Shown: positions 1 through 64,000 of the stretch, piece by piece | Numbering within the stretch: the stretch's first letter is position 1 | Layout: every line of letters begins with the position of its first letter | From: Yuukianura sp. NJ FZ-2021 | Lineage: Eukaryota | Assembly (NCBI GenBank): GCA_046563655.1 | Contig: CM102289.1 | Span: forward strand, 7,564,001-7,628,000 | DNA length: 64,000 nt | Direction of reading: 5' to 3' | Made by a program: the position numbers and the translations under genes | The notes under the pieces: generated by a model | What the model saw: the letters and a program-made list of their open reading frames with translations, nothing else | Databases searched by the model: none | What the model was told of the DNA's origin: nothing

Positions 1-25
1 AAAAAGATATTTTTTTTCAACTAAC

Positions 26-1989
26 CTTCCACTGAAGCCTCCACATCTTCCCTGTTTTGCAAATACTTTGGATCTATTCTTGGTTTGACCTCTGGATCTG
101 GACTGATCAAGGTCACTTCTCCGCGTTGTCTTGGTCGTGCATTGATCATAAAAATTTGAAAAGTGTTAAGTCCAGCAGTACTTTTCCACAGATTTTGAAT
201 CGTCGCCGGGTGAACATTGAGAGTATCTAAAAATGATTCGTACGCCATAGGTTGCGAAATTGCAACTACAGTCAGTTGGAGATCGGGCCATTGCTCTTGT
301 TTCGAAAATTTTGAGCAAACTGAACCAACTGATTTGACAAAACTTGAAGTGAGACTGCCCGTTCCTTGGGTTAAATACTGAGTCAAAGTGTTTATATTGA
401 AGTCACTTTGAAATGAAGTTGTTATGGGTTTGTCAACAGAAAACATTCCAACAATCGTTCCAACATGGTCTTGCAAATTTTGTCCTACCGGGAGATCAGC
501 CACAAGAGGAATCTGTTTTTCAAAAATTCGAAAAAAAAAATCTAAATTTTAGTCAATTTTATTATTTTATTTGACAGTTACAAACTTACTCCCAAGTTTT
601 TCAATTGTTGTCTCGGTCCGATTCCGGAAAGTATCAAAAGCTGCGGTGAATTTATAGCCCCAGCGGAAACAATTACTTCTTTTGACGCGTATGCTCTACG
701 CAAGGCGCCATGACGTATATACTCTACTCCATATGCTCGTCTGCTTTTATCTATCAAAATCTGGCAAAAAAAAGTTCAAAAATTTCAAAAAAAAAACTTT
801 TTATAAAACTTTATTTTTAATAATTTTCTAGCGCATTACCCGTACTACTTTGGAAAATTTGTAAACACTAAGCCGATGATAAGGTGAATTTTTTGCAGGT
901 TTTAGAAACGCCGCAAAATCTTCATATCGCACTCCTCTCCTTGTTGTAAAGGTAAGAGGCATGAATCCTACATTATCAAATACAAATTTTCAAAAAAAGC
1001 TAAATTTTTTTTTGAAACATTTTGTTTAACTTACCGTTGATATGATATGAATTTAAATCTGCCTCTGGATATCCAAGTTCTTGCCCCGCTTCAACAAAGG
1101 CGTTACGAAGTTCAAAATCATCAAAATTATTTTCAACAAACTGCTCGCCGCCGTGGCCGTGGTTTGGATCTAAAACGAAAATTTTGAACATGCGTGAAGT
1201 TTTAGATCCAATGACATCGTTTTTTCTTTTTTCAAAATTTTGAAAACTTTGAACTTACTGTAGTCATTGAAATCTTCAAATCCTTTGTAAAAATTTTCAA
1301 CACTTTTGTAGCTCCAAATTGGATTTTGTAACCTAGCAGCCATAGAATCAAAGTCTTTTGGATTTCCTCTCAAGTAAATCATTGCATTCAGGTTACTACT
1401 TCCACCTTCCGCTTTCCCTCGAGGCCAGTTGCTTTTCTAAAAAAAAAAATTCTTGTTAGCAATTTCAAACTTTTTTTTAAATAGTTTTCAAAGGTAAACA
1501 CAAGTTAAAATTTTGATTAAAGTAACTCCTTACTCTATCAACAAGACCCAAGCAAGCATTTCTTTGTGGAACAGTTTGATATGCCCAATCTATAGTTTCG
1601 TCTTTCTGAAACGGAAAAGCCATAAGTGGCACAGCAGTCAGAGGATTAGGCTGCCCACCGGCTTCCAAAACAAGAACTTTGAATCTTCTGGACAACCGAT
1701 TGGCCAAAACTGATCCAGAAGATCCTGAACCAACTATGACAAAAAACATTTAAAAAAATATTAATTAGCAATGTCTAATATATTATATGTAATTGTAATC
1801 AAATTCAAAATTACCAATTATAAAGTCAAAGTAGGATTCAGAATTGTATCCTCCAGCGGAAGAAACAAAATCCCGACTTCTGTCAAAGTCACTGTACTGC
1901 TGAACAAAAAGTGCCAACGTTGCTAAAGCTCCGTATGCGGCTATATTTAAAACATTTGTAGTTAGAAGCGGAAGACCAATAGCAGACAT
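26..1989 (-). CDS. GMC oxidoreductase (glucose dehydrogenase-like), 5' part; continues off the left edge
   Basis: Exons 1989-1815, 1733-1534, 1436-1259, 1169-1035, 967-840, 760-590, 512-26 join in frame at GT-AG. Motifs FDFIIVGSGSSGSVLANRLS (FAD binding), WPRGKAEGGSSNLNAMIYLRG, EVIVSAGAINSPQLLILSGIGP, DLPVGQNLQDH. Confidence 0.93.
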
Positions 1990-3024
1990 TTTCTGCTAGT
2001 TTTAAAAACTTTTCTGAAAAGTCGAAAATCTCAAAATTAAGACACACTGGATCGAGCTTCATCCGTGGAATGAGAAGAGAAAGTAGGTCAAAATTTTGTC
2101 CTACTGTCCCTTTCTGTTTGAAATTTTGAACTTCGGGTTAACTGTAAAATTTCCACATAGACTTTCCATTTTTTTGAAACATTATTCTTGATTCACAAAG
2201 TTGAGCACGACTTTTAACACCTAAGGCTAAAAATTGTAGTTTTAAATTGAAAGAATTTAAAATTGGAAAAATTTCTCCGACTTGTAGCGTGTTTATTTAC
2301 TTCAAAAGCTCTTTTCTATTTCTATTTCACTCTTCATACACAATAGAGATCAGTTTGGGGTAATTTTTTTGGTTATCTGTTGTTAAATATTTAAATCCGT
2401 AATTTACTAAATTTTTTTACTGATTAACTTTTTCTTAAATTATGTAATATTACATTTTTGTTGTTTGCTATGATAATTTTTTTATCACTTATGGTTGACA
2501 GTACTATTTTTTGTGAATTGATATTGTTTCTAAATAGATTTATATTGTTCCTTATATTTTAACTGTTCTCGTAAATTTGATATGCATGTATTTCGATTTG
2601 GGCCTAGATCAAGATCATATCTCGAGATCACGTTTTGTTTAAACGACATTTCATCTAATTCTATACAGAACATTACTAACACCATAAACATTGCACCACT
2701 AACACCTAAAACTTACATCTTCTTCGACTACTTCATGGACATTTCACAACGACAGTTAACGGTTTTAGGTAAACTCCGTAAGATGGATAAAAATGCGGCC
2801 AACCAATCAATTCTTTTAGTTTTACACGTTGTAGTCGCTTTACAAATTAAACTTTCCCGAATTTTTCAAAGTTAGCTGAGATCAAGTTGAATGCAATCGA
2901 AACTAATCTTTGCATTAGACGAATCACATTTGATAGCACCATTTCAGAATTTCAGTTTAAAGCTTACACGCTTTTTACATTTCGGCATTTACTGCGCAGG
3001 CTCAGCATATAACTGTCATGTGAT

Positions 3025-6000
3025 TTATTGTTCAAGGAGTTTCTGCATGGCGTTAAGGCTTGCTTCAAGCGCCGTTGCAAATTTAATTGTTGATGTGATT
3101 GGAGATGACTTGAATGAGGAGAGACAGAAGATGATTGATTCTTCCATGGGATTGTATGAAGCTCCATATCCATTCGGCACCACAGGTCCGTAGCCCATGA
3201 ACTGATTTTCTTTTGTTGGTAACTTTTCAAAAAAATAGTTTTTAAACAAAAACTTAAAATTTTGGTTTTGGTGCTTCAGGACTTACCTGGCTGGTTGAGA
3301 GAGCAAAGTAGTTGGCAATTGCAAACGTTTCATCTTGAAAAAGTTTTGGAACTTCTATGCCCATTTCAATTGCCTGTTCTTTGAGTCCTAGCAAATGAAT
3401 GTCAATTCCTTCTCCAGTGATGTTTTCAACCATAATCGTCGTTTGCTTTTCTACGGCTGCGTGGAATTTCCGGATTTGTTCGGTAGAGTCCGTTGTACTT
3501 GCGGTTTTGTGCATAGATTTGACCCAGTCGAGAGCTTCAATTGTGGTGGATCGGATGCAGTCTACGCGTCCAAGTTTGTAGCGACGTGTCGAGGCACTCT
3601 CGTAGGTAGCAACCATATTTTGGTGTATACTGCACGTAATCAAGGAAAAAGTAAAGCTGAAAAAGTAATTTTTAATTTTTTTGAAACAATTTTTGAAAAA
3701 ATTACCTATAATATGTAAGTTGCAAAGCAAGTTGAATGTAAACGTCTGGACTAACGCGACATTTTTTGATAAAGTTTTTCCCATAGCCGTCGTAGCGATA
3801 GACGGCCAAATCCAGATCGTGAATTAGACTGCAACGCAAAATGGAAAAAAAAAGTTCAATTTTGAAATTTGGAGATTGAAATTTCGAATTCAACACCGTC
3901 TATCCAATTTGTCATTTTTCTGTAAATTTTAATTTCCATTAGTTTAGTTGTTTCGCACCTGTCAATCGTAGATGCTGCTTTTGCAATAGCTTCTCTCGCT
4001 TCATTATTCAGAACCCACTCTAAACGAATCGGTTTTGAAATTTCTTCGCTCGATTTTCTCGTTTTTTCGACGTCATTCGATGTTTCTGTTTTAGTATCGG
4101 CCGACTCCCTGACAGACCGAATAAATTCGTCCACCAAGTTCAGAATTCCGATGCCCTCAGCAGTGGAATGTTCATAGCACAGGCCAATCGCACCGTCGGA
4201 CGATACGATAAACTAAATTCGAAAAACAAAGGAATTATAAAAAAAGGTTGATGCTTCAGTTTAGTTTTTAGTAAGAAGATTCGTTTTTGTATAACCTGCA
4301 TCGTTTTATCAAACCATCTATTGGGCGTGTTATAGTTACTCCCTCCGCCATGAATCATTTGATGCAACATGCTAGTTTCATCTCTTCCATTTTCCTGAAT
4401 CCTTAAACAATTTTTTCTAGTTGGTTTTAGCTTGCTATTGAACTGTTGAGCCGGAATGGGTTCATCGAGACAGACAATGAAGTGACAAGTTTCTATTTCC
4501 TCCAATGATTGTTTATTTACTTCCTCTAAAATGTTAAAATTTTTACAAGAAATTAAAGAAATTGACGAAATGAAGACCTAATTGTACCTGAGAACAAAAT
4601 TATGAGTGAAAATTACATACCTTCTAGTAAAATTTTTCGTGCGGCGGCCCAAACTCGTCTATCTTGAGTCGTAAGAACTCCCACAGGCTCTTCACTGTCA
4701 GCCGCTTCCAGGTCAACGATGGCTTGAAACTGACTAGCAATTTCAGATATTGTAAGACGCCTATTCACAGTTCGAATTGGACAACTAAAAAACTAAAAAC
4801 AGTTCTTGTTTTACTTTTTCCAAAGATTTCAAAATGTGTAGCTTTTGCCATTTTGCTCAAGTATGTGGATGATCATATCTTACATGTTTGCGGTATGCAA
4901 CGATGATATGATCTACAAGTGACATTGAAGTATCTCGTTGGTGATCTTTTGGAATTCCTGGTACACGATATGTACTCATGAGGCGGTAGTGTTGAGCCAT
5001 ACACAGTGGTTGACCTGGCTCCCTGCTAGCAGCTTTCTCCACTGGAATTTCATTTCTAAAAAAAAGTTCATAAAATTTTATTTACGAAAAAGTTTTCATT
5101 TAAAACAATGAACAAAAATCAACTATTTAAATCTTCAACCCGAACATTTTTACAAAGTTTTTAGGAATAAACTTGGTTGATCAAACTCAATTTTTGCTGT
5201 GGGAGCATAGAAAATTTGGGTTCCAGGAGTTTTCCTATTTTTAGTTTTGCTAATTTGAAAATCTTTTCAGTTATTCTATGAATGCCGAAATCTTTCAGGT
5301 GCCAATTAATTAACTCAAAATTTGGAATTCGAAGAAAAGTTTTCTCCGAGATTTTCGTTTTCCTTGAAATGAAGTTTTAGAACAAAAAGCAGGATGTGAA
5401 AATACCGACTTTCTTCCGTGAGAAGAACTCCCGGGAGATTTAAATGTAAATCCAAGACGAGGAGAAATAAGATCTCGTTTGTGCCGAAAAGACTCGGAAG
5501 ATCTTTGCATAAGAATAAGTTGACATAATCAGATTAGTAACTTTGGGAAGATTCCTGGACGTGTTGCGTAGGGAGAGACCGAGAATTTGTCATTGTCTCC
5601 CAGAAACAAAAGATTTCCTGCTACTTTTAGTAGATTTTATCCAATTCCAGAAGGAGCCTAACTCGAGTTTTCTGTATTCCTGGGATACCTCATCCTCCAC
5701 CGGGAAATTCAAAGATCCCGAAGTATAAGATGCAAAAGGGGGAAGAAATTGTAGATTCACCGGGACGAATCGGAAAGAGTTCCCGTGGGAATTGGGCTTA
5801 AGATCACTTCAGCCTAAGCCTCAGCTTTCTCCTCCTAACAAACCGAACTCCTAACCCTAACTTTCTCCATTCCCTACGCTAGGCTAGGTTACTAACATAA
5901 CCTTTCGACCTCACAACCAGTCGAAATGGATTAGACTGTTCCCTCTTCAGCTTCTGGGAAATGGGGATCAGCAAGTCCCCCGCCAAAAGTCAAATTGGAC

Positions 6001-7097
6001 ATCAAACAAACACCATTCAAAGCCATATATCCTCCGTAGCACAGCTCATTTCCAGAAGACAACGGACCAGAAAATAAGAAAAACTGCAGAAAAAGTACAT
6101 ACGTTTAAAAGAAATGAAAAATTTTCGGTATTCCCACCTGATCACAAACAATCACTTACGTCTTATTTAAGTTATTTAGCAAACATTTTCAAATTTTGCC
6201 CAAAAATAAAAATTGTTGTAAATCGAGAGAAATTGGTTTTGTAAGATTGCTGGAAAATGGACAGAATTTTCCGTTTTTGAAGTTAAGTGGTGCAAAATTG
6301 AACAAAATTGTGTGACGTAGGAATAAAACTTTGAAGCCTAAAATAGATTTGACATTTGAATTTTTGAAAAGTTCAAAAAAATTTTTTTCCTCTGAATGTT
6401 TTTTTGAATTTTGAATGAACGGATTGATCAATTGAGTAAAGTGGTTAAGTGACTTGAAGTTGCTTGAATTCTAAAAGTGTAGGTTGAATTGGGCTACTTT
6501 TGATGCATAACTTAGTAAATCCATTAGTCTGCCCATCCTTTTCTCCGTTACCTGTCAAGCTTATCCTTGAAATCCAGCATAAAGGAAGTAAGTTTTGCGG
6601 CAAATTGGAGCTGCTGATCCTGTGACGCAAATGACTGAACAGGCCAAACCCCGCCAGGATTTGAATTGATTGGTAAACAAAGCGGGTTGTTCATGTACAT
6701 GTCGTGGAGCCACCAGTCCACCGCCTAGGGTAAATAATTTGTTAAAAGTTTTCTTTCAGGTTTAATTAATCAAGTCAATTTATGTTGGAAGAGTTAATTA
6801 ACTTGGAGCTGGAACAAATTATTATTAATGAACTTTTTGAACAAACTTTTAAAATTTTGGATTCATTAGAGCTATTTTTAATACTTCATTCACGTTGGCT
6901 CATACCCAATTTTTCTGGCGCAAACGGCGTTCGTGCAGTTGATTTTGAATTTGAGGCCCTTCATTTTCGAGCAAATCCACCGCAAGTTTTTGAACATTTT
7001 CGAATTGTGCTTCAGTTAGTATTGGATGCACAGCTTCCAAGTACCTCTGCAACGTTTTCTCTAGTTCCGGTATTGGCAATTTTGGTAAATCCGGTTG
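3025..7097 (-). CDS. ChAT: choline O-acetyltransferase, all coding exons except the start-bearing exon
   Basis: Exons 7097-6906, 6724-6552, 5055-4884, 4792-4621, 4525-4296, 4212-3959, 3828-3706, 3629-3287, 3222-3025 splice in frame. Motifs LPKLPIPEL, WWLHDMY..LPINSNPG, NRWFDKTMQ, catalytic CYEHSTAEG, TYESAS, LSTSQ, YGPV..GYG.SY. VAChT lies upstream on the same strand. Confidence 0.93.
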
Positions 7098-7337
7098 CTA
7101 AAATTCAACACAAAATGAATTTTTATTTGTGCATTTACCTAATGTTAACTTTGGAAAATGCACAACTCATAAGTCCTTAATTTTCGCCTTAAAAAGTGAA
7201 TTCAGGATAATTTTAAAAAATGTAGCTCTTTATTTTGGTTTTCTTTTCGTTTTTTCCCGAGAGTTGGTAGAAATAATGAGCCTTGTTGTGTGTAACTTCA
7301 AAAATTGATTCAAAAAGATTTGAAAAAAAAATTTTCC

Positions 7338-7409
7338 TGCATTTGCCGAGATTCGAACTCGGATCTATTGCTTGGAAGGCAACAATGCTAACCCTTACAC
7401 CACAAATGC
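7338..7409 (-). tRNA. tRNA-Gly, anticodon TCC
   Basis: GCATTTG/CAAATGC acceptor stem, GTTGC-CTTCCAA-GCAAT anticodon arm, CCGAG-TTCGAAT-CTCGG T arm, 72 nt, followed by a T-run Pol III terminator. Confidence 0.93.
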
Positions 7410-10400
7410 TTTGGTTAGAAGAGACACAACTCTTTCCTCTACTCATACGAGCCAACGCTCAAATACGTAACACTTTGCTCCATACAACCTCAACAGAAGG
7501 TTACAACTTTCACCTTAATTACTGTAAAATGACTTTCACTTTCAGTGTAATTACATGTTATTTAACATTATAAGCAATGTAAATAGTAGTATTATGCTAA
7601 ATAACTGAAGTTACCCTGTTTCTGATTGGTGTAGAAGTGGAGTAGTGCCTAAACCCATAAGGTTTACAGGCCTTTGGAAGGAACAGGAACAGAAGAGTGC
7701 GGACACAACGACTGATGTTGGGGAGAAACGTAATGGGTTCATAGGGAAAACGAAAAGAAAACAAAAGGGAAGTGTACTTGGACGAGTAACTGGATACTAC
7801 CCTCGTCCTATCCACTTTCCACAACGTTTCCAATTGTGGAGAACCTAATGGGCTTTGGATTTCTGTCTAGAAGTACTGCCAGTACTTAGGTTTACTAACA
7901 TTGCAGTTGCTTTGAAGATACCACTTTCTCCTGTATCCTGGAAGGAACCATAGCCTAGGTACTTCCTACCTCCAGACTCTGTATATCCCATTGATCCGGG
8001 AGAAAGTAAAGTGAAAACCCGGGTTTTTACAAAATTGTATCATCCGACCACGGCTAATTCCAATTTCACCTTCTCACAAAGATGAAACATCAAATGTCAT
8101 AATTTCATTACAACTAAAAACAAAACTCCACAAAACTAAAAGTCTACTTCAATTATCAATTTGAACCAACTTTGGAGGCCCAAAGGCCAATTACTTTGGA
8201 AAAGTTTATAGTTCAAAAAACTTCCAAGTTTCTACTCGTACAAGTAATGTAACAGACATAATTGCAATTACGGTGAAACAGTTTTTGGTAAGAACGTAGT
8301 CATGTTTGCGAAAAAAAAATGTACAGAGTTGATACCTACATAAAACTAATTGGCTTGCGGCAACTTTCTCTTTTATCAGAAAAAAAAACGCGCCAAAAGG
8401 TTATGTTTGAAAAAGAAAACTTGTTTCACCACGAAAATATTTACCTTTTACAAAATGTCTTCAGTTTTATTAACGGTGAAAATTGACGGATGAAAATACT
8501 GAAACTGTTTGTGTTGAAATTTCAAAATTTGACGTGTCAAAATGGTGAAAAATTATTTCCCTATTTTGCAATAAATAATGTTTCAATTGTAGAAAACAAT
8601 GGACAACGATTGTGCGTTTCTCTTTTTCACCTTTCGAAAAAAGTTTGAACAGGAGAAGTTTTTTTTATCAAAGTTTCGAAAATTCTCGCTCATGTTTTTT
8701 CCGTCAAACATCGTCCTGGAACTTTTCGGTCCTTAGAAACATCACTCAATTATTTATTCCCCTTCCAAATTGGAAACTTTTTTTTCTACTGCAAGTTCTA
8801 TCGATTCGTTCGTCTGTTTTCAGGTCAAATGGAACTACCGTGTGTCTGAGTCCTTTCCAAAAAAAAAGTTCGTACTTTCCCGCTTGTTTTCCTTATTGCT
8901 ACAAAAAATACAATTGACACATCACATCCTTCCTGCTCGGGGAGAAAGCAGACTAGATAGAAGTTGTTCCGTGATCATTATCAATACATCTTCCCCCTAC
9001 TTCACTTCTCTCGAATGGAAGAGACATGAAAGTTTAAAAACTTTTTCAAAAACTAAAATGCAATCAAAAAAGTAAAAAACGGGTGAAAATGGAAAGTCAT
9101 TTTTCCTTTCATCCGGATCTGCTGAAGACAAGGATGAAACACGGAAGAAAAGAAAAGTTAAGCCGGAAGTCTTTTCTTTCGTCTAGATTTTCTGCTTAGC
9201 ACTTTTCCAAATCCTCGTACAATCTAAAAACGTATTCATTTTGGTTTGTACTTTAGAACATCCATTTATTATCCAAAGTGTCACAGACATGTCGACATTT
9301 GCAGAAAAAATTCAAAATGTGGAAACAAAAATTACAACTTAAGAATTTTTCCTTCTTTTCAGCCATTTGGCTTCTACTGAGTCTTTTTTTTTCATATTTT
9401 GAAACAATTTAGATCTGAATTTCAAAAAATAGTCAAAAAATCTTTCTAAAAAATATTTCAAGAGTCATGTTTAAGAAACTGTGGTATATAAGACTCAGAA
9501 TAACTTAAGATAGTAGTAGGTTGTGGTTAACTTTGTGTAAGGTTAAATTAGGCATACGAATGTCAAGTGACCTGGGGCACTTAAGGCCTTAAGTGCAATA
9601 TGAAACTGTGTACAGTGTCCATCTACACGTCCATTCTTTACAAAGGGAAGGAAAACATTAGAATTTATTTGTTCTCCGAAAGTTTACTTTTCTTTGGTAC
9701 TGTTTTCTTTTTCTATTTGACAAACACGAAGAGAAAGTCCACTCTCTTGAAGCGAAAACAAACAGAGCCAAGGGAAAGTCAATGTCTGTGAGACAAAAAA
9801 AAAGCCCGGGAGTTTTGAACCTGGTGGCGGGAGTTGTTCGTTGTGTTTGGAATGATGATGAGATGGTTGATGGAAGATCTAATGGGAACATATCATGATG
9901 GAACAACCAGGGGAAAATAATGTTTTGTGAAAAAGTGAGAAGCATAACATGGATTTTTCCCGGGTAAAATATGATGGGAACCTCGGCATGTGGTCTCCTT
10001 CACCCTATAGTACTTTTCTCGCATTTTATATCCATCTCTGTCACTTTCTCCCTCCCACCTTTCCCTTGTATTGTTTTCCTCTTTCCTGACACTGGACTTC
10101 CTGGAAGGTAGCAAAAGTGTCTCGAGTCTCTTCCGAAACAGAATTTTTGTTAGGTTGCAAAAGTTATACTAAAGTGGAAGTTAGGTTAAGGGCGTGGTCT
10201 GTTTTTATGTTTAGAGGTTTTGGTAAAAGGGCTCTTTCCGGTACTGGGCCATAAACGCTTCTTAAAGTGTAGTTAGGAACATAAGTTATGCTTATGCGTT
10301 GATCCATGGCGATACTCTTGACAGGGTGAATTGGTCGGAAGGAGGGAACTTTTGAAAGTTGGAATTGGTTGGGGGAAGACAATTTAAGTGTCTCACATTA

Positions 10401-13400
10401 ATGTAATCCCATTTTTACCATTATTAGGGCTTTGGAACTCGATCCATTCCAGAACCTTAATGTGCAAAAAGCATTAAGGACCCCGCTCTGCGGTTTTCCA
10501 CTGCACAAGGAAACGCACAAATTCATTTCCTTTTTCCTTTCACTTGTCTTTACACGATGCGGTAGCTCGAGCTTTCAAATTTTTAATTTTAAAAACTTCG
10601 GTGAAAGTTATTGATAACAAATAATTTAAATTTTTCGAAATTTTAGTTTATTTAGTGTCAAAATTTTTTAGTTTAGTAATCTTATTCAAAGTTAAAAAAA
10701 ATTAAATTCTGAAATAATTTATTTTTCATTAGGAATGAAAGGAAATTATGAAATGAATATGAAATGATGAGTTGAAGTGGATTTTTAATAAGATTGAAGC
10801 AAAAACCCAATCAAACGTAAGAGCGTGCGTGCTTAACAACGAAATAGGCAGAATGACTAGCCCTGTCAAGCGGAAGCACTTGAGACTTTGACATGGCCCA
10901 CTTGTCTTGAATAATATTTTGTCAAAGGGTAAGAGGGTGGACAAAGGTAAGGTTATTGGTTAGGTTGCTATGCGTTATGTTGGTGAAAGTGGGGTTAGAG
11001 ACGTAAATGACAAGAGGTTTTTGGAGTACATCATTCCACTTGGGGAAACAAAGGGAAACTTTCTCCCTTTCATCCACGTTGCTCCCTTTAACAAAGGAAA
11101 CAAAAGACAAAGGGCAATTGCGCCAGTTTCAAATTTCCAGAAGCATCCGATTCGAATTCTCGCGGTTTTCTCTCCGCGTTTCAATGGAATGTCGGTGACA
11201 AATCGTTGTAGCAAAAATACCTCTCGGGTTTTTCTCGCTCAATTCCAACAAAATGTAAAGAAAAAGAAAATTTCACAAACAATTTTCTTTGCAAAGAAAT
11301 CCATTTGAGTGAAGTGGTGAAAGTGGAAGAGAAAGTTGGCAAAAGTTTGGAAACGAACACAAAAACTGTTTCACGTTCTTGAAGAACGAGCCGCCCACAC
11401 GCGAAATTTCACGTTAGATGAAAAAAAAAGCGTGAAAAATGTATCCACCCTTACCTTGTCTTCTGGTTGATAGATTTGACCAAGGCCGGATGTCACTAGG
11501 GACGACGCCCGAGTGAGAATCCGGCCCGGGAATTTGGCAACATTTCCGCGCCAACCTGTAAAAACGAAAAAAAAAGTTGGCATGAGGAGAAAGTTTTTTA
11601 CTTTTACTTTCAAAAACTTTTTTTGTGACATTAGACGGGCATGAATTCTGAAAGAAATTTTTTCAAATAAAATTTCTTGCACATAAAATATTCTCGTTTT
11701 TCTCCAGCGGAAGCTCAAATTTTGTATCTTCCGGGTAAATTTGGGGTCGTGTGTTGTGAAGTGAAAGTCCAGGCGGAACAGAGTCCAATTGAGAGATAAA
11801 GAAGAGAAATGTAACGATGTCCCATTGAGGTTACGTGGTTCGAATATGAAATCACACGGATTTCCAACCCTCTTTAGCCTTTTACAAAAGTCTTTCAACT
11901 TTTTTTTACTTTTACAAAAAGTTTACTTTCCGCTTGCTTTCTTCTTCGCTCAGTTAGGCTTCCATGTCAGGTTTGTAGAAAGATTTAGAATTCCCCGTCG
12001 GTTGGGGGTTTGGATTTCTTTAGATGGCAAAAGAAAAGCTAAAAACTAACTTTTCCATCATCAAGGGATTTTGGACTTTGGCACTCAAAAGAAAAAGGGC
12101 GTAGGCTCAAACGCAGGTTGGCTTATTCTTTTTTCATTGAACTCAAAATCTCAAACAAAATTGACCTTAAGAGACACGTAACTAAACCTAAAGCAAATAT
12201 GATTTCACAAAAAAAAAATATAGAAATAACACTAAAAGAAATTTTTTGATTCCATACGTAGATATTGTACAGTTTTGTTCAGGTTGGTTAATGTAGATTG
12301 TCAATTTCTTGTAATTTGTATTCATTGTTGTTCTTTTTCCTGGTAAAAATTTGTGTAATGTTAGGAAATGTTTCCAGCAAAAATTAAAAAAGTTTGAAGG
12401 TTAATATGTCGTTTGGCCTAGGAGGAATTTGTCATGCGTGTTTTGGAATTTTAACAAAGAGTTTATTGGTGGTAAGCATTTGAGTTAATTGTTAAATGCT
12501 AACTAAGGTAGCAATTATTTAAACCTAAGTTTACTCAAGGGGAACCCGAGAGGTATGGGCTTTCTTCCGGAACGACTAAACTTACAAAAGTAGTGTCATT
12601 TAATTCCTATGACTCAACTACAGAGTATTTAGCCCTGACTTTTTATGAAAAATGCGTAACAATTAAACCACTGTAATTAAGAAAGGAGAGGATTTCCTTC
12701 TACCGCCTTGGCCTAGTCCCTTTTGCACGCATGAACTTCAAACTTTTGTTAATTTATACTCAAACCACAATTTCGTGAGTGAAATGATCATGTTACGCCA
12801 CTGAGCACACAGACCTCATTGCGTCGAATAAAAAATTTTGATTTTGCAATTCTTATTTTGAATGACACTAAACAAGATACGTAAATTCGTATTAATTTTT
12901 CATTCTAAATCACTGCAACTGCGGTTAAATAACTCTGTTCCAAAATCACAGGACGATCTTTGTGACAAATACTGATAATTTGAAAGAAAAACCACATGAG
13001 TATAATTTCATGATTGACAAACGACAACAATCTTTCGCCTAACCGCATTCAGACGATTTAACTCTTATCCTTTTTTTTTAACCGCAAGTTTTATCATAAC
13101 ACTAAAATTAAATCTCAAATAATTAGCCCTTCTTTTTAATTGCTGTGTATATAACCAAAAACAGAAGCTAACTGAGGCATTGCTTTGCTTTGCGTTGAAA
13201 ACTTAAAATTTACTTACGCTTTTAGGTTCTGAAACTGAAGTTTCAAAAAACAAGAACAGAGTTGTTGAGGTGTTCAAAATTTTTGGTAAGTCGCGCCTTT
13301 AATTAACCTAATTTCAAGCACTTATTTCATTTAAATTAAGTTAAATAAAATCCAGTTAGGCAATTCGATTTGATTTTATGCAAAGAAAAATGTATTTGGT

Positions 13401-14209
13401 AACCGATACGCTCTACTGAACTTTATTATGCGTAATGCAAAAAACGTACAAAAAAAATGACGTTTCCGCTTATTGCATGGCCTAGACATATTGCACTAAA
13501 TGAAATTTTGAAATATCATTTTTCAAATCAAAATTTTTTGTCATTTTAATTTCTAACTTATTTGTTTGAATTAGTAAATGAAAGTACAAAGTAAACAATT
13601 CCGCAAAATAATTTGTTTAATTCTTATGATAATCTTCAAAATTATAAGTTGTGGAGATTGGTTTGCTGAAATTGCGAAATTCACAATGAGGTTGTTAGCT
13701 CCCGTGCAAACTGTATTGTAATGTTTATTGTTTTGATTATGTACATGAAATTTTTGAGTAATAATTTTGAAGGAAAGGTTATAGGTTATTATTTAAAATT
13801 GCGGAAACTGTTGACATGTTATCCCTGGGAAGACCATTGTCACTTTTCGGTTTCTTGACTTCAACAATGGCTTTGCAGAGACCTCGGCACCACTTCCCCT
13901 TTTTATGAGTATAACGTTTAGTATATGTTAACAACTAAACGTCTTAAGGGTGTGTACCCACAAAACAACTGAATTGTATCTTATACACGTCCTCCTTCGT
14001 CCTTCCTAACACATTTACGGAGACATAACCTAGTCGTCCTAATCATAGTCATCAGGGATGCGGTTTCTAATTCTCCTTTGTTTCAAAATCTAGCCACTAC
14101 TTTTCCATTTACATCACACAACCCAACCATTGACGACATTTTCAACGCAAGGTTTACGGAATTTGTACTTGGAGCCACCAGTGGCCTATGCTGGCCAATG
14201 GGATTCTAG

Positions 14210-14249
14210 TATATAAGCCACCGAGACGCGTAAACTTAGCAAGTCAGTT
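14210..14249 (+). promoter_or_regulatory. TATA box and Initiator of the GGY-rich peptide gene
   Basis: TATATAA at 14210-14216, TCAGTT at 14244-14249, ATG at 14298. Confidence 0.65.
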
Positions 14250-14297
14250 CAAATCTACATTCCTCATCCATTTCTCCAATTCCCACTTTTGCCAAAA

Positions 14298-14675
14298 ATG
14301 GCCAAACTTTTCGTGAGTTCAAAAAATTTAAGTGAACTTTTTCGCTCAAAAAACTTTTGAAACTTTACTTTTTAATTTTGTTTTGTGCAGACACTTTTTG
14401 CTGTTCTTGCGCTCGTCGCAATTACCTTCGCTGCCCCCGCTGCAGAAGAAAAACCTGCAGAAAAGAAGGAAGGTGACCTCCAAACTGCCAGCTCCTTCTA
14501 TGGTGGTTACGGTGGCCTCTACGGTGGCTATGGAGGGTACGGTGGCTACGGATATGGATTTCCATACGGTGGCTACGGAGGCTACGGTGGCTATGGATTT
14601 GGGTATCCAGGATTCTACCGTGGCTATGGATACGGTTTTGGCGGATTTCCATTCTACGGTGGATACTACGGTTAA
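14298..14675 (+). CDS. secreted Gly/Tyr-rich (GGY-repeat) peptide, 99 aa
   Basis: Exon 14298-14312 (MAKLF), intron GTGAGT..TGCAG 14313-14390, exon 14391-14675. Signal peptide, charged spacer ending DLQTASS, then GGY/YGG repeats. AATAAA at 14828. Confidence 0.88.
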
Positions 14676-17600
14676 AAAACCAATCGTGCTGTCATACCTT
14701 TCACAAAAACTGATTTCAGGCTCATAATTTAATTCATCGGAGACTCAAAACAGACAAACCAATGACGGAATTAACGTCCATTTTGCGATATTTTGTACAT
14801 TTTCAAAGTTTCGAAAAAAAAACTGACAATAAATTGGTATTTTCATATCATTTTTATAAAAACACTTTCCGTTGCTTTCAAAATTTTGAATTTTCACCTT
14901 CTTTGCTGCTTTCCAGAAAACAAAAGCCGTATTAAATATGAAAAATATAATATAATAATAAAAATTATTAAAATAATGTTATCGCGTGTATTAAGGAGGA
15001 GAGGTTATGAACAAAGAAGAGTGAAGGTTCTTTGTTCCGCTGAAGAGAGATGAGTAATGGGCGAGTGGGCAGGCGGGAAGTTTAAAATGCACAGAGGAGT
15101 CATAAAAGGAGGCTTCGAAAGAAGAAAGGAAGTGGAGCTAGGGATGTTAATTAAGCAAAGTAATCTAATCGCAATTTCCTAATCTCTCCTCCTGTCTTCA
15201 GGGAGAAAGCAAGAACAAATGAAATTTCATGAGAGCCTTTCTCCTACCCTACTTCCATCATAAACTTAAAAATTAAAAACATTCTCTCCAAATCCTCAGA
15301 ATTTCAAATAGTATCAGAAGCTTTGTTTCCCAGAATTCCTAATTTTTAGAATGAAAATGTAGGCTATGCGGTTAGATTTTGCAAAACTGAAACATCAAAA
15401 GACTTTCTCTTTTTTTCATTCTCTTTATTTTTGTTTCCTTTGTTGTAGCACGCAGAGGTTTCAGAGGGCAATAAGACACGAACTTGATTATTGGACGTGG
15501 AGATTAGACTCAAAAGAAGAGAAAGCTTTTTCTCCCGCCACTTTTCGGTTTTGAAAGGTTTATTTGACGGAAACCGGAAAGGTAGTGTACAACGGGAAAT
15601 GAAGATGAGTCAAGTTGGTGGATGGACTTGGAAGATGAAAGAAACAAGGGTGGCAGGGGCAACGGAACAAGCGTGGCAGGAACGAAGGGTGGCTGGTTAG
15701 GGTGGTTGTGCGGTTGAAGACGAAGAAAAACTTCCGAAACTTTCTCCTGCCCGGGAGTTAATTAGGCTTATTTTACCACAAGGAAGGGCGGGGAGGGAAG
15801 TGGAGGTCATCATTTTTGAAAGGAGAGGAGGAAATGACCTGCTCTTTGTTTCTTATTTTAATGGGACGCAGTAAGTCCCTGGAGACTCTCCCCAGTTAGA
15901 CTAGAAGTAATGTTTAGGTTAGGCTAATGTGGAGAAAGTGGAAGAAAGTAATAAGGCTTGAAAATTATTCAAGATCTTCTTCCTCGAGCAGCAGCATCTT
16001 CTGGCTCAACTAATAGTTACTCCCTTCAAGCGTTGTAGATCTACGTAAGATATGGAGAGAGTCCTGGAAAGGCTTCCTTCTACCGTGAAATGTAATTGTA
16101 CCCTTGATAATTCCGACTTCTACTCTCCGAGTACACGACAGGGAGCAACTTTGCTTCATAGCAAAGTACACCGTAGCCACTTTCCCACAAGAAGCCAAAA
16201 TCAGAAAGTGTCACGTCTCGCATTTGTTTTAAATTTAAATTGAACCGCCAAATTTCCCGACACGATTAAACGCTCATTCCATATAACATAACATACTCTC
16301 CGACGCAATTTTGTCATCCGTATAATCTGACAAATCTAGATTTTGTCGAAATTTTGAAAAACTGGAGTTTTTGAGTTTCAAAATTTTCTAGTGTTGGACA
16401 TCTGAAAATATGAAACTGCGCAACTTCAAGCTACTTTGAGAATCCTCGTCTCCCCTTTGCTTTCTCTCCTAATGAATTAGTCAAATGTTTAATTTGTCAT
16501 TCATTTGTTGAAATGGGATTCAAGTCAAAACTTTTTGGAGGGAGTAACTATCCGGTGACTTTGAAAGGCAGACAAGGCAAATGCGTGTGTAGTCAAGTAA
16601 AGTCGGTGGACTAGGAAGTAATTCGAGTCAAATCTAAATTAGGATGATTAAAGGAAGACGTTAGGGAGGAAAAACTTGGGAGTCTTTTGGGAATCATCAA
16701 ACGAACATTAAAAGCAGGGAAAACAGGAAAGGCCCAGTTCCCGACACGTTGCTAGGCACTTTTCCTCGTGTGCTGAGTTTACGACAAACGCACTTTACTT
16801 GCCTAACTCTAACAAAACAACTCAAATTATAAAACTAGAAGGTAACCACGACGTGTGTGACTAAAACACACAAAACAAAACTGAAAGGCTCTCGGCAGTT
16901 TTTAGAACAAGAAAGTTACTCCCTCCAGTTTATAATTACAAAACGTGCGTGGGACAGAGCAGTTGCATCAACTTCGGTCTAGAAGTTTAATGAACTAGAG
17001 GCCTGCAGCCTTTTAAAGAAAAAAGCACAAAAAGAAAAGCGATTCAGCGATCAGCGATTGGAAAGTTGCATAAAGGTTGAACTGAAATGTCAAGTGCAGG
17101 CCATGGCCCATCACTTCCCTTGTCTAGTCACTTTCCCTACGGTAGTCTGATGATGAATTCAGGGAGGGTAATGCAAGGACCCCTTTGAAACCCTGATTCC
17201 CATTACCAGCTTTCCTTTTCATCAGAATTGCTTTGTTGCTACAACGCTTTCCATCCAAAGTCCTCGTCTTCACAAAGGAAATTCCCTTGAGGGCTCTTTC
17301 TCCTCCATTCTTCGTCGTCTGCCCTTTCACTACTGCAGAGGATAAGCGGAACTTACTGCTGGTCTCTCGGCCTAACATGGAATTATAGCCTACTGGAGGT
17401 ACCTTGCAGGGAAAGTAGTTCCTAGCACACGGAATCCATCCACTTCAAGTCCAAAGTCCTAATCTAATTCACAAATGCTACCTGCAGCAAAAGACCTCCT
17501 ACTCCCTCAGAATCAATAATGAGCTTCGACGTTTTTGGTTTTGCCAAAAAAAAAATTACTTTCACCAGAAAAAAAAACTTTACTTTTTGTAAGTCCAAGC

Positions 17601-20600
17601 GCTGCGCCGCTGAAGCTGCTCAATGCGGCTGAACCGCTACAGAATGGAACGGAATTCACATCGTGGAAAAAAAACGTGCGCTAAATCAAAATTCAAAAAA
17701 AAAGTGGTGTGTTACTTTTTTGAATTTTGAAAATTCAATTTTTTGAAAACCGAAAAAAAATGTGGTTTTTTCAATGTACTCAACTGGAGCAAACCTATGA
17801 ATTAATTCCAGCAGTTAGAATCTTTTTCTTTAAAAATGTTAAATGGATATTTCGTAAATTTTGAAGTTTGTATAAATGAATTTACGTTTAGAAGTTAAAT
17901 TTTTTTCAAAGAAGTTGTTTTGAATTGTGTGCGAATGGAAACATATGCTAGGCTCTTAAGTTTCACCCTAACTTTTCCATCATGTTTCTGTTGAATGGTT
18001 CGATGTTCCATCGTGTTCCACCATTGTTGGATGTTGAATGAAGCGAGAGGCCGTGTCAGAGAGGATATTTGTCACTGGTTCCAAGGAAATGGAAGACGGG
18101 GCAATAAGTGTCGACGTGGATTAACTCACCACCGCTAGTACAGTTACTTCCAATCCCCGCAGCATGTCTTCCTCTACCACTATTGAATAATATTTCATGC
18201 CTCCCTGCCTTCTTCAAAAGAAAATGAAAGTCCAGACTCTCTTTTTCCAAAATTGACTCTTTTCATTCCCAAAAGTCATTTTCTGCTTTCACCAAAAAAA
18301 AGAGGAGGAGGAGGCTGATTAAGCAGTTATTTTTGGTTAGCTTGAAAAAAATCTAGAGAAAGTGGCTGGAGCTTTTAGTCTCTAACGGTCTAATTCCTAC
18401 TTTCCGGGATTCTAATAGCTGTTACCCGGGAGAAATAAAATTGGGATTTAGGGTGGAAAACTGTGACGGAGGACAAAAGAAGTCTAATTACACGTAGGGA
18501 AAAGGGCGCGTTTTTCAAATGTTCGGAAAAGTCTCTCTCCCTCCATCAGAGACACATCCTTCTTCGTCATCATCCCTCGTACAGTGTTCAAACATGGGTG
18601 TACAAATTGGATTTTTTGTAGGTTTCGCTTTTCTACTGTACCGCTGGTGATTAATTTGGGAAAAAGTTAGGATTTGAGAGAAAACCTAGAGATCCGGCTG
18701 TGGCTTTCACTTTTTTTGAATTTTTCTCGCCTACGAGACTTTCACTTACAATAATAATCCCAGTAGATTCTTTCAAGTTTGTCTGAGAAATTTCGTGTCA
18801 ACTTTTTTCTTTTTCTCTACTTTCATTTTTTCTGAGTAAACTTGTGTCAAGGTTGTTAGTTTTTTCTTGGTTTTCCAAAAATCATAACGCTGAAAGTGTT
18901 TTTGAAGACTTCAAAGAAACTTTTTCTTTAGAAAGTAATTGGAGAGTGGGAGACGCAAGAGATGGTTCGTCTTAAGACTAAAACGCTCAGTATAAGTACG
19001 GCCAAAGGCCATTCTTAGTTTTGCAATTTTGTTAATGGATGGGATGGTTAGGTTATGCTTTTTTTGAATGTTAGAGTTACTATAAGGTGAAAGTTAGGAA
19101 ACATGTCTGGCAAAGGTAACGTCTTTTTGTGAATTCTGGAGAGAAAGTTCAAGAGCTTTTGAACTTGATTATAAAAAATTGAATTTGAAAAATGACTGAT
19201 TTCTGATATTCGTAGGCGGGAGAGAAAGTTTTTGAAGAGGGAGACTCTTTTTTTTGAAAGATGGGACAATGGGAAGATGGTGCGGGAAGATAAAGTCAGC
19301 AAATTAGACGCCTTTTTGGTTTCCATTGAAGCGATTACTTACACTTCCGCGGGAAGATAGGAAAAAAGAAGGATTTTACACAGTTTCTACCCGGACACTA
19401 ATACGACACGACCTTAACTTTTTTTGGTTCTGGTGCTTTCTCTATCTTGCTTTTGTCTGTACCACACTAGGATCCAATTGAGCCAGAGTCAGAAGGACGC
19501 TGATCCTCTTTTCCAATCCCATGTAATACCCGCCACTTTCTTCCTTCATCCACCAATTTCAGCAGCTTCTTATCCAATTCACCACCAAATCCTTCCGAAA
19601 GGCTCCCTTTAAATGGCTTCTAAGGCACAAAAGCTACTTTCAACTTCCCTTCATTTCTTAGAGTCTCCCTTCATCCAATCAAGTCTTTACCACTTACTAG
19701 CTCTAGGCATTCTCCCGCCATTTTTTAAGAAAACTTTTGTTGAAACAATTCTAACAAGTTATTCAAATCACGTCGGAAAGTTTCTTTTCTGTTCGGCATT
19801 TCAAATTTTATAGCTGAAATCATACAGTATTTGTAGAAATTTTGAGTGAAAGAGTGAAATTTTGGGAGGAATTGCGCAATAGCTGCAGAAATTTTTCGGT
19901 ATGTCACTAGAAGGCAGTAGTTTTAATTAACAACTTGCATGACCTTGATTGCTAAATTTTGAATTTTAGAAATATTTTTTTTTAAGTTTTACATTTTTTT
20001 TAGTTTGAACTTGAAACGAGAAGGCTTTTAAGCTGTCTAAATTTAAATTTGGAAAAAGTGACATTATTTTGTCATAAGATTCCCCCTACTTTTGCATTTG
20101 GTTTCTCCCTTACTGCCACCATTCACCCTTCAGTGTCTGTCCCATGTCACATTAGAGTTTCATTACCAAGTTTTCTTTGCCCCACCGCAAAAGCATCTCC
20201 GTTCCCCTCTGCTGCTGCTACATTTCGTTTGTGAACATTATTCATAAGGAGAAAGTGCTAATGCTAATAATAGGAAGAGGGAGAGACCGTTATCATTTCC
20301 CGGCCTTCTTTCAAAAGACACCCAACTGAGCCTTGTGCCATCAAAATAGAAAGCAAAAGTGAAAGTGACGTTGGCTGCACTCAATAAAGAAAGGACGACC
20401 GCTGAATCCAATTTTATTAGGAACGCTGACACTCCTGTCTATTATCCTCCGTCAGATACTTAATTTTGATGAGGTTCACCCCTAACAAGCTTCATCCCAC
20501 GACACGGCAACTGTCACCAAACAAAAGGATTAGCACTAGTCACACTTTCACTTTTACGGCACCGTTCACACCGTGCGTGAAGATTTCACGGCGCGAACGA

Positions 20601-22497
20601 GAAGTTTCAAACGTATGACGGCGCTAACTTCACTCGATAATAAAAGTTTCAATTCCAATTAGGTTAATGCTGTTTTTAAAAATTTAAAATTTGAAGAATT
20701 TTGAAAAAGGAATTTTAGCCTCACTCTATCTCAAACCTCAAGAAAAAAGTTTAGCGCTGAAAATTTCTCCTCACTCTCTCCTTTTTGGAAATTTTTTGAA
20801 AATTTTTACACCAATTTTTCATGTTATTGTTTTATTGCTCATTTACAATATTTCCTTTGAAGATGGCTACATAATATGTACAGTGTTAAACATACTGTAT
20901 ACGACTATAACTGAAAGTGACAACACTCACATGCAAACAGTTTTAACACAGAAGTTGGAAATATTTACATGTAAACTAATTTATATATCTTGTAATTTTT
21001 TATATTTACAGTTCTTTTTAGTTAGTCAGAGTTAACACAGAGAAAGAAAGTCAATAACGTGTATAACATTTACAAAAATATATACAAAATATGTTAGGTC
21101 TACATGAGGGACACACTATTACTAAGAAACGTTTGAACTAACGTTGAAACTAAGACGGACTACAACAATTCCTACGAGCAGCAGTTTTAACTGCTAAGTA
21201 CTTTGAAACACACGACTTTTGACCTTTGACCTTCAACATTCTACAGACGACTAAGAGACATTACTATAGTAAGTACTCCATGACTAGAAAGTACTCTCCG
21301 AGTTGAACATGGCAACCTTTAAGAATTCAACCGAGGGCTAGTTTAACCTTTTAACTTTAGATTTTAACTTAAGTTTAATTGAAATGTTTAATTATGATAC
21401 AATCGGGAAGAGGAACTGAAGCCCCGAAGGGCCTTCGAAGTCTCCTGTCCCTTGACCTTGAGATCTTTGGATTGATATGCTTGATTCACCGTCACAAGGT
21501 CAACTCCATTACCCCTTGGGGAAAGAGTGACCTTGATGAGGTAGGCTTAACCTATGACCTTGACCTAACTTTGATACATGTACTTGATATATATGCTTCT
21601 GATATGCTTACGACTTCACTTGAAGTGTAATTACACTTTTGACAAAACACGTTTGATATGTATATTTTTCTTGGTTGACTCAAAGGTTGACATCGATATG
21701 CACCCAACTCAAGTAATTGAACAATGATTAAAATAATAAATTATATAAATTGTATAATTATATACAATTAAGTGTTTTGGAAATTAAATGATCATTACTA
21801 CATTCTCGCAAAATCAAGAGGAAATTTGATACATTTTAACAGAACTAACGGCAAAAGCTAAAACAAGCATTTGTTATAACAGGAATAAATATTTTGAAAA
21901 TTCGAATTTGTAACTTAACATTTTTCATAAAAACGTTAGTAATTCTAAGCAACATTTAGTAAGGTAATTGATAATTAACTTTAATTTACTTTTAACTCTA
22001 ATTCATTAACTAGGTATTATCCATTTCAGCCACAGCCTTCGGAATTTTCATTTTTAGAAAATTCATGTTTTATAATCGGTGCAACTCGTTTCAAAATTTT
22101 CAAATTTCGATTTTCTCATGGGTTTTGATTTTTTAAATTTCTCGGCGTAGTACCAATCAGGAAAAAAAAATTAAAAATTGTCCAAGTTTCTTCAAATTTA
22201 CATAAAAACGTTTAAATTTTTTTTTTCACCGAATCGGTTTCTGTTTTGCTTAAAACAATTTTTACCGGGAAATTAGCACCTTGCACCGCAATTGTGTTTT
22301 TTTTTGTTAAAATTTTCACTTTTTGTATAAAAATTCTGCTAAATTTTTTCTACGTTTTTGAATGGTTTGTCTATAAAGTGGGAGTGAAAGTTAGTTTTTA
22401 CTATGAGTTTTTTTTAACATAACTTACATACTCTAACGTTACGGACGAGTATCCAGGATAAACAGAATGTAGTTAAGAAGGTGTTAATTTTTAAGCT

Positions 22498-24282
22498 CTA
22501 ATTGGACCTAAATGGGTTCCCACCTTCTCCGCCCCCACCCGATGGCGGCATATTTTTGAACGGGTTGAAAGTATTTTGATCTGAACTATTGGAATAGTTA
22601 GGTTGGGCGTGGTGTTGCGCCTGTGTGTAGTGGGAACTAGTACTGGAAGGCCCATTGGCTTTGATTGTATTAATTTCTCGATCACTAATACTCGTTTCCT
22701 TGAACGTCACCCGCTGACCCCCACCTCCCCCGCCCCCAAACTCATCTTCATCATCTTCTGCTCCCAGTCTTCCATATTTCTTGGAATAGTCAGGAACTAC
22801 TTTCCGATCCTGCATGGCATACGTTTGATAAGTTTTGTCTGGTGGATCCTTCATCATAATGTTAGCTTCATCCATGAAGCCTTTGTCATAGATGTGACGG
22901 AGCATGAACAGAAGAGGGACATAGGCTAAGTTAGTCACTGCAATGATGATATTTAGTCCTAGAAATCCTACTGATTCAATTACTCTTCCAGCAATTACCG
23001 GTCCAAATGCATATGCAAACGAGTAGGAAATGTCTGCAATGGCATAGATACTTCCATAAACGGAAACATACCGTAAGTCAACCAAGTAGCCCAGAGTAGG
23101 AAGCAGGGCCGTATCGACCAGAGCAATGCCAAAACAAATTCCTGAAATGGGAATGATGAGAACCCAATAGGATTTGGCAAAGGGGACCATAAGGGAACAG
23201 ACCCCTTCAAGGGCCAGTCCTGCTCCGGCAATAATCCACTGATACTGGGGATACTGCGCAGCAGTTCTCACGGTCACGACGACTCCAAGTACATGTGGAA
23301 AGAACGCTGGAAACCAAATCATGCCTTGTTGCCACTGTGTTGCATTCATTGTATCCATCATCCAGACACTAATTGTAGGTTCCAGGAATGCTAGAGAGAC
23401 GTTGGCCATAATAAGGGCTCCGGAACAAACGGCAATGTAAGGGTCCATGAACAGGACCCATATGGGGGTACCCTTAGGATGCTGAATTCCTTGCTCTTTT
23501 TGCTGTTTCTTGATGGGTCTCATCACAAGCCAGAGCATGATGCCGTCAATGAGGCAAACGAGAGACAAAATTAAAAATGGAACTTCTTTTCCCGCCATTT
23601 CGTACATGAGACCTCCGAATGGTGGCGCCACTAGACAGCCAAATGAAATGAAGGCAAGGGCTATGCCAAGGGCTTTGGATCTCTCAGCTTCTTCTGTATA
23701 AACTGAAGCTATCATGGCCAGTCCAGAAGTGTCAGCAAATGCTGATCCCACCCCTTGAAGACTTCGGGCAAAAAATAAGACGCTATAAGATGAACCAATG
23801 GCAAAAACGGCTGTTGAGAAGAACATAATTGTTAAACCAATCATCATCGGTTTGTCGTAGCCAATTCGATCAATTAATGCCCCCGAAAATGGATTAATCA
23901 TCAACTGAATCATGGCTTTCGATGCAAATAGAACTCCAATTGCAGCATCTTCCCCCTCATAAACTGTTACACCATTGATGAGTTTAGTTTTTCTAGATCC
24001 TTCTGTGTAAGTAAAATTCCCAGTTGAATTTGTAAATGTTATGGTTCTCGATGGTTCAGTAACGGCTTCTCCTCCTTCCAAATGTGTTTCCCATGAACCG
24101 ATCCTGCGCAGATAGTCGGGTATAATCGGAACAATGACCATGTAGAGCATGTTGTCCAACAATAAAGCAATTGCGACTATGACCAAAACCAATTTTTTCT
24201 GGGCCGTTTGATCTTCCAGTTTAGTCAAAATGAAATCCTTGACCTCCGCGATCTCCAAATTCAAAATAGGAACTTGCGGCAT
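22498..24282 (-). CDS. VAChT: vesicular acetylcholine transporter (SLC18A3, MFS), single coding exon
   Basis: 594-aa uninterrupted ORF with ALLLDNMLYMVIVPIIP, FASKAM.QL..NPFSG..IDRIGY, ARSLQGVGSAFADTSG, YVSVYGSIYAIADISYS. Lies upstream of the ChAT coding exons on the same strand. Confidence 0.97.
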   Translation of the reverse strand: MPQVPILNLEIAEVKDFILTKLEDQTAQKKLVLVIVAIALLLDNMLYMVIVPIIPDYLRRIGSWETHLEGGEAVTEPSRTITFTNSTGNFTYTEGSRKTKLINGVTVYEGEDAAIGVLFASKAMIQLMINPFSGALIDRIGYDKPMMIGLTIMFFSTAVFAIGSSYSVLFFARSLQGVGSAFADTSGLAMIASVYTEEAERSKALGIALAFISFGCLVAPPFGGLMYEMAGKEVPFLILSLVCLIDGIMLWLVMRPIKKQQKEQGIQHPKGTPIWVLFMDPYIAVCSGALIMANVSLAFLEPTISVWMMDTMNATQWQQGMIWFPAFFPHVLGVVVTVRTAAQYPQYQWIIAGAGLALEGVCSLMVPFAKSYWVLIIPISGICFGIALVDTALLPTLGYLVDLRYVSVYGSIYAIADISYSFAYAFGPVIAGRVIESVGFLGLNIIIAVTNLAYVPLLFMLRHIYDKGFMDEANIMMKDPPDKTYQTYAMQDRKVVPDYSKKYGRLGAEDDEDEFGGGGGGGQRVTFKETSISDREINTIKANGPSSTSSHYTQAQHHAQPNYSNSSDQNTFNPFKNMPPSGGGGEGGNPFRSN

Positions 24283-25137
24283 TTTTAAAATTTTGTTAAA
24301 CTTGATTTCCCTGGAGAAAGTTTACGGTAACGGCTACCCGGCGGTGGAGTTTGAAAAAAATATAATTATTTTTTGAATTTTGATTGGAAATGTAAATTTT
24401 TTGGATTAATTTTTCAGTGTGTGGAACACCAGTTCGAATCCCCGGAAGAGAGAAAATTATCACCCGGCGGGAAAAAGTAATCAGGAGCGAGAGAGAGGGA
24501 AATCCTGGATTGAATCTAATTCGATTTCAGTTTTGGTGTAACGATTGTGATGGGACTGAGAATAAAACGGGAAGGAAAATTTGGAAGCAAAAAAAAAGTT
24601 TTGAAAAAAACGACACACGAGTGGAGGGAAAATCGAACTGTGAAAAACAGAAGCGAAAATGTTATTCGTTTTTCTTTCGGTTCCGAAAAACTGTGAGACA
24701 GAAACTGAATTTCTCCGGGGAATTTTTCTGTTTCGGGAGAAAGTGGAAATGAGAAAAATAAATATTAGTGCTGACTTTCACGTTTCGGTTGAAGTCGAAG
24801 AAAAAAAAGTTTGTCGTAGGTTCGAATCTCCCCCTCCTTCTTTTTTCTTAACGTCGTTTGATGACTTGTTTCAGGTGTAGACACGAACGAAAAAAAAGTT
24901 GAGGCTTGGTGGATTCGAATCCAAATCCTGGAGTTAACTTGATTAAGGAAGACGGAGTAGGCTGAAGATGATGAAAAGTTTTTGGATTCTGCGCGATGAC
25001 AGTTGATGTTTTCTTGTTCTAATTAAATTGTTTCCATTTGTTTGTAGTTTAATTGGATGTTAGACGTTGAAGTTGTTCTATTCTTTTTAAGTCCTTATGC
25101 ACACAGCGTCTGAACTTTCCCCTGAACATCACCATCC

Positions 25138-25370
25138 TTTTCCCCTCTGCCTTCGCTTCGCTTCAATCACTCAACCTTTTCCAATATCATCTCTGTCCTC
25201 CTAGGGAAATCAAAAAAGAGACAATTTTTGTACAGTTTATCAAAAAGAGACAATTTTTGTAGTTTTTCAAAAAGAGAGACAAGTTTTGTACAATCCAATT
25301 AAAATCTTAATTTTCAAAAACAATTATACAAACCGTGGAGGTAGAAACGAAGCGAAGGTGTGAGGGAAGT
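25138..25370. mobile_element. degenerate MITE-like element with internal tandem repeats
   Basis: TTCCCCTCTGCCTTCGCTTCGCTTC at ~25140 is an imperfect inverted repeat of GAAACGAAGCGAAGGTGTGAGGGAA at ~25345. Three copies of AAAAGAGACAA(T/G)TTTTGTA lie between. A similar solo end occurs at ~30993-31020. Confidence 0.45.
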
Positions 25371-27664
25371 ACATAGTAAAAGAGCAGTTTCAAGCAAAAC
25401 CAACAAACACTAGGTTTGTTCCTAGAGCTAAATTTAGATTTTTCCCGCTTTTTCTATACAAAACAGCCTTTTCCGTTCCCACCGATCAATTATTGAGTGA
25501 CCTCAGTTGGTAGTGACGCACACTTATTTGAAAAGTCCCGGGTTCGGAATACGAGTGATATGAAAAGAAAGTATAACTTAGAGAACCATTAGATTAAGGG
25601 GAAGGGAAGTGTTGCGTGACGAAGGGCCGTCTCACGACATTCTGAACGTGAAGAACATAAGTTCAGCTCAGGTATTGATTCAAAAGTTCCCTTCTGCCCA
25701 ACTCCACTTTCATGCCTGCAAAGTTTTCCAAGGGAAAAACAGTGTGGGAGAAAGTTTCTGTTTTTACAACATCACACAATTCCAGGTGAATTTCAAATTT
25801 TCTAATTTTAACTTCATAGGAAAACTTGTTTTTCTTAACCAACGCCCACCACGACGCGTTCGTTTTCCAATTCGGAAATTTTCGACACAAAACGACAAAC
25901 TTTCTCTCACGCAACTTGAGTTGCCTTAACTTTCAATACGGTAAAAACCAAAATATAATTGCAAAAAAAATCAAAAGGAAAAAGTTTTTCCAAGATTCAG
26001 GTTTCGCATAAAACGTCGCGGCAAATAATTTCTTGTGCAAAGTTTCACTTTGGAGCAAAAAATTTCGAAATTCGTCTTCTTCTTCTTGTAAAGTGATGCC
26101 TAAATTATTTAACGCTGTCAAAAATCCTAAGCTAAACGTCACGTTAGCTTTTACGTCTAGTGAATTATTTAATACACAAACATCGCCAAACGTTGCGCAA
26201 CTAAAAACCTCCTTATAGGAACAAAATGTCAAATGTTAAGCTAAAGAAAAGCTTTCACCGACTTAAACTTCAAAATTCTAAATGTCAAAGTAGAGCCAAA
26301 CCTCCATTGCCTAACTTTTGCAAATTAAATTTTCCCGACAGGAAAAAAGTTAGAGCTGCCAAAATCCATATTTTAGCTTAACATTTATTCTAAGCACCAA
26401 AAGAGAAAACCTAGGCACAATGAAAAGTGGGTAGTCATGGGAAAGGACACAACTGGAGTGCACGGAAAGTTCAAATTATGGGGTTGTCAAAGCCTAGCCT
26501 CGAGGTTAGCTCTCACCAAAATTGGTTCTAGGAAGGGTTGAAGTAGGGCTGTCCTTGGTTGAAGTAAGGCTAAAAGTTGGTTGAAATTCTGTATAGGTTA
26601 GGTAGCGTCTAGTTTCTAGCCAGATCATGTTCTGATTACATTAGGAGCCTCAGAAGTTTATCTTTCCACTTTCACCAGAAAAGAGATCCAAAACCATACT
26701 GTGGTGGCCTATGTGACCCAAAAGCATCAATATTTTTTCTAACCTCCCCTCATGACGTTATAACGTATTGTCTTGTGTCTTGCACAAGGAAAATGATGAG
26801 TTCGAGCTTTAGGTTAGGCGGGATGATGATGAAGATGGATTTTTGTTTCGTAGTCTTACAGGGGGTGCATGGGTTCGCTTCTTATACTCCCTCCGTCGTT
26901 GTGCTGATTGCTTCAGATGTGAGGGGAATTAATCAGACGGAACTTTCCCAGAGGGAATTTCAAAATTCAGGACCAAAATCAACCGTACACACCCTTAAAC
27001 CATTTTGCTTTCTCTTTTTTTTTCTTTTTCGATGAACAAGATTTCTTTTGTTCTTGTTAATGGGAGGCAGTGAACCTCGTTTAACTTCTTTTAGAAAAGA
27101 AAAGAGAAAAAGAGCGGGAAAATTTAAAAAACAAAGACGGAACGCTTTGAGCCACAACGTTGGTTAGACGGACCCCACCCCCCTCTTCCTCTAGTCCCCC
27201 CCCCTCTCTTCTGAAACGTTGAAGGGGGGGGGGCTAAATTCAAAAGTACAAAGTTGTAGAAACGTGTGTTTGATGATGTCCTTGATTAGATCAAGAGATG
27301 GAATTGAAAATTCAAAATTTAGCAAGCGATTTGGAAGATGCGGAGAAGCTGCGAGGGGAAACGAAAATCCAATCTTCCTATTTAATTTTCTCAAACATCA
27401 AAATGGTTATGAATGTAACTCAAAGTTCCATTTCGAAACAGTTTCAAAGCTTTCCAGTACTTTGGCAAAAGTTATACAAAACTTGTTCCATTTACAAACA
27501 AGATTCAAAAACAATTTTCACAACTTTGGTCCTCCTCTCAGCAGGAGTAAACATAATTTTACACCAACTTTGAGGGAAAAAATGTTTAGGAAAACAAGAT
27601 TATGCGGGGAAAGTTGTTGCATAACTCTTTTGCTCGTTTTGGTGATGGAGTTTCGGAGATAATT

Positions 27665-27755
27665 GGATGGCCACCCGTGGGTGGCGGTAGGATTTAAGCT
27701 TCAAAATGAAAACACCGCTGCGGCGGTTTTCATTTTGACGGTGGGCCAGCCATCC
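27665..27755. repeat. short palindromic element (MITE relic)
   Basis: GGATGGC..GCCATCC ends, GCCACCC-GT-GGGTGGC hairpin, and a 13-bp perfect stem TCAAAATGAAAAC (27701-27713) / GTTTTCATTTTGA (27726-27738). Confidence 0.5.
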
Positions 27756-30700
27756 CTCAAAACCGTGCCACAGTAGAAGCTTCATAAGAGACACGGTGTG
27801 AAAGTAAAGGCTTAAGGACAGAAAAGCTTATTAGATCCGCAGGATTTCACCGCATAACTTTCTATTCTCTTTCCTCAGTTGAATACAATAGAAAAACAGA
27901 ACTTCGTTGACAGTAACTTTCTCTCATAAGTTTTTCAATTCATTTTAAAAAAATCTCAATTTTCAAAATATTCAACGCAACAAAAACGCACAAAGTAAAA
28001 GTATCTCAAAATTATACCTCTCGATTTTAAAATTTTAACTTCAATTGTGGAAAACATGCTTTTTTAGAATCTGCTTTTGATGTTGAAATGAAATTTTATG
28101 TTTTCGAATTCAGTTTTTTGAAACATACAATTTTAATAATAGTTGGAAATCATGAAAAGACATAACTATTGTTTCCTAAAGATGTACTTTTATAAGATAT
28201 TTTTTGAAATTTCCAATAGTCGCATTTAGAAAAACTGAAGATCCTGTTGGTTATCAAAACCAATAGCTATTATTGCGGATATAGTTTTGAGCTAAAGTGT
28301 TGAAGTGTTGCCAAACCTATGTCGCCATAAAATGTCGCCAGATGCAACTCGAACTGAAGTGTCTCCATTTGGAATTATTATGCTACCAGAGCCATATTGC
28401 CTTTCCCCGGGAACTACGGTTATGAATTCTAAAAAGTGTGATTCTGTTTTATGTCTCGCCGTCGGAGAGATCCGGAGTGCTTGGCTCTAGACCAATTCCA
28501 GAACTTTCCCCCATTTGCTTTCCCCTGGCGCACTTTTTGCTGGTAGGCAGCAAGCGGGAGGCTGGAATATCATCTCTGGAGGCTGGAAAATTCTGAAAGA
28601 CTTCGAACATTCCTTCACACCAATCTAGCAGTTCTCACCCCCTGAATTCCCTGTGGGACTACCATGTAAAGAGAAAGAATCAGGCATAAAACGGGAGGAG
28701 ACTTTAAAAAAACAGACTTTGAAAAAATGGATTTTTTAGAACCTGGAAAAAACCTAGCCTGCCATTGGCAGCCTGCCAATCATTATAAAAAATAACGTGA
28801 ATTTCTACTTTCTGTTTTTGGTTTTAGTTGAATTTCGAAAAATCCTGCTCCCTCCTAGCCCATCAGTCACAATTACGATCAGGTACTTTCTCTTTTCTTT
28901 TTCTACTTTTATGTGAAATCGCATTCAGAATTTTCTTTTTAACTGCCAACTTCACTTTTCTCGTTTTAATCCCAAAGGAGTCGCCTTCTCTTTCCAAACT
29001 TTTTGTTTTTTCCGAAAGGCAAATGGAAAGTTCCATTTTATGTTAGTACTTTTTTTCAAAAAAAAAGTTTTTGGAAGAAGCGTAAATGTTGTGTCTGACT
29101 CTGTAGGGTACACCAAGGAAATGGAAAAACATAAATTTCTATCACTGCGTCCTGCACTTAAACAAGAACTGACTACAAACGACGCCCTTGTTTAAGTCAC
29201 AAGCAAGATTATAAATCTTGACAGTTTAAATTTTGTTTAAAATTTCTATTGTAAGTTGTAACCCATAACGCATTTTCCAATTTTTAAATCCAATTTGACT
29301 AGAACCCAAACAACTATTTGAGTAATGCGTTTAAATTTACACCAAATAAGAACACTACGAGGGAAAGCATAGAAAGTTTCTTGTTAAAAACCAAATTGAA
29401 CCAAATTTGAAACTCGTCGTGACAAATGTGCCTAAAATCTTAAGAAGAAGTGTTTATATCTCATCCACATCAAATACGAGAAAAGGCGAGAAGATGTCAT
29501 GTGTATGTGTCAAAAGGAATTGAATAAAATTTGAAAATGTAAATTTTCAGCTGAAGTTAGAACCGAACTTTCATGAGTAAAATTCACTAGTAAAGTAAGG
29601 GAGAAAGTTAGCGGGAAATTTTAAATCCAGGAAGTGTGCTGTGAACGCCTGCAGCTGGGTTTGGGTATTTGAATAAATTGTGGATGACGTGATATGGTGG
29701 ATGGGACGCCGAGTCAAGGGAAGATCCGTTGCAAAGACAACATTGTCAAAGGGCTGTGCCAAAAGCCTCCTGGATCAAGACATCTTCATCCTAATTAAAA
29801 TGCATGAGCTCTTTTTCCATCCTTACAAAAATCTACTTTTGCTTTAAAAACTTTTCTCCCGCCACTTTCACCAACGGTGTTGCAAAGCATTTTCTGAATT
29901 TGAAGTTTCAGCCAAACTTTAACAAAAATTCTAGAAACTTGGGTGCGGGGAACGCCAAAATTCAAAGCCCGTTTTTATAGAACAACTTGGGGGGGGGTTC
30001 TTTGTGCCCGTGAGCTTTCTTTGCTTCAAATGCCAAGGACAGATCTTTCCTCCTGGCCCCCCTGGGGTGACCCAAATGAGAAACGAGGAATCATACTTTC
30101 CCGGGTTGCGGCCCCCCACCTTCCACCCCCCCCCCCCCTCCTAGAGCCCGTGTCCCAGGGGAGGGAAGGGCTCCTGCTTACTAGAAAACGACGTGGACTT
30201 TGTTACTAAATTATTCACAGTTTCCATTTGGGGATCAAGATGAAAAAAGGATTTTCAAATCCCTACTTAACTTTGGAGAAGAATGAAATGAGTGGGCAAG
30301 GTTAGATTTAATGCCAAACTACTATAGGATTTAGTTAAGTTAGTTTCAACAAGTTTTTAGTTGGTGAAAGGTGCAATTGACCAGAAGTCAAGTACTTATC
30401 CAGAAAAAAAAGGAGTCCAAGGATTGTGTTGACCTTAGTGGCTACTTTTGTGCTGTGACTGTTCGAAGATCAAATTTCATGCTTTCCCCACTTTCTTTTC
30501 TGGTCGTCGAAAGAGATAAGGGGAAACGCGTGTAACGGACCAATCCAATTTGCTCGCTGAATTAACTTTTCTACCCACGTCAATTTTTCATCTTCAATCC
30601 CCACTTCCACGCCCTACCACGACTTTCACTTCACAACAATTCAAACTTTCTTAAAAAAAAAATACGAAAATTTGACGTCTAGAGTTACTTAAATTAGCTA

Positions 30701-33700
30701 AAATTGCATGTCTGCTTGAATGAATTCGTAATTTGGTGTGCAAAATTTTAAAGTGATTCAAAAAAAATATTTAAAGAGTAGCTATGAAACCTTGTGTTCA
30801 TAAATTAGATGTCGTCCTGGATTGCTTGCAATTTATTTTGACTTTTTTCTTTTGCCGTTGGTTTTGAACACCAAAAATTTTGAATTCAAATTTTTCAAAT
30901 TAACATCTGTGAAATTAGATGCGCTGCAATTAATATGTTGTGCAGTTCAGTAGTAGTTCAATCAGCACCATTGGATTTAACTCAAATTTTTCATACTACC
31001 TCATCCCTTCGCTTCGTTTTGTTCAATTTTTTTAATCTTTTAAAATGTTTTAAATAAAATACATTAAAAAGTGAAATGTTTTCAACTTACTTGAGACTTC
31101 GCTTACATAGGGACCCACACGATTGTTCCAGTAGTCCCTGATGCCGCCCAAATTTTGAATCCCGAATCGAGAAATTTTGACTGTTTTTAATAAGATGATT
31201 TTCTTTTCAAAATTTGAAAAGTAAATTTTTCGAAATCAAATTTGTCTAAAATTGAAATTGGAGTGTACTACTCGATGATTCTCTTTGCTTAGCACCAAAC
31301 GGTTTCTTTGATATGGAATCACAGCTTGGTTAGAACAAATGTTAAAAGTATTAAAATATTAATTAACTCATAACAGTGTCTGTAAAATTAAGAGTTCTTC
31401 AAAGGCTTAAGCCTTCCTCGTTACTTCGTAGATGTTGTTCTGAACAGAGAAAGGAGTTGGAGCAGGGGGTCTTGCGAAGTGAAGTGAAAGGTTGAATGGT
31501 TCTAGCAGTACTTTCCAGTATCTAGTACTTTCTAGTTCCAGACTTTCACTTTACCGCGCCCGTGGGTGGATCAGAAGACTTCAAAAGGCGGTGCCTTGAC
31601 TCAGATTGGCTCGGAGAGAATGGTGCAAAGGGTGGAGCTGAACTAAGTTCCAAGTGAAAGTAAGAGAAAGTTTGAAAAGTTCGATTTTCGCCTATGTTCT
31701 TGAACGTGAGAGAAAGAATTAGTCCTAAAGGGACCTACCTAACGACTACCCGCCTCTCTCCTGCTGCTTTCACATTATTACTCTACACGGAACAGAAAGT
31801 TTTGAGAGCCTAGTCGACTTAAATTTACACCGTTAGACACCTTTACCACACCAATTCTACAAATCTAGAATTCTAGCAATTTACACGTTTTAGGAAGTTA
31901 GGACGAGACTGGGAGAACGTGAGATACGCTCTATAGTTCACCAAAGTTAATCGAACCAGGCCTACTAGCTAGTACTCTCTCAGGAATTTTTTTTATTAGT
32001 TTTCACTTTTGAACTTTCACTTAAAAATGCTTTTAAAAATAAAAAATTTGGTTGAAATTTGCAAAAGGAGCAAGAAATTTTAACCTTAGTTGATTTAACA
32101 TTGCGGACTACATGAAACGCATATTTTCAAAAACGAGTTTACAGAAACAGCACGTTTTCTAAACGGTGCTGAAAAGTACTTTCTCTGACTTTTTTCATTT
32201 CTTTTTGTAGAAATCGATTTTGTTTGTAGAAATAGATAGATCAATGTGAAGAAATTGAAAACGGTGAAGAAATTCATTTGGTTCGAAAAATTTTACTTGC
32301 TAAGGAGAAAGTTACTTTCTCAACTGAAATTTGAAGTTGAACAAGAACGGTTATGCTTGTTAGTTTTGTTTGTTCCAAGCATGAAATCGGAAGGAGGGGG
32401 AAACAGGCCACTAAAAATAAACTTTAGAAAACTCTCCAAACCTGAATAGAAATAAAACAGTCTGTTTTGGACCAACTCTCTCTGGATTTGAATTGTACGC
32501 CCAACAAAAACGGAGTATTTGAAAAGTTCCCGGCATCACGCCCAACCGACTACGCTCAACAATGCAGAGTGCATGGAGAGCCACATGTCCTAATGACTTA
32601 GAAGGTTCCCCTTGCTCCTGCTGTTTATAAAGGCTAAACCCACTGCCGGTTGTTGTTTTGTGTTTTTGAATGTTACCCGGGCTTTTCCCCTTCTTCTTCC
32701 GTCCCAAAGTTCACCGTGCCGTATGTTCAGTTGTGAAATTTTAATGAGACCTCGATGGAGAGGCAAAAGGAAGAAGGCACTTCAATTATTTACAAGGTGC
32801 AGGCAGCAGCCAGCCCTTCTGAAACTATAGAAGCACGACTCAAAATCAATTCTTCAATTTTGGTCTACTGGAATCAATTTTTGGCAATTGGAAACCAAAA
32901 TTGATTCAAAATTCAAAAATAGACTGCTGTTTCTCACCACACTCCGCTATATTTCAAAAATAAACTTAACATTTTCAAAGAAAAAATGTCATCGATTCCC
33001 CAAAAAAGTGTAATTGACTAAACCCTCAATTCTGAAATTAAAAAACAACTACACTAGCAACTCTGAGCGTTTTAATGCCTAGTTTCTTTTTTCAACGAAA
33101 TGAATTTTGTAAATGTCAAAAATTTGGGCCAAGAGATTTATCAAAGTTGATGACAAAATGGCGTGCTAGGTTTGTAACAAGTAAAAGGCGTTGCGATATC
33201 CATGAAGACTAGTTTTACTTGAGCTGGATATTGCAATCATTTATGTATGCTAAAGGTAATTAAGTGTGCTAAGGCTATTTTCAAATAGTAACCTAAAACT
33301 TGGCTCAGGTACTGGGTTTAAAAGTTAATGGCTTAATCTTTGGCTCACTTTCACCAATAGACGATTTTTTTTTGAAAATCCAGTCCTAGAAAACTTATGT
33401 ACTTTGCACAAAGGTTTTTGGCGCATTGTGACGCAAATCAAGGGTTCAAGGATTTTCTTCAAGGTGCATAAAAGTCCTGATTCGAGGGCTTTTGAATGCG
33501 CAAGATAAGCTGCGCAGTGGATACAAAAGAAAAACGAAAATGCCAAGTCACGATCCGTTCAACTTGAACTAATACATATAAGAAAAGGTTTTCAAATAAA
33601 AATATTGGCTTTTTTAATACTTTGATGTTATGGTGAACTACACTATCAAATCAAAAATTTAGCTAACTTAACTTTTCGATTTGCAAGTACTGTTAGATTA

Positions 33701-34960
33701 GGTACTAACTATTTAAGTTAACAGAAAATCGTAGCTTTTAAATTCTGAAAAGCAGCGGAGAAGAAAGCAGGAGGGTTTAAGCAGCATAATCAGGAAATCA
33801 AATATTTATTTCCAATTACTGGATTGTTTGCATATGAAATTTGGTTTTCCCCTTTCTTTCCCTTTGTTTTCCACTACATACTGCGTAGAGTTTTTAGACC
33901 AACCTTTACAACTTAAATGAGGAAGTTGACACATAGAAAGTCAAATAAGCTGGGACAGTCACTTTCCCCTCCACTTCCGACCTAAACACCAATCGATTTT
34001 CTAACCAACGTATACGAAGTGGTCAAAGCATGTTTTTCGAAAGCAGTGTGAAAGTTTTATTCAAAAAGCTCAGGAACATAACTTACTAAAAAGCAACATT
34101 TTTGAAAATGTGAGTTATTTTCCATCCATTTATTTCTTTTAATGTACATAACATGTAAAACATTATAATATAATTGAATTAATTTAATAAGAAAAATGGA
34201 ACCATGTAAAAACATTTTTCATAAAATGAAAATCATATAAAATATGCAAAGCCACAACGACTTGAAAACTTTCAAACTTTCTCCTCCCCTTCCCTCATCT
34301 CCCTCTTTTCCATTTCCTTTGTTTATTAAGTGTGACCTCGGGGGGCTACGCTTTTCTTTTTAGAACAAACGACTAAGTTAACTTAATGACATTAGACAGG
34401 ACGAAAGGAAAGCACAGGTCGCAGGGGACTTCGGGAAGGGCCCTTGTGATGCCCTAAGGACCCTCCCGACGTTGCTCATATTCATACAACCAACATTCTG
34501 TCAATGACTAACCCAAATATTTGCATTTCAAAATAACCCGCTTATGAATTTTTTAAAATATTCATAGGCTATATTCTTTAGAACGCTAAATTTTGAATCT
34601 AGTGCTTAAACTTTTTAGATAAATTTTGAACTTTTTCATTTAAAAGTGGCATAAGATCTATGTGAAAGCTTAACAACCGTCGTCTGTCCAAGTGCAAGTT
34701 GGTAGCGAACAAGCATAACATTTCACAAAAAATTTCAAAAATTTATTCAATTTCATTTGAACACTGAAGGATTCTCACTCATGGCTTTTAATATTTAGAA
34801 ATTCCAGAACTAAAAGTTAAAAAGTTAGTTGTTACCTACTAATTTCTGAAAAGGAATTTTATACTAAAGTTTAAAAAAATTAGTCAAACAGCTTTGGTAA
34901 GATTACACAACCTTGGAAAAATTCAGTTTTCGTTTTCTCGTATATTGCATTTTTGTGCTT

Positions 34961-35561
34961 TCAGCACGGTACGCTCCGGCCCGGTTGTGCTAGCTGCGTT
35001 TCTTCAGTCTCAGATTGCTCAGCTGCGATTGCGCCGATTCTCGTAGTGCAAAATGGACATCGAGCTGCCTGTTTGGAAATAATACTGGTGCATTCCGGAC
35101 ATGGCCGATTGAGGGCTTCGTGTGCTCTCGTGAAAGTGTCAAAAACCCACTCTGATGGAACAACCACAACGTAGTAGAGGATGAACGCCGTAAGCACAAA
35201 GGCAAACAGAGCGTCGACGAAGGCGCCGTACCGGAACTCGCTGTGATTTATAGTGAATGAGTACGAGGTAAAGTTCGGTTGTGTTCCAAAAACTCCGAGA
35301 ATCGGTGTGATGAGACCCGTTGTAAAAGATGTTACTAAATTTGAAAAAGATGCTCCAATAACTACTGCAACTGCCAACTGGATCAAGTTCCCGCGAAATA
35401 GAAACTCGCGAAATCCTTGCATCTAAATTCAAAAATTCAAAATTAGAGTAAGAAGTCAATAGTTTACGTGTTTTTGAAAGAAATTGAAAATTTACCTTTA
35501 GTTTTTTAGCGACAGTTGCTAGATGCAACTTGGTATTGGCGTCTTTGATCATGGAATTCAT
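34961..35561 (-). CDS. mscL: large-conductance mechanosensitive channel MscL, bacterial type, with C-terminal CxxC-x10-CxxC motif; two exons
   Basis: Exon 2 35422-34961: FREFLFRGNLIQLAVAVVIGASFSNLVTSFT..LITP, TM2 YGAFVDALFAFVLTAFILYYVVVVP, tail CPEC-x10-CPFC. Its ATG directly follows TTTTGAATTTAG. Donor AAG|GTAAAT at 35495. Exon 1 35561-35496 adds 22 in-frame codons. AATAAA at 34747-34742. Confidence 0.88.
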
Positions 35562-36457
35562 GTTAAATTTTGTGAAAAATTTGCAGCTAAAATTTCACTT
35601 TGTACGGTGTAAACTACACCCTGAAATGTATTATGTCATTTTCAGTTCCACAGTTTAGTTTTTCTTAGTTCATTTTCCTGATGGTTTGGTATATAACCAA
35701 ATGCATCAAGGAAGATTCCATATGATTATAACCCAAGTACCATCGGATAAGCTACAGAATCTGCATTGGAGGTGTGAATAAGCTTGCCATGCTCCACAAT
35801 TCGGCTGGATAACCTTCATCTTTGTCTAGTCCAAAAGTACTTACCACAACAACAACCTTTAGTAGCCATACAAAAAAAACTATAGGGAAAAACTGTGACT
35901 GCGACAATAGGCATAAAGTCCAATTCCAACCATATTTACTTGTATGATGCTTCGCTAAATTTCCACCCACCGGAATTCACTTTTGGTTTCATTTTTTGTT
36001 TGCATAAAACATGCAAAAACTTTGTAAATGACAATTTGTATTCTAAAGCACGATATGCGCGTACAATTTTTTTTAAATCAGGAATATGACGAATTCGTAC
36101 TAATTTTCTTTAATCAAGAATATGACGAATCCAAAATAAATTTAACCCAGTAATTATACTTATTTTTAAAATTTATGCTCTTACAACTGTCACTTTTTTC
36201 AGAAGTATTTTTTTTGCCAACATTTTTCTTAGCTGAAAGTAGTATTGCGATTCCTGTCGTTGATGGAACTTTACAAGTTGAACCATTTATGCAATTATTA
36301 GGGAGTTTTGATGTTTTTGTCACACAGCATCACGAAATGAATCTAGTGGCAAATTGGGGCGATTGTTAATAACCAATAAATTGGAACACGCAATAGATAA
36401 CGATCTTTGAGTGGTGAATTTCAGCTCCATTGACGCTTCCAGTGTTGTAGTAAAAGA

Positions 36458-37468
36458 ATGTTCTCAACACGTCATTTCTGCTTCACTTCCTTAGTTTCAG
36501 TCATAATCTTAGTCTTTGGTAAAGTGACTGGACAAGACGATTGGTGTTATGAGGGGGCTTGCGGACCAAAAACTTGGACTGGATCGTGTCAAACTGGAAC
36601 GGCCCAGTCTCCTATAAATATTATTCCGGCGTCAACTACACGCTCCAAGCCAAATAGGACGCTTGTATTTAGTGCAGAGTTTTACGACATGCGAGAACTA
36701 GCAATTTTCAACACTGGGAAAACAATCGCATTAGTACCTACAGATGATGATGGCAAAACTTTCAGTGACCTCAGGGTCAAAGGAGCAGGATGGAACGGCA
36801 CATTCCATTTTCAAGGAGCTCAATTTCATTGGGGATCTGAGCATATGATAAAAGGTGTTTAAATTTTCATTTTACTAATCTGTCCAAACAAAAATCTTCT
36901 AAAATATGCTCAATTTTGTTTTGAAGGACAACGTCTTCCATTGGAGCTCCAAATGGTGTTTCAGCAAGCCAATACTAATGGACGAAGGCTAGGAATAATT
37001 TCAGTTCTGTTTGGATTATCTAAAAAAGACAGCAAAGCACTGGCACCAATTGTTTCATTGCTGGCTGGGGTAATGTGAGAAAATATCAGAATTTAAAGAA
37101 AAAAAAGTTTACAAGATTCATTTTACTCTATTTTGTAATAATTTAAGCTAAGACAAGTGAGCGAAGTAGGTCAGCTCATGCCGAACGGTTTCAACTTTAG
37201 TACTGTTTTTCCAAATGTTTGGGACGTGTTTCGGTACAATGGATCCTTCACACAACCTCCGTGTAATCCAAGCGTAATGTGGAGCGTTTTTACACAGAAA
37301 ATGCCAGTGTCGCAGACTCAAATTGATGCTTTTTCGAAAATACAAGATAATAAGAAAAAGGTGATTAAATTAAACTACCGTCCACTTCAGAAGGTATTCA
37401 CCAAAGACAGAAAAAAAATTTACTGGATGAAAATCGACAAAGCCAAAATGCGAGAAAATGTATTTTAA
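36458..37468 (+). CDS. secreted alpha-carbonic anhydrase-like protein, copy 1 (probably non-catalytic)
   Basis: Exons 36458-36854, 36927-37069, 37148-37468. Signal peptide, WCY..GP..W, QSPINI, FHWGSEH, PLELQMV, RYNGSFTQPPC..VMWSVF, NYRPLQ. Confidence 0.88.
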
Positions 37469-38378
37469 AATAATTCTTAATACAAATTCTTGTTTATGGG
37501 TTCCATTTTTAGTTCGCTACTTGTGTAAAGCGTCTACGGTTTATTGTGATGAATAAAAAATAAGTTTCTATTAAATTAATACCAAAATTGAAAATAACTG
37601 AAGAGGCATGAAGATATTTTCATGGGGAAACTTTTTTAAAAAAATGAAAGTTTTCTTTCGTTTTTGAGGGCGTCAATTTTGATTTTATTCCGATGAAAGC
37701 AGACGAGTTGCTCGACTTCCATCTCGTGCTAGCTTTCACTGACTTTAGCAGTTGAAAAAATTATTTTCATATTGAAGCGATAGACGTCAGTTCAAATGAT
37801 CAATAGGAAAATTCGTTATAAATTGATCATGTCGTGTATTATTATTCATTAGTTATCATTAGTATCATTTCTAAACAAGAAAAATCTGGTGCCGGAACAT
37901 AATATTTTTCAAACCTATTGTGACAACTTACCTGAACTTGAATTAAGTTCCTGTCAAAGTCAGAAAATAATGGACCAAAACAATAATGGGAAACTCATCC
38001 ACAGATCACCACACACGAAGGTTTAAGTTTAATTTCAAAAATTTGAAGTAAAAGTTCAACGTTTTTCTATGATTTTTATTTTTAAAATTTATGCTGTTAC
38101 AATTTTCACTTTTTCTCGGAACGATTTTCTGTCAATATTTTTGTAAGTACTAAAATTCCTGGCATTGATGGAACTTTATAATTTTGAACCATTTATGCAA
38201 GTATAAGCCAATTTTGATGTTTTTGTCACAAATTTAAGCATCACGAAATGGATCTGGTGGCAAATTGGGTCGATCGTTGATGCTGATACCAATAAATTGG
38301 AACACGCAATAGAAAACTTTTCTTGAATTATTGTGCACTTTTGAAACTCAATTGACACATCCAGTGTTGTAGTAAAGA

Positions 38379-39401
38379 ATGTTCTCGAAACGTCATTTGT
38401 GCTTCACTTCCTTAGTTTCAGCCATAATCTTACTCTTTGGTAAAGTGACTGGACAAGACGAAGACGGAGACGATAATTGGTGTTATGATGAGGGGATTTG
38501 CGGACCAAAAACTTGGACGGGATCGTGTCAAAATGGAACGGCCCAATCTCCCATAAATATTATTCCAAAGTCAACTACACGTTCCAAACCGGATAGGACG
38601 CTTGTATTCAGTGCAGAATTTTACGACTTGCAAGACCTAGCAATTTTCAACAATGGGAAAACAATCTATGTATTCCCTATAGACGGTGAAGGCCAACCTT
38701 CCAGCGTCCTCAGGGTCAAAGGAGCAGGATGGAACGGCACGTTCTATTTGCAAGGAGCTGAATTTCATTGGGGATCCGAGCATATAATAAAAGGTTTTCA
38801 AAATTTACTTTTCTTAATCTGTCCAAAAAAATGTCCTAAAATATGCTCAATTTTGTTTTGAAGGACACCGTCAAGCATTGGAACTCCAAATGATATTTCA
38901 GCAAGCCAATGATGGACCAGGAGTAGGAATAATTTCAGTTCTGTTTGCATTAACTAAAAAAGACAGTAAAGCATTGGCACCAATTGTTTCAATGCTTCCT
39001 CAGGTAAAGTCAGAAAGTTTCAGAATTTCCAAACAAAAAGTTTAAAATATTAATTATACTTTAATTTTTAATGATTTAAGGTGAGACAAGTGAGCGAAGC
39101 TCCTCAAAAGTTGCCGAACGGTTTCAACTTTAGTACTGTTTTTCCAAATGTTTGGGACGTGTTTCGGTACAATGGATCCCTCACAGTACCTCCGTGTAGT
39201 GCAAACGTAATGTGGAGCGTTTTTACCCAGAAAATGCCAGTGTCGCAGACTCAAGTTGACGCTTTTGCAAGAACTCAAAATAATCAAAGGAAGGCGATTA
39301 AATTGAATTACCGTCCACTTCAGAAGGTTTTCACCAAAGACAGAAAAAAAGTATACTGGATGAAAATTGACAAAGCCAAAATGCGAGAAAATGCATTTTA
39401 A
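38379..39401 (+). CDS. secreted alpha-carbonic anhydrase-like protein, copy 2 (probably non-catalytic)
   Basis: Exons 38379-38793, 38864-39003, 39081-39401. Same intron positions and motifs as copy 1 (FHWGSEH, ALELQMI, RYNGSLTVPPC, NYRPLQ). Confidence 0.88.
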
Positions 39402-40094
39402 AATGATTCTTACTAACTTTAGCCCTATCTGTATGCGAAAATTCACGCCAATAAAACGTAAAGTAGCGATTTCCTATGTTGTAGCAAAAGTAGTTTTTCT
39501 ACTTTATATCTTTTCCTATCCATTCCTTTTCTCTACTACCATCTCGTGTCGGTTTTCACCAACTTTTTGAGTTGAAAAATGTAATTCTGTTGTTGAATCA
39601 GTAACCGTCATCTCAAGTTTTCAAAGAAACAGTCGTTATAAATTGATCATGTTGCGTATCATTAGTTAATCATTTTCAATTGTATCGAGGATTGTAACCG
39701 GAACCAGAACAAAATATTTCCCAAATCTATTGTGACAACTTACCTTAAATTAAATTACGTTTTTGTCAATTTCAGAAAATAATAGACGCACAAAAATATT
39801 GGACTACTCATTTACCACACACGAAGGTTTCACAATTTCAGATAATTGGAGTAAAAAAGTTCAAAAAAATTTTCTACATGCAATGTTGTTTTGTACAAAT
39901 TAACAACACTCAAGGTTTTCAATTTCAAAAAATGACGGAATCAATTGGCAATATTTGAAATAGTCGCAACTAAACTGTATTTTTCATCAAGACAAGAAAT
40001 GTATTTCAGTCGGTCAACTTTTTGCAATAAATTTGGAAGGTAAAAAGTGAAAGTTTTTGAATATTTTGAATTCAAAATTCCAGTTTTGACTGCC

Positions 40095-40532
40095 TCAGTA
40101 CCATCTTTTGGTGGGTTTTGGTATTTTTGGAGTCGTTTTCAAAGTGGAAGTAGGTTGAGGACAACTGCAGACGACGTTGTCGGTGTTATTTCCCTGGTCG
40201 TCATAGAATGTTTTAGGTTTTGGGTCAGCTAATCCCGCAGAATCTCCGGAGACTTTCACTTCATCTGGATTGAGGTCAGATCCTGGAAGTACTGCCAAAT
40301 CATCATCAGTGACTTCGGTGATTGTCGTTGGAGGGAGGAAAGCAGACCAATCTTGTCTCTGGTCACTAATACCCGGGATTTCTTCGTTCCCTTGCCTCTT
40401 CAGGCTTGACGTCACCAGATGCACAGAAATAAATTTTGCTTGAGTTGGAACAAAAAGTCGAGCGGCCACGATGTCATCTTCATCTGGGTTGGAATTATTA
40501 CTTTGCTTGGTTTTCGTACCACAGCAGCCCAT
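40095..40532 (-). CDS. hypothetical 145-aa acidic/Pro-rich protein with N-terminal MGCC acylation motif
   Basis: ATG in AAAAG-ATG-G context, MGCCGTKTK start, hydrophilic coding-like composition in AT-rich surroundings. No family recognised. Confidence 0.55.
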   Translation of the reverse strand: MGCCGTKTKQSNNSNPDEDDIVAARLFVPTQAKFISVHLVTSSLKRQGNEEIPGISDQRQDWSAFLPPTTITEVTDDDLAVLPGSDLNPDEVKVSGDSAGLADPKPKTFYDDQGNNTDNVVCSCPQPTSTLKTTPKIPKPTKRWY

Positions 40533-42649
40533 CTTTTCCTGGAAGCACTTTCAATTTTATGAAAACTCACAAACGACTTGTTGAAGATTTTTTTCTGAAA
40601 GTTTTGCTTTCATTTTGGAAGCCTCTTCCATGCTAATGAAAAGTAAATGTTTACTTTTCATTAAAATAAATTCCCAGTTGCTAAGGTAACTGTTTCCCAA
40701 AATGGGAGAAAGTAACTCTTTGTTACAAGAATATAAATATTTTTACAAAAATAGAAAAGTTATTACTTGACCTAATTTATTATTTTTAGCTATGGAAATA
40801 TGTTTTTATTATGGAAATATTGACCAAGGATTAATACTGATTAGAATCAGTTCTAAGAACGCAGTTGACCTGTCAAGTATAGTTTTTCTAAAGCGTGTCT
40901 TAAGTTTGCATGTGCGAAAATGAATTCAACCTCAGGAAATAAGTGGAGAAAGCGCTTTGAGAACAAATCTAGAAATGAAACCCAAGTGTGTTTCAACTCT
41001 TGCGTTTTTCGGTGTAATTTAGACGCCGTTTGAAGAAAACTCTACTGGAATTAGATTTGAACTGATGATAGACACTTTCCGTCATTTCCTTTGAACTAAA
41101 TTAGCTTCTTAGAAAACTTAGAAACGGAAATTAAATGCTCTTAATACCCTCAAATGAACCCATGACCTGACTTTAAAAATATCCCAACATAGGTCAAGTC
41201 ATAATCTTGGCTCTGTGCTATGCAACAATGTATATACACAAACCACAAAAAAATTAGACCAATCAAAAAAAAGTTGGGAATTACGTCTAAATTGGACTGT
41301 AAGCCGATTGTAACTAAACCATTCTTAATGTATTTTTGTGATTGTTGTGTCTTTTCAAGCATTTGCCTACTTTCCATGTGGCAATTTTATGTGGCAGTTC
41401 AACGAAAGTTTGCGACCACAAGCCTAGGTAAATTCAAAAAACCAAAACAAGCAAACGGAGCTTTCATTGGTTTTTTGGGTTTCTTGAGTACTATAGCACC
41501 CATTTTTAATTATTTTTTAAAAGAAATTGTATCGGTCAACCTCAGGCATTTGTCGAAGTTTAAGATTCAATGAACACATTTCCAGTTTCATGAAAGTTTG
41601 AGTTTCCAATTACTCTTGTAATTGGAACTTTTGCTGTAGCCGTAGTCTTTTCACATGAAAATTGAAAGGCTGTTCAGAGTGAAAGCAAACCGCTTTTCTC
41701 CGAAGTGTTAGCTTTCACGTTCTAATAATTTCAGCGTCTGCGGCGACAAAACCGAATCGCACCGCTCGTGTAATTTTCAACATGAAACCTCAGCAGAATG
41801 TTTTTCGGTTCTTCAAAGGTATAAAGCCCGCAAATCCTCTCGAAGTGAACCACAGTTCTTCAAACGCTGCCGCGAGCGGAGCAAAATCCACAAACAAAAG
41901 AGTTAGCTTCAATTTAGTCATTGGTGCTAATTTTAAATCTGCAAATTAGTCACAAAAGTTCTGCGAATTCTGTCAAACTGTGATCAGAATTTTAACACTT
42001 TGTAAATATTCTGAACAAGTGCAGATGTACCGGCTACTTTTTTTATATCTGGTCAAATCTGGCATTGAACTAAAACAGGTTTTTGAATAAGGATCTTACA
42101 CGGGGAATACCGTAAATGTTATTACACGCAACTGGTCATTTACTACTTCTTTTCTTACCTTGACTCATCTGCTTATAATTTACAAAACCAAATCGTGCAA
42201 AAATTTTAATATACTAACAAAATTGTTGTTTTGTGAAACCAAAAACTAAACCCCTCTCGGCGCAAATAATTTCAAACAATTGGCAAACTTTGGCCACAAA
42301 AGTGGCATCTTATGACTGGGGAAATTTCTGGAGAGTGATCTTGTGATTGAAGTGTTTTCTGGTTCGGATGTCACAAAAAATAATAGATTTTGGATCTCAT
42401 AAAATCAACAATAACCAGTTAACTAACCTTCAATAACTGCTATTATCAGCTGCAATTGATAGTATGTCTTAATCAAGTTTCCCAACTAACACTGTGACGC
42501 AATTACAAGTAAGTTTTCCGTTGTTTTTGTTTATAAAAAAGTTGGTAAAAATTAATGTATACTTATTTTTACATTTTAACATGTTTTTGTCACCTCTTTG
42601 TTCTGAAGTCTATTCAGGAAACTTTTTTTGTGATTCCTACAGTAGCATG

Positions 42650-42816
42650 CCATTTCTTCGAATGAATTACTTCGAAACGAATTACTGCGAAACAAATTAC
42701 TGCGAAACGAATTATATTTTGAAAGTCGAATTACTGCGTTTACTGTTTAACAACTAGTTTTCGAAGTAATTTTCCTTCGGAGTAATTTTTTCGCAGTAAT
42801 TCATTCGACGAAATGG
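42650..42816. mobile_element. fold-back MITE with 15-bp subterminal repeats
   Basis: CCATTTCTTCGAATGAATTAC is the near-perfect inverse of GTAATTCATTCGACGAAATGG. Internal AATTACTGCGAAAC(G/A) repeats on the left are mirrored on the right. Confidence 0.7.
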
Positions 42817-43432
42817 TACAAAACCAGTCTTATAACTGAATTATAGTACATACCGTATCATGGAGAAAGAAATCTCGAAACTTTGTGTTGTAAATGTAAA
42901 TGCAAAAATTAAGCTGAACTTTACAAAATTTTAATGAACAAAAAACTTAACTAAAGAAAACGCTTTGATGATGTACACGTTTTGATCAGATAAAGTATTT
43001 TGTTTGTTTTCAATGAGACACTTCCCACAATTAAATAGATAGAAGTTAAGACGCTTATTGCTCCACATTCATAACGGCCTCCTTGACTGTTTTGCACAAT
43101 TCATAAATTTGCAATTTTCGCAAACGTCTAACCAGTTTTTTCTTAATCTTTTTGTTTCAGGTGACGATGAGGGAAGACGGAAACGTCGAAGACGATGCTG
43201 CTAAAAGATTCACCTTGGACTTGAAAATCAAGTTTCTGTCTCGCCCTTGTAATAAATAATTTTTCCAGTTTTCGTCATTAGACTTCATGCTTTGTACTTT
43301 GTGTGTTTGTTGTCAGAAAGTAACAAGCGTCTGTCCAGTGTTGGTTGTTCTTCAAAGTTACTTGAACAGTGAATCCATGCCCGAATTGAAATTTTGAAAT
43401 TTTACAAGTGACAAGTGAAAATTGTTTTGAAA

Positions 43433-45215
43433 ATGTCGTTGTTTAAAGTTCGAACAATGAATTCCACTTTTGACTGGGACGAAACTGCATACAACATAAT
43501 CTACTACTTGTACGATATTGAAAAAGGACCAGACAATGGAACCAGTTTTGTCAATATAGCGGGCACTTCTGGTGAAAATTGGAAAGATGAACTTACAGAT
43601 CTATTTCGTTTTTACGTGGAAGGAATCGGAGTGCTGATTATAACAATTTTTGGAATTGTGGGCAACTGTATTAGCGCATGGATTTTGTCACGTCCGAAGA
43701 TGCGATCTCCAATTAACTGTCTTTTACTAGGACTTGCAGTGGCTGACACTTTGTTCATTACAATGAACCTTGGTGTTCTCGTATTTCCAATGATTCTGAG
43801 TTACTACAAAGTGGATGTCACACTTTGTGCACTCTTGATGCCCTATCTCTACCCAATAATAGCCATAGGTTAGTTTCCATATACCTCAGTTTTTCCAAGG
43901 TTTGTTGACTTTAATTTTCTTTAACAGGTTGGGTAATCCCTCATTTTATTCCGATTTTGCAATTTTTCATTTCCCGCCGTCGTAGTCATAACAATACAGC
44001 CAATTTTTTTTTAAATTTTGCATACGAATTGGTACCAATTCTTGGAGTGAGTGAGTGGTGCCAATATTCGTACCAATTTTTTTTATTAAATTTTTTTTTG
44101 TCAACAACCAAGGTAGTACTCAACCTGTTAAAGAAAATTAACCTTTCGTTGTCAAGGAACCTTGTGTTTTTAGGTGTGGGCGATGAAAGGTCATTGATCC
44201 GTGACCTGTTTCAGTTTTTTTTTATATTTTGGATTCTAAGCAACAAGTTGACATTTGATATTTTCATTTCTTGTGTTATTAGCTCACTCGGCATCGGTTT
44301 ACTTGACAATTGCTGTCACAATCGAACGCTACGTGGCCATTTGTCATCCATTTAAAGCCAGAAGCAATTTTACTTGGACGCAAGCGACTTACATTGTGAT
44401 TGGAATTTTCTGTTGTGCTGTTGTGTACAACTCGCCAAAATGGTTGGACTTTGTGGCTGTTGGGATTGTAAATAAAAATGGAGATGTAGTTCGCTACGTT
44501 CCACTGTCAACAAGCTTACGCCGAAATCCAATTTATGAAAAGTATTACGTCTACTCATCGTACATGATCTTTGTCTATTCGCTACCGCTTCTCATCCTAA
44601 TCATCTTTAACACCATGATTTATCGAGCGGTAACTTCATTTTTTTAAATGTTTCATATTTTTTGAAATGTCAAGGTTCACATTTTTTGTACTTGTTTTGT
44701 AGGTGAAAGCAGCCAATGCACAACGCCGGATTCTGTCGAGTTCGGAACAAACTGAAAACCAAATTGCTCGAATGCTTGTCATGGTCGTTCTGGTTTTCAT
44801 TTTGTGTAATGCCATGACGATGGTCAACATCGCTGCAAAGGTCATCACGGGGTACCCCAGCATCACAGGCGTCGATTCACTGCGCAACTTTTCAGTTGTA
44901 TTCAATTCCTGTATCAACTTTGCCATCTACTGTGCATATGGTGAAAAGTTTCGCCTACATTTTGCAAATATGTGGCCAGAGGCTGTACAGCGACTATGTT
45001 GCAAAAACTTTTACAACAGATATCGTTGTTCTTCAACAATTCGATCAAGTATGATAAAAATATTTAACAAAAAATATAATTTATGAATAGATTTTGTCCA
45101 ATTTAAGTATTTTAAAGCTTTTCTGTTTTCAACAGCTTCATCAGACAAGTCGCGACCTCTGTCTACTGTCAGCATCATACGTGTAACTTCCCTTGTAATA
45201 GACGCAGAGAAGTGA
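43433..45215 (+). CDS. class A peptide GPCR, FMRFamide-receptor-like, paralogue 1
   Basis: Exons 43433 (or ATG 43457)-43868, 44283-44629, 44703-45048, 45136-45215. GIVGN, LLGLAVAD, SASVYLTIAVTIERYVAICHP, YNSPKW, LPLLILIIFN, NSCINFAIYCAYGEKFR. 5' non-coding exons likely (donor ~42509, acceptor 43160). Confidence 0.87.
43896..44164. mobile_element. MITE with CAAGGTT..AACCTTG ends, intron 1 of GPCR paralogue 1
   Basis: Termini CAAGGTT/AACCTTG, subterminal inverted TAATTTTCTTTAACAGGTTG / CAACCTGTTAAAGAAAATTA, flanks AGTTTTTC / TGTTTTTA. Second copy at 47857-48120. Confidence 0.8.
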
Positions 45216-47325
45216 ATCAGTTAACTCCAATGCAAAAACCAACTTAAATTTTCATTGAGTTTTAGTTTTTATTCGACTCTAGTCATTTTGGTTAACTATT
45301 TTTAACTTTTTTGTTATTATTTACTTTACCTTAGAATAAACGGTGTGTATTTATTGTATAATGCGATGAATTTCTGTGTCTGTTCTGACAAGTGTGGAAA
45401 TTTTTCAACACAAAAGCTAAATGCGAACAAAAATGAAGTCTGTTGTTGGCTATTGAAAAATTATTAATTGTGGAATTCACTTTTGGAAATAAATTTGAAG
45501 TTATAAAATTGTTTTTGAATTAAGAGATTGAAGGAATTTGAAAAGATGGCAGCTAAAAATTGCTTCCGTGTTTTCCATACGACAGCCAGACCGGAAAAAT
45601 AAAAGTTTTTTAAACTCATTTTTTGAAAATATGGATCAACACAAAGCTTTTTCTTACTTTGTCTTGAAGGACTCGAACTTTTTTACAAATTCTAAACGCT
45701 TACAAAAACAGCAACTGGTTCTGTCTTACTACGTTGCGGTAGACTAAAAATTTACGATCCGATATTTATGGCGATGATGGAAGAATGAATGAAGCGTAGA
45801 TATACGCTCACGGTACAGCATGGATCGTTAAAAGCCTTTCGTGTTTATTTCTCAAAACGAAACCAAAACATAAAACCCAAAATCCCAGAAAATTCTGCGA
45901 AAACAATTTCACAAAAAACCTGAAGAGTTTTTCTGCTGGTTTTTTAAAACAAAATTTTCCAACTTTCCCCTAAAAAACGCAAGACGTCCTTCATCCACAA
46001 AATATCCAAAAGCACTTTCTTAAATTTCCAATTTTATTTGACAAGACACTTATCGTTGGTAAATGTTTTATGATCTTCTAAATTTAAGCATGACATCAGA
46101 CCATTACGGTTATTGACTATTTGCATTACGCCACATTCAAAATGTGTTTAAATGTCATCATCCGTCTCCCATTTCTCTACACTGTCCCTTCTTACGTTTT
46201 CTAGAATCGCTGGTTACAAAAAGTCAACAGCCTCCTTAAAAATTCCCATGTTAAATTTTTGCAAAAAGTTTCAATTTTGCAAAATGTTTCAGTTTTTGCT
46301 AAAAGTAGATTTACATGAAAATTAAAGTTTGAATAACGAAATCACGTGAAAAACGTGAAGTTCTATTATTGCAAAAATTCAATTTAGTAGTAACATAACA
46401 AGTTGTGCGCATTCTGACACTAATTGGATGTTGAACGATGAAGTATTAGACATGCAGACAGGATAATGGAAATGATGATTTCTAGGACGCTTGATGTTTA
46501 TTACCAAAAAAGAAGCAGAAGCAGATTTTAGCAGCCACGTTCGTCTTCCAAATCTGCACCTTTTGCAAATTTGTAGTTGCTCACCTATAACTAGTAGAGT
46601 AGTGTATCAGCAAATAACTATCAAAAATCTGGCATTGAACTGTTAACTTCAAACAACTAAAAAGCCTTCTGGTTTTTTCCAGGTTTTTAGTACAGAAAAC
46701 CTAACAAGTTAGAATTTAGTTGCTTCACTAAATTTGCGTGAGAAGGAATCGAAAAAAGTCATTCTCCAATTTCTTTAAACACGAACTTACAGTTTTTGGA
46801 AAATTTTTATAACGAACCTAAAAATGTAGTTTTAATCACGACATCCGAGGAAACTATGGTTGAGTAACAGAAACAGGAAAAATTAGTTTGAGCAAAAGTG
46901 CCCGCCAAGTTTCAAATCGATTTCGTACGATTTCGAGTGTATTTTGTGGTGACCTGTCTCACTTTTTCCGTCTCTCGGTTTAACAACAAATCCAATTTGT
47001 GGGCATTGTTGCATACCATGTCGAGCACACATTTATCAAGTGAAACCGGAATTTCTAAAATCTTGAACACTAACTTAGACTGTCACATCCGTTGCCTAAC
47101 GTACAAGTCATCAATCTACTTCAACTTTCTCCTTTAGTCTCGTTGGGCTAAGTTTAGGTTAGATTCAACCTAAACCGTTTTGTGTTTCCAAGAGAAAGTG
47201 AAAGTGACGCCAAAAGTGAAAGTCATGAAACTTCCTAATCGCTTTTCCCAGAAACTTCCCACAAACTCTCGTTCCAGTTCCTGATTAAGTGTGGGCAGTC
47301 ATTTCTTTTCCGTTTTTTTTTCAAA

Positions 47326-49311
47326 ATGGACATTTTCCACTACTACATTGAAAATGACAGCCGAGTTGACCTAGAGAGCATCGGTGGTCACTACTTGACT
47401 AAAAATGAACTTGAAATGATCACTTGGGAAAGGACTCACTTTTCTCCCTTTGCCTACTACTATGGTTTACATGCTGAACTGGAAGGTGCGGCCTTAAGAG
47501 GAAATGGGTCACTTGAGGTCAACTCTACTCATTTACTGAAACACAAAAGTCGTGACCTGGTTAAATTTAGTATTGAATGTGTTGCTATAAGTGTAGTGGG
47601 TGTTCCAGGTATAGTTGGAAATGTGCTTAGTGCTATTGTTCTTTTGACTGCAAAAATGAGGTCACCCATTACCTATTTGCTCTTGGGTTTGGCCTTGACA
47701 GACTTACTCATGATTCTAAACTGTCTCCTGGGCATGGCAGTTCCAAGCTACTTTCTCTACTACAAAATAGATCTCTTCCGCTACAGATTTGCAGCGTTCC
47801 TTCCAGTCATTTTCTCTATAGGCAAAACAGGTACAGAAATTTTTGATGCCAAAAATCAAGGTTCTTTGACAACGAAAAGTTAATTTTCTTTAACAGGTTG
47901 GGTAGTACCTCGCTTGTTGACAAAAAACGACAAAAAAAAATTAGTACAAATCCAAACAATTGGACCAATTCGCATGCATTCGCATGCAATTTTTTTTTAA
48001 ATGGCTGTATTGTTATGAGTACGATGCCCTAAAATGAAAATGGAAAAGTTTTTGCAAAATCGAAAAAAAAAACATGAGGTATTACCCAACCTGTTAAAGA
48101 AAATCAGTCAACAAACCTTGCCAAAAGCGAACATTTTTTAGGCTTGAGTCAATTCTCACAACGTATGAGTTTCTGACATTCCAAACTTGTTAAAAGTGAA
48201 GCCAATGACCTCATCAACGTGAAAAGGTCATTGACCTCTAAAATAAATTTCTGCTTTGTTTCTGTTTTCAGCCCATGTTGCCTCAGTCCTGTACGCTCTG
48301 TTCATAACAATGGAAAGATACTTTGCAGTGATGTATCCTCTCAAAGCAAGACTGTTCTGCACACTAACCAGAGCCAAAATTTCGTCCATTGTCATCTTAG
48401 TTTTTTCAATAGTGTACAACATCCCGCGGTTTTTTGAATACACATATATCAAAATTCCGACGTCTCCAAAATATGTTGAAGATGATGATACTTCCGTTGA
48501 TCAAGACTTTTACTACTTTCCACTCACGGCAGACTTGCGAAAAAATGAACTTTACCGAAAATTATTTGTGGGCATGCACTACAGTCTCTTCTATTTCATT
48601 CCAATGGTACTCATCATCTACTTCAATGCTCTGATTTACCGCAAAGTAAGAGTGTCCAACAATAAAAAATTTTTTGTAAAAATTTGTAAAACTATTCTTT
48701 TTTGATTTGGTTAGCTCAAGTTAGCCCAAAAGCAGAGAGAACTGATGACCGTGTCACAAATTAGCGAGAACAATGTCACCACAATGCTGTTCATCATCGT
48801 CATAGTTTTTATGATGTGCAATATTCTGCCCGTTGTAAATTTGATTGCACGGCTAGCCAATTACAACCCACAAATTTTTGTTTTAAATTCAATACGCAAC
48901 TTTCTTTGGATTTTCAATTCCTCGGTAAATTTTGTCATTTACTACGCTTACAGCGATGGATTTCGTGAAACTTTTATAGATCTTTGGCAATCCTGTTTTC
49001 GCTGCTGCTACACTTCTGCCAGAAAAAAGAGACGATTGAAATACACTTCATCCGGTAAACCAACAAATAGTTATGATATTCTTATATTTATATTTTTGGT
49101 TTATTGAAATATAATTCTTTAGTTTATTTTATTCATTACAGGATACACCTATAATACCTCAACTTCATCATCGCGCATGAGCGTAGTCACAATCCAGTCA
49201 AACTTTAGTTCAGTCAAACGACATTTTGGAGACCCGCTTCAAGGACAACTTGGACCAAAATCTGATCTGACGTCTAGTCAAACACGATCAAACTCAATAG
49301 TTCACTTCTGA
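47326..49311 (+). CDS. class A peptide GPCR, FMRFamide-receptor-like, paralogue 2
   Basis: Exons 47326-47830, 48272-48645, 48715-49054, 49142-49311. GIVGN, LLGLALTD, MERYFAVMYP, YNIPRFFE, NSSVNFVIYYAYSDGFR. Intron positions match paralogue 1. Confidence 0.87.
47857..48120. mobile_element. MITE of the same family as 43896-44164, opposite orientation
   Basis: Left end CAAGGTTCTTTGACAACGAAAAGTTAATTTTCTTTAACAGG is the near-exact reverse complement of the other copy's right end, and vice versa. Flanks CCAAAAAT / CCAAAAGC. Confidence 0.8.
48225..48237. promoter_or_regulatory. perfect IR1 nuclear-receptor palindrome (EcRE-like)
   Basis: AGGTCA-T-TGACCT. Related AGGTCA-T-TGATCC at 44188-44200 in the same intron of the paralogue. 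Confidence 0.5.
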
Positions 49312-49607
49312 TTTGTGAATTGTGACCATTTTGAATTGTTCACTTCTATGTGACCTTGAAAAGTCAAAGGTCATCGTCAAGGTCATCGAATTCGTGGGAA
49401 TGTCATCATTAAAAAAAGTGAAATGACCAATGCGGAAAACGGAACGACAATAAAAGGGTTTTGCCGTTTCTAATAAATCATGCAATGGACATAACAAACA
49501 AAAAAGTTACTTTTCTTCTATGCAATTAACTTATTGTCCAAAGAAAAGAAAGAATTTTTTGAACTTCCTGTTGCGTGCAACTCCATATTTTTCGTAATAC
49601 GCTCTCT

Positions 49608-50760
49608 TTTTAACACTTTTTAACTTTTAACCATTTTAAAAACTGAAACCACGAATGTTAAGAAAAGGCGAACGAGACGAACTCTGTTGAGATGTTGGTG
49701 AAAGTTTGAATGTCTTTCACCGCAAAGCATCCGGCAGTAAAGCTGCTAGGCGGCGTTTTAGTTACAATTTTTTAATGTTAGATTGAAAAGCCAAAAGTGC
49801 CTAAACTTTTACTAAAACTAAAAAAAAACAATGTAGATTAACATTTTAGAACTTAGATACCATTTTAGTACAGTTAAATAAAGTTTGTTTTAAACAAAAA
49901 TCATGTTTTGTGAATATGAAATTCGCCGTTGTGGCAGAGAAGCAGTCACACACAAAATTTGTGAAGAATTACAAAGTTTTAAACTTAAAAAAATATACGC
50001 AGCACCTCAAAGAATTTACGGTGCTCGTTTCTGTATCTCTTTCCATTAAGCTAAAAACAAAAAATTCAAACTAAAAACAGCAAATCAGAATTTAAAATTT
50101 TTGAACAGAAATAAAAAAGTTGTAGTATCAAATTTTTTCCAGTTTTGCATTCTCTTGTAATTTCTTTTTTTTTATTAAACTTCTTTGAGTTTTTCTCGTT
50201 ATTTTTTGAAGTTTGTAAACTTTCGGAGAAAACTTTGAGCGGAAATTGGTATGGAAAATTCTTTCGGACTACGACACATCCGTCCTCCCTTCTATAAATG
50301 CTTCCCTGCCGCTCAATGTTACGTTTGTTTGGTCTCGCTCTGACTCAGATCATCGAAAGCTAATGAATTTTAGTGTTAATTAAAGTTTTTTTATCACGCA
50401 GAGTTGTTGTGAATCTTGCTTTGTGCTAAGTAAGTTAGGAACACGAAGACCTACCGTGTTCAGCGTTAATTTGAACTAAAAATACAATCCACAGGTTCAA
50501 CATCAACAACACCATTAATTAAACATGTTCACGTGCATTGTTTTTGTTCACTGGAATCCTAGTGCAACTTTTCAGACTTTCTCTAGAACATTGTCTAACG
50601 ACTCTAAAAACAAACTTGCACCATGCTATTTTCTTTTTTTTTCATCAAATCCAGACTTCCTGGAAATAGTTTTCACCTAACTTGCTCCGTTGCTGATTAA
50701 ATTTTGTAAGCCCCACTCTTCAAAAAAAAAAGTTAACAGATTCTAAAAATTGCTAAGCTA
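49608..50760 (+). pseudogene. degenerate duplicate of the nAChR 5' region (upstream sequence, exons 1-2, intron); source 54161-56013
   Basis: Aligns colinearly with 54161-56013 minus ~0.7 kb. ATG>ACG at 49997, exon-1 donor GT>TT, exon-2 copy (~50212-50357) has a 1-bp deletion, a 4-bp insertion and no donor. Confidence 0.85.
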
Positions 50761-51010
50761 CTTAAGTAGCTTTGAAAAAATTTTCCTCCGAAAACTGTTT
50801 CAAACAGAAAAAATGTTAAATTTTTTTATTTGCAAATTCAAAACGCTAAATAAAACTTACAACCGCTTTTCAATCCGAAGCTGTATTTAATGTATTTAAT
50901 GTTTGATTATAAACGTTAATATTTTTAAGTAAGGATTTATTGAGTCAGTAAATTCCCTAATTAAAATTAATATGTCTTATATTATTGTATAATTATTATT
51001 TATTATATAA

Positions 51011-51625
51011 TTAGCAGAAGATGATACGCAGTCCAGGATTTCCAGGTCGGCAGTCCCTCATTCCCGCTTGGTCGTCTTTGGACCACGAATAAACCCCGGG
51101 GCAATATCTCTTAATAGCGTCCGAGTACGGGGTTGGTGCATCCCTGTTGAGACTTTGACAAGCTACAAACAATCCCTTATTGTACACTCTGTTTTCTCCA
51201 GGACAGGCATTAAGATCGAAAAAGCAACTGGGAGTGTTGCAATTTCCACCGGCATTGGGGTTGTAAGGTTCCATGGTTACTGGAATATTGTAACCATCAA
51301 CCATGCTGATGTCGAACCAATTCCAACCATCCAGGTCCCAGCCGAACTCTGCTAAGCTGACAGTACCTTCCCAAGTATCGCAATTTCCGCCGCCAGCATC
51401 ACATCCCATGTGAGCCCATACCCTGCTACGGTGAGATCCTGGTCCACCTCGGTTTACACCAATGGCTCCGCTCGTTTGTCCCCTGCCAAGCCAAAAGTGA
51501 CCGGAATTAATGAATTCGCTTTTGACGTAAATATCCCACTGGCAGTTGTTACGAATAGTGACTTCTTCGGCTAATATTTCCAGTAGAAGTGCAGAGAGAA
51601 CGGAGACTACAATGATCAATTTCAT
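51011..51625 (-). CDS. secreted thaumatin-like (PR-5) protein, 10 Cys, intronless
   Basis: Signal peptide, TIRNNC, SRVWAHMGC, VSLAEF, WFDISMVDGYNIPV, CPGVYSWSKDD, terminal IIFC. TCAGT at ~51665, AATAAA at 51004-50999. Confidence 0.92.
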   Translation of the reverse strand: MKLIIVVSVLSALLLEILAEEVTIRNNCQWDIYVKSEFINSGHFWLGRGQTSGAIGVNRGGPGSHRSRVWAHMGCDAGGGNCDTWEGTVSLAEFGWDLDGWNWFDISMVDGYNIPVTMEPYNPNAGGNCNTPSCFFDLNACPGENRVYNKGLFVACQSLNRDAPTPYSDAIKRYCPGVYSWSKDDQAGMRDCRPGNPGLRIIFC

Positions 51626-53093
51626 TTTCGCAAAATATTTTAGCTTTACGTAAACAATTTACTGAGTGGAGACTCTGGAAAGTTTTTAAACCATTTTAAG
51701 CAAAAGTATTTTGGTTCTGCTCTTAGATAACAATAATAACATCATCAGGGCTGCAAAAAATATTTTCTTGAATGTTAGATATTTATATTTCTTGGAACAG
51801 CAGTTTGTCATTGTAAAAAATAGATACATATTCTTTTTTGTCGAAAATGTCTGGCGCTTTTTAAAAGATGAGTTATATTTTTATGCATATTTAGCCGTTT
51901 TTGAATTTCAAATAAAAATTTAGCATTCTTGGTAATTTTTTTTGGCTCGCCGGTAACGATTTCATCACAGTGCTTTTGTTTGAACCGGGGCGCCAACAGA
52001 ACCTATTTTTGAATATTTTATATTATTATAATAAAATAAAATAAAGGCTAACTATGCTATACTAAAATTTCTGGCTAAACGGAAAGTTTCAGCTGATAAA
52101 TACACAAACGTCAACTAAATTTGTGTGACTGTAAGTTAAATTTTTGTAAATATTGGCTTGGTTAGTAAATATGTTGTTAATTTACAATAATTGCCGTTGG
52201 TATTTCCTGTTTTTTTATTAAATGTCTCAAAATAATTTTTGGGTTTTAGTAAATACTTTGTGCAGCGCTGATTATTACTGCTGCACAGGTGTTATCATTT
52301 TGACCAAGATTAAGTGCTTATTGTCGTAGGCATTTATCCAGACCGCTAAACTATTTTTCCACTTTAGTTACCATGAATTAGCTATGCCGAATTTCGCCAA
52401 TTTTCTTAGAATTGTTTTGCAGCAGAACTGTAAACAATTTCAATATACGTACCGTAAAACTTCTAATAAAGACACGTACGTTTATTTAAAATTTTAGATG
52501 TTGAGATGAGATTCAATGTCAGAGCCTTGTAACCTTGATCTTGCTGACAACAAATCCACTTGAAATGCTCAAATCCTGGGAAAGTACTGAATTTTGGTAA
52601 TTTTAAAAGTACTTGGCACTTGATATTTTTTGAGATTAGAAACACGCTCCAAAGAAGTAATCTCAATTTTGATGACAAACAATCCACTTCAAGATTCAAC
52701 TGATGGAAAAGTACTAATTTTTTTTTAGTACTTGGTAATTCTGCTCGAAAATTTGATCTTCATTTTTTTAAAAATATAGCTTATCTTCTAAAAATCCAAA
52801 ATCTTCCCACCTTTCCATCCAGCCAATATGGCGCACTACTCAATTTCGTATCGCAAAATCGCAGTTTCAATGTCAATTATAAATCAATCAACCGATAACT
52901 ATTATATTTTAAAAATTAATTGTAGAGTTGGAAAGTGTGATTACTTAAGAGGCTGTCAATCATGAAACAATTAGTTGATATCACAAAAATTGACGTCAAT
53001 TGTCATGCTCTCTAACCAAGCATTTCTCATATATAAATCTGCAAACTGCAACAGAATTAAGTGTGCTAATTACCGTTTTCAAGAAAACTAAAC

Positions 53094-54055
53094 ATGAAGC
53101 TTTTCCTTGCTTTTCTCTTGATTGCTGGAGCAGCAGGTAATAATCCTAAGCAGTTGCTAATCGAGAGAGTGCCGCTCCACTCCGAGCAGTAATAAAACCC
53201 AAGTGGGGCTCCGCTCGCGAGCAAAGAGCGGACCGCTTTTATCTTCGCTCTCAAAGGAGCGGGTGCTCTCTCAATTTGCAGCAACTGAGATCCTAAGAAT
53301 TCAGAAAATAACGATTGATTATTTTTTTTGTAGCAAAATACGAGGGACCCACAAACCAAGCAGGTCTAGACTTGATCAAGTATTTTGAAGGATTTTACCC
53401 CGACTTCTACACTGATCCCGTTGGCATCACAACCATTGGTTATGGGCATGCCTGTCACGTCAACGATTGCTCAGTGCCACTAAACGGGAAGTACTGGGTA
53501 CCGCTAACCCTAGCTGATGGTGAATCTCTGTTACAAGATGACCTTGCAAGCGGATATGAGGATTGTGTCGCAAATTATGTTACATACAGTGGCTTAAATG
53601 CTGACCAGTTCTCAGCTCTTGTCTCGTTCACTTTTAACCTCGGCTGTGGAAGTTTGCAAACTTCGTCTCTCGTTGACTATCTAAACGCTGGAGATGTTCA
53701 AAGAGCATCAACCGAATTTGGGCGATGGGTGTATGCTGGAGGAGATATCTTACCTGGCCTCGTGACAAGGCGAGCGGAAGAAAATATCTTATTTTGCAAA
53801 GGCACTTGCATTGAGTATTGTACTGGCACAACTACTGATCCTTTGAACATGAGAACACAACCAGACACTACTGCCCCAGTTGTAGCGACTATACCTGCAG
53901 GTTGGACTATCATCATTACTGGAAGAGTGCAAGGAGACGTAATCAACGGTAACAGTAACTGGTTCAAGCTGCAGTATGGAAGTTCAACTGGATATGTTTC
54001 GGCTTACTATGCTAACATGAAGCACAATAATGGACAGTCCTACTGCGCCAAATAA
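53094..54055 (+). CDS. secreted GH24 (phage-type) lysozyme with C-terminal bacterial SH3 (SH3b) domain
   Basis: Exon 53094-53136 (MKLFLAFLLIAGAA), intron 53137-53333, exon 53334-54055. LIKYFEG..YTDPVGITTIGYGH (E-x8-D-x5-T intact), QFSALVSFTFNLG, GLVTRRAEE, then LNMRTQP..WFKLQY..GYVSAYY. TATATAAA at 53030. Confidence 0.92.
53151..53289. mobile_element. ~140-bp MITE in the lysozyme intron, hAT-like 8-bp direct repeat
   Basis: CAGTTGCT..GAGAGAG..CCGCTCC mirrored by GGAGCGG..CTCTCTC..AGCAACTG. ATCCTAAG at 53143-53150 and 53290-53297. Confidence 0.75.
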
Positions 54056-55225
54056 AAACCAAAAATAGGAAAACTATGAAAATATTAACAATTTAAAAAT
54101 TAAATTGAATAAATCGGTTAATCTGTTCTTCGCATTACAAAAATTTTTTTCTAATCCACTTTTTAACACCCTTTTTTAAATTATAGGAATTTTTAAAAAT
54201 GAGGCAACGATTGTTAAGAAAAAACGAACGGTACGTACTCTGTTGAGATGTTGGTGAAAGTATGAATGCCTTTCTCCTAAAAGAATCCGCAAGCAAAGCT
54301 GCTAGGCGGCGTTTTGGTTACGGGTTTTAAATGTTAGATTTAAAACTCAAAAGTGACTTAATTTTTACTCAACTTAAAAAAAAACAAATGTAGATTAACA
54401 TTTTCGAATTCAAGGAAAATTTTTATACAACTAAAATAAAGTTTGTTGTAATAAAAAATAATTTTTCGTGAATATGACATTGCTCTAACTTTTGGCAGTT
54501 GGCTTAAGTGGCATGAGAAAAGCTGTGACTAAAACTTTTTCAATGTGTCAAAAATTTTGACACAGAATTACGCATTGTGAGTGTAGTTGAATATAAGACT
54601 TAGTACATAAAAACGTAATTCGTTTTCCCATTTTCAACTGGCCGCATAATTCAATTCTAGTTTTGATTTTGATGGACTTTCATAATTCACATTTAAAAGA
54701 AAGTTACCTTGCTAAAAGGAAATTACTCGTCTGGGTCAAAGTGGACTGCAGATCACTGTCTTTTGGAATTTACATGCGCAGGAGAGGCCTTGAAGGCGTC
54801 CTAAACCAGCATTTGTGAACTGAATTGACTGCTTTGGAGAAAGACATCATCCGCCTCATCTTGACTTTCTTCCAGATCTCATCCATCCCCATTCCAACTC
54901 TAATGTAACAGGAAGACGCTCAACGTTCAAGTGTTTGTCTTCAAGTGTTGGTGTTTTGCAGGGCTTTTTCAAAAGAGACAAAAATCTATTTGACGACGAC
55001 TGTAAGCCTTTTATTAAAATTCATTTCCATGGTGGAACACAGCGTGACACAGCTTTGACAGAGCATTTTAAAGAAAAAATTTTCATTTTCGGAAATTCCA
55101 CCAAATCTCAACATTTACAAAATGAAACGCAGCTTTCCTAAAATTTGAAGTTTGAAGTGTTTTATATTTTGTGTAGTACGGAGTTGAGGCTGAAAAATTA
55201 GAAAGTTTTAACTTTGAAAAAATAA

Positions 55226-58159
55226 ATGCAGTACACAATATTTACGGTGCTCGTGGCCGTACTACTTTCAAGTAAGCTAAACACAACAAATTCAAACTAA
55301 AAACAACAAATTGTAATTTAAAATTTTTGAGTAGAAATGAAAAAAATTGTAATTTCAAATTCTTTTAGCTTTTCTTTATTTTTATTAAACTCCTTTGAGT
55401 CTTCTTGTTGTTTTTTGAAGTTTGTAAAACTTTTGGAGAAAACTTTGAGCGGAAATTGGTACGAAAAATTCTTTCTGACTACGACACATCCGTCCGCCCT
55501 TCCATAAATGCTTCCCTGCCACTCAATGTTACATTTGGTCTCGCTCTGACTCAGATCATCGACGTGGTAAGTCTAATTAATTCTAGTGTTAATTAAAGTT
55601 TTTGATCATGCAGAGTTGTGAATACTACTTTGTCAGAAATTAGAAACACAAAAACCTAACGTGTTAACTGTTAATTTGAACTAAAAATCAATACACACAG
55701 GCTCAACCACCACAACCACAACATTAATTAAACATATGCCGACCATTGTTTTTTGTTCAGTGTTGAACCCTAGTGCAATTTGTTCAGACTTTCTCTAGAG
55801 CATAACCCTACGATTTCCAAAAAATTACACAATGCTGTTAAATTTTAAAAAATTTCAAATTCGCGCAACAAACTGAACCTTATAAGAAATGTAACAACTC
55901 AGCTTTTCAAACTTCCAGGAAGTAATTTTCAGCTAATTCGATCCTTTTCTAATTGAATTTTGTACGTCCAACTCTAAAAAGAAAGTGAACCAAACTCTCA
56001 AAATTCCAAAGTTGCTTTTTCTTTTAAAGGGTTTTTTCAAAAAATAGAAAGTGTTTGGACCGAGTGTAGGAAAAAGTCTTAAATTCTTTCTGAAAGCAAT
56101 TTCTTGCGGAAATAAATTTTGGGAGTTTTTACAGCATTGAAATTACTTAACTTTTGCGACGCTTGTAGGATCTTACGTGAAATTAAAAAAAAGGAAGCGT
56201 GGAAGATTTGAAATGCCAATGGGCAAGGGAGTGCTTATAAGTTTATTGTTTTATTGAAACAAAAGTACTTTATCACAGATGCTCATTTTTGGCAAGATTT
56301 ATGACACTATTCTAAGAAAAGGCATCCAGAAACACACAAAGTCCATAAAAACTGGGAACTGAAGTGTGAAAAGAGAGATTAGAACAGGATTTACAAGTAT
56401 TATGAACGTACTACTTATGCTTTCTAATAATATTCCAAAAAGTTCTATTGTTTTAGAGAGAGTTTGATAGCATCACCATTTTCACTAATTCTAGAATAAA
56501 CAATTCTAGAACAAACTCTGGTTTAAATGGGAATTCAAAACCAGAATGGGCGAAAACCCTCTGAAGAAAACTTTTTCAAAATTCTCATCCCTAAAAGTCT
56601 CACACAAATAAACTTCTTTGTAAAAACAATCGCGGTTTCAAAATTTTGTAACAAAGTTTTGTTTCTCGAGAGAATATTTGTAAGTTAGGAGGCATGTTTG
56701 AAAAATTTAGGATGAAAATGTTATTCAGAATGTGATTTTGGAACTGAGGGAATCAGGAAAGAATCGTAAAAGTTTTACGGCGTCGTTTCGTTTCAGTTTC
56801 TGAGCATATAAATTGTCGCGTCGTTCCAAAATTTCGGTTATTATGCCTGGATGAGTGTGTGACACATTTGGATTCGTTAGACATTTGAACAGGAAACACA
56901 AAATAAAGTTTAATGATGCGTTAATTGTATCTCGGTCCAACAAAAATAGAAAATTATTGTTGTTAATTCGATCCAAATCGTTTTATAACTTGGAAGATTT
57001 GGAATTTTTTAATTTAGAAAGTTGATTGATTCAACCGAAAATGTGACTAGTACAAATACATTTTGTAAAACTTTTGAAACAAATTATTTCGATTTCATCT
57101 GGCTTCTTATGCGATGTACACTTACGGAGAAAGTCCTATTTTCTTTAAAAACTAAATTGGAAAAAACAGTTTCGTCTAAGCTTAGCCAAAAACTAATTTC
57201 AACTTTACAATTTAATGCTTTTCTAATCAAAAAAGTATCTGAGACATACTATAAACGAGTAAATTTTTCTTTGTACAAATCCTTGTTAACAAAAAAAAGG
57301 ATTTTCTATTGCAAAATTCACCTTAATTATATCTGCTGTCTCCGCTCTAAACAAAATGAAATACCATGTTGCTAATTTATAATGAAGAAGTTTTCAAAAT
57401 TTCAAAAACATAACCGGAGTATGACATGCGAATCATATTTTTACAAAAAGTTTTTTTTGAAGCATTTTGAAAAGTTTTCCTGAAAATTTGGCGACAAATC
57501 AGGAAAAAATTTAGGAAACAACTTTTGCGTTCGCTTGAATGTATCACAAATGGATGCTCAAAGAGGAAAGTTTTCACAAACGACTTTTTGTTCTGATATA
57601 TTTCTTTTATGCGGCAAAACTCACTTGAGTAGCACAATAAAAAAAATCAAGTTGTCATCATGTGTTCTTCTAAACAAGAAATTAATGAAAACGTTTGCTT
57701 TCTCTTATAAGTCAAAGAATTCCTGCGGTTTTATTAAAGTTCAAAAAGAATTTTGAGAAGACAAAACGCATTACGCTGCAGTTTTGTGAAGTAAACTTTT
57801 CATCAACGTTAAAAGAATACATTTTCCAAAAGACGTTTTCCTCCCTCTTCGTTTGTCAGTAATAAATCAAAAGTCGGCGTTCCTTGATTGTGACTCTAAT
57901 GTACGAAAAAAGAAAGTTTCCTGGATACTTTTTTTTGTGGAATCAGAAAATCGTAAATCAAAAAGCGAAGATTTCCGTAGTCGATTCTTTCACTAACCTT
58001 TAGCTACTAAAACATCTTCTTCAAATAAATCAAAAGCCAATGACCAAGAATGTTTTTCGACTTTTCTTTAAATGTTATAAAAATGTATTCATTCAATTGT
58101 AATGGTTTTTACAGGATGAAAGAAATCAAATTCTTACTACCAACTGCTGGTTAAATCAG
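55226..58159 (+). CDS. nicotinic acetylcholine receptor subunit (alpha7/alpha9-10-like N-terminus), exons 1-3; remainder presumably beyond the window
   Basis: Exons 55226-55271 (MQYTIFTVLVAVLLS), 55421-55566 (ERKLVRKILSDYDTSVRP..LNVTFGLALTQIIDV), 58115-58159 (DERNQILTTNCWLNQ, 45 nt), all GT-AG and in frame. Loop C is not in the window, so alpha status is not shown. Confidence 0.85.
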
Positions 58160-58354
58160 GTAAGAATTTAACAAAGTGTCCAGTTTTAACAAAAACTACA
58201 CTTTTTTTTTACTACAAATTCAAAAGCTAAATGAAATAAAAATGAATTTGGAAAAAAAATTGTGAAAATTTGAAAAAAAAAACTCTTCGTGGATTTTTTT
58301 TATTCTGACGCTACAGTTTTAAAACAAGTTTTGAGCAATGCTAGTGAGCTCATT

Positions 58355-58495
58355 TTGAGTTTCAAGATTTTGAAACTTTTTGAGTAGACAGAGATGGAAT
58401 AAGCATTTGAATCAAAACCTCAACTTTTTAGAAATGTGAAAGTAATGATAGACTTATTGGCCTACCTCAATTTTCCCCGTTTTCTTCCATTTCTT
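58355..58495 (+). repeat. left copy of the 141-bp direct repeat flanking the LINE (right copy 62746-62886)
   Basis: TTGAGT..GAGTAGACAGAGATGGAATAAGC..CCATTTCTT. By eye the copies differ at one base near the start. Confidence 0.92.
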
Positions 58496-58864
58496 CCATA
58501 AAAAGGAAATAAAACCAATAGTACAACTCACGGTTACTTTTTATTGAACATTTGGAACATGAAAAAATAAGTTAATGGACTTTGGTCAACAATTCAACTC
58601 AACTTAACTCAACAATTTACTGGAAATACTGGGAACATTGGAAACCACCATACAACAATCAGTGACTACGGATACAACAGCTGATCAGAGACAAGTGACT
58701 GCCTGATTGCATAGTCAGTTCTTGCTCTCTGCGGAATCAACAGACTTATCAATTACAGATACGTTTATGACTAATACGTCAAAAACAAATCCAGTATTGG
58801 TACCATGAAATACTGCCAAATTATTTTCTAACTTACAGATTACCAATTAACAATATTAGCACTG

Positions 58865-59608
58865 ATGAGCTCAAACCAACCAGCCAAAACAAGAGGAACG
58901 AAACGGAAATCCGAATTAGAAATTTCGCAATCAACCAAAGTTACCAAAATGACAGAAGCAGATCTAGCTCCTGTACTGGCCGCCATCAACAAACTGAGCG
59001 ACAGAATGGACCGCAATCACATTGAGCTTACGAACCAAATACAGTCAATCAAGACAGATATCACGACACTCCAAACCAAAGTGAATGAAGTAGAGGCCAC
59101 CAACAAACAGATCAGTCACCACCTAAGTAGTCACGACCGTGAGATCGAAACGATTCTAATCAACTTGAATAAATCAAACCTCATACTACACGGGCTACAA
59201 CACTCTGCGGGAGAGTCAACCGAATCGATTACTGCTCAAATAAAAGAGATTCTGCAAAATTCGCTACAAATTGACCTCACTAGCGAAATTCAGCATGCTC
59301 ACCGTCTGGGTCGACCCACCGCTCAAAATCCAAACAAACCAATTAAAATAATGTTCAAATCGCTGGACACCAGGAATACTGTCTGGAGAAATCGAATGCG
59401 TGTCAAACAATCATTTCCAACTCTCAGCATCAATCAAGATCTCCCACCTGTCACCAGGAAAAAGTTAGCAGCCAAACGACAGAACCTAACTAACAATGCT
59501 GACGAACAAAACAGCCCCAACGTCAACACTCCAGCCCAGAATACGACATTCGCTCGAAACCCCGGCTTCGCACGCAGCAGTATGACCCCACGATCACCGC
59601 CATTGTGA
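58865..59608 (+). CDS. LINE ORF1 (coiled coil + RRM-like)
   Basis: Heptad-rich N-terminal half, then NLILHGL, AHRLGR, KPIKIMF, INQDLP motifs typical of L1/L2/CR1 ORF1 proteins. Confidence 0.85.
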   Translation: MSSNQPAKTRGTKRKSELEISQSTKVTKMTEADLAPVLAAINKLSDRMDRNHIELTNQIQSIKTDITTLQTKVNEVEATNKQISHHLSSHDREIETILINLNKSNLILHGLQHSAGESTESITAQIKEILQNSLQIDLTSEIQHAHRLGRPTAQNPNKPIKIMFKSLDTRNTVWRNRMRVKQSFPTLSINQDLPPVTRKKLAAKRQNLTNNADEQNSPNVNTPAQNTTFARNPGFARSSMTPRSPPL

Positions 59609-62466
59609 CAACCAGCTACCACACCACGTCAAAAGGTCAAGTATGAGCTTACCATAGCTCAATTGAACATTCGCTCCTATTCAAAAAAATTCCCCGAAGT
59701 GTGTGATCTACTAAATATTCAAAATATCGACATCCTATGCTTATGTGAAACCTGGCTTACACCAAGCGTCACGGCAATCGTTCCTCCCGGATACTCCATG
59801 TACAGAAACGATCGAATTCACAAAAGAGGAGGAGGAGTGTGCATAATTGTAAAAAACTTGTTCAAAATTCTAAAAATTTCAAAATCAACGCCAGGCCCAG
59901 ATCACCACATCGAACATATTACAATCAAACTACAGATCAATTTCAACAAAAGCATAACAGTTACATGCCTGTATCGGCCACCAGCAAGATCCGGAACTCT
60001 AATCAGAAACGACATTTCATTCATTTGTAAACTAATTCAAGAAATAAACGAGACAAATTGCTCATCTTACATGGCTGGAGACTTTAATTTTCTTCCCGGT
60101 AGTGAGTACAACGATTTCAAACGCTCCTTCCAGATTCATTCCATCAGTCAACTAGTCACAATACCAACACGTGGTCAAAACATATTAGACTTATTTCTCA
60201 CTAACAATAGTTCAGAGGTGGCAACATGCGATGTAATCGACTGTGACTTATCTGACCATTCTCTCGTTCTCGCAAAAATCAAATCACAACGAATTCAAGT
60301 GGAGCCGAAACAAATTCAATACAGAAACTTTGCAAACATAAACATGGAGAAATTAGCTACACAAGTTATTTTGATCCCAGACACCACAGGAATAAATGAC
60401 CTTGATTCCAAATTGTCTCACTTCAAGTCATCTCTGGTTAGCGTATTCTCCAGCCTAGCACCTACGAAAACAAAATTCATACGAGAAAACCGGTTAAATT
60501 GCTACTTATCCGAACGTACCCGTGACCTCATCAAAAAGAAGAACAACCTCATAAAGAACGACCGAAATTCGTTATTCTATGTACAAAAACTAAAAGCAAT
60601 GAAACGACTCGTTCAAACTGCAGTGAAACGAGAGACAACAAACTATTTTAACGATCTAACCAACAGGAATGGAATCCACGATGCAGTCAATAGATTTTGT
60701 AAACTAACAAAGAAAAAATCAAACCCACCAGCACCAACAATAGACGCAGAAGAAATCAACAACTATTTAATACAAATCAGTACCAAATCAACTGCGTCAA
60801 CACTCTATGAAAAACCGGTTAGCATCTTGACACCTCCTGAGGCAATATCATTCAAAATCAACAGCTACGATGTCATCAAAGCATGGAAAGCTGCAAAAAA
60901 GAAGAAATCAAAATCGATGGACACAATGGAAGTATGTCCGTACATGATCGAGCTTACACTTCGGGCACCGAATATTCTGGATAGCATCACGGACATTATT
61001 AATGAAAGTTTTCGCAAGGGCTATGTCCCTGAACCTCTAAAATTAGCCAAAGTGATTCCATTGCCAAAATGTGACAATCCAAAATCTGCCAGTGAATTTC
61101 GCCCAATCTCCATCCTTCCTGTCGTCTCAAAAATAATGGAAAAATGTGCATTTGAAAAAATAACGCATCATCTTACTAAGTACAACCTCCTCCACCAAAA
61201 CCAATTCGGTTTTCGGAAAGGTCACTCCACTACGCAGGCGCAGATTGCACTTACAGACTTACTCTACAACTCATTTCACCAAAATAAAATCTGTGCAGTG
61301 GTAACATTGGATCTAACCAAAGCCTTCGACACAGTAGACCGCGAAACTTTGATACACAAAACAAAATGGTATGGACTCGAGAACCAGTGGCTCCAATCCT
61401 ACTTATCGTGTCGCAAACAATATGTACTCAGCCAGAACAAAAAGTCGACAACACAGGAATTCACTTTAGGAACTCCGCAAGGTGGAATTTTGTCGCCACT
61501 TCTCTTCAGCATTATGGTGAATGACTTGCTCTCGTCTTTCAATCAACTTTTTCCTGAAATTTTGATCATGTTTGCGGACGACAACTCCATCATCATCAAG
61601 GGCGACCCCAACTTACTGTTCCAGTTTAAGTCTGATGTAGAAAAATGTGTAAATTTTGTGATACAATGGATGAAATCAAATCTCCTCTACATAAACAAAA
61701 GGAAAACTTCAATTCTACTGTGCGCAAAACCCAAAATTCTCCAGAGCATTGGGCAAATTACATTTGACATTGATGGTGAACAAACAGCAACAGTGAATTC
61801 GTTAAAAACTCTTGGACTGACGATCGATTCTCAACTCAGATGGGACACTCATATAAACACAGTTGCAAAACGGTGTTTTGGCATCATCGCTTCTCTCTAT
61901 CCACTTCAACGCTACCTCGACTTAATCAACCGAAAAATCCTGATGGAGTCATACGTACTCTCAAAAGTCACGTACATGTCAGAAATTTGGGGACAAAGTA
62001 AAAAGAAATACCTCAAACCAATGGAAAAAGTGATAAGATCTGCAGGAGATTCACTTTAAGCGTCAAAAAGTTCGATCATGTCAAGCTAGAAATTACTAAG
62101 AAGTTACAATGGCTATTCCCTAAGCATCTAACCGATTACCGGCGTCTACTTCTAGCAAAAGGAATAGTTGCTATGAATTGTCCAAAATACTTCGAGGGGT
62201 ACTTCGACGAGATAGAATCACGCAAAAAGAAAATCGTCACCAGAAAACATACACACACCAGCGTCATGCCAAACAGCGCTAATCATCCGCTCTCCTTCAA
62301 AACATCTGCAGTCAGCAAATGGGAAAACTTACCAGAAGATCTCAAAAATGAAGCGAACTCGCATAAGTTCAAAGTAAAGATTAAGAAGTACTTCCTCACA
62401 AAACAGGAAATGGAAGCGGAAGCCAAGGAAAATTCAGACGATCATCACCTCTCAGAGCAAGATTAA
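59609..62466 (+). CDS. LINE ORF2 (AP endonuclease + reverse transcriptase), one frameshift near 62047
   Basis: LNIRS, LCETWL, GGGV, YRPP, GDFN, LDL, SDH (endonuclease); FRPISILP, QFGFR, LDLTKAFDTV, GTPQGGILSPLLF, FADD (RT). After ~62047 the protein continues in another frame (RFTLSVKKFDHV..LQWL) to the stop at 62466. Confidence 0.9.
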
Positions 62467-63510
62467 AAGCAATTACAATAAACAATAATTTTATACCTAG
62501 ATAATTCGTAAACATACAACTACATTCCCATACCTCATAGCATTTATAACTCAATTTATCTTAACAAACACACCCGAAAACCAGCAATTTTAAACTAGTA
62601 CACATAATTTTTCTTAACCATCACCCGATAACAGTAGCAACGTAATAATCTCATAATTTTGTAAAACATTTATTCCGAAAAACCTGCGCATTTAGTAGGA
62701 GAATAAATTATTGAATTGAATTGAATTGAATTGAATTGAATTGAATTGAGTTGCAAGATTTTGAAACTTTTTGAGTAGACAGAGATGGAATAAGCATTTG
62801 AATCAAAACCTCAACTTTTTAGAAATGTGAAAGTAATGATAGACTTATTGGCCTACCTCAATTTTCCCCGTTTTCTTCCATTTCTTAGAAACCGCTATCG
62901 TGTACGTGCCCTTTTGGAAGAAAATCCTGTTCAAATCCCTGATTTTCAAAATCCTGTCTTATTAAGTCAATGTCTAAGGTAGAAGAACTTGACTCCTTCG
63001 AATAGTAATTTGTTATCCACTCGTGCCATTTTTTTCGGTTTTCAAAAAAAAATCCACAAAACTTTTATTTTTACCACTAGTTTATTTTAGTGCATTTTAT
63101 GGCAGTTTCTACTTTTATTTCAACGTATTGACATTTACATTCAAGTTTTTATGCTGGAATTATTTCTCATCTCATTCCATCTCATCTCATTTCAAAAAAA
63201 AGTTTTTTGCATAAATTTTTTCTTCCAAAAAATTGAAAATTTTCATAAGAATTCGATTGACCTATGGAATTTCGATGCCAGACAGTATTAGGTGAAAATT
63301 TGAAAGAAAAAAATGTTTACAAGTTAAATTTGTGGTAAAAAGAAAGCTTCAGGGAACCATTGCGCATCTGAACAGAATAAATTCTAAATAAATTTTGTTG
63401 TTAGAAGAAACAAAAAGTTTAAAATTCAGAAAACGAATTGAAAAGTGCAAAGTTGGGGTGAACAAATTGGAAAAACGGAGGTTTTAGGTGTCAATAAATT
63501 TTGAAAATGT

Positions 63511-64000
63511 TCACATATAGTAGGCAATGACAATCGTGTAGTCATCGGCCGTTCCAACTCCAATTCCCAGGAACTTCGTCGTGTTAGAATAGAGTACGTA
63601 GTCGTTGATGGACAAAATAGCAGTTTCTGGAGTAGGAACTTTGGTGTAAAAGCTATTTGTAGCATCCCGCGTGTCCACAGCCAGAGGTCGAAGTTCACCA
63701 AAATATGCCCACACATTTCTCAGTTTATATTTACCGTCTGTTGGTCCATAGAAAGTTAGTTCAAAACTTTTGGTTTTGGCTAACTCTTCGGCACGAGCGT
63801 GGGCTTCGATATTGAGCTGCGTTCAATCGAAACAATGTTTATATTTTCAAATTTCAACGCGGAAGTTGTTGACCTTTGACCTTTTACTTTTACCTGAGTA
63901 CTGAGCAAAAGTGGAGGAGCATTGCTAAGGGCCCTGTATGTGTTGTGTAAATCGAGAGCCACTTGCCTGAATCCACCATCGAGTCCCACCGCCGACTCTG
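63511..64000 (-). CDS. 3' part of a divergent CAP/SCP (PR-1/GAPR-1-like) protein
   Basis: Exon ..64000-63894 FRQVALDLHNTYRALSNAPPLLLSTQ, intron GTAAAA..CGCAG 63893-63817, exon 63816-63511 LNIEAHARAEELA..TTKFLGIGVG..TIVIAYYM. Confidence 0.65.

Follow-up and report, generated by a model that had tools for sequence, protein, structure and literature searches.

Genomic context and gene structure

The 64-kb window (the whole stretch of DNA analysed here) contains an intact coding sequence for the mechanosensitive channel MscL on the reverse strand at positions 34961-35422. It is open from the ATG to a TGA stop at 34963-34961 and specifies a protein of 153 aa. The earlier note placed the gene among ordinary animal genes, and it does share the window with a ChAT exon, a VAChT-like MFS protein and two carbonic anhydrases, as well as a thaumatin and a LINE; host genes lie on both sides of it. 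No convincing ORF was found between VAChT and MscL (24.4-34.9 kb). On the other side, the first carbonic anhydrase gene starts at 36434 on the forward strand (Carb_anhydrase, E 6.5e-12 at 36434-36862) and is arranged head-to-head with MscL. The spacer of about 870 nt between them (35562-36433) is a candidate shared promoter region. The best named match of the VAChT protein comes from Allacma fusca (76%), followed by crustacean proteins at about 62%, which identifies the host as a springtail.

A putative GT-AG intron of 73 nt (35423-35495, reverse strand) ends directly before the start ATG, with donor AAG/GTAAAT and acceptor TTTAG/ATG. The GT (35495-35494) and AG (35424-35423) that had been proposed for it are present in the sequence, and TAG immediately precedes the ATG. 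The GC content is 0.22 in the putative intron versus 0.38 in the putative exon upstream. An allele contig from run X1 (35157-35591) differs from the window by 4 substitutions and 5 deletions (9 nt) in the putative intron and by none in 35496-35591. The putative first exon (35496-35561, reverse strand) is open in frame for 22 codons from an ATG at 35561. It may either add these codons to the N-terminus or be an untranslated 5' exon; with the base composition of the flanks, a stretch of this length would stay open by chance with a probability of about 0.24. Were it spliced and translated, the added peptide would be lysine-rich (5 K, 1 H, 1 D) and would lie upstream of the S1 helix. The proteins of Folsomia and Bradysia have no homologous extension; they begin at the Met equivalent to the bacterial start.

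An AATAAA hexamer, a possible polyadenylation signal, occurs at 34742-34747 (reverse strand), 214 nt past the stop. The earlier note gave its position correctly, but the hexamer carries little weight as a signal, since each strand of the 64 kb has about one copy every 920 nt (139 on both strands). It was not accepted as marking where a transcript ends, being too common in an AT-rich window. An ATTAAA is also present, 169 nt past the MscL stop.

Protein architecture

The protein matches the Pfam MscL family (PF01741) with 91.7 bits against a gathering cut-off of 27.4 (E 5.7e-26), residues 1-98 falling on profile positions 2-97 of 123. In phmmer searches against solved MscL proteins, 8 distinct sequences were matched (best E 6.5e-14), and residues 1-90 can be aligned to Mycobacterium tuberculosis MscL (2OAR); the protein also aligns to the MscL 6CTD. 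An AlphaFold2 model built on a 95-row alignment (mean pLDDT 79.4) shows helices at 2-8, 11-44 and 65-104, with a loop carrying two short strands. In a Foldseek search of the PDB, 2OAR_A ranked first (E 3.2e-4, prob 1.00, TM 0.39/0.46, 37% identity over 100 aligned columns) and was the sole match with E ≤ 0.001; ranks 2-5 were archaeal MscL 4Y7K. The modest TM-scores are attributable to comparison of a monomer model and to the differing C-terminus. Profile, alignment and structure model together uphold the earlier description of a recognisable MscL with S1, TM1 and TM2.

The N-terminal amphipathic helix S1 (residues 2-8; 35399-35419, reverse strand) is helical in the AlphaFold2 model, and G3, F4, F7 and L8 are invariant in an alignment of 17 sequences. 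The pore-lining helix TM1 (residues 11-44; 35291-35392, reverse strand) is likewise modelled as a helix and aligns with TM1 of 2OAR. Its LAVAVVIG motif is invariant in 17/17 sequences at L16, A17, V18, A19, V20, I22 and G23, the window reading GNLIQLAVAVVIGASF opposite GNIVDLAVAVVIGTAF in 2OAR; we take the residues of this motif to make up the hydrophobic pore and gate. The outer loop (residues 45-64; 35231-35290, reverse strand) has modelled strands at 56-58 and 61-63, with P49, F51, F56, N59, S61 and F63 invariant in the 17 sequences. In a eukaryote, N59-x-S61 could be a potential N-glycosylation sequon. TM2, together with its continuation into the cytoplasm (residues 65-104; 35111-35230, reverse strand), is modelled as one helix and aligns with TM2 of 2OAR as far as residue 90. 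The order S1, TM1 with a LAVAVVIG-type pore motif, outer loop and TM2 is thus that of M. tuberculosis MscL and canonical PF01741, and as a member of this family the window protein would be expected to gate under tension, with a non-selective pore of large conductance. It differs from the canonical channel in its C-terminus, and its gene in being animal-nuclear, in host codon usage and in the putative intron.

Zinc ribbon and C-terminal tail

Where the canonical C-terminal helix sits (about profile positions 98-123), the window protein carries a four-cysteine zinc ribbon followed by an acidic tail. The profile positions 98-123 of the cytoplasmic helical bundle are unmatched, and a zinc-ribbon hairpin is modelled in its place. 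The ribbon comprises residues 105-126 (35045-35110, reverse strand) with C108, C111, C122 and C125, all four invariant both in the 17 sequences and in a set of 95. Its strands at 105-107 and 114-116 have pLDDT 84-91. Pfam zinc-ribbon matches to the region are weak (E 0.02-0.06), as are Foldseek matches to zinc fingers of the RanBP2/NZF type (rmsd about 1 Å, E 0.8-2).

The same zinc-ribbon tail is carried by the bacterial relatives, in 80/80 kept genome loci, and the missing C-terminal helix therefore marks a subtype rather than a loss in the animal. The window MscL belongs to this distinct zinc-ribbon subtype and received the whole architecture from its bacterial donor lineage. Among soil bacteria, the subtype is common both in Actinomycetota and in other groups. 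MscL truncated at its C-terminus still gates. Among the NCBIfam models, the window protein reaches 68.7 with TIGR00220 (cut-off 71), below the equivalog threshold, and falls far under the cut-offs of the remaining seven NCBIfam MscL models (TIGR00220/PRK set). Nocardiopsaceae MscLs score 65.1 and 62.8 with TIGR00220, likewise below the NCBIfam cut-offs, Bradysia 69.2 and Folsomia 73.0; scores under the cut-off are typical of the whole zinc-ribbon subtype.

The architecture including the CPxC...CxxC ribbon is shared with the MscLs of Spinactinospora alkalitolerans, Nocardiopsis mwathae, N. alkaliphila and Allonocardiopsis opalescens. The window protein continues beyond the ribbon in an acidic extension (residues 127-153; 34964-35044, reverse strand), modelled at low confidence (pLDDT 53-64) and absent from the closest bacterial proteins, which end just past the ribbon. 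Accordingly, all 31 arthropod-type rows of the tree described below are 139-166 aa long, versus 134-136 aa in 8 Nocardiopsaceae-like rows.

Base composition and integration into the host genome

The MscL coding body has a GC content of 0.485, with flanks at 0.32-0.33 and host exons at 0.40-0.47. The earlier note was right that the coding body is richer in GC than its surroundings; as a special feature of this gene the excess did not hold up, and it was rejected as a sign of foreign origin, because host exons are likewise GC-rich relative to the flanks and the excess reflects coding sequence. At third codon positions GC3 is 0.468 in MscL and 0.36-0.46 in host exons, against 0.91-0.96 in five bacterial relatives. 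The gene is fully ameliorated to the codon composition of its host.

A gut or soil actinobacterial MscL stitched into an animal scaffold by contamination or chimeric assembly would be a rival explanation of the locus. The closest named non-arthropod relatives are indeed free-living soil Actinomycetota, and runs X1-X3 belong to the window's own data set and give no independent support. Run X4, which carries another organism label and comes from another study, is independent. Its contig of 2357 nt covers 34897-37240 and joins MscL, across the spacer, to the first carbonic anhydrase exon, at a depth of 6.11 compared with 6.53 and 5.2 in neighbouring host contigs; a check for an assembly break or a coverage shift at the flanks thus found neither. 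A GC3 of 0.47 is far from that of the bacterial relatives, the AT-rich flanks are continuous with host genes, and the clade that holds the window protein includes RefSeq-type proteins of two other arthropods, on contigs of 1.9, 2.6 and 12.9 Mb. The X4 contig and the host-like GC3 exclude contamination, which is given next to no probability.

Phylogeny and distribution

In the careful tree (81 rows) the window protein groups with the Folsomia candida protein, two Bradysia coprophila paralogues and 27 further proteins (support 100/99). This arthropod-type clade of 31 rows contains 4 of known arthropod origin (window, Folsomia and two of Bradysia), while the other 27 are without taxon label and some could be bacterial. 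It is nested within a group of 41 rows (support 92/99), whose other 10 rows are 8 named Actinomycetota and 2 unlabelled rows clustering with Spiractinospora. The Actinomycetota are Nocardiopsis, Spinactinospora, Spiractinospora, Allonocardiopsis, Actinoallomurus and Actinospica, and the Nocardiopsaceae zinc-ribbon MscLs are the nearest bacterial neighbours in both trees. A quick tree of 111 rows is concordant (support 99 and 96). In the 81-row tree the donor placement is a polytomy of actinobacterial lineages, the branch order inside the arthropod-type clade is also a polytomy, and the arthropod branches are not inflated in length relative to the bacterial ones. The nesting among Actinomycetota MscLs, with broad vertical inheritance in animals not seen, agrees with what the earlier note had proposed. 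Its central claim, that an animal genome houses an MscL of bacterial type gained by horizontal transfer, is supported by linkage, tree and host-like GC3.

The closest relative of the window protein is the unlabelled P0001 (73-74% identity). Identity is 50-60% to Nocardiopsaceae, 54% to Folsomia and 45-55% to the sciarid group; being as high to Nocardiopsaceae as to arthropods, it leaves the clade to rest on a few derived states and on tree inference. The shared derived states are R10, Y84, S90 and W92, whereas the Nocardiopsaceae proteins have Q10 and F84 and lack W92. Across the 31 arthropod-type proteins, all full-length, 29 positions are invariant, among them the TM1 motif residues and the four cysteines.

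Of 214 matches, the best 120 include just two named animal species, Folsomia candida (1) and Bradysia coprophila (2), and in an exhaustive representative search only 12 of 7375 matches reach E ≤ 1e-30. These homologues are already annotated in public databases as 'large-conductance mechanosensitive channel(-like)' proteins. They share the clade, the zinc ribbon and the C-terminal extension with the window protein at 45-55% identity, and their genes are likewise nuclear, on the large contigs mentioned above. Bradysia has two paralogues, the window one copy; their annotations have no N-terminal extension, in contrast to the putative window form. Absence from other animals is judged on annotated proteins. 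No annotated MscL of Allacma fusca or Orchesella is found among the best 120 matches, although both species are in the database, so that the gene is either patchy within springtails or unannotated there. Close relatives were also sought in metagenomes: the 11 loci recovered all look bacterial, at 31-54% identity, and P0001 is not among them. A search of the ESM Atlas returned bacterial MscL clusters only. A literature search for MscL or mechanosensitive channels in springtails, Bradysia, insects or arthropods, or acquired by horizontal transfer, found no describing paper. The term 'MscL' is absent from the main texts of the Arctic-springtail EST papers, and 'mechanosensitive', 'MscL' and 'PF01741' are likewise missing from two supplementary files that accompany the Folsomia genome paper. 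A statement in PMC3681921 has the family as not reported in animals.

Taken together, the sequence comparisons indicate an old transfer from bacteria, followed by a history among springtails and sciarids that the tree shows as a polytomy. Springtails and sciarids could each have acquired the gene on their own, from actinobacteria that are closely related but unsampled, with no transfer between arthropods. The polytomy inside the arthropod-type clade would allow this, the 27 of 31 rows without taxon label could include bacterial donors, and the soil and litter in which both hosts live are rich in microbes. Yet the clade is strongly supported (100/99), and the derived residues and C-terminal extension that its members share are absent from 8/8 Nocardiopsaceae-like rows. 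Transfer within the phylum, into Sciaridae from other soil arthropods, is moreover proposed for terpene synthases and P450s in PMC11665903. Independent uptake is accordingly regarded as possible but doubtful. Terpene synthases, P450s, beta-lactam genes and GH enzymes of springtails and sciarids show the same host pattern (Collembola and Sciaridae) and the same soil ecology as the MscL gene; they are enzymes, whereas the window MscL is a membrane channel.

Proposed function

The findings are probably best explained by an integrated springtail gene for a zinc-ribbon MscL, derived by transfer from a Nocardiopsis-like actinobacterium and working as a tension-gated valve. The source would have been a Nocardiopsis-like (Streptosporangiales) actinobacterium and the recipient an arthropod. 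The transfer lies far back, the gene having since taken on host-like codons, an added acidic C-terminal tail and perhaps a 5' intron, and the same acquisition would be common to Folsomia candida and the sciarid fungus gnats, with two paralogues in Bradysia. If expressed, the subunits would form a homo-oligomeric (pentameric) ring as in bacterial MscL, with the TM1 helices as the hydrophobic gate, and high membrane tension would open a wide pore without selectivity and of nanosiemens conductance. Soil animals with thin skin load themselves with osmolytes in drought and may then be suddenly re-wetted; such a pore could shed solutes and avert cell lysis. Identity, integration, bacterial ancestry and the conservation of pore and zinc-ribbon residues are shown by the comparisons above; expression, ring assembly, gating and the physiological role are proposals.

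The gene might instead be integrated but idle, unexpressed or functionless, its frame open by chance or because it arrived recently. Promoter, intron and polyadenylation signal are putative, AATAAA is not significant, none of the 5 sequencing runs listed, from 2 studies, is recorded as RNA, and one of the listed allele differences is non-synonymous. That difference (A120T) is one of 5 coding differences among those listed in the allele comparison, which holds 369 further differences beyond the list; the other 4 are synonymous, against 9 changes in the 73-nt putative intron of one allele. A gene so fully ameliorated must have been resident for long, and its ORF is nonetheless intact. The 31 arthropod-type proteins, down to about 45% identity, are all still full-length and still carry the TM1 motif and all four cysteines, and two paralogue lineages have been kept in the sciarid-like group. 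An idle gene is therefore considered improbable.

MscL is known as a tension-gated safety valve of walled microbes. Animal cells have neither wall nor turgor, so the bacterial role cannot simply carry over. A functional but repurposed channel would fit this, either placed in an organelle or special tissue by the basic 22-residue extension or sensing a signal other than tension through the zinc ribbon, which stands in place of the canonical helical bundle. The lysine-rich peptide before S1 would be available for such a use if the upstream exon is spliced and translated. The Folsomia and Bradysia proteins, however, begin at the bacterial-equivalent Met without an extension, longer ORFs of sciarid type (P0242, P0244) have unrelated upstream residues, and the residues that line the pore show the conservation of tension-gated MscL. 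Repurposing is rated as rather unlikely.

The preferred reading, a tension-gated valve, can be extended more tentatively. The actinobacterial zinc-ribbon MscL may have become a working springtail channel for emergency solute release on re-wetting. The 'animalised' gene, with its host codons and added C-terminal tail, may then have passed from springtail to sciarid or in reverse, and the basic peptide of a recruited 5' exon may alter targeting or gating. The chain as a whole is a speculative one that is somewhat unlikely to hold in every part.

Implications

If the proposed role is correct, the gene would supply animal physiology with its first native channel of the MscL type. For mechanobiology, a conserved MscL adapted to its springtail and fungus gnat hosts would offer a natural test of a channel responding to the lipid bilayer alone in cells that have no wall, and it would be a candidate gene for tolerance of wet-dry cycles in the physiology of soil animals. 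With it a membrane channel joins the genes common to Collembola and Sciaridae, the pattern behind the proposals of transfer between arthropods (PMC11665903). The zinc-ribbon subtype of MscL, widespread in soil bacteria, merits study in its own right.

Gene and predicted protein

The MscL gene is an unbroken ORF of 153 codons on the minus strand (35422-34961), with an ATG start and an in-frame TAG directly before the ATG. Residues 1-98 of its product match positions 2-97 of the 123 in the Pfam MscL profile (91.7 bits, cut-off 27.4; E 5.7e-26). Eight distinct sequences of solved MscL structures are matched, the best being 2OAR and 6CTD from M. tuberculosis (E 6.5e-14), with which TM1 aligns nearly residue for residue. 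The AlphaFold2 model, built from a 95-sequence alignment (mean pLDDT 79.4), begins with a short N-terminal helix (residues 2-8), after which the long TM1 (11-44) is connected to TM2 (65-104) by a loop that contains two short strands. In the PDB its top structural match (Foldseek) is 2OAR_A (E 3.2e-4, probability 1.00), and the archaeal MscL 4Y7K comes next. Profile, solved sequences, model and structural match thus confirm the MscL that the earlier note had recognized at this locus.

The final quarter of the Pfam profile, corresponding to the cytoplasmic C-terminal helix, is unmatched in the window protein, and residues 105-126 make up a hairpin whose four cysteines, at 108, 111, 122 and 125, are kept in 17/17 and 95/95 sequences of two alignments. 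Matches of this hairpin to zinc-ribbon families in Pfam (E 0.02-0.06) and to small zinc fingers in Foldseek (rmsd ~1 Å, E 0.8-2) are weak. All 80 of the prokaryote genome loci L001-L080 (Actinomycetota, Acidobacteriota, Chloroflexota and others) encode MscL, and nearly all show matching Cys pairs in the C-terminal tail, so the tail is not an animal invention. Against the TIGR00220 equivalog cut-off of 71, the window protein scores 68.7, the MscLs of Bradysia and Folsomia 69.2 and 73.0, and two of Nocardiopsaceae 65.1 and 62.8; since the latter also fall below the cut-off, the shortfall is a trait of the subtype and not decay in the animal. The window protein belongs to the zinc-ribbon subtype of MscL, and its gene adds another to the bacterial genes present in springtails. 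The four-Cys zinc-ribbon MscL has a wide distribution among soil bacteria of several phyla (Actinomycetota, Acidobacteriota, Chloroflexota, Dormiibacterota and one Gloeobacterales cyanobacterium), and no description of the subtype was found in the literature searched.

Host and genomic neighborhood

Domain annotation of the window placed a choline acetyltransferase exon at 3254-3823 (-), an intronless VAChT-like MFS ORF at 22498-24321 (-), two carbonic anhydrase genes (+) starting from 36434 and 38376, GPCR fragments, a thaumatin-family ORF at 51011-51658 (-; E 1.9e-19) and a LINE-type element at 58832-62059 (+), whose 816-aa ORF (59609-62059) contains endonuclease and reverse transcriptase domains and is preceded by a 258-aa ORF without a Pfam match. 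The choline acetyltransferase exon and the VAChT-like ORF share a strand and are arranged as in the animal cholinergic locus. About 10.6 kb separate VAChT from the MscL gene, which is on the same strand and on the 5' side of VAChT; no convincing ORF falls in that stretch. On its other side, ~870 nt away, the MscL gene has the first carbonic anhydrase gene in head-to-head orientation. The best named match of VAChT is the springtail Allacma fusca (76%), with crustaceans second (~62%), and that of a GH24 lysozyme ORF is likewise in springtails (Orchesella and Allacma); the host is therefore a springtail, distinct from every named species of the database.

The lysozyme ORF itself (53312-54055, +) is a single ORF of 247 aa that joins a phage-type GH24 domain (PF00959, E 3e-37) to a bacterial SH3b domain (E 7e-11), and looks like a second gene of foreign origin in the window. 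Its springtail relatives are Orchesella dallaii (61%), O. cincta, Allacma fusca (57%) and Folsomia candida; the other best named relatives are the oribatid mites Oppiella nova and Medioppia subpectinata, Glomeromycota fungi (Rhizophagus and others) and then bacteria. Its GC3 of 0.40 is host-like.

The stretch is present in five sequencing runs from two studies, and the contigs of four (X1-X4) were compared with the window. X1-X3 come from one common sample, possibly the window's own source, and X4, which differs in organism label, study and year, is the only independent run. A single X4 contig of 2357 nt covers 34897-37240 with 79 substitutions and 23 gap letters, and takes in the complete MscL gene together with the spacer and the first carbonic anhydrase exon. 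Neighboring host contigs have depths of 6.53 and 5.2 and this one has 6.11, so the check for an assembly break or coverage shift, suggested in the earlier note, came out in favor of a continuous locus. The composition of the MscL gene is host-like: coding GC is 0.485 and GC3 0.468, compared with 0.40-0.47 and 0.36-0.46 in host ORFs and exons, and five actinobacterial relatives have MscL genes with a GC3 of 0.91-0.96. Bacterial contamination or a chimeric assembly was set aside on the strength of the linking contig, its neighbor-like depth and the host-like GC3. The GC excess of the coding body over its flanks, seen in the earlier note, is that of an exon over AT-rich non-coding DNA.

The carbonic anhydrase genes form a tandem duplication (36153-40000, +; period ~1.92-1.94 kb, 84-94% identity). 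One X3 contig passes directly from 36214 to 38154 and so leaves out 1939 nt, and another steps back 1939 nt, which hints that the copy number varies or that contigs merge the two copies. An indel polymorphism lies ~760 nt past the MscL stop (34102-34203), where contigs of 4/4 runs have 6-17 other letters in place of ~85-100 nt, in at least three variants.

Relatives and ancestry

A word-index protein search returned 214 proteins at E ≤ 1e-3 among 328 candidates. Among the best 120 of the 214, a protein without organism name ranks first (P0001, 74% identity), named animals contribute two proteins of Bradysia coprophila and one of Folsomia candida, and the nearest of the named bacteria are Spinactinospora, Nocardiopsis and Spiractinospora. 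An exhaustive search of 1.84 billion representatives, in which the whole arthropod-plus-Nocardiopsaceae set is collapsed to one 50% cluster representative, gave 7375 matches at E ≤ 1e-3 and only 12 at E ≤ 1e-30. A quick tree of 111 rows held the window protein, P0001-P0040 and 70 genome loci (L001-L070), and a careful IQ-TREE analysis of 81 rows the window protein, P0001-P0040 and L001-L040; P0041-P0120 and L071-L091 were left out of both trees, and L041-L070 of the careful tree only.

IQ-TREE pairs the window protein with P0001 (support 100/97) inside a 31-row arthropod-type clade (100/99) of the window protein, Folsomia, both Bradysia proteins and 27 proteins without organism name, so that known arthropods make up only 4/31 rows. 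This clade lies inside a 41-row group (92/99), where eight of the ten other rows are named Actinomycetota (three Nocardiopsis, Spinactinospora, Spiractinospora, Allonocardiopsis, Actinoallomurus and Actinospica), the remaining two, without organism name, clustering with Spiractinospora. A sciarid-like subclade of 22 rows (100/100) splits into two groups with one Bradysia paralogue in each, and the branching among the sciarid, Folsomia and window groups and three single rows is a polytomy. The window protein is 50-60% identical to those of Nocardiopsaceae, equal to its identity with Folsomia (54%) and the sciarid group (45-55%). The 31 rows have the derived residues R10, Y84, S90 and W92 in common, and all are 139-166 aa long, versus 134-136 aa in 8/8 Nocardiopsaceae-like rows. 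A sign of constraint is that 29 positions are invariant across them, including A19 and G23 of TM1 and all four Cys, a count lowered at the N-terminus by one N-terminally truncated row. The data support the proposed horizontal acquisition from bacteria, with an actinobacterial ancestry and a common origin of the arthropod-type genes, without indicating a direction of passage. The distribution resembles the Collembola-Sciaridae pattern that PMC11665903 reports for terpene synthases, with a proposal of gene transfer within arthropods, and mentions for P450s.

No paper on an animal MscL was found in searches on arthropods and springtails, the tables of a large insect HGT survey (Cell 2022) lying outside their coverage; MscL is not listed in two supplements of the Folsomia genome paper, and the term is absent from the main texts of two springtail EST papers. 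The Folsomia and Bradysia proteins already carry the MscL label in public databases. As far as searched, the animal gene is thus in databases yet undescribed in the literature.

Putative 5' intron and allele variation

Splice-site-like motifs occur on the minus strand at 35497-35490 (AAG/GTAAAT) and 35427-35420 (TTTAG/ATG), enclosing 73 nt with a GC of 0.22, and a run of 22 stop-free codons, in phase with the MscL ORF, begins at an ATG at 35561. For an X1 allele contig (35157-35591), each of the 7 substitutions and 9 gap letters could be placed: the coding body has three synonymous changes, 35442-35492 has four substitutions and five deletions, and 35496-35591 has no change. Contigs of X1 and X3 diverge from the window at 35425 and 35441, with loose ends of 255 nt, and some haplotypes may carry an insertion at 35425-35441, within the putative intron. 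The 5' intron, as read in the earlier note, is likely, because AGGTAA is rare (32 occurrences on both strands of the 64 kb), allele changes are concentrated in the 73-nt interval and the loose ends lie there. Against it, or neutral, are the ~0.24 chance of 22 open codons in the flank composition, the start of the Folsomia and Bradysia proteins at the bacterial-equivalent Met, and the upstream residues of longer sciarid-type ORFs, which are unrelated to the 22-codon extension; the 22 codons are a candidate for a translated N-terminal extension. The coding differences between alleles are a further sign of constraint in a small sample of five, four being synonymous third-position changes and one A120T, with 369 further differences outside it.

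Proposed function

Canonical MscL is a ring of subunits with a TM1-lined hydrophobic constriction, which opens at near-lytic membrane tension to a wide, non-selective pore. By homology, the springtail subunits would insert with both termini cytosolic. The residues in front of TM1 include the basic R5 and R10, and the Cys-zinc module fits a reducing cytosol. They would likewise form a ring with TM1 lining the constriction, and near-lytic tension would open it to a wide, non-selective pore. The springtail protein is probably a functional channel. The soil in which springtails and sciarid larvae live swings from drought to flood and back, and the cuticle of both is permeable. During drought, some springtails accumulate sugars and polyols in their body fluids, so that being suddenly re-wetted is a hazard to them. 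More tentatively, the channel may serve these animals as an emergency valve, which would release solutes against hypo-osmotic swelling.

What the first reader, a model, noticed from the sequence alone, without database searches (positions are those of the whole stretch)
53094..54055. Phage-endolysin architecture (GH24 + SH3b) refitted with a signal-peptide exon
Seen: intact E-x8-D-x5-T triad, a C-terminal SH3b, added Cys residues, and the only intron separating the signal peptide from the mature enzyme. Known: typical animal lysozymes are c-, g- or i-type, while GH24 and SH3b are phage/bacterial and also occur in some fungi. Inference: HGT followed by capture of a secretion exon. As in MscL, the intron sits at the host/foreign junction.
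Basis: partly seen in the sequence, partly recalled or inferred. Interest (0 to 1): 0.7.

Follow-up and report, generated by a model that had tools for sequence, protein, structure and literature searches.

The report
Springtail secreted lysozyme of fungal type
This is an intact two-exon animal gene for a secreted bacterial-cell-wall-cutting enzyme that springtails took over long ago, most likely from the fungal branch of a phage-type lysozyme family, so it is real but belongs to a gene family already listed as foreign in springtails.

Summary
Window 53094-54055 (+) is a two-exon gene. Exon 1 encodes a 14-residue signal-peptide-like leader. A 197-nt GT-AG phase-1 intron follows. Exon 2 encodes a GH24 muramidase domain (Pfam 2.8e-37) with an intact Glu-x8-Asp-x5-Thr triad, then a C-terminal SH3b domain (6.7e-11). 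The host is an arthropod, most likely a springtail.

The gene is not a fresh phage capture. It belongs to a family found in four named springtail species and two fungus gnats (56-62% identity). One member is already in the Orchesella cincta foreign-gene tables.

Both domains look fungal rather than phage-like. The "added" cysteines are shared with secreted fungal GH24 enzymes and absent from bacteria. The SH3b carries an 8-residue loop insertion and a terminal Cys seen only in the fungal N-terminal cell-wall-binding domain. The closest solved structure for both domains is Trichophaea saccata CWBD-GH24. Module order is reversed relative to fungi.

Fungal relatives already have signal peptides, so exon capture is unnecessary and unshown. 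The leader intron is conserved in two related genomic loci. Twenty of 23 listed coding variants are synonymous. No RNA data exist.

The parts
53030..53037 (+). TATA-like box (TATATAAA), 64 nt upstream of the ATG
   Evidence: Read by eye; not tested further.
53094..53136 (+). Exon 1: start codon, 14-residue hydrophobic leader (signal-peptide-like, Ala at -3 and -1 of the inferred cleavage site), plus the first base of a split Ala codon
   Evidence: sequence. Colinear with the leaders of 22 relatives in alignment A2 and with N-termini. The signal peptide is judged by eye; no predictor was run.
53137..53333 (+). The only intron, 197 nt, GT..AG, phase 1, at the leader/mature-protein junction
   Evidence: Phase-1 introns lie within two codons of the same place in related genomic loci L001 and L002.
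53143..53297 (.). MITE-like insertion inside the intron: a 139-nt hairpin element (53151-53289) flanked by the 8-bp direct repeat ATCCTAAG (53143-50 and 53290-97). Without it the intron would be 50 nt.
   Evidence: Repeats. RNA fold -63.2 kcal/mol, z -5.16, 0 of 200 shuffles as stable. No Rfam match. No second copy in the window. Present in DNA contigs of both organisms laid.
53334..54055 (+). Exon 2: the whole mature enzyme (239 aa, P0001 = 53336-54052) and stop codon TAA
53378..53782 (+). GH24 (phage-type lysozyme) catalytic domain with E18 (53387-89), D27 (53414-16) and T33 (53432-34)
   Evidence: Pfam PF00959 2.8e-37. PHROG 7 endolysin 1.4e-45. PDB 8b2s 1e-41. Foldseek top hit 8b2s, 45% identity.
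53783..53842 (+). Cys-rich linker (L-F-C-x-G-x-C ... C-x-G). The tail motif is shared with SH3-less springtail and fungal GH24s.
   Evidence: Alignments.
53843..54052 (+). [quoted passage not shown]
   Evidence: Pfam PF08239 6.7e-11. Matches the T. saccata CWBD. Foldseek 8b2f rmsd 1.4 A and 8b2g rmsd 1.6 A. The loop insertion is shared with fungal CWBDs.
54108..54113 (+). Candidate polyadenylation signal AATAAA (another overlaps the stop codon at 54051-56)
   Evidence: Read by eye; untested.

Best explanation
A nuclear gene of a springtail-like arthropod encodes a secreted muramidase.

How it works (inferred):
- The exon-1 leader directs the protein into the secretory pathway and is cleaved just before K-Y-E-G-P.
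- The GH24 domain, with Glu18 as general acid plus Asp27 and Thr33, cuts the MurNAc-GlcNAc bond of peptidoglycan.
- The C-terminal SH3-like domain holds the enzyme on insoluble bacterial cell wall and raises its activity there. This was measured for the fungal homologue, not here.
- Eight conserved cysteines probably form disulfides that stabilise it outside the cell.
- The likely role is digestion of, or defence against, soil bacteria in gut or body fluid.

Origin:
- The gene is one member of a family present across springtails, so it was acquired before their radiation.
- It was acquired from the eukaryote-adapted, fungal-type branch of GH24 that already combined a signal peptide, the cysteine pattern and this SH3-like domain.
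- The module order has since been reversed: fungi have leader-SH3-GH24, springtails leader-GH24-SH3.
- Fungus gnats (Sciaridae) appear to have obtained their copies from within the springtail family.
- The leader intron is old within the family. In this copy it was later enlarged by a MITE-like hairpin insertion.

Shown versus inferred:
- Shown: gene anatomy, domain identity, family membership, shared sequence characters, and a synonymous-biased variant pattern.
- Inferred: secretion, activity, binding, disulfides, physiological role, donor and direction of transfer.
For: Anatomy and domains.

Animal context, not contamination:
- Choline/carnitine acyltransferase, the VAChT-type transporter, 7TM receptors, carbonic anhydrases and a LINE reverse transcriptase lie on the same 64 kb.
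- The VAChT ORF is 76% identical to Allacma fusca; the next named hits, at 60-70%, are crustaceans, horseshoe crabs, a tick and insects.
- Gene GC 45.3% and GC3 41.4%, against 44.6% and 42.8% for VAChT.
- DNA contigs of two organisms from two studies cover the locus, including the intron.

Family:
- Best hits at 56-62% full-length identity are unnamed ~1-kb contigs, Orchesella dallaii, Allacma fusca and the sciarids Bradysia and Pseudolycoriella. Glomeromycotina GH24 is 60-63% identical over the catalytic domain, cyanobacteria about 50%.
- All 1300 matching phage records are under 60%, with the best listed about 45%.

GH24 tree (71 rows):
- Springtail-type clade of 24 rows, support 94/84.
- Subclade of 17 rows, support 84/93, holding the 16 rows that carry the SH3 domain plus P0023, in which none was found.

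Full-length tree (29 rows):
- The sciarids nest inside a 23-row clade (95/93*) that excludes the query and O. dallaii.
- An AU test of sciarids placed outside gives p 0.034.

Fungal-type characters:
- Cys at G-Y-G-H-A-C-x4-C, F-E-x-C-V, N-L-G-C-G and L-F-C, plus the C-x2-G-x-C tail, are shared with Rhizophagus, Basidiobolus and Cetraspora and absent from Nodosilinea, Microcoleus and three endolysin-like proteins.
- A scan of 185,579 prokaryote species genomes with the peptide patterns T-I-G-Y-G-H-A-C and L-I-K-x-x-E-G-x-x gave 21 stretches and 7 relatives. None had G-Y-G-H-[AS]-C.

SH3 domain:
- ML tree: arthropod C-terminal domains (20 rows) are sister to fungal N-terminal domains (10 rows, 100/97*), with joint support 94/87 and bacterial ones outside.
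- The 8-residue loop insertion and terminal Cys are shared by 5 of 5 arthropod and 5 of 5 fungal rows and by 0 of 5 bacterial rows shown.
- The closest solved structures for both domains are T. saccata 8b2s and 8b2f.

Function of the fungal homologue (PMC10394673, passages and tables seen):
- OD-drop 0.50 with the CWBD, 0.17 without it.
- The CWBD binds M. lysodeikticus cells.

Constraint: 20 of 23 listed coding differences among the laid DNA contigs are synonymous.

Precedent: the O. cincta gene Ocin01_13999, with best hit Rhizophagus and phi29 lysozyme, appears in that paper's supplementary Table S7 (GO-enrichment sequence descriptions). I read that table as its foreign-gene analysis, since the text cites S7 for the HGT genes and names lysozyme among them.
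Against: - No RNA evidence for this gene in this organism, so transcription, the splice junction and secretion are inferred.
- Deep GH24 branches are unresolved. In one search the springtail clade's nearest neighbour changes with the method and none is starred, so a bacterial donor is not excluded.
- The AU test does not reject grouping the arthropod SH3 domains with bacterial endolysin C-terminal SH3 domains (p 0.186).
- Profile-profile scores do not discriminate: fungal 1.6e-14, endolysin 2.2e-13, bacterial repeats 1.5e-16.
- The bacterial SH3b sample was only what a full-length query pulled in, so a closer bacterial SH3b could exist. The SH3-only search found nothing.
- On the GH24 domain alone, the nesting of sciarids is not significant (p 0.172). 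The p 0.034 test used a group named after the tree was seen.
- Module order is the opposite of the fungal enzymes, and the two CWBD disulfides reported as conserved in fungi are not kept.
- The direction of transfer, fungus to animal or the reverse, is not shown.
- In one search, 77 further differences were not listed, and some contigs may be paralogues.
Confidence: 0.7

Rival explanations
1. A phage or bacterial GH24-SH3b endolysin entered the animal genome as one unit. It then acquired cysteines and a host exon encoding a signal peptide, with the intron marking the host/foreign junction.
For: - The domain order (catalytic domain first, SH3b last) matches bacterial or phage-like proteins P0221, P0245 and P0173 and the Roseburia phage Jekyll endolysin (33% identity over residues 8-211).
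- PHROG 7 endolysin scores 1.4e-45.
- The AU test cannot reject arthropod and endolysin SH3 domains as one clade (p 0.186).
- Deep GH24 nodes are unresolved.
- The intron does sit exactly between leader and mature enzyme.
Against: - The cysteine pattern and tail are shared with fungal secreted GH24s, not unique to animals.
- The SH3 loop insertion and terminal Cys are shared only with fungal CWBDs.
- Identity to fungal GH24 (60-63%) exceeds that to any phage (at most about 45%) or listed bacterium (about 50%).
- The best solved match for both domains is fungal.
- Fungal and SH3-less springtail relatives already have leaders.
- SH3-less springtail paralogues branch outside the SH3-bearing clade. 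This suggests the SH3 was added to an already resident, already secreted gene.
Confidence: 0.15
2. Vertical inheritance. A secreted GH24 was present in an early opisthokont and was lost in almost all animals, surviving in springtails, oribatid mites, sciarids and many fungi.
For: The Cys-bearing GH24 type occurs in several fungal phyla (PMC10394673 Table 3). One representative, P0135, comes from the holozoan flagellate Pigoraptor.
Against: - Among the 120 best of 675 hits, the only animals are springtails (7 rows), sciarids (2) and oribatid mites (4).
- Mites form a separate clade (99/93*) that is not sister to springtails.
- Sciarids nest inside springtail diversity rather than branching with other insects.
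- The same three-taxon distribution is reported for other transferred genes (PMC11665903; PMC13389597 cluster 3).
Confidence: 0.07
3. The gene is a silent or decaying relic, or an assembly contaminant, with no present function.
For: - No RNA run holds the stretch (one search gives no evidence either way).
- The query has a long branch, 0.61 against a median of 0.13.
- The intron has taken up a mobile-element-like insertion.
Against: - The ORF is intact and the triad and 8 of 8 family cysteines are kept.
- 20 of 23 listed coding variants are synonymous.
- There is a spliceosomal intron with canonical ends.
- Composition matches the host and animal genes flank it on both sides.
- The locus was recovered in contigs from two studies.
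Confidence: 0.05

Closest known systems
Springtail and sciarid GH24-SH3b proteins. Database entries are named 'SH3b domain-containing protein' (Orchesella dallaii, Allacma fusca), 'Endolysin' (Pseudolycoriella hygida) and an uncharacterised LOC (Bradysia coprophila). The SH3-less paralogues include 'lysozyme RrrD' of Folsomia candida and 'Lysozyme, partial' of O. cincta. The O. cincta gene Ocin01_13999 is in that genome paper's supplementary Table S7.
   Same: - Leader, then Y-x-G-P-T-N-Q-A-G.
- The V-P-L-N-G-K-Y insertion.
- Eight conserved Cys.
- A C-terminal SH3 domain ending in C-A-K.
- 56-62% identity over the full length.
- The query lies inside this clade in every tree.
   Different: - This copy is comparatively divergent (long branch).
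- It has a 4-residue insertion (Q-Y-G-S) in the SH3 domain and Y instead of W before the last Cys.
- It lacks the second intron (after D-P-V) seen in the two related genomic loci.
- None of these proteins has been characterised, as far as my searches show.
Fungal CWBD-GH24 muramidases, type Trichophaea saccata TsCWBD-GH24 (PDB 8b2s; CWBD alone 8b2f; Moroz et al. 2023, PMC10394673)
   Same: [quoted passage not shown]
- It is the best solved match for both domains: 1e-41 by sequence, and Foldseek rank 1 for GH24 with 1.4 A rmsd for the SH3.
- The Cys pattern in the GH24 domain is shared with the fungal relatives aligned here.
- The SH3 loop insertion and C-terminal Cys are shared.
- Probably the same mode of action: binding raises activity on whole cell walls.
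   Different: - Module order is reversed. The CWBD is N-terminal in fungi (12 of 12 SH3-before-GH24 proteins are of this type, or are unnamed) and C-terminal here.
- The two CWBD disulfides described as conserved in fungi (Cys9-Cys53, Cys33-Cys72) are not kept. Only the last Cys position is.
- There is an extra V-P-L-N-G-K-Y insertion.
- The host is an animal and the gene has an intron.
Phage and bacterial GH24 endolysins with a C-terminal SH3b (for example the Roseburia phage Jekyll endolysin, and unnamed proteins P0221, P0245 and P0173); GH24 endolysins generally (phage 21 R21, P22, Acinetobacter prophage 6et6)
   Same: Same catalytic fold and triad, and the same catalytic-then-binding module order.
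   Different: - At most about 45% identity, and 33% where both domains align.
- No signal peptide of the eukaryotic kind.
- None of the shared cysteines and no SH3 loop insertion.
- Encoded in lysis cassettes, not between animal genes.
Other horizontally acquired animal lysozymes: the phage-type lysozyme of bivalves (Ren et al. 2017, PMC5303276; search listing and abstract only) and the GH25 muramidase transfers (Metcalf et al. 2014; seen only as a reference-list entry, content recalled)
   Same: Antibacterial cell-wall hydrolases of phage or bacterial type, domesticated in animal genomes.
   Different: These are separate acquisitions in other phyla or another GH family. No SH3-like module is reported in what I saw.

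Membership tests
GH24 / Pfam PF00959 phage-type lysozyme | Sequence match to the family profile above the curated threshold | tested here: met
   128.3 bits against a cut-off of 22.3, full-length profile 1-125. PHROG 7 endolysin 1.4e-45.
GH24 / Pfam PF00959 phage-type lysozyme | Catalytic Glu-x8-Asp-x5-Thr triad | tested here: met
   E18, D27 and T33 are present. T33 is invariant, and E18 and D27 are at least 90% conserved in A1 and A2. The definition of the triad is recalled knowledge of T4/P22-type lysozymes.
GH24 / Pfam PF00959 phage-type lysozyme | Lysozyme-like alpha/beta fold | tested here: met
   AlphaFold2 model with mean pLDDT 83. Foldseek probability 1.00 to 8b2s, 6et6, 9kbq, 3hde and 2anv. 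The loop at residues 38-48 is of low confidence.
GH24 / Pfam PF00959 phage-type lysozyme | Muramidase activity | not testable with these tools
   Needs an enzyme assay.
Springtail/sciarid leader-GH24-SH3b family | Leader, the Y-x-G-P-T-N start, the V-P-L-N-G-K-Y insertion, eight conserved Cys, a C-terminal SH3 ending in Cys, and placement inside the clade | tested here: met
   Alignment A2 of 23 sequences. Trees place the query inside: the 25-row clade has support 99/96*, and the 26-row SH3-bearing clade is split from the outgroup with 96/96*.
Fungal CWBD-GH24 muramidases (TsCWBD-GH24 type) | GH24 catalytic domain of the Cys-bearing eukaryotic type | tested here: met
   8b2s E 1e-41. Shared Cys positions.
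Fungal CWBD-GH24 muramidases (TsCWBD-GH24 type) | SH3-like CWBD homologous to TsCWBD | tested here: met
   Domain match to residues 6-65 of 8b2s (19.1 bits). 8b2f rmsd 1.4 A over 61 columns. ML sister group with support 94/87. Shared loop insertion. The AU test is not decisive.
Fungal CWBD-GH24 muramidases (TsCWBD-GH24 type) | CWBD placed N-terminal to the catalytic domain | tested here: not met
   Here, and in all 37 arthropod-type proteins with an SH3 hit, the domain is C-terminal.
Fungal CWBD-GH24 muramidases (TsCWBD-GH24 type) | Two CWBD disulfides, Cys9-Cys53 and Cys33-Cys72, said to be conserved in all examples (PMC10394673) | tested here: not met
   In the query the positions aligned to Cys9, Cys33 and Cys53 are not Cys. 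Only the C-terminal Cys is kept, and a different Cys precedes the domain.
Phage/bacterial endolysin (GH24 + C-terminal SH3b) | Catalytic-then-SH3b module order | tested here: met
Phage/bacterial endolysin (GH24 + C-terminal SH3b) | Closest relatives are phage or bacterial; encoded in a phage or prophage lysis context | tested here: not met
   All 1300 matching phage records are under 60% identity. The closest relatives are arthropod and fungal. The neighbours are animal genes.
Canonical animal lysozymes (c-, g-, i-type) | Match to those families' profiles | tested here: not met
   The Pfam scan at E up to 0.1 returned only PF00959, PF08239 and PF06347.

The most novel reading that the evidence does not exclude
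The springtail enzyme may be a circularly rearranged descendant of a fungal leader-CWBD-GH24 gene. After transfer, the cell-wall-binding module would have been moved from the N- to the C-terminus, for example by tandem duplication and fusion, or by joining an SH3-less resident copy to the CWBD of a second fungal-type copy. On this reading the conserved phase-1 intron right after the leader is the scar of that rearrangement. The finished module arrangement would then itself have been passed between soil arthropods (springtails to fungus gnats). That would make it a two-step inter-kingdom, then intra-phylum, transfer of an antibacterial effector.
Probability: 0.2. Interest if true: 0.55.

Novelty: new member of a known kind. 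Interest (0 to 1): 0.35.

Why it matters
Springtails are known for many foreign genes, and a GH24 lysozyme is already in the Orchesella cincta foreign-gene tables. The existence of this gene is therefore not surprising.

This analysis adds four points:
- The animal family is of the fungal secreted type in both domains.
- Its cell-wall-binding module sits at the opposite end from the characterised fungal enzymes.
- The leader intron is shared by family members.
- The fungus-gnat copies seem to derive from springtail ones. This fits the springtail, mite and fungus-gnat gene-exchange pattern reported for terpene synthases and P450s.

If the enzyme is active, it is a natural test of whether the position of the binding module matters for a muramidase. 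It would also be a candidate gut or immune effector shaping the microbiota of key soil decomposers.

Tried and rejected
- No whole genome is held for the window, so paralogues, other copies of the intron element and synteny could not be examined.
- No RNA holder is listed for the stretch, so the junction 53136/53334 could not be tested. The contigs laid are DNA only.
- The search with the SH3 region alone (residues 158-239) returned nothing. The SH3 comparison therefore rests on 59 of 256 proteins that a full-length query had pulled in.
- The careful tree of 115 rows, chosen from 234 near-complete GH24 domains, did not finish in two runs. I replaced it with 71 rows. That left out 44 rows, including the long-branched P0191, P0156, P0158, P0245 and P0123.
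- AU tests were not significant for sciarid nesting on the GH24 domain alone (p 0.172) or for separating arthropod from endolysin SH3 domains (p 0.186).
- hhalign profile scores did not discriminate between fungal and bacterial SH3 sets.
- Rfam found nothing in 52800-54400 at E up to 1. The intron hairpin therefore matches no Rfam family. No second copy exists in the window, and no laid contig lacks it.
- Cluster 3 of PMC13389597 (springtails, fungus gnats, mites) is not this gene. 'Lysozyme' and 'SH3' occur 0 times in the 12 of 15 supplementary files searched; 3 files were not searched.
- Name look-ups gave organisms for only 3 of the 20 proteins asked about.
- I did not run complex prediction, a second structure job or the protein atlas. 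They would not have changed the reading.
Full report
**1. What is in the sequence**

On the + strand an ATG at 53094 opens a 43-nt exon. It encodes 14 mostly hydrophobic residues (M K L F L A F L L I A G A A) plus the first base of the next codon.

A GT follows at 53137 and an AG ends at 53333. From 53334 a single frame runs to TAA at 54053-55. That frame is open upstream only to 53312 and contains no Met before the mature sequence, so an upstream coding exon is needed.

The exon-2 product (P0001, 239 aa) matches two Pfam families:
- PF00959 Phage_lysozyme: 2.8e-37, 128.3 bits against a threshold of 22.3, residues 15-149.
- PF08239 bacterial SH3: 6.7e-11, residues 170-225.

The Glu-x8-Asp-x5-Thr triad is E18, D27 and T33. 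There are eight cysteines. A TATA-like box (53030-37) and AATAAA signals (54051-56, 54108-13) are visible by eye only.

**2. Whose genome**

The 64 kb also holds the following:
- a choline/carnitine acyltransferase gene;
- a 593-aa vesicular acetylcholine transporter ORF;
- two carbonic anhydrase genes;
- rhodopsin-type receptor genes;
- a thaumatin-family gene;
- an MscL gene;
- a LINE with endonuclease and reverse transcriptase.

The transporter ORF is 76% identical to that of the springtail Allacma fusca and 83-85% identical to unnamed sequences. The next named hits, at 60-70%, are crustaceans, horseshoe crabs, a tick and insects. Earlier notes of this scan on other pieces of the same genome also read it as springtail-like.

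The lysozyme gene's composition (GC 45.3%, GC3 41.4%) equals that of the transporter (44.6%, 42.8%). DNA contigs from two organisms in two studies cover the locus, intron included. Contamination is excluded.

**3. The family**

Of 675 proteins with E at most 0.001, the 120 best were listed.
- The top ones (50-62% identity, full length, same two domains) are unnamed ~1-kb contigs, plus Orchesella dallaii, Allacma fusca and Folsomia candida, and the fungus gnats Bradysia coprophila and Pseudolycoriella hygida.
- Shorter SH3-less relatives occur in Folsomia, both Orchesella species and the oribatid mites Oppiella and Medioppia.
- Then come ten Glomeromycotina entries, Basidiobolus and Macrolepiota.
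- Only then come cyanobacteria, at about 50% over the catalytic domain.
- No other animal appears among the 120.

All full-length relatives have a leader followed by x-Y-x-G-P-T-N-Q-A-G. This is exactly where the window's intron joins leader and enzyme, so homology supports the splice model.

In the alignment of 23 family members, seven of the eight cysteines are invariant and one nearly so. The triad is conserved, except that one Folsomia paralogue has lost the Glu.

**4. Trees**

GH24-domain tree (71 rows, IQ-TREE PMSF):
- The springtail-type sequences form a clade of 24 rows (94/84).
- Within it, a subclade of 17 rows (84/93) holds the 16 SH3-bearing rows and P0023, in which no SH3 was found.
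- The mites form their own clade (99/93*).
- Everything deeper is unresolved, and the nearest neighbour of the springtail clade changes between runs.

Full-length tree (29 rows, rooted on SH3-less springtail paralogues):
- O. dallaii branches first, then an unnamed sequence, then the query.
- A clade of 23 rows (95/93*) follows, containing Folsomia, Allacma and, nested among them, the two sciarids (100/100*).
- Forcing the sciarids outside costs 18.1 log-likelihood units, AU p 0.034 (the group was named after the tree was seen).
- On the GH24 domain alone the same test gives p 0.172.

The fungus-gnat genes therefore probably derive from springtail genes. This matches what has been proposed for sciarid terpene synthases and P450s (PMC11665903, passages seen) and for another gene family shared by springtails, fungus gnats and mites (PMC13389597; that family is not this one).

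**5. Phage endolysin or fungal enzyme?**

Four observations point to the fungal branch.

(a) Shared cysteines. In a 20-sequence alignment, the cysteines of G-Y-G-H-A-C-x4-C, F-E-x-C-V, N-L-G-C-G and L-F-C, and the tail C-x2-G-x-C, are shared by springtail, sciarid, Glomeromycotina and Basidiobolus proteins. The mites share them partly. They are absent from Nodosilinea, Microcoleus and three endolysin-like proteins. A scan of 185,579 prokaryote species genomes with the peptide patterns T-I-G-Y-G-H-A-C and L-I-K-x-x-E-G-x-x gave 21 matching stretches and 7 relatives. None had the Cys motif, and the best was 44% identical.

(b) The SH3 domain.
- The ML tree puts the 20 arthropod C-terminal domains next to the 10 fungal N-terminal domains (joint support 94/87), with bacterial domains outside.
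- An 8-residue loop insertion (T-G-x-x-V-N-G-N type) and a C-terminal Cys are present in all five arthropod and all five fungal rows shown, and in none of the five bacterial rows.

(c) Solved structures. The best solved match for both domains is the Trichophaea saccata muramidase 8b2s. By sequence it scores 1e-41, with its N-terminal SH3-like domain aligning to query residues 169-231. By structure it is Foldseek rank 1 for the catalytic domain at 45% identity, and the isolated fungal SH3-like domains 8b2f and 8b2g fit at 1.4 and 1.6 A (model pLDDT 83).

(d) Phages. Against 50,697 phage records, all 1300 matches are under 60% identical. The best listed are about 45% over the catalytic domain, and the best two-domain match, the Roseburia phage Jekyll endolysin, is 33%.

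Three results weigh against a firm conclusion:
- The AU test does not reject joining arthropod SH3 domains with those of bacterial endolysins (p 0.186).
- Profile-profile scores do not discriminate.
- The bacterial SH3 sample is small, because the SH3-only search failed.

I therefore put the fungal-type origin at roughly 0.6 and a direct bacterial or phage origin at about 0.15.

**6. Reversed modules**

Fungal proteins that have the SH3-like domain carry it before the catalytic domain. The named examples are Cetraspora, Scutellospora, Gigaspora, Racocetra persica, Basidiobolus and T. saccata. The 37 arthropod-type proteins carry it after.

SH3-less springtail paralogues end in the same C-x2-G-x-C tail as Rhizophagus and branch outside the SH3-bearing clade. 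The simplest reading is that a secreted, SH3-less, fungal-type GH24 was resident first and later gained a fungal-type SH3 domain at its C-terminus. A permutation of a leader-SH3-GH24 gene is the alternative. Neither is shown.

**7. The intron**

Two metagenome contigs encode relatives with introns: L001 at 55% identity and L002 at 46%.
- Both have a phase-1 intron in the codon one (L001) or three (L002) places before the conserved Tyr. The window's intron is two places before it.
- Both also share a phase-0 intron after D-P-V that the window gene lacks.
- L002 has a third intron in the SH3 domain.

The leader intron is thus old in the family. Because fungal and SH3-less relatives already have leaders, capture of a host secretion exon is not required. 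Intron gain at the leader junction is an equally good explanation, and the data cannot tell them apart.

In the window, 147 of the intron's 197 nt are a later insertion:
- a 139-nt hairpin (-63.2 kcal/mol, z -5.16);
- 8-nt terminal inverted repeats;
- an 8-bp direct duplication, ATCCTAAG.

This is the signature of a MITE (the type is recalled, not tested). It matches no Rfam family, has no second copy in the window, and is present in both organisms laid.

**8. Is it functional?**

No RNA run is listed, so expression is unknown. Of the 23 differences listed inside the coding exon among the laid DNA contigs, 19 are at third codon positions and 20 are synonymous. The three replacements all lie in the linker or the start of the SH3 domain. 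Another 77 differences across the 1.4-kb stretch were not listed. With the intact frame and the conserved catalytic and Cys residues, this argues for purifying selection.

**9. Mechanism**

By homology with TsCWBD-GH24 (PMC10394673; abstract, passages and Tables 2-3 seen), I expect:
- a secreted muramidase whose SH3-like domain binds cell wall (in the fungal enzyme a triglycine sits in the canonical SH3 groove);
- a roughly three-fold increase in activity on whole cells from that domain (OD-drop 0.50 with it, 0.17 without).

Secretion, activity, binding, disulfides and the physiological role (digestion or defence against soil bacteria) are inferences.

**10. Novelty**

A GH24 lysozyme of O. 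cincta (best hits Rhizophagus and phage phi29 lysozyme) is already in that genome paper's supplementary Table S7, and the paper names lysozyme among its foreign genes (PMC4987106).

Five full-text searches found no paper on the following points:
- these arthropod GH24-SH3b proteins;
- their fungal-type characters;
- the reversed module order;
- the sciarid link.

Supplements I could not see may hold more.

The gene is a new member of a known kind. The added evolutionary detail is of moderate interest.

Noticed in passing
window 53143-53297: MITE-like element inside the lysozyme intron: a 139-nt hairpin, 8-nt terminal inverted repeats (CAGTTGCT / AGCAACTG) and an 8-bp target-site-like duplication. 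It makes up three quarters of the intron and is also present in a second, about 95% identical organism.
   Followed up: partly
window 51014-51658 (-): A thaumatin-family gene (Pfam 1.9e-19) with a leader peptide lies head-to-head with the lysozyme gene, about 1.4 kb away. Two putative secreted antimicrobial-type effectors may share an intergenic control region.
   Followed up: no
window 34964-35422 (-): An MscL-type mechanosensitive channel ORF (Pfam 5.7e-26, profile positions 2-97 of 123) starts at its own Met and has a Cys-rich C-terminal extension. I did not examine it.
   Followed up: no
window 3257-4577 (-) and 22501-24279 (-): A choline acetyltransferase-like gene and an intronless 593-aa vesicular acetylcholine transporter ORF lie on the same strand about 18 kb apart. 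This recalls the animal 'cholinergic locus'.
   Followed up: no
window 58832-62466 (+): A LINE-type retrotransposon with long open frames (endonuclease plus reverse transcriptase, Pfam 6e-35), possibly young.
   Followed up: no
protein P0034 (Folsomia candida): One Folsomia paralogue of the family has Val in place of the catalytic Glu and a deletion in the L-P-G-L-V motif. It may be a non-catalytic, binding-only derivative.
   Followed up: no
protein P0052 (Oppiella nova): An oribatid mite GH24 is fused to an RlpA-like double-psi beta-barrel domain (PF03330) instead of an SH3 domain. This is a different cell-wall-binding solution in a separate arthropod GH24 clade.
   Followed up: no
loci L001 and L002: Two eukaryotic genomic contigs from one metagenome carry family members with two and three introns. 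The intron after D-P-V is shared by both and absent from the window gene, so there has been intron loss or gain within the family.
   Followed up: partly
loci L003 and L004: Metagenome contigs encode Cys-bearing GH24 domains with a longer insertion after the G-Y-G-H-A-C-x4-C motif than the springtail type. This is an unplaced further eukaryote-like lineage.
   Followed up: no

Follow-up and report, generated by a model that had tools for sequence, protein, structure and literature searches.

How ORF2 is translated from the bicistronic RNA of LINEs is a long-standing open question. For ORF2, the available text of two reviews names stop–start coupling, reinitiation, IRES and 2A skipping, without readthrough (PMC3894237; PMC5972666). 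Among APE-type non-LTR elements, stop–start coupling in SART1 (UAAUG) and 2A ribosome skipping yield ORF2p from the same RNA (PMC3894237), and in mammalian L1 an unconventional route yields ORF2 at very low levels (PMC5972666, PMC5009743, PMC2241872). Gag-Pol readthrough, which operates in retroviruses and some Ty1/copia elements (VdLTRE5, Tca2), relies on structural/RNA-binding and enzymatic ORFs that lie in one frame with one stop between them, and the leakiness of that stop sets the ratio of the products. The UAG-pseudoknot readthrough of murine leukaemia virus is a further comparison. VdLTRE5 has the organisation gag-UGA-pol, and in the available text both VdLTRE5 and Tca2 are without CARYYA (PMC3441728). 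This hexamer defines the tobamovirus-type (type I) signal, in which it directly follows the stop and an ORF continues in the same frame. In human cells UGA with CARYYA gave about 15% readthrough, all six bases of the hexamer mattered, and with it UGA and UAG were similar, both far above UAA, according to the accessible part of that study (PMC4132726).

The element described here was found in a 64,000-nt stretch of springtail DNA, the whole of which is referred to as the window. Comparison of the element with the window by blastn revealed a target-site duplication around a LINE that has a 3' repeat tail and no LTRs (Table 1). An apurinic-type endonuclease is followed by a reverse transcriptase within one ORF, as in APE-type LINEs. 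The insertion is young, since the two copies of the duplication differ at a single position and there is only one stop in 1064 codons. An altered genetic code was ruled out, given the arthropod host and this single stop. The length of the target duplication is unusual.

Table 1. Coordinates of the LINE and of the features around its ORF1–ORF2 junction (positions within the window).
Feature	Position	Strand	Remarks
5' target-site duplication copy	58355..58495	+	pairs with 62746–62886, 140/141 identical (blastn, element against window)
Non-LTR retrotransposon (LINE)	58496..62745	+	4250 bp, between target duplications (blastn)
ORF1	58865..59605	+	247 codons; type II as in L1, with coiled coil, RRM-like domain, a single helix and a disordered tail
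TGA, ORF1 terminator	59606..59608	+	sole stop between ORF1 and ORF2
CAACCA hexamer	59609..59614	+	fits CARYYA readthrough hexamer
ORF2, main part	59609..62056	+	816 codons, ORF1 frame, no start codon ahead of endonuclease core
Small hairpin	59644..59661	+	6-bp stem, 6-nt loop; starts 35 nt past stop; weak
In-frame AUA	59654..59656	+	flanked as ACC AUA G; could serve as a weak non-AUG start (inferred role), 4 codons 5' of catalytic Asn
First in-frame ATG past stop	59798..59800	+	ORF2 codon 64, downstream of Asn20 and Glu47
ORF2, C-terminal part	62002..62466	+	−1 frame, 154 codons
Frameshift interval	62026..62047	+	one-base frameshift breaking ORF2 (blastx)
(ATTGA)n tail	62710..62749	+	8 units, read directly; last 4 bases are also the start of the duplicated flank
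3' target-site duplication copy	62746..62886	+	blastn, partner of 58355–58495

Within the window the element is present as a single copy, blastn and tblastn returning only the self-match, and a loci search with ORF2 alone in one DNA collection (genome_contigs) did not detect a second copy of the family. The protein collection contained no exact match to ORF1, to ORF2 read from the first ATG or to three host proteins, and a search of the ESM Atlas gave no closer family. A protein search spanning the junction revealed 25 matches, all distant (25–41% identity) and aligned from the endonuclease onward; relatives carry Exo_endo_phos_2. On a quick RT tree of 95 rows, built without named reference elements, the element occupies a long branch (1.67) in no supported clade.

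ORF1 is of type II (L1-like) and is related to L1 ORF1p. Its profile A1 matches human LINE-1 ORF1p (2ykp, E = 1.9e-11), and the best Foldseek match of its AF2 model (pLDDT 85.7) is 2yko (E = 1e-7, TM 0.52/0.62); Pfam gave no match on ORF1. The model comprises a helix (31–101), a beta/alpha domain (105–191), a further helix (195–215) and disorder from about residue 216, and the C-terminal domain looks reduced, since just one helix follows the RRM. Type II ORF1 has been reported in L1, CR1, L2 and R1 (PMC4120745). Altogether 530 relatives of ORF1 were found, and the best 150 have a median length of 280 aa; none of these 150 reaches 1000 aa, and the five that reach 500 aa are without EN/RT. When these five were set aside (n = 145), the projected stop of the relatives fell at a median codon of 259 (IQR 243–303), versus 248 in the window element. 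A search for longer proteins with ORF1 revealed no fused ORF1-EN-RT form, which is weak evidence. Relatives of ORF1 that stand alone stop at the corresponding position, and the best 150 are never fused to EN-RT; the TGA is the native ORF1 terminator, rather than a random nonsense mutation.

Positions 59600–59614 read CCA TTG TGA CAA CCA. The frame opened by the ORF1 ATG (58865) contains a single stop, at 59606, and is then open until 62056; the spacer between ORF1 and ORF2 is zero, and translation past the stop begins QPATTPRQKVKYELTIAQLNIRS. The sequence-only reading had pointed to this stop, to the CARYYA fit of the hexamer behind it and to the continuation of the same frame into the endonuclease, all of which are read directly, and it had called the stop context leaky, in agreement with the readthrough-prone behaviour of UGA with CARYYA measured in human cells (PMC4132726). 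As in type I signals, CARYYA lies directly 3' of the stop, behind which the same frame is open for 816 codons. The tobamovirus signal belongs to a plant virus and has CAAUUA, whereas the candidate signal of this arthropod LINE has CAACCA. Scanning the element for CARYYA gave 29 matches in 4245 positions overall and 6 in the 1064 in-frame codon positions, with 0.0038 per position expected from base composition; on the basis of those element and in-frame frequencies, the chance of meeting it behind any given stop is about 0.4–0.6%. That ORF2 shares the frame of ORF1 has a chance of 1 in 3. An A-rich context 5' of the stop favours readthrough in yeast; the bases just 5' of this stop are UUG, not A-rich. 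Folding against shuffled sequences gave no convincing strong RNA structure downstream of the TGA: z was −0.82 for the 120 nt after the stop, and the 80- and 120-nt windows were ordinary. The small hairpin had z = −1.69, a stability matched by 10 of 200 shuffles, and in a scan of the element by 50-nt windows it ranks in the most stable 3–4%.

The junction differs from the described LINE arrangements. Like the window element, mammalian L1 has an L1-like ORF1p and in-frame stops between ORF1 and ORF2; however, in L1 a spacer of 60–63 nt with two stops in frame separates the ORFs and ORF2 has its own AUG (PMC2241872), while the window element has a single stop and zero spacer, and the first in-frame ATG of its ORF2 is codon 64. 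This absence of an L1-type spacer and start codon is compatible with an L1-type mechanism, because that mechanism is AUG-independent. Instead of the UAAUG or AUGA with downstream structure that defines SART1-type coupling, the junction has UUG UGA CAA and the weak hairpin 35 nt downstream. A 2A site would be D(V/I)ExNPGP just 5' of the endonuclease in one ORF; here a stop intervenes and the ORF1 tail has RNPGF, thus NPGF and not NPGP, and the element is without the 2A motif. Three distant relatives carry NPGP directly ahead of the endonuclease.

In ORF2, Pfam identified Exo_endo_phos at aa 18–217 (about nt 59660–60259, E = 1.2e-8) and RVT_1 at aa 491–739 (about nt 61079–61825, E = 6e-35). The catalytic Asn20 and Glu47 and the A-D-D triplet 656–658 sit in invariant alignment columns, Asn20 and Glu47 being unchanged in all 17 ORF2 relatives that were aligned. 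The in-frame ATGs near the junction are those at 59582 (8 codons 5' of the stop) and 59798, with none in between. The first in-frame Met therefore lies inside the endonuclease past its first conserved motifs, as the sequence-only reading had stated, and no AUG can start the whole endonuclease, because this ATG comes after Asn20 and Glu47. Homology of the relatives begins at ORF2 residues 6–12, and the only codons ahead of it that differ from AUG by one base are two AAG codons. Among the distant ORF2 relatives, 23 of 25 begin with Met. An out-of-frame ATG is present at 59643. Further downstream, blastx showed that four proteins (P0002, P0005, P0009 and P0016) follow the ORF2 frame to 61975–61996 and then the −1 frame from 62026–62101 to their C-termini. 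Because of this frameshift, the window copy is not itself a working master.

An in-frame stop between ORF1 and ORF2 was also found in ten of the loci fetched with the ORF2 alignment A3, a set outside which there are 462 further relatives. In these loci (L009, L010, L014, L019, L020, L023, L036, L040, L073 and also L034) the stop is TAG and, as in the window element, ORF1 is followed by a single in-frame stop, no spacer and an ORF2 without a conserved start codon. The base after the stop is G in 9 of 10 loci, GGC occupies positions +7 to +9 in all 10, and synonymous positions are invariant, while DNA identity among the five loci compared is 39–64%. A conserved Cys motif precedes any ATG, the first of which is at codon 16–99 or absent. 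Since this distant clade keeps the stop and the following bases without a conserved ATG, in-frame-stop junctions are maintained in LINEs, and ten diverged loci provide the comparative material that is lacking for the single window copy. However, ORF1 in the TAG clade is of the esterase + CCHC type, and in the window element it is L1-like; the junction is UAG-G with a conserved GGC...GCC, a candidate hairpin, 6 nt downstream, compared to UGA-CARYYA; and the distance from stop to endonuclease is about 100–220 codons in the nine-locus clade and 25 in L034, versus 20 in the window element. On the quick RT tree, where the window element is on a long branch, the TAG clade is not its sister. The clade thus only raises the prior for readthrough, since it is no close kin of the window element and has a different stop and context.

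The sequence-only reading had proposed programmed readthrough yielding an ORF1p–ORF2p fusion. We consider this the best-supported reading, at about even probability and not proven; it is favoured by the native stop, the lack of an AUG for a complete endonuclease, the leaky context and the in-frame-stop junction kept in the distant LINE clade, and weakened by the frameshift of the copy and by the rival of L1-like, AUG-independent reinitiation. A rare fusion is possible because ORF1 and ORF2 share a frame and are split only by a stop in a leaky context. The LINE mRNA would be translated from the ORF1 AUG, and most ribosomes would terminate at UGA 59606, giving an L1-like, trimer-forming RNA-binding ORF1p. 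A few, owing to the leakiness of UGA with CAACCA, would decode UGA with a near-cognate tRNA and enter the endonuclease–RT frame, producing an ORF1p–ORF2p fusion of roughly 1200 residues whose linker would consist of the disordered ORF1 tail and about 12 residues. As in Gag-Pol systems, leakiness would set the ratio of the products, with much ORF1p and little ORF2p, and the ORF1 coiled coil would hold the fused ORF2p on its own RNP in the way that Gag-Pol is bound to Gag. Gag-Pol elements are LTR elements whose protease cuts the fusion, whereas a LINE has no protease, and its fusion would therefore act uncut. Trace ORF2p suffices, since L1 constructs with premature ORF2 stops still mobilised Alu, for which the authors, in the text available, invoke readthrough (PMC4176336). 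We infer readthrough on the RNA of the window element, an active fusion and a family-wide junction of this kind. Against readthrough, a second copy of the family is absent from the window, the protein sets and genome_contigs, and in L028 and L064, the two fetched relatives that share the ORF1 type, ORF2 lies in another frame, overlapping ORF1 by 82 nt in one and lying 299 nt further on in the other, and has an ATG of its own. Further points against it are the Met start of most distant ORF2 relatives, the lack of convincing RNA structure 3' of the stop and the UUG, not A-rich, 5' of it.

The main rival, which we regard as rather unlikely, is AUG-independent reinitiation within a few codons after the UGA, as proposed for mammalian L1, possibly with the near-cognate AUA 59654 as a weak start; ORF1p and ORF2p would then be separate, and the match in frame and that to CARYYA would be coincidental. 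For L1 ORF2, reviews set out an unconventional route that needs no AUG (PMC5009743, PMC5972666), and for SART1 they report stop–start coupling (PMC3894237; PMC5972666); in human and rat L1, where the ORFs are likewise in frame, the available text reports that an ORF1–ORF2 fusion was not seen (PMC2241872). The AUA is in a strong Kozak-like context and is covered by the small hairpin. However, reinitiation needs two coincidences, of frame (1 in 3) and of CARYYA (about 0.5%), the junction has no overlapping stop–start (UAAUG, AUGA), and a start at the AUA would leave 3 residues ahead of the catalytic Asn, compared to at least 9 in relatives, whose homology begins at residues 6–12. Reinitiation following a long ORF1 is moreover judged improbable in one of the reviews (PMC3894237).

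It is quite unlikely, in our estimation, that the junction is private to a decayed copy, with the active family having an ordinary ORF2 start, lost here by a point change in the ATG or by a small insertion or deletion that altered the ORF2 frame close to the out-of-frame ATG 59643, or else one fused ORF hit by a nonsense mutation. The window copy does carry at least one real disabling frameshift, one mismatch per 141 bp would permit some ten or more substitutions across 4250 bp, and Met starts most of the distant ORF2 relatives. Yet about 4% of random nonsense mutations in a ~1200-codon frame would hit its ~45-codon linker, the TGA stands where ORF1 relatives end, and fused ORF1-EN-RT forms were found neither among the best 150 ORF1 relatives nor in the search for longer proteins, the latter being weak evidence. 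At this age, the loss of a particular ATG and an indel within a particular 9-nt stretch each have a probability below about 1%, and with either of them the CARYYA match remains a separate coincidence. Translation of ORF2 from AUG 59798, the sole in-frame AUG on offer, or from a separate transcript would yield a short ORF2p without endonuclease activity, making the element non-autonomous or endonuclease-independent; this is very improbable, since such a product drops the invariant Asn20 and Glu47, the AUG context is weak, and the clean 141-bp duplication and repeat tail are marks of an endonuclease-made insertion.

A literature search for LINEs with ORF1–ORF2 readthrough or a single in-frame stop found none within its coverage, which takes in few of the subscription journals and leaves absence from print unproven. 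We tentatively suggest, at somewhat less than even probability, that readthrough is an undescribed LINE route to an ORF1p–ORF2p fusion that has arisen at least twice, in the springtail element with UGA-CARYYA and in the clade with UAG-G and GGC...GCC. With a bare leaky stop, no spacer and no AUG, the question of ORF2 translation becomes testable with about 100 nt of sequence. The springtail LINE may produce its enzyme as part of a rare fusion, akin to retroviral Gag-Pol; if the fusion is real, LINE biology would join the logic of Gag-Pol, with a hint as to how ORF2p stays with its own RNA, and the loading of ORF2p on its own RNP through the ORF1p coiled coil would provide a physical basis for cis-preference.

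The LINE in the window is new and belongs to a general type already known; it is complete and ends in eight ATTGA units, and a second copy was found within the window at neither the DNA nor the protein level. An apurinic-type endonuclease occupies ORF2 residues 18–217 and a reverse transcriptase residues 491–739. LINE target-site duplications are usually short, and the 141 bp seen here (137–141 bp if the four bases common to the tail are allowed for) is far above that, which implies widely staggered nicks at insertion. The leader (58496–58864, 369 nt) contains several short upstream ATG-initiated ORFs, e.g., one of 8 codons from ATG 58805, which would be unexpected if plain scanning from the 5′ end of the element reached ORF1.

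Coordinates of the features in the window and of the in-frame TAG codons in distant LINE loci
Feature	Position	Strand	Remarks
Non-LTR retrotransposon, complete	58496–62745 (4250 bp)	+	bounded by direct duplication
Target-site duplication copies	58355–58495 and 62746–62886		141 bp, 140/141 identical
ORF1	ATG 58865 to TGA 59606–59608	+	247 codons
ORF2 frame (same as ORF1)	open past TGA to 62056	+	816 codons
ORF2 end in −1 frame	62002–62466	+	last ~140 codons still align to relatives' C-termini
Vesicular acetylcholine transporter ORF	22501–24282	−	intron-less, 594 aa
MscL ORF, bacterial-type family	34964–35422	−	E = 6e-26
Thaumatin-family ORF	51014–51625	−	
Phage-type lysozyme with bacterial SH3 domain	53312–54052	+	E = 3e-37
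TAG between ORF1 and ORF2 (locus:position)	L009:2214, L010:2568, L014:2573, L019:2250, L020:2192, L023:2410, L036:2268, L040:2337, L073:1806, L034:292		

The host is a springtail-kind arthropod: the acetylcholine transporter ORF shares 76% identity with its Allacma fusca counterpart, further matches reach up to 85%, and the proteins of the window themselves are absent from the collection searched. The standard genetic code therefore applies. Putative acyltransferase-like exons, recognised by eye at 3254–4577, lie on the same (−) strand as the transporter ORF, which is upstream of them; together they may represent the classical nested cholinergic locus. Three intact ORFs (MscL, lysozyme, and thaumatin-family) are located among ordinary animal genes, the first two being candidates for horizontally acquired springtail genes.

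Four relatives are collinear with the ORF2 frame to 61975–61996 and continue in the −1 frame from 62026–62101 to their C-termini, so a one-base frameshift is placed at about 62026–62047. The ORF1-ORF2 frame contains no stop codon besides the TGA. In view of the single duplication mismatch and this frameshift, the insertion is young, but its decay has begun.

An exhaustive HMMER search revealed 530 relatives of ORF1 at E ≤ 0.001. Among the best 150 of them, the median length is 280 aa, none reaches 1000 aa, and five reach 500 aa, with no endonuclease or reverse transcriptase found in these five; an ORF1 search limited to longer proteins, which is weak evidence, found no fused ORF1-endonuclease-reverse transcriptase form. 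With the five long proteins set aside (n = 145), the relatives' C-termini projected onto ORF1 fall at a median codon of 259 (interquartile range 243–303), versus 248 here. A profile built from ORF1 plus 40 relatives matches human LINE-1 ORF1p (2ykp) with E = 1.9e-11. In the AlphaFold model of ORF1 (pLDDT 85.7), a helix of 70 residues is followed by an RRM-like domain, one more helix, and a tail disordered from about residue 216; the top Foldseek match of this model is the L1 ORF1p trimer. The TGA is thus the native end of a genuine type II ORF1, at its usual place, and its origin by a random nonsense mutation within a once-fused ORF is very unlikely. A NADAR domain is present at the C-terminus of three L1-like ORF1 relatives (P0051, P0160, and P0170; Pfam E = 1e-25 to 4e-30); this ORF1 architecture is not known to have been described.

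The sequence-only reading had proposed an ORF1-ORF2 fusion made by programmed UGA readthrough, and the bases on which it relied, CCA TTG TGA CAA CCA, were confirmed by direct reading, CAACCA fitting the tobamovirus-type hexamer CARYYA. Its statement that no AUG serves the whole endonuclease also holds: in-frame ATGs flank the stop at 59582 on its 5′ side and at 59798 (ORF2 codon 64) on its 3′ side, with none between. Homology of ORF2 to its relatives starts 6–12 residues past the stop, so that ribosomes have to be in this frame by the first dozen codons, a stretch where two AAG codons are the only one-base variants of AUG. At 59654, an AUA (context ACC AUA G) lies only four codons ahead of the catalytic Asn, where relatives have at least nine residues. 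The junction contains no overlapping stop-start, a 2A motif is absent from the ORF1 tail, which reads NPGF rather than NPGP, and the 120 nt 3′ of the stop show no notable RNA structure (z = −0.82), a weak 6-bp hairpin at 59644–59661 starting 35 nt from the stop (z = −1.69, 10 of 200 shuffles). Given no usable AUG, stop-start or 2A, and RNA of this kind, only readthrough or AUG-independent restart is left.

Readthrough accounts at once for four features: the common frame, the lack of a spacer, the lack of an AUG, and the hexamer. In the element, 29 of 4245 positions carry CARYYA, as do 6 of the 1064 codon positions in frame, so that its presence right after the stop is a 0.4–0.6% chance event, and the two ORFs would share a frame by chance in 1 of 3 cases. 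According to the accessible text of PMC4132726, UGA with CARYYA yields about 15% readthrough in human cells, where all six bases matter and UGA resembles UAG, both far above UAA. The accessible part of PMC4176336 describes low-level Alu mobilisation by L1 constructs with premature ORF2 stops, ascribed to readthrough; therefore, traces of ORF2p suffice. AUG-independent reinitiation, of the kind proposed for L1, would reduce frame and hexamer to coincidences (about 1 in 600 jointly) and is unlikely. L1 is a negative precedent for readthrough, no ORF1-ORF2 fusion being seen for human or rat L1 in the accessible text of PMC2241872. Like the window element, these L1s have in-frame stops between ORF1 and ORF2, but they differ in a 60–63-nt spacer, two stops, and an AUG (PMC2241872, same text).

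Still less likely is a private change that makes the junction of this copy non-representative: the copy already carries a frameshift and has begun to decay, but an additional rare event would be required in an insertion this young. A short ORF2p initiated at AUG 59798 is highly improbable, since a codon-64 start yields a protein without Asn20 and Glu47 of the endonuclease core, both invariant in 17 of 17 aligned relatives. Four points stand against readthrough: the junction is known from a single copy of the family, this copy is damaged, no stimulatory structure is apparent, and L1 is a negative precedent. We consider programmed readthrough of the UGA about evenly balanced between right and wrong.

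A search with an ORF2 alignment in a bacterial and archaeal genome collection gave 601 candidate stretches and confirmed 542 relatives; 80 of these, representing 79 loci, were retained. All 542 stretches, with animal-type LINE ORF2, belong to records whose titles name bacterial or archaeal MAGs and are evidently mis-binned eukaryotic DNA. Junctions were compared in the 33 of these 79 loci that include the endonuclease start. In five, ORF2 is preceded in its own frame by a long ORF, with one stop and no spacer between them; in eight, the preceding ORF lies in another frame, with an overlap or a spacer; in the remaining 20, the 700 nt upstream contain no ORF of 100 codons, short contigs explaining some. 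Type II ORF1 was found in only two of the 33 (L028 and L064), both in a different frame from ORF2, and therefore the window geometry is not general for type II ORF1.

In 10 of the 79 loci, a motif scan detected a CCHC knuckle with a stop only a few codons downstream; in eight of these, the frame is open over at least 600 codons ahead of the stop and at least 880 beyond it. All ten stops are TAG, followed by G in nine cases, with GGC at +7 to +9 in 10/10 and GCC at +16 to +18 in 9/9 main-clade loci, third-codon positions being invariant; DNA identity around the junction is 39–64% (five of the loci measured). The protein is conserved from the first codons after TAG (x-x-G-x-x-A, then a Cys motif in 9/10), and the first in-frame ATG lies at codon 16 to 99 or is absent, the Cys motif preceding any ATG. 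Over the 45 codons after TAG, five close pairs give pN/pS values of 0.41–0.93; the saturation of sites makes this a weak test. RNAalifold predicted a 4-bp hairpin at the junction, whose pairs never vary and hence give no covariation support. The ORF1 of two tested loci contains a GDSL-esterase domain. On a quick reverse transcriptase tree, nine TAG loci form one clade (SH-aLRT 99) with sister sequences without the junction, L034 falls elsewhere, and the window element is a long, unplaced branch.

These patterns read as at least one LINE lineage maintaining an in-frame stop and translating through or from it, probably by programmed readthrough, of which no description for this clade was found in the literature searched. 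The clade raises the prior for readthrough in the window element, but its stop and context are others, and the two cases are independent. A review on how ORF2 is produced (PMC3894237) names coupling, reinitiation, IRES, and 2A as routes and does not include readthrough. A 2A-like NPGP lies shortly ahead of the endonuclease in 3 of 25 distant ORF2 relatives (P0004, P0013, and P0023), resembling the 2A motifs described for some APE-type non-LTR elements; judged by sequence, related elements thus place several different recoding devices at this one site.

The literature searched, mostly outside subscription journals, yielded no description of ORF1-ORF2 readthrough in a LINE or of a LINE whose two ORFs are split by one in-frame stop. 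About 100 nt of sequence is enough for a direct test of the readthrough claim. If the junction works as inferred, it would be a known recoding device that is, as far as this literature goes, new to LINEs.
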